From Macrostomum lignano (Eukaryota), in NCBI GenBank assembly GCA_002269645.1, contig NIVC01000835.1, forward strand, positions 371,523-435,522: a DNA stretch of 64,000 nt, in the 5' to 3' direction. The notes beneath the pieces are model-generated. The model saw only the letters and a program-made list of their open reading frames with translations, was not told the DNA's origin and ran no database searches. Each line of letters opens with the position of its first letter. Position 1 is the stretch's first letter. Positions 1-64,000 of the stretch are shown piece by piece. The translations under genes and the position numbers were made by a program.

Positions 1-9
1 TATTCTCAC

Positions 10-3033
<3,024 letters not shown>

Positions 3034-3044
3034 CTGCATGGTGA

Positions 3045-3674
3045 ATGCAGTGTCTAGATGCAGTGTCTAGATGCAGTGTCTAGATGCAGTGTCTAGATGC
3101 AGTGTCTAGATGCAGTGTCTAGATGCAGTGTCTAGATGCAGTGTCTAGATGCAGTGTCTAGATGCAGTGTCTAGATGCAGTGTCTAGATGCAGTGTCTAG
3201 ATGCAGTGTCTAGATGCAGTGTCTAGATGCAGTGTCTAGATGCAGTGTCTAGATGCAGTGTCTAGATGCAGTGTCTAGATGCAGTGTCTAGATGCAGTGT
3301 CTAGATGCAGTGTCTAGATGCAGTGTCTAGATGCAGTGTCTAGATGCAGTGTCTAGATGCAGTGTCTAGATGCAGTGTCTAGATGCAGTGTCTAGATGCA
3401 GTGTCTAGATGCAGTGTCTAGATGCAGTGTCTAGATGCAGTGTCTAGATGCAGTGTCTAGATGCAGTGTCTAGATGCAGTGTCTAGATGCAGTGTCTAGA
3501 TGCAGTGTCTAGATGCAGTGTCTAGATGCAGTGTCTAGATGCAGTGTCTAGATGCAGTGTCTAGATGCAGTGTCTAGATGCAGTGTCTAGATGCAGTGTC
3601 TAGATGCAGTGTCTAGATGCAGTGTCTAGATGCAGTGTCTAGATGCAGTGTCTAGATGCAGTGTCTAGATGCAG
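3045..3674. repeat. Perfect 13-bp minisatellite, about 48 copies
   Basis: Unit ATGCAGTGTCTAG; abuts the exon edge at 3033-3039. Confidence 0.98.
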
Positions 3675-4091
3675 GGTCTCGATGTAGCAATCCTCTTTTA
3701 AACGGCTAATATTCACGAGGCTTAATTGGAGCTAAAAATTCTGTGAAAGTTCGTGCTCCCTCATTTATATTTTTTTTCTGCCTATTATTCATTCAAAGAA
3801 TCTCAGAATGCTTTTCAGCATCAAGGTTCTTTTTTATTTTTTGTGTGTTTTGTTGACGAACTTGAATGCGCCGGTTCGAGTACTCATTTTGGACTTGTGG
3901 ACAGAAAAACAGATATGAATAGATTCACAGCCTTTTTATAACTGGGTGGCATTGTTCGCTTCTGTGCGAGTGAGACAGAAAGATTAATTGGCTTTGCTTC
4001 CCTCCGTTGGGTTGGGTAGCATTTGTTTATTTCTGCACCCACACAGATGCTAATAGAAGTTCCACCTGAGATGCCGTACCTGATATGCCTG

Positions 4092-4370
4092 TATGCTGTA
4101 GCTGTATGCTGTAGCTGTATGTTGTAGCTGCATAATGTTAGTTATATGCTGTAGCTGCATGAGTTAGCTGTAGCTGAATGCTGTATGCTGTATGCTGTAT
4201 GCTGTATGCTGTATGCTGTATGCTGTATGCTGTATGCTGTATGCTGTATGCTGTATGCTGTATGCTGTATGCTGTATGCTGTATGCTGTATGCTGTATGC
4301 TGTATGCTGTATGCTGTATGCTGTATACTGTATGCTGTATGCTGGATGCTGTATGCTGTATGCTGTAGCT
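4092..4370. repeat. 7-bp repeat (TATGCTG)n
   Basis: Read directly. Confidence 0.96.
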
Positions 4371-5165
4371 ACGTAAAATTTTCGTGCTTATCAAAAATGG
4401 AACACTTGGACCCCTTCGCCACTCAGGCTATAGTCAGAACTTTTTCATAAGTGAAATTTCAATAAGGTAAACAAAAATAACACGAGATTTTCACCACTAA
4501 CGACAGTAATTTACTAGTTTACAGAACACTTACAATAATTAATTTGTAGGATTTATTTATTCAAATTCAAACAGGACCTGTTAGCTATACAATACTCAAT
4601 AATTTTGCAATCTGGTTAAGTTGATAAATAAAGCTTTTCTTTGCAGCCATTCTTAGAGTCACAAATGTGGAAAAAGCATTATATCTTGGTTTCATAGTGG
4701 CGGCAATAGTTATTATATAGATTTGAGCTACAAAACAGAAACTCAATGCTATACAACAAGCAAACAAAGAGAAACAAAAACTTAACAAAAAAGCATGATA
4801 AATACACAAAATAAGCTTTGCGAAGTATATGAAGCACTCTTTGGGAAGTTAACACTCAAAGCGAAAATAACTTGAAACTTTACATTCAATATTGCGCTTC
4901 TTCTCGAGCAAGGGGTGGACAGAGGCATCACTGCATTACAGGGACCATCGGAGAAGCGAATTTATCTAAGCAAAAATGAAACAATGTAAGACGCCATTTT
5001 GCTGCAAAGGAGCAAACAATAAGAAAACACACAGACACACAGCTACATGCGAAATCGGTAATAGATTATTGTCAGCAAAAGTTTTAAAAACATGAAAAAT
5101 TTCGATTAGAAGCTGCAAGCATTTCCCCTCCCGTAACAACTGCGGCAAAGTTAAGCGGGTTTGTT

Positions 5166-5853
5166 TGACCCAGGTGTGACCCAGGTGTGACCCAGGTGTG
5201 ATTCAGACATGACCCAGGTGTGACCTAGGTGTGACCCTGATGTGACCCAGGTGTGACCTAGGTGTGACCCAGGTGGGACCAAGGTGTGACCCAGGTGTGA
5301 CCCAGGTGTGACCCAGGTGTGACCCAGGTGTGACCCAGGTGTGACCCAGGTGTGACCCAGGTGTGACCCAGGTGTGACCCAGGTGTGACCCAGGTGTGAC
5401 CCAGGTGTGACCCAGGTGTGACCCAGGTGTGACCCAGGTGTGACCCAGGTGTGACCCAGGTGTGATTCAGACATGACCCAGGTGTGACCTAGGTGTGACC
5501 CTGATGTGACCCAGGTGTGACCTAGGTGTGACCCAGGTGTGACCAAGGTGTGACCCAGGTGTGACCCAGGTGTGACCCAGGTGTGACCCAGGTGTGACCC
5601 AGGTGTGACCCAGGTGTGACCCAGGTGTGACCCAGGTGTGACCCAGGTGTGACCCAGGTGTGACCCAGGTGTGACCCAGGTGTGACCCAGGTGTGACCCA
5701 GGTGTGACCCAGGTGTGACCCAGGTGTGACCCAGGTGTGACCCAGGTGTGATCCAGGTGTGACCCAGGCGTGACTCAGGTGTGACCAAGGTGTGACCCAG
5801 GTGTGACCCAGGTGTGACCCAGGTGTGACCCAGGTGTGACTCTGATGTGACCC
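5166..5853. repeat. 10-bp minisatellite carrying a CAGGTG E-box in most units
   Basis: Unit TGACCCAGGTG(T), consensus CCAGGTGTGA, roughly 65-70 copies. Confidence 0.97.
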
Positions 5854-5917
5854 ACGTTTGACAGGATTATCTTACTAATTATGGCAGCAAAGCCAGCAAG
5901 TCTGCTACTAGGAGAAG

Positions 5918-6294
5918 CTAACTATGCAACTCTTCTGGTGGAAGCAGAAATTGCTCCGGGTAAAAATGCTCTTCCCTCCGCTGCCACTGCTCTTCAACCG
6001 CTCCTTCGTCCGGATCGTAGCTCTCGCGAATAACAGCCGATATTGTCTCATCCAAGCTGGTGCCGCCGCTAGCCGCTTTGATCTGCTGCCCTGCTGGTTC
6101 AATACAGATAAACTGCTGCTGCTGCTGCTGATTCTGATCATTAGTTGCCGCCGCATAGTAGATAATAAACTCCTGTTGCTGCTTCTGTTGCTGTTGCTGC
6201 TGTTGAAGAAGAAGATGAGACTCCGCCGTAGAGCCCGTTGCCGAGGAATAGAAAGCGCCAGGGTGGGGTTGCGACTGCTCCACGCCGCCGCCGA

Positions 6295-6309
<15 letters not shown>
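5918..6309 (-). CDS. Candidate terminal exon of the E-protein gene: PPSH-stop in phase 0, or a 130-codon poly-Q/acidic tail in phase 1
   Basis: ACTTTCAG|CCGCC acceptor. The long frame has mixed CAA/CAG Gln runs and ends in TAG at 5918-5920. Confidence 0.5.
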
Positions 6310-24878
<18,569 letters not shown>

Positions 24879-26449
24879 GTGCAACGCGATTTCCCTTAAA
24901 AATGATTGAATTTAAATAGCCTGCAGATTTAGTAGAGTGGCAATGTTGGCTTCCAACTAACTTGGGGATTCTAGTAAGTAGTTGGTTCTCTGATATGTTA
25001 GCTTCATGGGCCTCCCTTCTCTCTCCTTTTACTCTTCTACTGAGGACGATGTGTTATGGCCCACAGGGGGCGCTCGGTTTGAGTAAAACAAAGAGCTGAG
25101 CAGAACTTGAGTACAAGGAAGATCGCTGAATGAGTGAGGGTTGGGGGGGGGGTGGGGGTTAGGGAAGTTAAGCTCAGTAAGGGTTTGAGTCTTCTTCCAG
25201 CCACTTCGCTCAATCATCAGAAGCGAGTGTGCGGGCCAGACCAAGCTTCAGAATGCTTGTCAAAGTTTGCGTGGGTCCCCCTTGTGCGTGCTTCTAGTCC
25301 TGGGTGGCCTCCTTTGTGTTTGGGAGCAGGGTAAAGGAGGGATAAGAGGGAGAGGGGGAGAGAGGGGAAAATCAATGACCGATCCGATTTTGTTGGGTCC
25401 GCTATGAGTCGGAATTGGAATATGAATTCTCTCTAAGTCAGGAGTAAGCTAGCTCAAGGTTTGTGTCATTTCTCAGCTTCTCTCTTATCTCTTATCTCTC
25501 CTCTCATCTACTCTCTCATCTGGTCCCCTGCTCCAAGTAGTGAAAACGTAAAAACGGCCCGTTTAGGGCACATTTTTGCTTGCAGTTTACCTTCTCGAGT
25601 AGCTCCCGTGGGGTTTCTCTGTTGATGTTGAGCTGCTTTGGTTCTGTCAGAACTGGAGGGTAAATGAAGGACACAACACTATTTAGAATTTAATTTGCAA
25701 AGCCTACTCTTAATTTTATTCTTTCTTGGCATCTGCTACTGGAAGCAAAAAGCAAGAAATATGCAAGAAATATGCAAGAAGGAAGCGGTAAGGGAATTAA
25801 AGCCGTTGGATTGCGAGACCGCTTTTTATTAATAATTCCTTCCCCACCTCCGCCGGTTTGTTCCTCGCAGCGTCAGCGTCAGCGTCCTCTTGGGGATTTC
25901 GCCGTGTCGCGGAGTCGAGTCGGATTTTTCCCCTCCAGGAAATATTTATTAAAGCATCGCGCGCGCAGGAGGGGGGGGGGGGAAGAAACGAACCGAAGAG
26001 TAAAAAACCCCCAACGGAAGGAATGTTTAAAACGATTCCGCCTTGGAATGGATGAGGGGGGTGGATGGATGGAAATATTTTCTTCTTCTGCGAGAGCTAG
26101 GATGAGGAGAGGAGCGGGGCGGCATGCTGGAAAGATGGGGGGGGGGTTGAGTAAGATTGAGGGAACGATGACGACTGAGTCTCCGGGAGCGAAATGGTTG
26201 AATAATTTCTTCTTATGCACCAGCCGAGAAAGAGGGAGCCGCTATTTTTTCTGCTCCGCTTCAGCTGCTCGAACCCCCTAAACGGTTGCAGTCAACATTC
26301 GGGGCGGTTCAAATCTGTAAAAAGTGTTAGTGTTGAGAGACCGAGCGAGAGGCGAGAGGAGAGAGAGGGGGAGAGAGAAACGATATGAGATCTAGCATTG
26401 AGGGATTCTGATGCTCTCAGTAAAAAGAAATAAGCTGCTGACAGGCACA

Positions 26450-27068
26450 CACTAAAACAGAGACTAAGGCAGACATTAAGACATGGACCAAGACAAGCAC
26501 TGAGACAGACAGTAAGACAGACACTAAGGCAGACACTATGGCAGACACTAAGACAGACACTATGGCAGACACTAAGACAGGCACTAGGACAGACACTAAG
26601 ACAGACACTAAGGCAGACACTAAGGCAGACACTAAGGCAGACACTAAGGCAGACACTAAGGCAGACACTAAGGCAGAAACTAAGGCAGACACTAAGGCAG
26701 ACACTAAGGCAGACACTAAGGCAGACACTAAGGCAGACACTAAGGCAGACACTAAGGCAGACACTAAGGCAGACACTAAGGCAGACACTAAGACAGACAC
26801 TAAGGCAGACACTAAGGCAGACACTAAGGCAGACACTAAGGCAGACACTAAGGCAGACACTAAGGCAGACACTAAGGCAGACACTAAGGCAGACACTAAG
26901 GCAGACACTAAGGCAGACACTAAGGCAGACACTAAAGCAGACACTAAGGCAGACACTAAGGCAGACACTAAGGCAGACACTAAGACAGGCACTAGGACAG
27001 ACACTAGGACAGACACTAGGACAGACACTAGGACAGACACTAAGGCAGACACTCAGACAGGCACTCAG
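26450..27068. repeat. 12-bp minisatellite
   Basis: Unit GGCAGACACTAA. Confidence 0.96.
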
Positions 27069-27892
27069 ATAGATGGATTTCTTCAGCGCGGTAGGATTTT
27101 CTTACCCTCTTCCTCCTGTTCACGAAGTCCGCTAGATGGATGAAAGTTGAGTTCGGAGTTGAAGCTGCTGCGGAGAAACGGATGAGCCTGTAGTCCAGAT
27201 GATTATTCGCCGAGAGACTAGAAGGGATTAATCAATTGGGGAGAACACCAAAACACAGAGAGAACTCTTCCAAGTTAGATGAAGCGAAATATGCTGGGAT
27301 TAGGGACCGCCTCTAATGGCAGAAAATATTGTACAAAAGACGATTGAGTTTCCGGGAATTAAGCGAACTTAAGTGAACTCAAGCTCAAGCAGAAAGTTGA
27401 TTTCTTTTGCTATAGTAACTCGGGCTGCTCTTGTCTAGCAGTTGTTTAAGTAGTCGTTTACCTCGCTGATATGAGCGTTAAGCTTTTTTAAGCTGAGGGG
27501 AACTGCCGCCGCTGCTGATCCTTCCTTTTCTATTCTATCCTTCCCTCTCTCTCCCCACCCCCTTGCTTTCGGTTAACACCCACCCTCCCCCCATTGCCTA
27601 CCCCACCCGCGCCACAGCCAACAGTTGAGAGACGCGAAACCATTGCTGCAAAGATGCCCAGAGCCAAAAGCCCATGGCAGCCAATAGAGGCCCGAGAGCT
27701 GCTGCTGACTGTCATTGCGGAGCTTTCTGGGGCTGCTCGGCGTTTTCCATAGTTTTGCAAACCCGGGCCAAGTGCTGGGGAGGATTGCTAATTGGGATTT
27801 CGGGCAGGAGGTGTCATATTTTTGGGGGAAAGGGATTCGGCAACTTAGTTTGGCGCTTCAGGTGCAATTTTAGCCTTGATGACATCGAAACT

Positions 27893-28622
27893 GGGTGCCG
27901 CTGACACTCGTTTTAACATCACTGACACTTATTGGAGCATGGCTGACAGGACACTATTTTAGCGCCGCTGACACTCGTTTTCGAGAAGCTGACACTTCTT
28001 TTCGAGCAGCTGACACTTATTTTCGAGCAGCTGACACATATTTTTTCGAGCAGCTGACACTTATTTTCGAGCAGCTGACACCTATTTTCGAGCAGCTGAC
28101 ACTTATTTTCGAGCAGCTGACACTTATTATCGAGCATGGCTGACACTCATTTTAGCATCACTGACACTCATTTTCGCGCTGCTGACACTCATTTTAGCAT
28201 CACTGACACTCATTTTCGAGCAGCTGGCACTTATTTTAGCATCGCTGACACTTATTTTCGAGCAGCTGACACTTATTATCGAGCATGGCTGACACTTATT
28301 TTAGCATCGCTGACACTTATTTTCGAGCAGCTGACACCTATTTTTTCGAGCAGCTGACACTTATTATCGAGCATGGCTGACACTTATTTTAGCATCGCTG
28401 ACACTTATTTTCGAGCAGCTGACACCTATTTTTTCGAGCAGCTGACACCTATTTTTTCGAGCAGCTGACACTTATTTTTTCGAGCAGCTAACACTTATTT
28501 TTGAGCAGCTGACATTTATTTTCGAGCAGCTGACACTCCTTATCGAGTATGGCTAACACTTATTGGAGCATGGCTGACACTTATTTTAGCATCATTGACA
28601 CTCATTTTCGCGCTGCTGACAC
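27893..28622. repeat. ~21-bp minisatellite with a GCAGCTG E-box in many units
   Basis: Unit like TTTTCGAGCAGCTGACACTTA; about 15 intact GCAGCTG by manual count. Confidence 0.92.
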
Positions 28623-29504
28623 TAAGTGTAAGCTACTCACAAAACTATCCATTTTTTTAGGTTTTAGTGCCATTTAATACAGGCCCTTTGTTTCTTGGAA
28701 CTCTACCCGAATCAGACTTGAGCCTGTCGGATCAAGCCTATAGATGAGCTCAGATGAAGAAATGACGAGATTCGAGAGAAATCCAGGCAATGAGAGACTC
28801 TGCTGCGAAATCAGGGGCGCCGATCCTTAATTATAAGTGATTATCTCAGCCCTTCGCTTATTCTAGGCATACAATTAACCAAGCGGTCGGATGTGTGAGT
28901 GCCTGTGTGTGCACACAAAATTATAGGCTTCAACAATTTCTAGAATCGTCTTCAGCCCCCCCCCTCTATGTAGCTTTTAGCTCTGAGAGGTAGAGAAGAG
29001 ATCGAAGGAGACTGAGAGAAGGGGGGAAGGATGAGGAGCCGAACGTGCCCTGCATCAGGGGCGGCAGCTTCTCAACTCATAAGTCTGCTTCTGCACACGC
29101 TCAGCGAGCAGCCGGCCGAAAGCATTTATTCCTCTATCTCTTTTTTTCCCAGCTAATGGCGAGAGAAAAAATTAGCGAAGCAAATTCTATGGGAACAGGC
29201 ACTGGCTTAATTAGTGCCTGCATCCCGGATGCCGCAGCGGAACAGGATGCTGGAGAGGACCACTTTGGCGAAGGCGTTCCACACCTGAGACTTATAGACT
29301 AATAAGAGCAGATAGAGGTGGTACTAAAGCTCAGGTGGTGATAAGGATCTGGGGCGCGAAGATGAGGCGGTGGGAGAAAAGAGGCTGAGAGGAGATTGTT
29401 TTATTACTTCAACATCTTCTTGAAGACTGGCCTTGGCTTTTAGGTGGAGACTTCCTGCCGTGCCCAGTGCTATGGCATCTCCTTTAGCTGTTTAGCGAAT
29501 GGAA

Positions 29505-29980
29505 TCTAGATGGATGGGATCTAGAAGGATGGGATATAGAAGGATGGGATATAGAAGGATGGGATCTGGAAGGATGGGATCTAGAAGGATGGGATCTATA
29601 GAAGGATGAGATCTAGAAGCATGAGATCTAGAAGCATGAGATCTAAAAGGATGGGATCTATAGAAGGATGGGATCTAGAAGGATGGGATCTGGAAGGATG
29701 GGATCTGGAAGGATGGGATCTAGAAGAATGGGATCTAGAAGGATGGGATCTGGAAGAATGGGATCTAAAAGGAAGGGATCTAAAAGGAAGGGATCTAAAA
29801 GGAAGGGATCTAAAAGGAAGGGATCTAAAAGGAAGGGATCTAAAAGGAAGGGATCTAAAAGGAAGGGATCTAAAAGGAAGGGATCTAAAAGGAAGGGATC
29901 TAAAAGGAAGGGATCTAAAAGGAAGGGATCTAAAAGGAAGGGATCTAAAAGGAAGGGATCTAAAAGGAAGGGATCTGGAA
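29505..29980. repeat. 15-bp minisatellite
   Basis: Unit GGA(T/A)GGGATCTA(G/A)AA. Confidence 0.95.
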
Positions 29981-30299
29981 AAAATAAGATTCTTTAGGAT
30001 CTTAAGAAAAGGAGAATCTGGGATGAGGATCTCAAACAATTACGATCCTCGACGGGTAAGTGCACTCCATTTTTGGCTTTCATGGAAATATCCTGTCGAC
30101 AAAATATTCAACCCTATGCGTTAAAATAGAAATAGAAACTTCCACGTTATTCCCAGGAAAATTTTCGCCAAAGAAGTGAACAGCGCGAAGGGATTTTTGA
30201 GCCAACGGGGGGTCCAAGAGGGGGGGGGCAAATTTCTTAGAGAATTGACAGACCCCAGTTGGAAAAGCCGAGCTTCCAAACCATATATCGCCAGAGAGG

Positions 30300-30352
<53 letters not shown>

Positions 30353-30629
30353 GAAATGTGATTCCACTTAGCAGCTCTGCTGGGCCAACAGTTCTCCGAT
30401 TTCGCCAACTGAAGGATCTGAAGGACAATGCCTATTGCTGTGCGCCTCACTTAATGCAGTGCCGGCTAATTTAATTGAGTTTAACAACTGACTGGCTGAC
30501 TGGCCGGAAGAATTTTGGAAAGATTTGGAATGTATTAGAGTGTATGCATTCCAAAAATACGCTGAAAATACGCTAAAAAATATTAAAGATAAAAATTTAT
30601 TGAAGCTTGTCAACTGTGAACAAAACTGC

Positions 30630-31390
30630 AGATTTGGTAGAGATGGGTAGATGTTTGTAGAGGTGGGTAGATGCTTGTAGAGGTGGGTAGATGCTTGTAG
30701 AGGTAAGTAGATGTTTGTAGAGGTTGCCAGATGTTTGTAGAGGTGGGTAGATGCTTGTAGAGGTAAATAGATGTTTGTAGAGGTGGGTAGATATTTGTAG
30801 AGGTGGGTAGATGCTTGTAGAGGTAAGTAGATGTTTGTAGAGATGGGTAGATACTTGTAGAGGTAAATAGATGTTTGTATAGGTTGGCAGATGTTTGTAG
30901 AGGTGGGTAGATGTTTGTAGAGGTGGGTAGATGTTTGTAGAGGTAAGTAGATGCTTATAGAGGTAAGTAGATGTTTGTAGAGATGGGTAGATACTTGTAG
31001 AGGTAAATAGATGTTTGTATAGGTTGGCAGATGTTTGTAGAGGTGGGTAGATGCTTATAGAGGTAAGTAGATGTTTGTAGAGGTGGGTAGATGTTTGTAG
31101 AGGCGTTTATATTTTTCTAGAGGTGAGTAGATGTTGATAGGAATGGGTAGATATGAAGAGAGGTAGATAGAAGCAGATTAGGGCAGTTAGATGTTGATTG
31201 TTGATAGGAATGGGTAGATATGAAGAGACGTAGGTAGAAGCAGATTAGGGCAGTTAGATGTTGATTGTTGATAGGAATGGGTAGATATGAAGAGACGTAG
31301 GTAGAAGCAGATTAGGGCAGTTAGATGTTGATTGTTGATAGGAATGGGTAGATATGAAGAGACGTAGGTAGAAGCAGATTAGGGCAGTTG
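30630..31390. repeat. 20-bp minisatellite followed by about 4 copies of a ~67-bp unit
   Basis: GTAGAGGTGGGTAGATGTTT to about 31105, then GATAGGAATGGGTAGATATGAAGAGACG... units. Confidence 0.9.
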
Positions 31391-32899
31391 GACATTGACC
31401 AATATTGAAAAGGCAACTTTCCTTGTTTTTAGACGTCACCCCTAAGGAAAAGAATGATTGGAACAATTGCAAAATAGAAGCAATTTATCCCCCGCAGAAG
31501 ATGCTGATTGCCGCAAACAAAATAATTGGAGCATTATGTAATTTACTGTAATTTTGCGAAAATTGTCCAAGGCCAGAAAATTTGGCATTGGATGCGTCAG
31601 TGCCTTTGTTGCAGATTAGGCGATAATTGTCGCAGATTTTGCTATAGCCGGCTGAACCAAAATTTACGGACTATAATTGGTGCAATAAACTGTGCGATTA
31701 TGTTGCAATTATGAGCATTGTCGACCTTCTTTTTCCAGAATATTTCTTCACAGATCTTGAAATTGTCTGACTTAAACACGTTTGATAAACTCCCCTTTTA
31801 CGAGTACCTGGGACCGGTAATTATTGGCCTTTGTAGTTGGAATTCTGGCTGAGGCCTGACGGACAAAATTGCTGATTGCTGCTTTGACTTTTAGAAGTAA
31901 GCACTGACAGAAAAAGCTTCTGCTTATTATTATTGTTTACAAGATCGAAATGCAAAGCTGACTGTCACCAGCTGTGAAACTGGCTCAAACTCTCCAGATT
32001 TCACAATCCCCATTGACATCCAACTTCACCAATGCCCAAACTTCCCAATCCATGCTTCACAATCCCCAATCTTCACAATCCCCAAGATCCACAATCCCCA
32101 AGCTTCACAATCCCTAAACTTCACAATCTCCAAACTTCACAAAAACTTGTCACGGCAGCGGATGACTTGGCAGCGGGATTCCCAGCTTATATGTGGGCAC
32201 AGTGTTAATTCAGTCGCTCAGTTTTCGAGAACGCCTTCAAGGCCCTGAGGTTATTTATCTTGGCCCCAGCTAAAGGATTAGGGATTCAATCTAGCATGAG
32301 CTGAGCTATTGCGGAGGTGAGCCAGGCCGCGCACTCATACGGTTGGGATTCTAATCTATAGTGATGAGTTAAGGGGATTTCTAACACTGATAGGCGAATG
32401 AGTGAGAGCCCGCCAGAGGATTAGAGCTCAGTCTCCTTCTTCATCCGAGCTCATCACCTCTCACCTATGCTTTTTTCAGAATCGAGGTCGCACAGTTCTT
32501 TCGAAATCCGGCTGAAAAATAGCCAGAAGAGGGGATCAAAGAGGGAATTGGATTGGGGGGGGGCGCCGATTTTTCAATTCCAGCCACTTCCACCCAGGTT
32601 CCCATTCAAATTTCCTGGAATCGTTCGCAATTGTCGTGCAATCTTGAAGTGACAATTTAATTAGAGAATAGAGAGGCCCAGTGTGAGTCAGTGACAGAAT
32701 CAGACTGAATGCAGTTCTGCAACTGACACTGCAAATTGAAATTGTTGCGGTTTCAAATCATTGACGATCTCGGCTCTGCCCTCTCTATTAAAAAGAATGT
32801 CAGACACACTCCAGCCTCAGGGACTACTAACACACCCGGACGATGATAGATACTGATAACTCCGTTGAATTTCTGTTTTTTTTAAGTCTATAGTTTATG

Positions 32900-33625
32900 A
32901 AATCTGTAGTTTGTGAAGTTTCCAGTTGGTGAAGTGTCCAGTTTGTGAAGTGTCCAGTTTGTGAAGTGACCAGTTTGTGAAGTGTCCAGTTTGTGAAGTG
33001 TCCAGTTTGTGAAGAGTCCAGTTTGTGAAGAGTCCAGTTTGTGAAGAGTCCAGTTTGTGAAGTGTCCAGTTTGTGAAGTGTCCAGTTTGTGAAGTGTCCA
33101 GTTTGTGAAGTGTCCAGTTTGTGAAGTGTCCAGTTTGTGAAGTGTCCAGTTTGTGAAGTGTCCAGTTGTCCAGTTTGTAAAGTGTCCAGTTTGTGAAGTG
33201 TCCAGTTTGTGAAGTGTCCAGTTTGTGAAGTGTCCAGTTTGTAAAGTGTCCAGTTTGTGAAGTGTCCAGTTTGTGAAGTGTCCAGTTTGTGAAGTGTCCA
33301 GTTTGTGAAGTGTCCAGTTTGTGAAGAGTCCAGTTTGTGAAGAGTCCAGTTTGTGAAGTGTCCAGTTTGTGAAGTGTCCAGTTTGTGAAGAGTCCAGTTT
33401 GTGAAGTGTCCAGTTTGTGAAGTGTCCAGTTTGTGAAGTGTCTAGTTTGTGAAGTGTCCAGTTTGTGAAGTGTCCAGTTTGAGAATTTTCCTGTTTGTGA
33501 AGTGTCCAGTTTGAGAATTTTCCTGTTTGTGAAGTGTCCAGTTTGTGAAGTGTCTAGTTTGTGAAGTGTCCAGTTTGTGAATTTTCCTGTTTGTGAAGTG
33601 TCCAGGACTCCAGTTTGTGAAATGT
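32900..33625. repeat. 16-bp minisatellite
   Basis: Unit GTTTGTGAAGTGTCCA. Confidence 0.96.
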
Positions 33626-35020
33626 TCAGTTAGTTTTAGAAGCGATCCCTTTTTCTTTTTGACTAGCTTCCAATCCGTAGATGAATTCTAGACCGGAGTC
33701 CCTGTCCCCAAGCCTGATTGAGTTGAGTTGAGGAAATTCGGGAAAGCATGGGGCAAAAGGAAAATGGAGAGAGAACAGCCCCCCCCCCTCACTGGAGTCC
33801 CGTTTCTCCCTCCTGTCACCCTCCGCCAGCACTCAGTTGTTTGCGAAAAGCCGCCCCAACTCCCATTTTCCGTGGTTTGCAGCGACAGGAATTAGACTGT
33901 GCAAATATCCCCATTTCGCTTCCCAATACACTCCTCCCCCCTCTCTCTCTGTCTACTTGAGCATAGAAGAGCATATTATTTCCCTTCCGTGAGGAAACCA
34001 CCGACTCAACTGGTTCCCCCCTCTCTCCATGCAGTGCCCGCGCAAAACTTTGGATCGTACTGTATGGGACTATTTTACAGATGCATATAAATCTCTCTAC
34101 TTAACTTTGCTTTGTGGAATTCACTCTGCAATTCCCAATAAGTAGAAGCTCATAATGTAAAAGCCCGGAACAACAAAACACACTGTGTGACTCACACTGA
34201 CTTGTCACCACCCCCCAGTTCCTTCGTCTCCCAACGGTTGGTAAAACCGCGCGCGTACTACTGACTAACTAATCTTTCAAAAGTTTATATATGAATTTTA
34301 GCTACACCTTGTTATTATCGATTTTTACTGTCGACAACAATAAGATTCTACGAGTTATAATGCAATTGTTTTTGTCAACTTGTGGAGTTTCTTTGTGTGG
34401 AGGGTAGCCAGTTGCAATTGCGCTATGCTCAAGAAACGTGAAAAATTCTATAAAAGTCCACGTTTTTTAAGATATCGAACTTGTTAGGACTGCAATAACT
34501 TAATTGCTACTTAGTTTTGCTACACAACGAACTAGAAATTATAGTAATATGTCATTTTCTTTTGTACTTCTGATATGTAATTTTTGAGTCTGTGAAATTT
34601 TCATGATGAGACACATTGTGATTTTGTGACATTTTGAGGGTGTGATATTGTGAGGATGTGACAGTTTGAGGATGTGAAATTTTGAGGATGTGACATTTTG
34701 AGGACTTTAATTAAGGATTCTAACTTTCGAGGATGTAAATTAATGAAAACATTTTTGAAGATTTCAAGATAAAACAAGCTTTAAAAATGAATCATCTCTC
34801 TGGTTTGCTGTCCTGAAATACGAGAACATGTAAAACGCTATCATTTTAAAAGCTCAGGGGATGCCAAAGCCGTGTAGTCTATGGCCCAGAGTACTCAGTA
34901 CATTCTAGTAGTATATAGAATACGCTCGTAGATAGCGTTTGTAATTAAACATCTTGCAAAGGAAGGAGCTTGTTTGTTATTTTACCAAAATCTAAGAAGG
35001 TAAAAGTAAGCCGACAGCTG

Positions 35021-35290
35021 ATGTCCCTATTCCAGCCTCTGCTGCTGCTGCTCTGCCTCATCCAGCTCCTCCCTGACCAAGTAGCCGCTTGCAGGCGCAA
35101 CGTATTGGAGCACAAAGAGTCGGACTCGTACATTGTCCTGCCTAGATCGAAACTGCGCTCAATTGCCGTTCAAGACGTCAGCACTGACGATGTGATGGTG
35201 CTGCTGTTGGCAATGCCGACAATATTTATAATGATTGCTGCCGTTGCCGTCTATTGGGAGATGCGGCAGTCAACGCCCAGGTTTCTGTAG
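35021..35290 (+). CDS. 89-aa predicted type I membrane microprotein (signal peptide, short ectodomain, one TM, 10-aa tail)
   Basis: MSLFQPLLLLLCLIQLLPDQVAAC (signal-like); RRNVLEHKESDSYIVLPRSKLRSIAVQDVSTDD; VMVLLLAMPTIFIMIAAVAVYW (TM); EMRQSTPRFL. GC-rich island in AT-rich flanks. No family recognised. Confidence 0.6.
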   Translation: MSLFQPLLLLLCLIQLLPDQVAACRRNVLEHKESDSYIVLPRSKLRSIAVQDVSTDDVMVLLLAMPTIFIMIAAVAVYWEMRQSTPRFL

Positions 35291-35474
35291 ACAAATCGTT
35301 GCAGATGTGTTTGTTGACTTTGATTGATATTGATTGACTTGTATCTATCCTTTTAATCGATTTAAGAGATGCGCTTGTGCTTATCGAATTCTTTTAATAA
35401 AATCATCAAACAAATGTTTTAATTTAATTTTTTTAATTTCATAGTTTGATTCGATGAAAGATGGCTTGATAATC

Positions 35475-36582
35475 TAGCCTATCTATCAAATGGGTCTAAT
35501 GGATTGCTAATCTAGCCTATCTATCAAATGGGTCAAATGGATTGCTAATCTAGCCAATCTATCAAATGGGTCTAATGGATTGCTAATCTAGCCAATGTAT
35601 CAAATCGGTCAAATGGATTGCTAATCTAGCCTATCTATCAAATGGGTCTAATGGATTGCTAATCTAGCCATTGTATCCAATGTGTCAAATGGATTGCTAA
35701 TCTAGCCAATCTATCAAATGGGTCTAATGGATTGCTAATCTAGCCAATCTATCAAATGGGTCAAACGGATTGCTAATCTAGCCAATCTATCCAATGTGTC
35801 AAATGAATTGCTAATCTAGCCAATCTATCAAATGGGTCAAACGGATTGCTAATCTAGCCAATCTATCCAATGTGTCAAATGAATTGCTAATCTAGCCAAT
35901 CTATCAAATGGGTCTAATGGATTGCTAATCTAGCCAATGTATCAAATCGGTCAAATGGATTGCTAATCTAGCCAATCTATCAAATAGGTCAAATGGATTG
36001 CTAATCTAGCCAATCTATCCAATGTGTCAAATGAATTGCTAATCTAGCCAATCTATCAAATGGGTCTAATGGATTGCTAATCTAGCCAATGTATCAAATC
36101 GGTCAAATGGATTGCTAATCTAGCCAATCTATCAAATAGGTCAAATGGATTGCTAATCTAGCCAATGTATCCAATGTGTCAAATGGATTGCTAATCTAGC
36201 CAATCTATCAAATGGGTCTAATGGATTGCTAATCTAGCCAATGTATCAAATCGGTCAAATGGATTGCTAATCTAGCCAATCTATCAAATAGGTCAAATGG
36301 ATTGCTAATCTAGCCAATGTATCCAATGTGTCAAATGGATTGCTAATCTAGCCAATGTATCCAATGTGTCAAATGGATTGCTAATCTAGCCAATGTATCC
36401 AATGTGTCAAATGAATTGCTAATCTAGCCAATCTATCAAATGGGTCTAATGGATTGCTAATCTAGCCAATGTATCAAATCGGTCAAATGGATTGCTAATC
36501 TAGCCAATCTATCAAATAGGTCAAATGGATTGCTAATCTAGCCAATGTATCCAATGTGTCAAATGGATTGCTAATCTAGCCA
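35475..36582. repeat. 38-bp minisatellite (CCAAT in most units)
   Basis: Unit AATCTAGCCAATCTATCAAATGGGTCAAATGGATTGCT. Confidence 0.96.
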
Positions 36583-36884
36583 TTGAAAACTGTAAAATAC
36601 AAAACTGGAAAGCAGTTTTTAAAATGATTATTATTGACTTTGAAATAAAAAGCTGTCAGTATTTATCATTTGTACTTACAAGACTACTTATGAAATATAT
36701 AAAAAAGTAGTCAACTTCGCACTCGCAGGTATATATTCAGACGTTAGAAACATATACTCGTCAAAAAACAGTAATCAGATGTATTCTACAAAAATCGATT
36801 TTAAAAACGCTGCTTTTATCCGTTATTTTGGGCACCCAATACGCTCAAAAGCATAAGTAAATCTCTAAGTCCTTGAACTGGCAA

Positions 36885-39800
36885 TCACGCGAACGGATTG
36901 ATCAGATACTTGGACGACGAGAAGAATACGGCGGGGTCGTCATCATAGCCGGGCTCGCAGGCAGCTGCGGCGGCTGGCGCTGACGAATTCACCGCTTCCT
37001 CGGGTTCGAGCTCCGGCTGGCTCCACTGAGCCTCGGCTGGGCGAGAGGAACCGAATGAGGAAGCGTTGGCCGTTTCAATGGCAACAGCCGAGCCGCCTTG
37101 ACCGACAAAGTACACGGCAATGTCGTCGCGACGCTTTTTGAGCAGATCCAAAAATTGCGACTCCCTGCCGCTGAAATTGGGGCAGATGGGTTCGAATCTT
37201 GGAATGTGAGATAGTGGGTAATGACCAGTGTGAGATAGTGGGTAATGACCAGTGTGAGACAGTGGGTAATGACCAGTGTGAGACAGTGGGTAATGATCAA
37301 TGTGAGACAGTGGGTAATGACAAATGTAGGTAAACAAACCCACAAAACACAAAGGGGAAACAATGACCAACTATCCACAAGACACGGAGGGGAGGGCAAT
37401 GACCAACTATCCACAAGACACGGAGGGGAGGGCAATGACCAACTATCCACAAGACACGGAGGGGAGGGCAATGACCAACTATCCACAAGACACGGAGGGG
37501 AGGGCAATGACCAACTATCCACAAGACACGGAGGGGAGGGCAATGACCCCCCAGCTCCTCACGGCGTGACCAGGTTGGCCTCCTGCACGCTCTGCATCAG
37601 CGGCAGGCCGCGGGTCTCCGGCAGTCCGACGCCGATCGCAAGGCCGGCGGCGACGCTCAGGCAGGCGAAACCGACGCTGGCGGCCAGCCTGGAGACGCCG
37701 GCGCCGCCGTTCATCACGACGAACGGTGCGGCAACCGAGGCGGCCCGGCCGACGGCGCTGCAAGCGAACAGGCCGGCGTTGCGCACAGAGGTCGGGCAGA
37801 TTTCCGCTGTATAGTGAATCAGCACCGAGAATGCGCTGGTGACCAACAGCTTGGCGGTCAGGGCAATTAGCGTGTAAATTACCGAGTCTGCAAATGGGGG
37901 TCGTTTGCTGATTTTTAGAAATTGAATTGTAGAGTGTTCTACCTCCCGTTAAAAAAGGAAAAAAGAAGATAATCGTATAATACTACTATAAGTAAGTAAG
38001 TACACGCATGTGCGCCTAAGCTTTGAATGAATCACGCTACCAGAAAAAGATGTTACCAGAATAATACGCCATGAGCCATTTTCCCCTTTTAGCGCAACAC
38101 GTGAATTGTCATGATACTATTTTGGATCAAAAACTTGTCTATAAATACAAGCGATCTGAAGCGGTACCGGAGCCATTCTCCCCACGGAAGAGGAGCGCTC
38201 CGAAGAGGAAGCCTTAGGAGGACTTCCTGATCTACCAAGTCAATCGAGACTCGGTCGAGTTGTTGCGGTAAGCCTTCCTTATTTGCGCCCGTTGTGTTAG
38301 AGACGTCTCGCTCAAATCTATTGAGACTTGAGTCTAATTGAGTCTGTTGAGACTCTTGAGTCTGTTTAGACTCCATTGGTTGCAGTCTCCAGAAGGACTG
38401 CCCCTGATCGATCTTAGAGGACTATCAGTGGTTTCCGGAGCTATACCTAGAGTGCATAGAGGCACTGCTAGAAGAAGGAGGCTTAATTTAGACCGCAGTT
38501 TGGCGCAGGGTACCCATTGTTGCTACGAGGCCTCTGATTGGTCCTGACGGAAGATACCGGCCGGAAGAACTTATCGGAAGTACAAGAGGAACCAGGACCA
38601 GAGCAACTGAAGAATCAAGGCGCCTGATCTACGAGATCTACTGACAAGTTCCTAGCGAGAACTACTCAAGAAATTCAAATCCGGATTAAAGGTAATTGAA
38701 TACCTTCGTTTGACTTACTGGGTTGCCTAGCTGTTGAGCTAGAAGTGATTGTTCCTTGATTATCGAAAGTCGGGTAATAAGGAACACATCAGAATACTAA
38801 CTAGGCTTCGTGCACGGAGTCGTCAATAGTTAGAATATAATAAGTTTCATACGAGTAAATTTCTACTGATGCAACTCTAATTTTGATTCACACCTGCTCC
38901 CATAGAAACACTTTTCCATACCATAGCAACCCTCTCCGCTCCCATAGCAACCCGTTTCCCTACCATAGCAACCCGTTTCCCTACCATAGCAACCCGCTTC
39001 CCTACCATAGCAACCCTCTCCGCTCCCATAGCAACCCTCTCCGCTCCCATAGCAACCCTCTTTCCTCTCATAGCAACCCTTTCCCTTTTCATAGCAACCT
39101 GTTCCCTCTCGTGGCAACCGTATCCCCTCCCCATAGCAACTCTCTTCCCCCCATAGCAACCCTTACCGCGGTCAGGCAGGTTGAGCAATGCCAGGCAGGC
39201 GCCCAGGCCGATGTACATCGCCATTGAGGGCACCCGTCGGCCCAGTCGGTCGGCCAGCAGCCAGGCAGCCACGTAGGCCGGTGCCTCGATGAGGCCTGAC
39301 AGCGCCGTGCTGACAAAAGCGTTGCTAGCGACAACAAAGTCGGAGTCAAGCGAGACGCCGTAGTAAGTGAGGCTGATGGCGAACCTGCGCGTTCATTGAG
39401 TTGATTAATCATCTTTATCGATTAACTATACCTTATTACTTTTAACTTAACACTAATAGATTCTGACACAACTAAACCTGCTCACCAAGCCAGAAACAGC
39501 ACGAGGGTCTTTCGCAGCATCACGGGCGTATTAAAAAGCTCCTTGATGTGGCTCTCAGACTGGAACAACGGTCGCTGAGCTGTCTGTAGAAGCGACATAT
39601 TTTGCCCATTAAATTTTCTCTTTCATCGATAGAAAATTCTCCAGCTCCATTAGTTGCAATATTAATATACTTAATCCTACTATCCTACTATGCACCATCT
39701 AATTGAGGGAACCCAGAGCTCACTGTGGAGAAACTTAGAACTTCTACTGAAATCCCGGAAACACTCTTACGGGAAATCCCAGTAACACTCCTAAGAGGAA

Positions 39801-42800
39801 TCTCGGAAACACTCTCCCGGGGAATCCCAGAAACATTCCTACGGGGAATTCCGGAAACACTCTTACGGGAAATCCCAGTAACACTCCTAAGAGGAATCTC
39901 GGAAACACTCTCCCGGGGAATCCCAGAAACATTCCTACGGGGAATTCCGGAAACACTCTTACGGGAAATCCCAGTAACACTCCTAAGAGGAATCTCGGAA
40001 ACACTCTCCCGGGGAATCCCAGAAACATTCCTACGGGGAATTCCGGAAACACTCTTACGGGAAATCCCAGAAACATTCCTACGGGGAATTCCGGAAACAC
40101 TCCTACGGGGAATCCCAGAAACACTCCTACGTTGAATCCCGGAAACACTCTCCCGGGGAATCCCAGAAACATTCCTAAGGGGAATCCCGGAAACACTCTC
40201 CCGGGGAATCCCAGAAACATTCCTACGGGGAATCCCGGAAACACTCTTAAGGGAAATCCCAGTAACACTCCTAAGGGGAATCCTGGAAACACTCTTACGG
40301 GAAATCCCAGAAACACTCCTACGGGGAATCCCAGAAACACTCTCACGGGAAATCCCAAAACCGCTCTACGAGGAATCCTAAATCACTGCAACGGGGAATC
40401 CCGGAAACACTCTTACGGGAAATCCCAGTAACACTTCTAAGGGGAATCCCGGAAACACTCTTACGGGGAATCTCAGAAACACTCCTACGGGGAATCCCAG
40501 AAACACTCCTACGTTGAATCCCGGAAACACTCTCCCGGGGAATCCCAGAAACATTCCTAAGGGGAATCCCGGAAACACTCTCCCGGGGAATCCCAGAAAC
40601 ATTCCTACGGGGAATCCCGGAAACACTCTTACGGGAAATCCCAGTAACACTCCTAAGGGGAATCCTGGAAACACTCTTACGGGAAATCCCAGAAACACTC
40701 CTACGGGGAATCCCAGAAACACTCTCACGGGAAATCCCAAAACCGCTCCACGAGGAATCCTAAATCACTGCAACGGGGAATCCCGGAAACACTCTTACGG
40801 GAAATCCCAGTAACACTCCTAAGGGGAATCCCGGAAACACTCTTACGGGGAATCTCAGAAACACTCCTACGGGGAATCCCAGAAACACTCTCACGGGAAA
40901 TCCCAAAACCGCTCCACAAGGAATCCTAAATCACTGCAACGGGGAATCCTAAAACCTTTCCAAAGGGAATCCTAACATTTCTCCAACGGGAATCCTAAAA
41001 CCATGAAACCCCTCTTCTCAATGGAAAATTCTCCACTGAAACCTCACCATCAGCTCAACAGTAGCAGTCGGAATGCTTCTCTGGTTGATCTTGGCAATTC
41101 GCTGGCAAACCCGCAGAGCCTCCGAGTTGCGCCCGTTGGCCATCAGCCAGCGCGGCGACTCCTCCAGCAGACTGGAAAATTTGTTTGAAAGCTTATGTGG
41201 AATCTCCAGCATGTGATCTCTCTGTGAAGTCCCTAGCTTGTGAACCCTCTAGTTAGCAAAGCGAGCCTCACTCTCCCCAAGCTTACAAGTAGCTGGCCAC
41301 GTAGCAGACGCAGGGCAGGCAGGCGCACACCTGCAGCCAGCGCCAGTGCCGCACAAAGTAGGCCAAGCCAGCCACAGACACGTAGCCGAAGCACCAGTAC
41401 AGCCACAGCAGGTTTGCCACGGCAGCTCGATGCCGGCAGGCGACGAATTCGGCGACGCAGACGGCGGCCAACAGGCCGACGGTGGCGAATATGCCGCGGC
41501 AGAAGTGCAGCGTCAGATAGGCGGGCAGATTCGGGGCGAGACATTCGGCTAAGCTGAGCGACAGCTCGGCAGCGCAGCTGATCAGCACGACTGGTCGACG
41601 GCCGAATCTGAGAGATACATTTTGATGTGAAATTTGTTTAATAGATGTACATTGTCGCCTACTGTTAGTAGCTAGTCTAAGCCTACACAGCAAATACTAG
41701 AATAACTAGTTATGTAACTCGTACTAAAAGTTGTGGAAAAAACTCGAACATCTACTCTTTTTCAGTAGTTTGTCTGCGCAGTGTCTCTTAAAATTTTATA
41801 TGGCAGCTAAAGTTTCTTTTCGTTTCTCAAGAAAGGAAAGTCGCTAGCATTTAACTCGATGTACACAAGTGAACGTACAAAGATGGACGAAACTCAGCCT
41901 AGGGGACAGGCCCAATCTAGCTCAGCCAATCAGAGAGCAGAAAGGAGAGAGGTCAAAGTCAAACACAAGCGGGCAAGAGGTAGCGAAACGGTTTATCGGT
42001 CTAGCTGGGACTGGAGCACTACCCCTTCTCAAGCTCGCTATGCACTCGCACTGGATTTGGGCGCAGCTTCATGCTAATTCAATGGGTCCTCTTATATAGA
42101 AAGCAGGCGGTGATTGTCGCAGCTTTAAAAGCTTCAAGCATTTTGTAAACATTACTTTTATATAAAGGAAAAAAACGAACATTTTGCTACTGAAAGAAGA
42201 GTGAATGAGCATATATTCTGGGGTGTGACACATCTACGAGTAGTTAGTATCCATGGTTTATATCAGAGTATAGTCACAAAGAGAGTTGTCAATCTATAGC
42301 AATATCAATAGCGCTCGATATTCTCTGGCGTCTGGTGTAAAAGCAGAAAATAGCATTAAAAAAGCGACCACTTACTTGTCGGCCAGCAAGCCGAGGACAA
42401 GACCAAATCCAAAGCCCAGAGCGTAAGTGGCAAATACCAATGGCTGCAGGCCGCTTCGGCCGCACACCAGATTCCACTGAATGCAGGGGGAAGGGAGCGG
42501 CAAGGTGTGGGAGACACTAGAATTTATGTTGCGTGTTCTTGTGAGCTTGTACGAGCGTATTGTTAGTGAAATTCAAGTCGCTAGAGGGTGGGTATCCCCA
42601 GTCAGTGGAGGGTGAGTATCCCCAGTCAGTGGAGGGTGAGTATCCCCAGTCAGTGGAGGGTGAGTATCCCCAGTCAGTGGAGGGTGAGTATCCCCAGTCA
42701 GTGGAGGGTGAGTATCCCCAGTCAGTGGAGGGTGAGTATCCCCAGTCAGTGGAGGGTGAGTATCCCCAGTCAGTGGAGGGTGAGTATCCCCAGTCAGTGG

Positions 42801-43623
42801 AGGGTGAGTATCCCCAGTCAGTGGAGGGTGAGTATCCCCAGTCAGTGGAGGGTGAGTATCCCCAGTCAGTGGAGGGTGAGTATCCCCAGTCAGTGGAGGG
42901 TGAGTATCCCCAGTCAGTGGAGGGTGAGTATCCCCAGTCAGTGGAGGGTGAGTATCCCCAGTCAGTGGAGGGTGAGTATCCCCAGTCAGTGGAGGGTGAG
43001 TATCCCCAGTCAGTGGAGGGTGAGTATCCCCAGTCAGTGGAGGGTGAGTATCCCCAGTCAGTGGAGGGTGAGTATCCCCAGTCAGTGGAGGGTGAGTATC
43101 CCCAGTCAGTGGAGGATGGGTCTCAATCACAGGAGGGTCACTGGATGATTTCACTCAAGAAGGTTGGGTCAGGGAAAAAATTTACTTACGTATTTTATTA
43201 GTTATAATTGTAGTTACGATAATGTGCAGCATAGGGCTTTACCTCGCTAGAAATGGTTAGCAGCCATTCGCTGGTGTCGTACACAAAGAGCGAACAAGCC
43301 ACCTTGTCTGCTGTAGAATTTCCATCATTTTGCCAGCACTGCTCAGTATTGGATCTGTCGAGCAATGTTGAGTGATTAAAAACTTCCACAATGGAAGTTG
43401 GAACTGTTTCATTAACATAATCTTCGTCGCTATTCAGGCGCACCGACGAGCGACAGGTAAATTGTGGCTGAATAATTTGAAATTCGATTAGGACCATGTT
43501 GGCGGCAAATTTCCAGATGAATATGGCTACCAGATTAAATAGCATCAGCTGATATCTGCCCAGGCTGCCAATGTGCTCCAGAATCTCCTCGTAGTCCAGG
43601 TGTATCGGTGATGATGACATCAT
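36885..43623 (-). CDS. SLC22-family (organic cation/anion) MFS transporter, 8 exons, 626 aa
   Basis: Exons 43623-43243, 42476-42376, 41607-41287, 41171-41048, 39583-39486, 39384-39167, 37887-37563, 37197-36885 join in frame (1881 nt). Motifs: DYEEILEHIGSLGRYQ, large first loop with Cys and N-glycosylation sequons, SE|WNLVC, ADKFGRR, EESPRWL, LADRLGRR, AEICPTSVRN, LPETRGLPL. Confidence 0.95.
37205..37550. repeat. Two adjacent minisatellites (24 bp and 36 bp) filling SLC22 intron 7
   Basis: TGTGAGACAGTGGGTAATGACCAG x ~5; AATGACCAACTATCCACAAGACACGGAGGGGAGGGC x ~5. Confidence 0.95.
38915..39165. repeat. ~21-bp minisatellite starting inside the exon-6 donor
   Basis: CCATAGCAACCC core. Confidence 0.9.
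39745..40990. repeat. 24-bp minisatellite with a kappaB-consensus core and a 382-bp higher-order duplication
   Basis: Unit like GGGGAATCCCAGAAACACTCCTAC. ORFs 40132-40431 and 40514-40813 are near-identical. Confidence 0.96.
42588..43112. repeat. Perfect 24-bp minisatellite, about 21 copies
   Basis: Unit GGTGAGTATCCCCAGTCAGTGGAG. Confidence 0.98.
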
Positions 43624-44480
43624 GATTGAGCGACTAACCAACTGAGCTCTGCCGTCGGAGGTCCAACTAGATTGCTCTGGTCTTCTTCACCCAACTGTTC
43701 TGGTGGCTTTCTTAAATTTTCCCCGCTTTTAGCAAGCCTACTCTGTGCTGGAGAGGGCAGGGGAGAGGAGTCGGCAAACAGATGAGAAAGGCTGCCTGTC
43801 GATTAGCTCAGGTGCCTGTGTACATGTACACTGTACATCTGTCGCCCTTATACCGCGCATATGTGGGGAAGAGAATAAAGGCTGTATGTAGCTACACATA
43901 TGGATTAATTGTAAGCTGAGCAGGGTAGAAATGGGAAGAGGACGAGAGATGGAGCGCTTTGGGGACGAGAACTAAGGACGATGAATGCATGACCCAGTAT
44001 AGCTCAGCTGAGAACGCGGCGAGAGAAAGCAGCAGTAGCGCACAAGTCTCAGAAAGGAACTCGGGTCTCAAGACTTTAGCTGACCATTGGCACTGATATT
44101 TGGACAAGAAAACTAATGGACTCTTTTTTGATATTTTGTTTCTTTCCAGGCAGACAGTGTAGTCCCGCCCAAGAGCTCTCTAGTGAGATCCCGACAAAAT
44201 TGTGAATGAATTCGTACAGAAAAATTCAATATAAAAGTGTGTTGTTAGCCAACAAAGTCGCTAAAAAGTGCATTGCCTAGGAGACGTTCTGAAGAGTTTT
44301 ACTGTCTGCGACTCTGAAGCATCTACAGGAATCCAGGATGCTTTTAGAATGACTCGTATTTGAGAATTTGGAGTTACTATATTAGTCTTAAGAGGCTCTA
44401 GGAATAAAAGTAGCGTTTACAATACGTTTTACCGGCGTTCTTGAGTCTTAAAGCGCTTCAGCGTCATTGTCACTGTAGAG

Positions 44481-44815
44481 CAGGTGTCAGAAAACGTTTT
44501 TTACCTCTAGGGCCAAATAAATAATACAGCTCATGGCTGCGGGCCAGATGAGAGCGAAAAGGAAGGAGAATAGAAGATGAGATGAGAGAAGAGAGAGGCG
44601 AGAGATGGAATAAGAGAAAAGATTAATATAAGAGAATTAGAGAAGAAGGGGACAGAGAGAAGAGAGAGAAGAGAGATGAGAGACAGCTGAGAAGAGACAT
44701 AAACCTTGAGTTGGCCGGATTGCTATTGTGAAGCTTCAAAGGATCCGAGGGCCGGATAGATTTAGGCTTCGAGGACCGCGCATGCGGCCTGCAGGTTGGA
44801 GTTTGCCGACACCTG
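44481..44815. mobile_element. hAT-type (Charlie-like) MITE, 335 bp, with a GA-rich interior
   Basis: TIRs CAGGTGTCAGAAAAC / GTTTGCCGACACCTG (13 of 15 match). Subterminal GCGGCC...AGTTTGCCGACACCTG is typical of hAT MITE ends. TSD degenerate (CTGTAGAG versus CAGTGGCG). Confidence 0.65.
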
Positions 44816-46662
44816 CAGTGGCGTCATTTGCGACGTAACGGTCATTATAAGCGGCCCTAAATGGTCTGCTGAATGCAAGGTGCCACTGGGTGCGGTCATC
44901 CTGCACATGCTCCACCAGAAGACCGTCTGGGGGAGCACCAAGAGATTGCGGGACGCCGTCACTGGGAACCAGGATCATCATGAGGTCGGCCTTTTCTAGA
45001 GATACTGCAGCTTTAATAGTGTCGGCAAGCTGGTAGAGATGTTGCTCAGTTATCGCATCTTTGCTTGTGCATGCTTTTATTGCAGTAACCGTTACAGGGA
45101 GCAACTGATTAGACGGCTGAACCCGAGACCGACCGTAAAAATGTATATTTCCAAGAAAATTTTATTTATCAGGCTGATAGATGATTATGCAGTGATCTAC
45201 TACTGATTTCAGTGATTGAAAAGATCAGAATTTAAGCTGGGGCTTCCATATACCAATAAAACAAAAGACAGAGCTATAGAAATCACAGCTTTTATTGAAC
45301 CAAGATTGGGCACACTTTGATTTTTTCCCTAAATACTGCCGCCCTGTGACGACTAGAAAACTCTGCTTAGGCCTAATTTCTATTAGCTATATCCATGAAA
45401 CAATTAACAACTTAGTTTATAGGTCACGTGGGTAGTGGACTGTGTGGTGAATATGCTTCTAGACATAATTAAAGTGGCCTTGGACCTTGTCAACTCTAAG
45501 TCTGCTATCTACACGGTATTGTATATTGTTATCGGCATTACTGACCTGTACATTTAGGCAGGTCAGGATGAAATACATACATGTACATCCTAAAACGACC
45601 TAAGTTCACTCTTATTCAGTACTAGTTGCCAGATTCAGTAAACTTGCTGCAATTCGCATTGCTAGATAAACCTACCTATATAACTTCTTCTTCTAACTTC
45701 AATGAACCTATATAAGACTCTAGAGCCTGTTAGTGTTGTTGTCAGTTGTCTATGACTTTTGGTTCATTGACATTGCTGTTATATATCACTTTGCAGTTGC
45801 AGAGTTTTATATATTTTTTTACTGGATGCGCTCTCTCTTTTTCTTAGAATAGGCCTATCTATCAAATTTAGTTTTTTTTGATGATGAATTCCCCAAAACT
45901 GAAATTGCACCAGTGCTTACAATAAGATTTTTGGGTTTATCTAGTCCTAGACCTAAGTCTAAAGTTTGCTAATCTATCTAAAACTAGATTAGGCCATTAA
46001 GGCAGGGAAATTTTTTTAGATTAGGGGCCTACTAGTATACTAAATCTAATATCTAGTATCTTATAATATCTAATATCCAATAAGATTTAGTTTTAGTATT
46101 TTTATTAGGCCTAATTAATAAAGTTTAGACTGAAAAGGAAAATTTCAAGTTAAGTTGAAAAAAGACTAGGTCCCTATCATACTTTTTATCTAAAATGTTT
46201 AAAACAATTAAATAAATGAGAATTATGATTTGTATTGGCTATTGGTAAAAAATATATAGTCTTATTACTCTTAATTGCTTGTGTTATATATTATATATAC
46301 TTTATAAATAATTATAATACTTTAAAATATAAACTATATTAAAATTATTTGTCTCTATCTAGCTCATATTTATCTATATAGGTATATGATCAATTTTATA
46401 AAAATATAAATTATACTTCTTTGGTGCCTAATTTATATTTGATTTTAACAAAAAGAAACTTAGCTTCAATTGTAACTTTTACCTTTACTAAATCAATATA
46501 TTAAAAATGGTTTATCAATATCTATCTAGTTTTCATTCTAATAGTCTAGTTGCAATTTTTTTATCTTCTTTTTCTATTGCCCTTTTTTCTTTTTTCCCTC
46601 TTTTTCCCTCTTATTTACCCTATTTATTTTGTTAAATTATAGAATGACTCTATAAGACAGGC

Positions 46663-46834
46663 CATACATGTGCAACCTTGGGAATCACCCGGCCGTTTCT
46701 ATTGGCAACACACGCATGTAAGTCGCTATTGGCTGAAAGCAGTCATGTGACTACTATTCTGTCCAATAGCGACATACATGTGTGTGTTGCCAATAGAGGC
46801 GGCCGAGTGAATCCCAAGGTTGTGCCCAAGCATG
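46663..46834. mobile_element. 172-bp palindromic MITE with an 8-bp TSD (hAT-like)
   Basis: About 75-bp arms forming a near-perfect hairpin (46673-46822); AGACAGGC duplicated at 46655-46662 and 46835-46842. Confidence 0.8.
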
Positions 46835-47343
46835 AGACAGGCTATTAAAAGTTATTTCAATATTAACCATCAAATTCTAAGGCCAAAATATGATAATTTA
46901 GTTTGAAATTCCATAATCAATTATTAAACTTTGGTAATGGCTACTTCAAGCATTCTTATATTTAGTTAATTTAACCTTGCATTTTGTTGACTAAATTCAC
47001 TAAAACAAGTAATATTGATTCCATACTGCTATCATATTATAAATCACAATTTGCAGCTAGTTATCAGTCAATAAGTGATATAAATATATATAAAAATAGA
47101 ATACCTTGGTGCATTGCCTTTGGTGACATTGTCCTACAACCATTATAGGAATCTCTATGCCTTGGGGTTAGAGTCAGACCCTAATTAGATGACTAATTGG
47201 GGATAGGAGCAGTTTGGCAAAAAATGCATTCTGACTTTCACATTATGACAATACTGCCCTCAGCCAATGGCTATTTGTGTATAATTTCTCCGTTTGGCTT
47301 GACGCCCCCCCCCCCCCCCTGCAGTGTTTGTCTGCCCGGCCCA

Positions 47344-50300
47344 ATGTCGGACAGTTGGCGCCACCGTCAGCAGCAGTTGGCCGGCCGCCTTCAGTCGGCT
47401 GTGCTGGCTGGTGATGAGGCTGAGGCTGGCCAAATAGTTGAGCAGCTCTGCTCCGGACCCGCCGCTGGTGTCCAAGTGTATCCCGATCCAGACAATGGCT
47501 CGCTAGCATCGTCTATTGAAGCTGTTCAACTAGTCAGCATAGTACTGCAGACCAGATGCGCCCGCGTCAGCCAGCCGCTTCACCTGGCCATGCCGACCGT
47601 TGTTGATTCTGTCCCCGTCACCATCGCCGATTTAAAGCGCGAACTGCTGCTTAGATTCGACATCCCGACTCGCCTGCAAACCTGCATAGTTGGCCAAGAG
47701 ATACCGCCAGACGAGGCGCCACTGAATGGACTGGCAGCCGAGTCAGAAACCTTGGCTGGCTGCACTAGCAGGCTACCGGCGTCACGGCTGCTGGTTCGAG
47801 TCTACGTGCGAGCTGTTGGCGACTGGCGACCGCCGCCTGCCGAGCTGCGAAGCCTAAAAGAAGCTGTCTGCGACGCCAAGGGAAATTGCAACAGATTTGA
47901 GCTGGTTAATCCTGTGCAATCCTGTCCGCCACCTCCTTCTGATAGTAGTGTAAGTGACCTGCAGAGTGCTATTGTGGCTGGAACTGTTCTCTCCTTTTCT
48001 TTGTAGGGAATCCTAACCCTCTAAAAATCCAGTTGCCATGTCTCTGAGAATCCATTTGCCATGTCTCTGTGAATCCAGTTGCCATGTCTCTGAGAATCCA
48101 TTTGCCATGTCTCTGAGAATCCAGTTGCCATGTCTCTGAGAATCCAGTTGCCATGTCTCTGAGAATCCAGTTGCCATGTCTCTGAGAATCCAGTTGCCAT
48201 GTCTCTGAGAATCCAGTTGCCATGTCTCTGAGAATCCAGTTGCCATGTCTCTGAGAATCCAGTTGCCATGTCTCTGAGAATCCATTTGCCATGTCTCTGA
48301 GAATCCATTTGCCATGTCTCTGAGAATCCAGTTGCCATGTCTCTGAGAATCCATTTGCCATGTCTCTGTGAATCCAGTTGCCATGTCTCTGAGAATCCAT
48401 TTGCCATGTCTCTGAGATTACATTTGCCGTGTCTCTGAGAATCCAGTTGCCATGTCTCTGAGAATCCATTTGCCATGTCTCTGTGAATCCAGTTGCCATG
48501 TCTCTGAGAATCCATTTGCCATGTCTCTGAGAATCCATTTGTCATGTCTCTGAGAATCCATTTGCCATGTCTCTGTGAATCCAGTTGCCATGTCTCTGAG
48601 AATCCATTTGCCATGTCTCTGTGAATCCAGTTGCCATGTCTCTGAGAATCCATTTGCCATGTCTCTGGATTCGGTTGTCATTTCTCTATTGCTATTTCTC
48701 TTTTGCCATTATGTAAAATGTACTTATAAAAGCGATCGATAATCTGCAATCAAGCGTCATATCTGAACGAATTCACAGCCGCCAGGCTGGGACTGTCCGA
48801 CTTGCACTTTTCGCAACAAGCCGAGTCGGCTGGGCTGCGAGATTTGCTCAGGAGAGCCGCCACCCGGCTACGAACCGGTTGTTGAAGCCGAAGATGAAGC
48901 GCGGCGGCTGCAGCTGGAGCGGGAGTTTCTGGAGCAGGTGAGTGAAGATTTTCAGTTTTCACTCATTATTGACCTGGTTTACACTGATATGGGACGCATT
49001 CACACTGATATGGGACGCATTCACACTGATATGAGACATTCACACTGATATGAGACATTCACACTGATATGAGACATTCACACTGATATGGGACATTCAC
49101 ATTGATATGAGACATTCACACTGATATGGGACATTCACACTGATATGAGACATTCACACTGATATGAGACATTCACACTAATGTGCGACATTCACACTGA
49201 TATGAGACACATTCACACTGATATGAGACATTCACACTGATATGAGACACATTCACACTGATATGAGACACATTCACACTGATATGAGACATTCACACTG
49301 ATATGAGACACATTCACACTGATATGGGACGTATTCACACTGATATGAGACATTCACACTGATATGGGACATTCACACTGATATGAGACATTCACACTGA
49401 TATGAGACATTCACACTGATATGAGACATTCACACTGTTATGAGACATTCACACTGATATGAGACATTCACATTGATATGAGACACATTCACACTGATAT
49501 GAGACATTCACACTGATATGAGACATTCACACTGATATGGGACACATTCACTGATATGAGACACATTCACACTGATATGGGACACATTCACACTGATATG
49601 AGACACATTCACACTGATATGGGACACATTCACACTGATATGAGACACATTCACACCGATATGGGACACATTCACACTGATATGAGACATTCACACTGAT
49701 ATGAGACATTCACACTGATATGAGACATTCACACTGATATGAGACACTGTGTTCAGATCTAGGTTTCTTTAGCAGTGTACGTCATGACACGTAGTTTTGG
49801 CCTTCTGAATTTGGACCCCGATTGCCAAATTGGTACCCTGTTTTTTTCAAACTAAATGTTATTTTTTTGGGCTCCATGGTTTCTGTAATCCATATTTTAT
49901 TTAAAGCATCAATAAAGGGTAAAGGGTAGATTAGAGGTATTAAGGTATTATGTTTAATTTCTAAATTTTCCACTCATGTCAGCTGCATAAAAAGCTCAGA
50001 TTCAGATTTTTACGTGATTGGTACGGATAGAAACTTCATAGACATTCAAATGTCCATTGATTGGTATATTTTGACATCTACATACAAATTAGTAATATTG
50101 TTTCACTGTACAAGTGCACTGGAGAGTTCACTTGAGCTTTCTAAGAATCTAACAGAATTTTAACTATCAGATAAGCTTCTGAGTATACAGTATACTAATA
50201 TTGTTTATGTTTTTTCTACAAATTAATAACAGCTCTAATAACTGCAATCTTTTCATAGGTTGCTGGCTGGCAAGTTAAAGTGCAGCTTCTTTTGTTTGCT

Positions 50301-53300
50301 AAAAGTTTAATGAATTTGCGTGTTGTTCTACACAAGTTTTATAACAATATCCTTTGCCTGATTGGCCGCTTTTGCAATACTGCTATTAATAATATACTAC
50401 TGCTAATGAGTAGTTATCAGCAATAGTCTCAGATTCCAATAGGCCATTTCAATTATCTATCTAAAATTTTAACAATATAATCCGACAGCAACTTTGCTAA
50501 TGTTGCTGAAACGAAACACATTTTCTTGTTAATTTCTTTTTTTGTCTTTTAGCAGCAGCAGCAGCAGCAGCAGAGCAAAGACGCACAAAGCCGCGACAGA
50601 GCCAGATCAATGAGGCCGCTGCCTTCGTTGCCGTCGGGGAAAACTGCACTTCCACGACTGCCGCCTCGTTGCAGTAAAAATTTGTCGAATCTGCCAACCC
50701 AGAGTCAGAATCTGCCGTCTGCCAGTTTGAATCTGCCAACCCAGAGTCAGAATCTGCCGTCTGCAAGTTCGAATCTGCCAACCCAGAATCAGAATCTGCC
50801 GTCTGCCAGTTTGAATCTGCCAACCCAGAGTCAGAATCTGCCGTCTGCCAGTTTGAATCTGCCAACCCAGAGTCAGAATCTGCCGTCTGCAAGTTCGAAT
50901 CTGCCAACCCAGAGTCAGAATCTGCCGTCTGCCAGTTCGAATATGCCAACCCAGCGTCAGAATCTGCCGTCTGCCAGTTCGAATCTGCCAACCCAGAGTC
51001 AGAATCTGCCGTCTGCCAGTTCGAATCTGCCAACCCAGAGTCAGAATCTGCCGTCTGCAAGTTCGAATCTGCCAACCCAGAGTCAGAATCTGCCGTCTGC
51101 CAGTTCGAATATGCCAACCCAGCGTCAGAATCTGCCGTCTGAAAGTTCGAATCTGTCAACCCAGAGTCAGAATCTGTCGTCTGCAAGTTCGAATCTGCCA
51201 ACCCAGCGTCAGAATCTACCATCTGCAAGTTCGAAACTGCCAACCCAGCATCAAAATCTACCGTCTGCCAGTTCGATTCTGCCAACCCAGAGTCAGAATC
51301 TGTCGTCTGCCAGTTCGAAACTGCCAAAAAAGCGTCAGAATCTGCCATCTGCCAGTTCCATTCTGGCATCCTTGCGTCAGAATCTGCGCCAAAAACCGTT
51401 GCCGCCGTCGAAGCCGCCGCCGCAGCCGCCTCCGCCAACAATAAATCGGTTGCCAAGTACCGGCGGACTGCCTCGTCCGCCGCCGCCGCCGCCTCCGCCG
51501 AAGCCACCGAAGCCGACGATTGATCGCGCTAGGCCGGCTTCGAACTCGCCGTCGCCGCCGCCAGTCTGGAAGCCGATTCGAATCGAGCCCAAGCCGCGCC
51601 GGGTCATTCAATTCGGAGCTGGCGAATCGGCCAGCCCGCCTGTGGAAACGGATGAACAGGGCAGCAAAGATGAGAGTGAACTCTATGCCAGCGTTGCTTC
51701 CGGTCCTGCAGAAGCAGCAAAACTAGCAGAAGAAGAAGACAAAGAAGACGATGAGGATGCATTTTTTGACCGAGCAATGGACGCTCTTCGCGCCAGATCT
51801 ATGGCTATTCGAAACAAAGCCGATCAAGAGCGGCTTCAACATCTTATAAACAGGCATGGCAGTGACGGTTAACTTTAGTTTTTTTGTGTTTCATTTTAAT
51901 TTCTTCTAGACTTTCATTTTGTTTTTATATATTGGCGCCAAAGTCTTTTGGGTTCGTTGTAAATTTTTATCGCAATATGCTATTAGTACTACTGCCTTTA
52001 TTGTTTTTATTGTCGGTTAGAAAAATCGACCTTAACTTTTGTGCTAATCATGCTTATCTGTTTTGCTTCCCAGACTATATGTCTTTTTACATCTATATGT
52101 TTCCTTGGTTGCTTGTAAATTTGAAGGGCAGGGTGAGGTGTATAAATCCTACATTACATATATTGAGGTGACATGTCTATGTCATAGATATTGGGGTCAG
52201 ATGTTTATGCTCTGCATCATCGATAGGAGTGAGATGTCTGGGCCCTGCATCATAGATAGGAGTGAGATGTCTGGCTGGCCCCTGCATCATAGATAGGAGT
52301 GAGATGTCTGGCTGGCCCCTGCATCATAGATAGGAGTGAGATGTCTGGCTGGCCCCTGCATCATAGATAGATGTGAGATGTCTGGCAGCTGCATCATAGA
52401 TAGGGGTGAGATGTCTGGCAGCTGCATCATAGATAGGGGTGAGATGTCTGGCTGGCCCCTGCATCATAGATAGATGTGAGATGTCTGGGCCCTGCATCAT
52501 AGATAGGGGTGAGATGTCTGGGCCCTGCATCATAAATAGGGGTGAGATGTCTGGGCCCTGCATCATAAATTGGGGTGAGATGTCTGGCTGGCCCCTGCAT
52601 CATAGATAGGGGTGAGATGTCTGGCTGGCCCCTGCATCATAGATAGGGGTGAGATGTCTGGCTGGCCCCTGCATCATAGATAGGGGTGAGATGTCTGGCT
52701 GGCCCCTGCATCATAGATAGGGGTGAGATGTCTGGCCCCCGCATCATAGATAGATGTGAGATGTCTGGGCCCCGCATCATAGATAGGGGTGAGATGTCTG
52801 GCTGGCCCCAGCATCATAGATAGGGGTGAGATGTCTGGGCCCTGCATCATAGATATTGATATGTAAAATAGATATATTAAAGTCCTGTTTTGCAAATATA
52901 GTCATTTGTTTCAGTGTGCATATTCTTACCGGATTATCCCACAGCTGATTATGCCAGCCCCCTCTATTTTTCCTCTCGTGTCGAGCAAACTCGCCTCGCG
53001 AAGCCTTGAACAGCAAGCATCGCATTTGTTAATATACGAGCTACTACTCGTGTACAGAAATTATTCTGTTTTGATGTATCAATTTTTATGTATTCCCTCT
53101 GCTGTGACCAGTGAGTTGGCTTAAATTGGTAATAAAACAGCTATATTGGCAAATATTTAGATTTAAGCTGATTGTTTTTGCATTTTGCATGAAAATATGC
53201 CCCGACATTTGTCTCTAAACTTTGTAGACATTAAGCAACCATAAACCCCCTTTTTGTTGCTGTTGCTCCAATTTATTTGTTTTCGGTTCAACACTTGACA

Positions 53301-56300
53301 GCTTAAACAGTATGCATTAATTCGCTTACAAATATATTTTATTTATAAGCGCCATTTTTGGTCTGAAAGACCTTGGAACAAATATTGCTTTTTCACCAGC
53401 TATAATCTTTAACAACACCTTTAACCCTAACTGCGAATACACGACATTCAAACGACTGTTATAAGAATTATAAACCAATAATCACGTTTTTTTCGAATTC
53501 TGAGCAATGAGCAACTCATGTTTAACTTAGTCTAAACGATTCTCGCGAGGGCTTGCTATTTCAGTTTTAAAGGGCTATAGATTACAGAAGCACATGATGC
53601 AGAAGTCATGATAAAGTCCTGTTGAAAACAATTGCTTTTCAAGTAGGTCCTTTAACGACCCGTTCACTGATAGTGAAGCTCAGTCAGTCCCTCGATGACA
53701 AATCAAGATCAGTTTAGTTCATTTGTAAATTCATTAGCTCAGTTCACCAGTGGCACAATTTGAGTCTCAGTTTTTATCAGTGACGCAATTTGAGGCACAA
53801 TGAATTAGCGACACATTTTGAGGCCCACTTTCATTAGTGACACAATTTGAGGCTCACTTTCATCAGTGACACAATTTGAGGCTCAGTTTTTATCAGTGAC
53901 ACATTTTGAGGCTCACTTTCATCAGTGACAAATTTTGAGGCTCAGTTTCATCAGTGACACAATTTGAGGCCCAGTTTTTATCAGTGACGCAATTTGAGGC
54001 ACAATGAATTAGTGACACATTTTGAGGCTCACTTTCATCAGTGACACAATTTGAGGCCCAGTTTTTATCAGTGACGCAATTTGAGGCACAATGAATTAGT
54101 GACACATTTTGAGGCTCACTTTCATCAGTGACACAATTTGAGGCCCAGTTTTTATCAGTGACGCAATTTGAGGCACAATGAATTAGTGACACATTTTGAG
54201 GCTCACTTTCATCAGTGACACAATTTGAGGCTCAGTTTTTATCAGTGACACATTTTGAGGCTCAGTTTCATCAGTGACACAATTTGAGGCCCAATTTTTA
54301 TCAGTGACGCAATTTGAGGCTCAGTTTTTATCAGTGACGCAATTTGAGGCTCAGTTTTTATCAGTGACGCAATTTGAGGCTCAGTTTTTATCAGTGACGC
54401 AATTTGAGGCTCAGTTTCATCAGTGACACAATTTGAGGCTCAGTTTTCATCAGTGACGCAATTTGAGGCCCAGTTTTTATCAGTGACGCAATTTGAGGCA
54501 CAATGAATTAGTGACACATTTTGAGGCTCACTTTCATCAGTGACACAATTTGAGGCTCAGTTTTCATCAGTGACGCAATTTGAGGCTCACTTTCATCAGT
54601 GACAATTTGAGGCTCAGTTTTTATCAGTGACGCAATTTTGAGGCTCACTTTCATCAGTGACAATTTGAGGCTCAGTTTTTATCAGTGACGCAATTTGAGG
54701 CTCAGTTTCATCAGTGACACAATGTGGCAAATTAGGCAAAAAATTAGGCAAATTCAACACGCTTGACTCAAAGCCAGCAATGTGGCTTTGCTATATCACA
54801 CAATGCCATGTAATAAAGATTTATATTACCGTTGCACTCTGTCAAACAGCAAATGCCAACAATGCCAACACTCATCATGCATTACCAAACACAGCAAGAG
54901 CGCCAGCGCAGTCGCAATCTCAGTGCGCACCTGGCCTTGGCAAACTGTTCATTAATTCCGGCCAAGCAAGATTTCGAATGCCCGATCTGCATCACGGACG
55001 TATCGGCAGAGTGCGATGCGGACGGCATTCAATTGCGCGACTGCGGCCACGAGGTGTGCCGAGAGTGCCTGCGCCAGCACCTGCTCCACGCCGACTCCAT
55101 GCCAGTCCGCTGTCCGCACGATCAGTGCCAGCAGACGGTGACCGATTCGGAGGCCAACCAGTTGCTAACCAGTCAAGAATTCGACCGGTTGCAACGGTTG
55201 GGCCTTCGACAAGCCGAAGCTGTCATACCCAACACGTTCCACTGCGTGGCGCCTAACTGCGACGCCTTCGTTGAGCTGGCCGAAGATGTTAACAGCTTCG
55301 AGTGCATGCTGTGCGGCCTGCACAACTGCGTCACGTGTCGGGCCTCGCATCCGGGCGTCAGCTGTCGGCGATACCAGAACCAGCTGAGGATTGACGCTAA
55401 GAATAATAAGGAGGCCCAGCTCAATCTGACGCACCTGGAGGTGAGCGCTGCTGCGGCTGGGACAGGGGCCTGAGGTGGATTAGTGATAGGGGCCTGAGGC
55501 GGATTAGTGATAGGGGGCTGAGGCGGATTAGTGATAGGGGCCTGAGGCGGATTAGTTATATAAGACTGAGGCGGATTAGTGATATGGGACTGAGGCGGAT
55601 TAGTGATAGGGGCCTGAAGCGGATTAGTGATAGGGGCCTGAGGCGGATTATTTATATGAGACTGAGGCGGATTAGTGATATGGGACTGAGGCGGATTAGT
55701 GATAGGGGCCTGAGGCGGATTATTTATATGAGACTGAGGCGGATTAGTGATATGGGACTGAGGCGGATTAGTGATAGGGGCCTGAGGCGGATTAGTGATA
55801 GGGGACTGAGGCAGATTAGTGATAGGGGCCTGAGGCGGATTAGTGATAGGGGCCTGAGGCGGATTATTTATATGAGACTGAGGCGGATTAGTGATATGGG
55901 ACTGAGGCGGATTAGTGATAGGGGCCTGAGGCGGATTAGTGATAGGGGCCTGAGGCGGATAAGTGATAGGAGCCTGAAACGGATTAGTGCAATAGCTAGA
56001 AGCCTGAAATGGATTGGTGATACGGGCCTGAGGCGGATTAGTGATACGGGCCTGAGGCGGATTAGTGATAAGGGACTGAGGCAGATTAGTGATAGGGGAC
56101 TGAGACAGATTAGTGATAGGGGACTGAGGCAGATTAGTGATAGGGGACTGAGGCGGATTAGTGATGAGGGACTGAGGCGGATTGATTAGTGTGATAAAAC
56201 TGATAGGATTAGTGAGATGAGATGAGGCAGATTAGTGATCGGCTCAGCGGGTGCCGCATGGCGGGGCTCAGACTCGTCTAATGAAAGCAACACAAAGCAA

Positions 56301-56544
56301 TTGCTTTTATTCACCGCAGAAAATGGTGAAATCCGGCGAGGCAATGAACTGCCCGAACTGCCAGGTGTTCCTGCAGAAGAAGGAGGGATGCGACTGGCTG
56401 GCCTGTTCGATGTGCCAAACCGAGATCTGCTGGGCTACCCGGGGACCCAGGTGGGGCCCAGGCGGCAAAGGCGACACCTCCGGAGGCTGCAAGTGTCGCT
56501 TGAATGGACGGCTGTGCCATCCAGAGTGCCAAAACTGTCACTGA
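47344..56544 (+). CDS. RBCK1: RBCK1/HOIL-1L RBR E3 ligase (LTM-UBL-NZF-RING1-IBR-RING2), 4 exons, 511 aa
   Basis: Exons 47344-47949, 48779-48937, 54895-55440, 56320-56544, all phase 0 (1536 nt). [23 protein letters not shown]; [23 protein letters not shown]; [24 protein letters not shown]; RING1 CPIC...CGHEVCREC; RING2 QKKEGCDW with the catalytic Cys; HOIL-1-type C-terminus [18 protein letters not shown]...CHPECQNCH. Confidence 0.96.
48022..48668. repeat. 23-bp minisatellite (RBCK1 intron 1)
   Basis: Unit GAGAATCCA(G/T)TTGCCATGTCTCT. Confidence 0.96.
48980..49748. repeat. 19/21-bp minisatellite (RBCK1 intron 2)
   Basis: Unit GAGACATTCACACTGATAT, with optional CA. Confidence 0.96.
50553..51872 (+). 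CDS. In-frame alternative terminal exon in RBCK1 intron 2 (poly-Q, 13-aa repeats, poly-Pro, acidic tail)
   Basis: Strong acceptor TTTTTTTGTCTTTTAG|CAG in phase 0, compatible with the NZF-exon donor at 48937. 439 open codons to TAA. No phase-0 donor seen near the end to rejoin RING1. Confidence 0.7.
   Translation, partial: QQQQQQQSKDAQSRDRARSMRPLPSLPSGKTALPRLPPRCSKNLSNLPTQSQNLPSASLNLPTQSQNLPSASSNLPTQNQNLPSASLNLPTQSQNLPSASLNLPTQSQNLPSASSNLPTQSQNLPSASSNMPTQRQNLPSASSNLPTQSQNLPSASSNLPTQSQNLPSASSNLPTQSQNLPSASSNMPTQRQNLPSESSNLSTQSQNLSSASSNLPTQRQNLPSASSKLPTQHQNLPSASSILPTQSQNLSSASSKLPKKRQNLPSASSILASLRQNLRQKPLPPSKPPPQPPPPTINRLPSTGGLPRPPPPPPPPKPPKPTIDRARPASNSPSPPPVWKPIRIEPKPRRVIQFGAGESASPPVETDEQGSKDESELYASVASGPAEAAKLAEEEDKEDDEDAFFDRAMDALRARSMAIRNKADQERLQHLINRHGSDG
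50680..51395 (+). repeat. 39-bp in-frame coding repeat ([14 protein letters not shown]), about 18 copies
   Basis: Unit AATCTGCCAACCCAGAGTCAGAATCTGCCGTCTGCCAGTTCG-like; length stays a multiple of 3 with no stops. Confidence 0.93.
52215..52855. repeat. 33-37-bp minisatellite
   Basis: Unit CCCTGCATCATAGATAGGGGTGAGATGTCTGG(CTGG)C. Confidence 0.93.
53750..54722. repeat. ~30-bp minisatellite with higher-order structure
   Basis: Unit ATCAGTGAC(A/G)CAATTTGAGGCTCAGTTTTT. Confidence 0.94.
55465..56190. repeat. 24-bp minisatellite (RBCK1 intron 3)
   Basis: Unit GAGGCGGATTAGTGATAGGGGCCT. Confidence 0.96.
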
Positions 56545-58535
56545 AAAGTACTGGTTGGGTCAATGTACTTTTAGAAAAATTATGTGCCAGAATTTTCACT
56601 TTATTAGTATCCGTGTTAAGATAATGCGCTTTTAACAGCCTGGTTTGTACTCATTACGTACTGTAGCCTTATAATAGTTAATTTTGAGTTTCTTTGTTTC
56701 AATGAAACTGTGCTCAGACTGCAACCAAGACTATCTGTGTGCATAATTTTTAGCTTAGTCTAAATTTATATAGAAATTGCCATTTTTCAAAACTTTCTAT
56801 TCCGCCGATGAATATCGCTTTTAATTGTATGAGCGTGCATGTACATCCGTGAATTCTATTTTCTACTTGCATTGCCTGCAGTGACTCCAGTGAGTCACAG
56901 AATTCGCGCATTCAATCAAGTTTTATTTCTCTGGGAAATTTGTTTTATATTATAAAATGTTTTTCTTTAATTTTGCTACTTGCTCACCAAAGCTATATTT
57001 TCCTTGAAGTATTGTTGCATCCAATGTAGTCCACGACTGTCGCTTCTACTTTATATGGGTCTTTAAATACTCTAGTAAAATTGCGAAAAATATTCTAGCT
57101 ATTTATACTCGTAAAGTGTTGGTTTATCATATTTTTATGAATGATAATTTTCATGAGAAAAAAATTATATTCTTATTCTTGTAATATACTGTATTCCTTG
57201 AATGATAAAAAACAATGCCTTTCTAAACATTCCTAAAATACAAATGACTACTCTTAAGGAATATCTCACATGAAAACTTTTAAAAGCTATAGGACCACAG
57301 AGTTTCATGACCTAAAGAGACCTTAAAAAGCTACGAGTATTTTTAAAATCAAGCACGGATCCAGAATTTTACCACTCAGATACTTCAATTTCCAACTCCA
57401 ACTCAAAGAAAATTTTTATCTGCGATAAGACTATTCAGACGCTGAAGCGATTGCTTGAAACCAAGGAGAAACGAAATCTGCATGTGTAGTGCTATTAACG
57501 ACAATAAAGGAAGTGCAAACTCTTGAAGCCGATTTTCAAGCTCCCACGGTGTCGTGTTTTGTCCGTGGCCAAAATTTTGTATAAAAGCACGCGCTTCTAC
57601 CTCATGTTTGATACTTTAAGTGTAGGCTTCTTTTTCATAATGAGTGCAGCCTTTACATTGTATGGTCTTTGGCTGCAGCAATAGTGCAAAAGAAGCGGCT
57701 GTCTCGTTTTGAGGTACAAAAACAATTTAGAATGTCTCAGCTCGTTGATACACTCGACACGAGCCGGAAAGCCGTATAATATAGGTTTAAATAATAGTTA
57801 AAACAAAAGGAATCAAATTTTAAGCAAAGAAATAAAAAAGTAAAATTTATATTAAGTAAATTTTTTATTTTTTAGTTTTTTAAAACGAAGTAGCAATTTT
57901 TTTATTAACTGGTAAAAAAAGTGTTTTGCTTTGAGCATTGCAGAAAAAACTTTGTGACTGTTTATTTATTCTTGACTTTTTTTTCTGCGTTCTGCAAGCA
58001 AGCAAGGCAAGGCATCGTATATCATTATAGAAAATTCAGATTAGTTAATACGGAATTGATTTTCTCCTTTTTCGTTATAAAACTCGGTAGTTGTCATTAC
58101 CTGCTAATTTATATACTTAATCACTCGTCAGAAGTTTTAATGTACTGTTAATGTCTTTCTTTCACGACTCTAAAAATAGGTAGGCCTAATGGAAGGATTG
58201 AGTGGTGATGATAATGTAATAGTACATTAAATAATTTTGTCATTTTATATAAAATATACTATTCGTACATGAAACATTTAGTGGGTGTTTTTATTTTTGT
58301 TCTTCCTTTTTTTATTCCCTTTTTGAAATTATTCAACCTGTTTAAGTTTTCTAATTTTAAGTCCAGTTTTTAGCTCGATAATGATGGACATTTTTTATTA
58401 GGCCTATAGTCAATGATGACACAATTTTAGTATATTTGACTATATAGATAATTCGCTTTTTCATTTTAATACAATATTATTAGACTCAAAAGTTAGAACT
58501 AGATTCATTCTAGTTTAGTATTCACTATTCATTAA

Positions 58536-59130
58536 GGCAGTGCTTATCCCCACGGTACCGTAGGAATAATTTCTGTCTTATTCCAACGGTACCGTGGGGA
58601 TAATTTTCTGCTTATCCGCACGGCACATTGACGAGATAGCTGCCCCATCTTCTACATATGCCGTGGGAATAATTTTCTGCTTATCCGCACGGGTGAATTG
58701 TTGAAGCAATGCAATAATCTATACAAACAAATTGAGAATTTACATGTCTAGTAAGAAGTCTACAGAAGCAGCGGCAATGGACTTTTCAGGGATGTCGGGA
58801 TTTAAAGACTAGTTGCTAAAAGTTCTTAAATTGTAAACAATTACTAGAGCAATTTATCTTAAATCATATGTCATAAATACAAAAAAGTGTTTTTTTGCGT
58901 AACAAGGCCATTAAATCTTTACTTCTATCAAAATAATAGCCAAGCAAAGTTATGTTGTTATATTGCACTTAAACCGTAAGTACTAAACTAAATTATGAAC
59001 CCACGGCATATGTGGAAGATGGGCAGCTGTCTCGTCAGTGTGCCGTGCGGATAAGCAGAAAATTATCCCCACGGTACCGTTGGAATAAGACAGAAATTAT
59101 TCCTACAGTACTGTGGGGATAAGCACTGCC
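58536..59130. mobile_element. 595-bp non-autonomous Mutator-like (MULE) element
   Basis: About 130-bp TIRs starting GGCAGTGCTTATCCCCAC with few mismatches; perfect 9-bp TSD ATTCATTAA at 58527-58535 and 59131-59139. Confidence 0.9.
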
Positions 59131-59362
59131 ATTCATTAATTTTGGTATTATATATAGGCCTAAGATTTAAGAACTTTGTATCTTTCACTTTGCTAGGGGC
59201 CTAGACTAATAACTAATGTAAGACATTTTTTGTATTTTCAAACAAAAGATAAAACTAAAATAATATAGCAATTTAATTGATAAAAATTGAGCTAAAAATT
59301 GCAATTTGCATGAAATGTTTTTTTTGGAATTTAGATATGTTAAATCATACTGACTTTTAATA

Positions 59363-61400
59363 GCTATGCCAATAATGGCAATATTATCTATACAATACCA
59401 TGCCAATAATGTCCTATTTATTTACATAGTGGCCAAGTTATATATATAGGCCTATATATATTATACTCTGGATCATGTAGTATATGCCCAAAAATTTGAG
59501 TGTGCATTGGCCTTATATGCCAAAAGTAGGCGTGTACAGTTGGTGTGCATCACTCCTAAGAAAATACACTTGGCGTGCACTTTATAGAATCATGCAAGAG
59601 TTATTTTAAAGTAGAAAATAAATGAAAAAAGTTTATTTTTAAGCTTAAATTTCCCACTTTCTAGGTTTTTAAGCTTTTAATAAGGCATTTAAACAATTCT
59701 TTGCTTGTATCAATTTTCTACTATAAATATTATCACCCAAAAAGCAGAAAAACTAACCAAAAGTTTTATCAAAAGTGTCTATTATGCAATAAAAAAGGTC
59801 ATTTATTGTTGCAACACCAGTGGAGTCTTAGGAATAAGTATGTATTCAATTTTCTTGGCATGCATTTGTAATTATTAATTTTTGTTTGGGCATGTACCTA
59901 GCATGATCTAGACTATGGTATATATATCTAACTCTAACCCTATATATAATAGGCTTAGCAATTTTTTTAGCTTATGCTATAGTCTAGAACATGCTGGCCA
60001 CCATAGTCTGGAACATGGCAAGCATATGCTAAAATGAAAATTCATGTAAATTTTTTTAAATCAAGTTTAAAATTGTTTATGTGCCAGTTTTTTAAGAATT
60101 TATTTTTACAACTTTTAAAGTTTTACATAATTATACTAGCTTTGAACTTGGCTATTTTTTAAGCCAACTGTGTATACTTCATGTTGAACTTGAAAATTCC
60201 ATATGCTAAGTGTACGCCAAGATTGTCAGCCAGAGCAAAAATATGCCTGAAAATTCTAGCATAAAGGCAGGCATATGCTGAAATGAAAATTCATGTTAAA
60301 CATAAAATTAAAAAACTTACTTTTATATATTTTTTAATTACACAATTAAATTAGCCTTGAACTCAGCTATTTTTTGTACACGTACACCAACTGTGAACCT
60401 TCATGTTGAACCTGAAAATTCTGTATGCCAATTTTATGCCAAGATTGTCAGCAAGAGCAAAAATATGCTGAGTTTTCTGGCATAAAGGCCACATTCTGGA
60501 CTATTGCATGCTAGATGTATGCCTAAACAAAAATTAAATAATTACAAATGCATACCAAAAAAGTGTATGCTTACACTCAAATCTATATCTATAATCCCAA
60601 GTATATACTATGCATGAGATTTTTTGCTTTGCATGCTGCATGTGGGAGAGTTGGATCTACTCCAAGTGTAGGCCAATGGACCAAGAAGGGGGGGTCAGAA
60701 GTTGGGGCAAAAATAGAGGACTTTTTGTGTTACAACTATAAAAGAACCTCTTTGCATTGCAACTTTAGTTTTTTGCATTTTGAATTTTGTGAGATTATAG
60801 ATAACCAATTTTCAAGGAAATGTTCTCCTGTTTTTAACCTAAATATATTCAATTATTTTTCAGTTATTAAATTATCTATGTCTCTTAAAATTTATATACA
60901 ATACTTGCTTCAAAAATTATAAGTGTCACATCATGTTTTAAAATTATATTAAAATGAAGCATGCCAAAAGAACTTTGCTAACTCCTTGCTATATGCTGTG
61001 CATGCAGTACTTGTTGCATGCAAGAATTTTCTCTTAAAACATCTTTAAGAGTATAGATCTATTAGTGTTACAACAATACATGGCCTTTTTATATTGCAAC
61101 AATAAATAATGACCTTTTGGGTTGCATAAAAGACCTTTTTAGCTAATAATTTGATGGTAGATTTTTTTATTTGTTTGACTTTCTATATTGTTCTATTCTA
61201 AATATATATTGTTATATTATTTTATTCTTTATTTATATTGTATTATTACTTTTAATATGTTGATTTTTTAAGAATTGTTGGCATTTCTTGTATATATATA
61301 ATAGGCTAGCTGCTTTGCAAATAAACAAAGCATTATTGGCATGCCAATGTGTAGATAATATTGTTGTTTTTGGCATAGTACTGTGGGGAGAAGCATTGCA
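59363..61400. mobile_element. Degenerate, roughly 2-kb foldback / inverted-repeat element
   Basis: Nested inverted matches at about 59365-59410 with 61340-61380, 59785-59815 with 61095-61130, and 59850-59905 with 60505-60565. Direct duplications in the centre (about 60177 and 60399). Confidence 0.55.
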
Positions 61401-62502
61401 AATAAATAATTGATAATAACAGTTTTTTTACTTATAACTAAATAAAAAAATTAGATAATATTTATTTAGCTAGCATTACTTAAATAAGGCTTATTTTTTA
61501 GCCAATTTCAGTCAAATATAAGTTCATAGCAATTAAAGGTCAGATAGTGTCTTGATTTTGATCCCAAAGTCCTGGAATCTTGACTCTAAAATGAGAATAA
61601 AAATAGGTTTTGATGATTCAAAATTGATAAAATTAGTAATTATTTAAATTCATTTTATTTCAACTTTTAGTTGTTACTTTGTTTACTACTATTGTTTTTA
61701 CTTTTTGATTTTAATCTTAACCATATGGACCTACAAACTGTGGTACAAAAGACCTAATCTCAATTCCTTAATCCTAATCCCAAACTCAAGAAAAAAATTA
61801 TTCATAATCCTAATCTTGCCTGATGACTTAAATCCTATCTGATCTCTATTAACAATGTCTGTTCAATCAAAGTTATTCAAAATTGATTGAACAATATAAT
61901 TAAACAGGTTGAGATTTATGAAAAGCAATTGAGCCATAAAGTCCATCATTTTGATATTTTTAAAGATTTATGATAAATAGATATAGGCAACTCGTCTTTA
62001 ATTTACTATTTATAATTTTTGGCATATACTATTATTCAAGGTATGACATTTTACTATGCCATAAAGTTGAGCTAATGATGTAAAAAATAATTTAAAAACT
62101 TTTTTGGAAAGCAAATTTGGATTTTATATATATATAATAGGCAATAAGACTTTCTTTATTATTGTTATATTCCAATTCAAGCATTTCTAAGCACCTGCAA
62201 AAGTGGAATTTTTAATATGCACAATATGCTTTTTCAATGTTTTAATAGTGTTACAAAATTGATTGTATATACAGTAATATACTTATAAAGAAAAGTGTTA
62301 TATTAGCATTATATGTAATAAAACTGTAGTGTCTTTAGATATTGCTTTTAAATGTAAACAAATTTAAATTTTTTGCACTTATTTCAGCTGCAGTGTTATA
62401 TTTAATAATAATTTTCTTTTTATAATATTTTGTCACACACATTGCAGTATTTCATAAAATAATTATCCACCTGTCCCACCACCGCTGCTTCTTCGCAGAA
62501 AC

Positions 62503-63288
62503 ATGGGCACCAGCGCCGAGGATGTCAGTCCTAGTCGGCCGCAGCTTTCCTGTCCGTCTGTTTGTCCTCTGTGCGGCAGCGGAGTTCGCATAGCTCAGTG
62601 CGGCTGGATGCGAGCAATGCCAGTGTGCGACAATGCCCAGTGTCTGTACCCTATGGTGTCCGAGCTGCCTGCGCCAAACCTAGCCAGGCCCTACACAGAC
62701 ATGCCAGCTAGTCCGCCAGCTGCTAGTTCATCTTCTCCGACAGCTAAATTGATCATTCCGATGCTGACAGCCAGGCTGTATCTATTGAATCAGTTAGCCA
62801 TCTGCCAGTGGAACCAGATGAAGTGTTTGTTCACACAATGACCGAGCCTGATCGGTCTGGTCCGTTTACTGCCGCCGCGCTAACTACTGTTCTCTGCGGT
62901 CCTGTCCAGCGGCGAGCCAGTGCGGCAGCTTCAACTTCATCCGGCACCCTGGCCGCGTGCAGCCGCGCCTACGCTAAAGCGCTGCGACTAACCAGAGCGT
63001 CGTTGCACCCGGCGCAGGTCTCCTCTGGACGAGTTTCAACGAGGCGTCAGTTTCGCAATTTGGAACTTGTCGGCCTGGCCGATATTGAGCGGTCGGTGCT
63101 GCGCGAGCTGGACTCGCTAGATAGATTAGTGGCTAAGCCACTCTCCCTAAGCGTCAGCGATGTTCGCGACGATTTTTATGAGACCGCGCATCGGCTATTG
63201 AAATCCGACAAGCGATTGGCTAAACAATTCCAGTCTGTTCACACCCTGCGCCAGGTCTGCACTGTGTGCTTTAAGCAGCACGTTAGCC
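62503..63288 (+). CDS. USPL1: USPL1-like (SUMO isopeptidase, peptidase C98 family) exon with an apparent 1-nt frameshift near 62746
   Basis: CPLCGSGVRIAQCGWMRAMPVCDNAQCLYPM resembles the USPL1 N-terminal CxxC...CxxxxCxYP motif. VSDVRDDFY..AHRLLKSDKRLAKQF.......CTVC resembles the USPL1 EVRDEIF...FPLLLK.ETHIEKLF......CSQC segment (comparison from memory). TTCTTCGCAG acceptor before the ATG; GTAAGT donor at 63289. Confidence 0.6.
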
Positions 63289-64000
63289 GTAAGTAGATGA
63301 ATAATTTTGTTTTTTAACACACATGCCCAATAATTAGAAAGTCAGTGCGCTGACGCCTGTGTGTGCTCAGAAGTTAGCAGAATGAGTAGAATTGCCTCGG
63401 CGCTGAGAGTTCGTTTTCGTGTGAACAATTACAGCAATTGTGATTTTGGGTCCAGATCAAGGTTTTAGTCTAGTAAGATTCTTAGACAGTGCTTAACAAA
63501 AACTTAATGGCCATTTTTTGTGTTTCTGAGAACACAGCGTTATTAACGCTCGTATTGGGTTTGTTAAGCGTCAGAATTGCAGTGCCATTTGGCATCCTGC
63601 GGTCCAAGTTCAGATCTTTAAACAAGTTTCAAAATTCAAAATCAAACAAAATATCAACACCTCTCTACCTCTACCCTTTACACTGCTAAGTCTCCAAGTC
63701 TCTTTGACAATTGATAGAAGTCTTGAAAATCCTAAAATCCATATAATTATAGAGTTATTAATGCCTGAAACAGAGGTTAAAATACAAAAAATATATAATT
63801 TAAACCAAATAATATCCAGCTTAGAAAAAAACAGGGTGCCAATGTTTAACCAAGGTTGAAATTTAGGATAACAAATTAATTTAACGCACGCTATGACAAA
63901 AAGCCAGTGTAAGACAGAGCAGTACTTCATTAATTTTATTACCGTTTCGTATTCGCAATAATTAAAAATGCACAACTACTCTCATTTGTTAGACAAAAGC

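Follow-up and report, generated by a model that had tools for sequence, protein, structure and literature searches.

Results

The HOIL-1/RBCK1 gene and its introns

The DNA analyzed here is a 64-kb window of Macrostomum lignano contig NIVC01000835.1 that contains a four-exon gene for HOIL-1/RBCK1; this gene and the features described below lie on the plus strand unless stated otherwise. Exon 1 (47344-47949; 202 codons of CDS) covers the LTM-UBL region and ends in phase 0, as does exon 2 (48779-48937), which encodes the NZF followed by a helix. Exon 3 (54895-55440) encodes RING1-IBR, and exon 4 (56320-56544) encodes RING2 and carries the stop codon. The introns are in phase 0 throughout. Intron 2 (48938-54894) spans 5957 nt and begins with a strong donor at 48938 (CAG/GTGAGT, 12.1 bits).

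The 511-aa product is 100% identical to M. lignano PAA76243.1/PAA53909.1, and vertebrate RBCK1 proteins align with it at 33-37% identity across 98-100% of length. Pfam recognized an NZF (Zn_ribbon_RanBP, 34.8 bits) followed by the elements of RING1-IBR-RING2 (zf-C3HC4 and IBR), and the NZF matched the HOIL-1L NZF in the PDB (3b08, E=1.6e-8). For the N-terminal region, Pfam gave a weak LTM match (13.4 bits, E=0.074) and no ubiquitin match for the UBL, and no PDB sequence matched before residue 199; the full-length alignments to vertebrate RBCK1 suggest that this region is homologous to LTM and UBL.

Putative promoter motifs of RBCK1, to which we ascribe this role provisionally, comprise a CCAAT box, AGCCAATGG (47262-47270), which is one of seven RRCCAATSR matches within the window, and a TATAAT element (47280-47285). 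Downstream, at the annotated start of the coding sequence, a C-run ends in a CTGCAG acceptor (47310-47324; pyrimidine content 0.9) that is probably the spliced-leader acceptor of RBCK1. Three GenBank proteins (P0121, P0001 and P0122) are designated "5' partial" and begin 1-4 nt past the AG of this site. Transcript-based annotation gives full-length RBCK1, with the 48937-to-54895 junction, in all three genome copies. A bacterial promoter and terminator scan of the window was set aside, as the host is eukaryotic.

A phase-0 acceptor and an open frame in intron 2

An earlier note on this DNA had proposed that intron 2 contains a strong phase-0 acceptor followed by 439 open codons that continue the frame of the NZF exon, and both were confirmed. 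The acceptor, GTTAATTTCTTTTTTTGTCTTTTAG/CAGCAG at 50552/50553, ends in TTTTAG and is 85% pyrimidine across 20 nt; it is the sole acceptor-like site with at least 85% pyrimidine in the 5957 nt of intron 2 scanned, and the constitutive cis acceptors of RBCK1 range from 55 to 70%. The pyrimidine tract and TTTTAG acceptor (50528-50552) are conserved in the two other genome copies, L001 and L004. An alternative NAGNAG site lies at 50555/50556. The ORF that follows (50553-51869) is closed by a TAA stop codon at 51870-51872, its upstream in-frame stop is the TAG of the acceptor itself, and the candidate terminal exon (50553-51872) is intact in all three copies.

Within the ORF there is no donor above 4 bits. 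This argues for a terminal exon rather than a cassette. At the sequence level, joining 48937 to 50553 does yield the proposed product of about 694 aa without the RBR. In its layout the region thus matches an alternative last exon, with an acceptor in phase, an in-frame stop and no donor inside the exon. The first good donor-like site (AGG/GTGAGG, 8.6 bits; 52133-52141) lies 260 nt past the stop and overlaps a TATAAA at 52141. Within 1 kb after the ORF stop there is no AATAAA or ATTAAA, only the TATAAA at +268; the 3' end of RBCK1 likewise lacks a nearby canonical poly(A) hexamer, and such hexamers do not discriminate between models of the ORF.

Immediately past the acceptor, the ORF begins with (CAG)7, encoding Q7 (50553-50573; six units in L001). 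The first in-frame ATG (50610-50612) would start a 420-aa ORF, MRPLPS... A 42-bp (14-aa) tandem repeat of 16.7 copies then occupies 50685-51387 and is built of two 7-aa halves, NLPTQSQ and NLPSASS; the unit had previously been given as 13 aa. The segments that follow agree with the poly-Pro region, acidic patch and helical end of the earlier description: a proline-rich segment with many CCG codons (51388-51557; GC 0.66) is succeeded by a unique C-terminal segment (51558-51869) that carries an acidic patch and ends in a single long helix (about 51708-51866), which AlphaFold2 predicted from the single sequence for the final ~53 aa (pLDDT ~91). The supposed echo of the RING1 exon start in DQERLQHL produced no alignment at E<=100. 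Length alone means little for such an ORF, as the window is rich in minisatellites with periods divisible by 3 that give ORFs of 200-440 aa.

Coding-type statistics of the non-repeat tail

Of its six frames, the non-repeat tail of the ORF, 161 codons long, has a single one free of stops, and this is the frame that continues the repeat; the other five carry 1-8 stops each. Such openness was rare in dinucleotide shuffles (p=0.011) and under a Poisson estimate from the other five frames (0.015), and segment 51558-51869 was stop-free in shuffles at p=0.027. The last 104 codons exhibit a codon-type three-base periodicity (p=3e-5; p=0.007 without the acidic stretch), with G at position 1 at 0.45 and T at position 1 at 0.08, whereas the flanking intron segments exhibit none (p=0.28-0.94). 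The GC content rises from 0.31-0.35 in the flanks to 0.46-0.66 within the ORF, and the change falls at the acceptor on one side and at the stop on the other. In synonymous codon usage the ORF stands between exons and introns, and the last 104 codons have a GC3 (0.44) lower than that of each of nine control exons. The ORF therefore carries a statistical coding signature (an open frame beyond chance, periodicity and exon-like composition), and by these measures its non-repeat tail is probably coding.

Homology searches and annotation

No homologue of the whole ORF was found among 5.8 billion proteins, a full HMMER search with the 120-aa tail gave no match among 1.84 billion representative proteins, and Pfam returned only sub-threshold noise. 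PDB matches to the streptococcal M6 protein (NLTTENK/NLTDQNK) and to the leucine-rich repeats of SlrP were rejected as coincidences that arise from the 7- and 14-residue N-L periodicity, since every heptad of the ORF contains a proline.

The ORF was also not found in the M. lignano protein sets. We rejected its absence from GenBank and UniProt as evidence against expression: repeat-overlapping transcripts were removed from the GenBank annotation of M. lignano and minor isoforms from its transcript assembly (PMC5730564), and these two filters render the missing annotation uninformative. One UniProt entry without the RBR, A0A1I8HH98 (289 aa), was discarded as a read-through into intron 2. The identifiers Mlig014017, Mlig021711 and Mlig017341 were not mentioned in the main texts and supplements of the papers examined.

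Divergence among genome copies

The number of repeats per genome copy is 16.7 in the window, 15.7 in L001 and 9.7 in L004. Between copies, the ORF diverges at the rate of the intron (8 of 617 versus 27 of 2377 substitutions, p=0.68) and about 20-fold faster than the exons of RBCK1, where 1 of 1555 positions differs (p=2.8e-4). Changes in the ORF tail number five non-synonymous and three synonymous, and variants among the repeat units number 11 and 5, respectively, as expected under neutrality. Neither fewer substitutions than in the flanks nor a synonymous excess was found in the ORF, in a comparison of low power between copies that differ by ~1%. Indels in its non-repeat part (3, 6 and 3 bp) are all multiples of 3, compared with 1, 2, 2 and 7 bp in the flanks. 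L004 additionally contains a 351-bp in-frame, stop-free insertion in the (CAG)n tract after the acceptor. We no longer count this insertion as a sign that the frame is under selection: over its first 51 aa it matches part of another M. lignano protein, an NF-Y subunit fragment, with 100% identity, and it entered, or was mis-assembled, through CAG tracts, so that the frame was fixed automatically.

A separate LTM-UBL-NZF gene without the RBR

Elsewhere in the genome, a stand-alone LTM-UBL-NZF gene without the RBR adjoins an RBCK1 paralogue (NIVC01003120.1; 3490-7273 of locus L002). Its 392-aa protein contains an LTM (27.3 bits) and an NZF (25.1 bits) and shares 28% identity with the N-terminal half of RBCK1. 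It lacks the RBR and has a tail that is disordered and Q/P-rich, and this is the architecture that had been proposed for the window. It differs in being transcript-annotated and at another locus, and its tail, which includes a 4E-BP-like YSRDFLLSL, is unrelated to the window ORF. Given this gene, no SHARPIN substitute is needed from the RBCK1 locus of the window, and the proposal that the locus supplies one is weakened.

In intron 2 of the paralogue, an acceptor and a short phase-0 ORF are preceded, at a distance of about 150-180 bp, by a pair of perfect AGCCAATCAG boxes, which we took as a point in favor of the nested, trans-spliced reading given below; the similarity of this ORF to that of the window was not significant (E=1.0).

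A possible nested, trans-spliced gene

We tentatively favor the reading in which 50553-51872 is a real, unannotated, lineage-restricted and weakly constrained coding terminal exon, chiefly that of a nested trans-spliced gene with its own promoter; its transcription, promoter use, trans-splicing and translation are what we infer from the features below. Transcription would start ~40-50 nt upstream of the acceptor from a CCAAT/TATA-type promoter, and trans-splicing of the spliced leader at 50552/50553 would take out a short outron. Translation would use either the terminal AUG of the leader, for a 440-aa protein (M-Q7-SKDAQ...), or the ATG at 50610, for one of 420 aa. This protein would be basic (pI ~10.4), disordered and rich in Ser, Pro, Gln and Asn, and would carry the variable 14-aa repeat, the poly-Pro stretch, the acidic patch and the C-terminal helix. 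On the host pre-mRNA a cis donor precedes the 50552/50553 acceptor, and the same acceptor, downstream of the strong NZF-exon donor, would give some cis-spliced RBCK1(LTM-UBL-NZF)-tail chimeras as a by-product.

In M. lignano ~30% of genes are trans-spliced with a leader ending in ...TTGCATG (PMC8629364). The AUG of a flatworm spliced leader can initiate translation, according to Cheng 2006 as cited in PMC9851317, and more than 40 cDNAs of S. mansoni need the leader AUG (PMC9851317). Joined at 50553, the leader would read ATG/CAG CAG, in frame with the ORF, and a nested independent gene therefore explains the phase-0 acceptor as well as cis-splicing does. The pyrimidine content of this acceptor (0.85) is nearer to that of the putative leader acceptor of RBCK1 (0.9) than to the cis acceptors (0.55-0.70), and TTTTAG fits the reported YTNCAG motif in part, with TAG instead of the enriched CAG.

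Upstream of the acceptor are several promoter-like motifs. A CCAAT box on the minus strand, GGCCAATCA (50359-50367), lies 186 bp upstream and may have a promoter function; it is one of seven such motifs in 64 kb, and a match within 250 bp has a chance of ~0.027. Another such motif is located 55 bp upstream of the 5' acceptor of RBCK1 itself, which we counted in favor of a nested gene. A second CCAAT (50436-50440) and a TATAAT (50476-50481) follow 70-115 bp upstream of the acceptor. CCAAT and TATA motifs are frequent by chance in AT-rich DNA, and those near the acceptor give only a hint of a promoter.

Counted against a nested gene were the lack of a homologue, the intron-rate divergence, the neutral-like repeat variants, the low GC3, the intermediate codon usage, the TAG acceptor and the lack of a canonical poly(A) hexamer within 1 kb. 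If translation started at 50610, moreover, the frame remaining open back to a phase-0 acceptor would be a coincidence (~0.14), which favors cis-splicing to RBCK1.

Possible alternatives: cis-splicing, a non-coding patch or a cassette exon

An alternative last exon of RBCK1, in which cis-splicing would join 48937 to 50553 and the transcript would have its 3' end past 51872, we regard as possible but somewhat doubtful. Its 694-aa product, LTM-UBL-NZF with a disordered tail and without the RBR, could compete with full-length HOIL-1 for partners. The ORF lies on the same strand as RBCK1, the junction would join phase 0 to phase 0 with the frame open from the first base past the AG, and the only strong acceptor of the intron stands downstream of a 12-bit donor and heads an exon that appears terminal. 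An RBR-less architecture is moreover known from the separate, transcript-supported M. lignano gene and from mammalian RBCK2. The annotated product in all three copies is nevertheless the full-length form, although annotation would have filtered the isoform out; the tail, in contrast to the exons of RBCK1, is unconstrained and differs in length from copy to copy, the upstream promoter-like motifs point to independent transcription, and no canonical poly(A) signal is nearby. Of the earlier note's model, the anatomy (acceptor, phase and absence of an internal donor) and the exon-like, probably coding character were upheld, and the link to SHARPIN was not.

It is also conceivable, if unlikely, that the region is a non-functional intronic patch of (CAG)n, 42-bp minisatellite, (CCG)n-like and (GAA)n-like tracts that are open by construction, with unique stretches open by luck and a T-rich run that ends in AG by chance. 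Minisatellites of the window do generate ORFs of 200-440 aa, some of which run more than 100 codons into adjoining GC-rich DNA, and the earlier note singled out the best-looking ORF of 64 kb, which is a selection effect. The intron-rate divergence, the neutral ratio of non-synonymous to synonymous variants, the lack of a homologue, the absence from M. lignano protein sets, the low GC3 and the intermediate codon-usage score are all consistent with such a patch. It does not readily account for the 161-codon tail being open solely in the frame that continues the repeat, for a periodicity that survives removal of the acidic stretch and is absent from the flanking intron, for a GC island that stops at the stop codon, or for the sole strong acceptor of the intron lying exactly at its 5' edge.

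That the HOIL-1 locus, through use of the alternative last exon, regularly makes an RBR-less LTM-UBL-NZF protein whose variable-repeat, proline-rich tail recruits other partners, as a non-catalytic or dominant-negative component of LUBAC, appears highly improbable. A LUBAC or SHARPIN-like role found no support, as a PH domain and any likeness in the tail are lacking and the genome has a SHARPIN-like gene of its own. If true, such a protein would have evolved independently in an invertebrate as a counterpart of RBCK2 or SHARPIN, inside the gene of the catalytic subunit itself. Least probable of all is a poison or cassette exon (50553-52132) between the NZF and RING1 exons, whose stop at 51870 would lead to decay or truncation, because the good 8.6-bit donor at 52133 that it would use is one of several GT sites at a minisatellite edge and 1.58 kb is unusually long for an internal exon.

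Discussion

Together, these observations suggest that intron 2 of M. lignano HOIL-1/RBCK1 probably contains an unannotated, species-restricted, protein-coding exon that may be joined to HOIL-1. The exon is an ordinary kind of feature. If expressed, it would be one more gene or isoform that is built of repeats and taxonomically restricted, in a flatworm genome known for many such genes, and a single acceptor would serve either an upstream exon or an AUG-ending spliced leader in the same frame. The case also illustrates a limit of public annotation, in that GenBank models of the M. lignano genome systematically miss transcripts that overlap tandem repeats. More useful for LUBAC biology is the presence in M. 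lignano of two HOIL-1 paralogues that have diverged from each other and, apart from them, of an RBR-less LTM-UBL-NZF gene. This gene indicates that SHARPIN-type architecture is not restricted to vertebrates, independently of the intron 2 exon.

The likeness of the window to SHARPIN is that the hypothetical isoform would have LTM-UBL-NZF without the RBR. It would differ in the absence of a Sharpin_PH domain (PF16764, for which Pfam gave no match in exon 1 or the ORF) and in its dissimilar tail, and its N-terminal half is that of HOIL-1 itself rather than of a SHARPIN orthologue. RING-type Pfam matches also occur in many of the proteins from birds, reptiles, fish and amphioxus that NCBI names "sharpin".

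A closer precedent for one locus with two products is RBCK2, reportedly a mammalian splice variant of RBCK1/HOIL-1 that lacks the RBR, and which has been reported to inhibit RBCK1. As this variant is already known in mammals, an RBR-less form of RBCK1 is not new as a concept. Both would derive from a single RBCK1 locus and retain the N-terminal half without RING1-IBR-RING2, the junction in M. lignano being predicted. The M. lignano tail differs as a 439-aa orphan with a variable repeat, unrelated to the C-terminus of RBCK2, and the two forms would be of independent origin. For the nested gene that we tentatively favor, the comparison is instead with nested genes on the same strand and with the slORFs of flatworms, which begin at the AUG that closes the spliced leader, and the likeness is that the M. 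lignano leader ends in an AUG that would start the window ORF in frame.

An open reading frame within RBCK1 intron 2

The window segment 46000-57000 is 100% identical to contig NIVC01000835.1 of the Macrostomum lignano assembly Mlig_3_7 (locus L003), where the host gene is BOX15_Mlig014017g1. This gene encodes a 511-aa product from four forward-strand exons (exon 1, 47344-47949; exon 2, encoding the NZF, 48779-48937; exon 3, RING1-IBR, 54895-55440; exon 4, RING2, 56320-56544), with every intron in phase 0, and the product exactly matches GenBank PAA76243.1 and PAA53909.1. Vertebrate RBCK1/HOIL-1 proteins are 33-37% identical to it over nearly the full length. Pfam searches of the host protein recovered NZF, RING and IBR, detected the LTM weakly and returned no match to the UBL; the full-length alignments to vertebrate RBCK1 indicate that LTM and UBL are both likely to be present. 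The NZF also matches solved structures of the HOIL-1L NZF.

Intron 2 (48938-54894, + strand) contains an acceptor, GTTAATTTCTTTTTTTGTCTTTTAG/CAGCAG, at 50552/50553. It is the only acceptor-like site in this intron with at least 85% pyrimidine, as compared with 55-70% for the three cis acceptors of RBCK1. Starting at the base that follows the AG, 439 codons are open, up to a TAA (51870-51872). An earlier note had described this acceptor as phase 0 and the frame as that of the NZF exon, with 48937 joined to 50553 giving a predicted protein of about 694 aa; the acceptor, the open frame and the 694-aa length of the product predicted from such a junction were all borne out, and with them the observation as a whole. 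Two details were not: the repeat unit is 42 bp, or 14 rather than 13 aa (two 7-aa halves, 16.7 copies), and the tail DQERLQHL, said to echo the start of the RING1 exon, does not align with it at all. Onward splicing to RING1 through a missed donor had been named as a refutation. No donor-like site was found within the ORF, and the first good donor (52133) lies past the stop; the ORF would therefore be a terminal exon, not a cassette to RING1.

GenBank shows only full-length RBCK1 at all three genomic copies of the locus, and a search of papers and supplements for the locus gene identifiers found no mention. Annotation of M. lignano removed transcripts overlapping repeat annotations, and transcript assembly applied an isoform-fraction cut-off of 0.75 (PMC5730564). 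Any transcript with a tandem repeat of 700 bp would be discarded by such filtering, which makes the absence of the ORF from the annotation uninformative about expression.

Two possible and compatible routes to expression

Our tentative reading, slightly preferred over cis-splicing, is that the ORF would constitute a nested gene inside intron 2, spliced-leader trans-spliced at 50553. The leader's terminal AUG, joined there, would be in frame with the ORF and could allow initiation. About 30% of M. lignano genes are trans-spliced, to a leader ending ...TTGCATG (PMC8629364), and flatworm leader AUGs are documented translation initiators according to Cheng et al. 2006, as cited in PMC9851317. Upstream of the candidate acceptor there are a GGCCAATCA box (186 bp), a CCAAT (115 bp) and a TATAAT (70 bp); the box is one of only seven RRCCAATSR matches in the 64-kb window, and another of them lies 55 bp upstream of the putative leader acceptor of RBCK1, followed by TATAAT. 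The pyrimidine tract at 50552 is more like that of the RBCK1 5' acceptor than those of the internal ones. RBCK1 itself appears to be trans-spliced with a very short outron: its 5' end (47262-47325, +) comprises CCAAT (47264-47268), TATAAT (47280-47285), a 15-nt C-run and CTGCAG, and the annotated "5' partial" CDS begins 1-4 nt past the AG of CTGCAG, which suggests this interpretation.

Intron 2 of an RBCK1 paralogue 45% identical to the host gene (locus L002, 13700-14010) has a TTTTAAAAAG element and two perfect copies of the CCAAT box AGCCAATCAG. Downstream of these come a CACAG acceptor and a phase-0 ORF of 41 codons that terminates at TAG and that UniProt model A0A1I8IRV9 (P0025) includes as a cassette. 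This arrangement suggests that an intron 2 promoter may be common to both paralogues.

Cis-splicing from the NZF exon to 50553 is a tentative alternative, only slightly less probable, with three points in its favour: both ends are in phase 0, the upstream NZF-exon donor is strong (12 bits), and intron 2 offers no rival strong acceptor. Both routes could operate together, since on the host pre-mRNA the NZF donor also has access to this acceptor.

Coding signal and divergence between copies

ORF length by itself is worthless as evidence here, because the window is full of minisatellites with periods divisible by three, with ORFs up to 439 aa. Such meaningless ORFs include 13041-14360 (-), of 439 aa, and those of 407 and 410 aa at 7419-8659 (+). 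Each RBCK1 intron carries at least one long minisatellite (48019-48667, 48981-49746, 52212-52855, 53743-54723 and 55464-56183; periods 23, 19, 37, 30 and 24 bp), and many more sites lie in 1-47000.

More can be learned from the non-repeat tail of 161 codons, stop-free in one of six frames; the other five have 1-8 stops (p=0.011 against dinucleotide shuffles). The last 104 codons show coding-type base periodicity (position 1 G 0.45, T 0.08; p=3e-5; p=0.007 after removal of an acidic GAA-like stretch), and none was found in three flanking intron segments. GC content, ~0.33 in the flanks, climbs at the acceptor to 0.46-0.66 and drops again at the stop, and single-sequence AlphaFold2 confidently predicts a long helix in the last ~53 residues. 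Synonymous codon usage is intermediate between exons and introns, the controls being other likely coding exons of the window (Q/H-rich ORFs resembling transcription factors, one gene of transporter type and a downstream gene truncated at the contig end; 11563-12048 (-), 14828-15367 (-), 41283-43641 (-) and 62503-63296 (+)). We consider the ORF likely to be a genuine coding exon, and probably a young or fast-evolving one.

No homologue of the whole ORF was found among 5.8 billion proteins, every M. lignano protein set included, nor of its tail among 1.84 billion representative proteins. The locus exists in three near-identical copies (the window, L001 and L004), with 16.7, 15.7 and 9.7 repeat units, and each keeps an intact ORF. 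Comparison of the window with L001 shows 8 substitutions over 617 nt of non-repeat ORF (5 non-synonymous, 3 synonymous), a rate indistinguishable from that of non-repeat intron (27 in 2377 nt, p=0.68) and 20-fold above that of the RBCK1 exons (1 in 1555 nt, p=2.8e-4). Repeat-unit variants (11 non-synonymous to 5 synonymous) match the neutral expectation. Orphan status, variable repeat number, intron-rate divergence, neutral-like variants and the intermediate codon usage count against strong function; that the ORF is altogether non-functional we regard as unlikely, given the coding signal of its tail. A poison exon is very improbable. Every indel within the non-repeat ORF has a length divisible by three (3, 6 and 3 bp; flanks 1, 2, 2 and 7 bp), which is weak evidence because two of the three fall in triplet repeats.

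A 351-bp in-frame insertion in the (CAG)n tract of the L004 ORF (L004 13283-13636, NIVC01003003.1; window 50571-50574) was rejected as a sign of selection: it lies between CAG tracts and coincides exactly with a portion of an NF-Y subunit gene, its first 51 aa matching at 100% identity the M. lignano UniProt fragment "Nuclear transcription factor Y subunit" (P0127). It represents either CAG-tract-mediated insertion or gene conversion, or an assembly chimera. Separately, the RBCK1 exons of the window and L001 have no synonymous differences in ~1.5 kb of CDS, where ~4-5 are expected and introns differ by ~1.1%; this could reflect exon gene conversion, synonymous-site selection or intron assembly noise.

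Relationship to SHARPIN and known RBCK1 variants

The earlier note proposed that the ORF could supply a SHARPIN-like or dominant-negative LUBAC subunit. This found no positive support: the tail lacks a PH domain and shows similarity to no protein, SHARPIN included, and a LUBAC role is speculative. Nor is this locus needed as the source of such an architecture: M. lignano already has a separate LTM-UBL-NZF gene (L002 3490-7273, NIVC01003120.1), and the RBCK1 paralogue (L002 10001-17843) follows 2.7 kb downstream of it. Reconstruction of the LTM-UBL-NZF gene gave a product whose length agrees exactly with the annotation (392 aa). This protein shares 28% identity with the N-terminal half of RBCK1; it has an LTM (27.3 bits), a UBL-like region, an NZF (25.1 bits) and a disordered tail, and it lacks an RBR. 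Its tail carries a 4E-BP-like eIF4E-binding motif, RRICYSRDFLLSL (Pfam eIF_4EBP 21.9 bits, under cut-off); SHARPIN-type architecture joined to a possible 4E-binding motif is unusual.

Many NCBI "sharpin" proteins (birds, reptiles, amphioxus) and ~700-aa fish "RBCK1" proteins combine Sharpin_PH, LTM and NZF. Because some also show RING/IBR Pfam matches, the statement that SHARPIN lacks the RBR may be valid in some lineages only.

The feature is ordinary in kind and of modest significance. The concept behind cis-splicing to the ORF is already known from mammals, where RBCK2, an RBCK1 splice variant that inhibits the full-length enzyme, has long been described; it lacks the RBR, as the product of joining the NZF exon to 50553 would.
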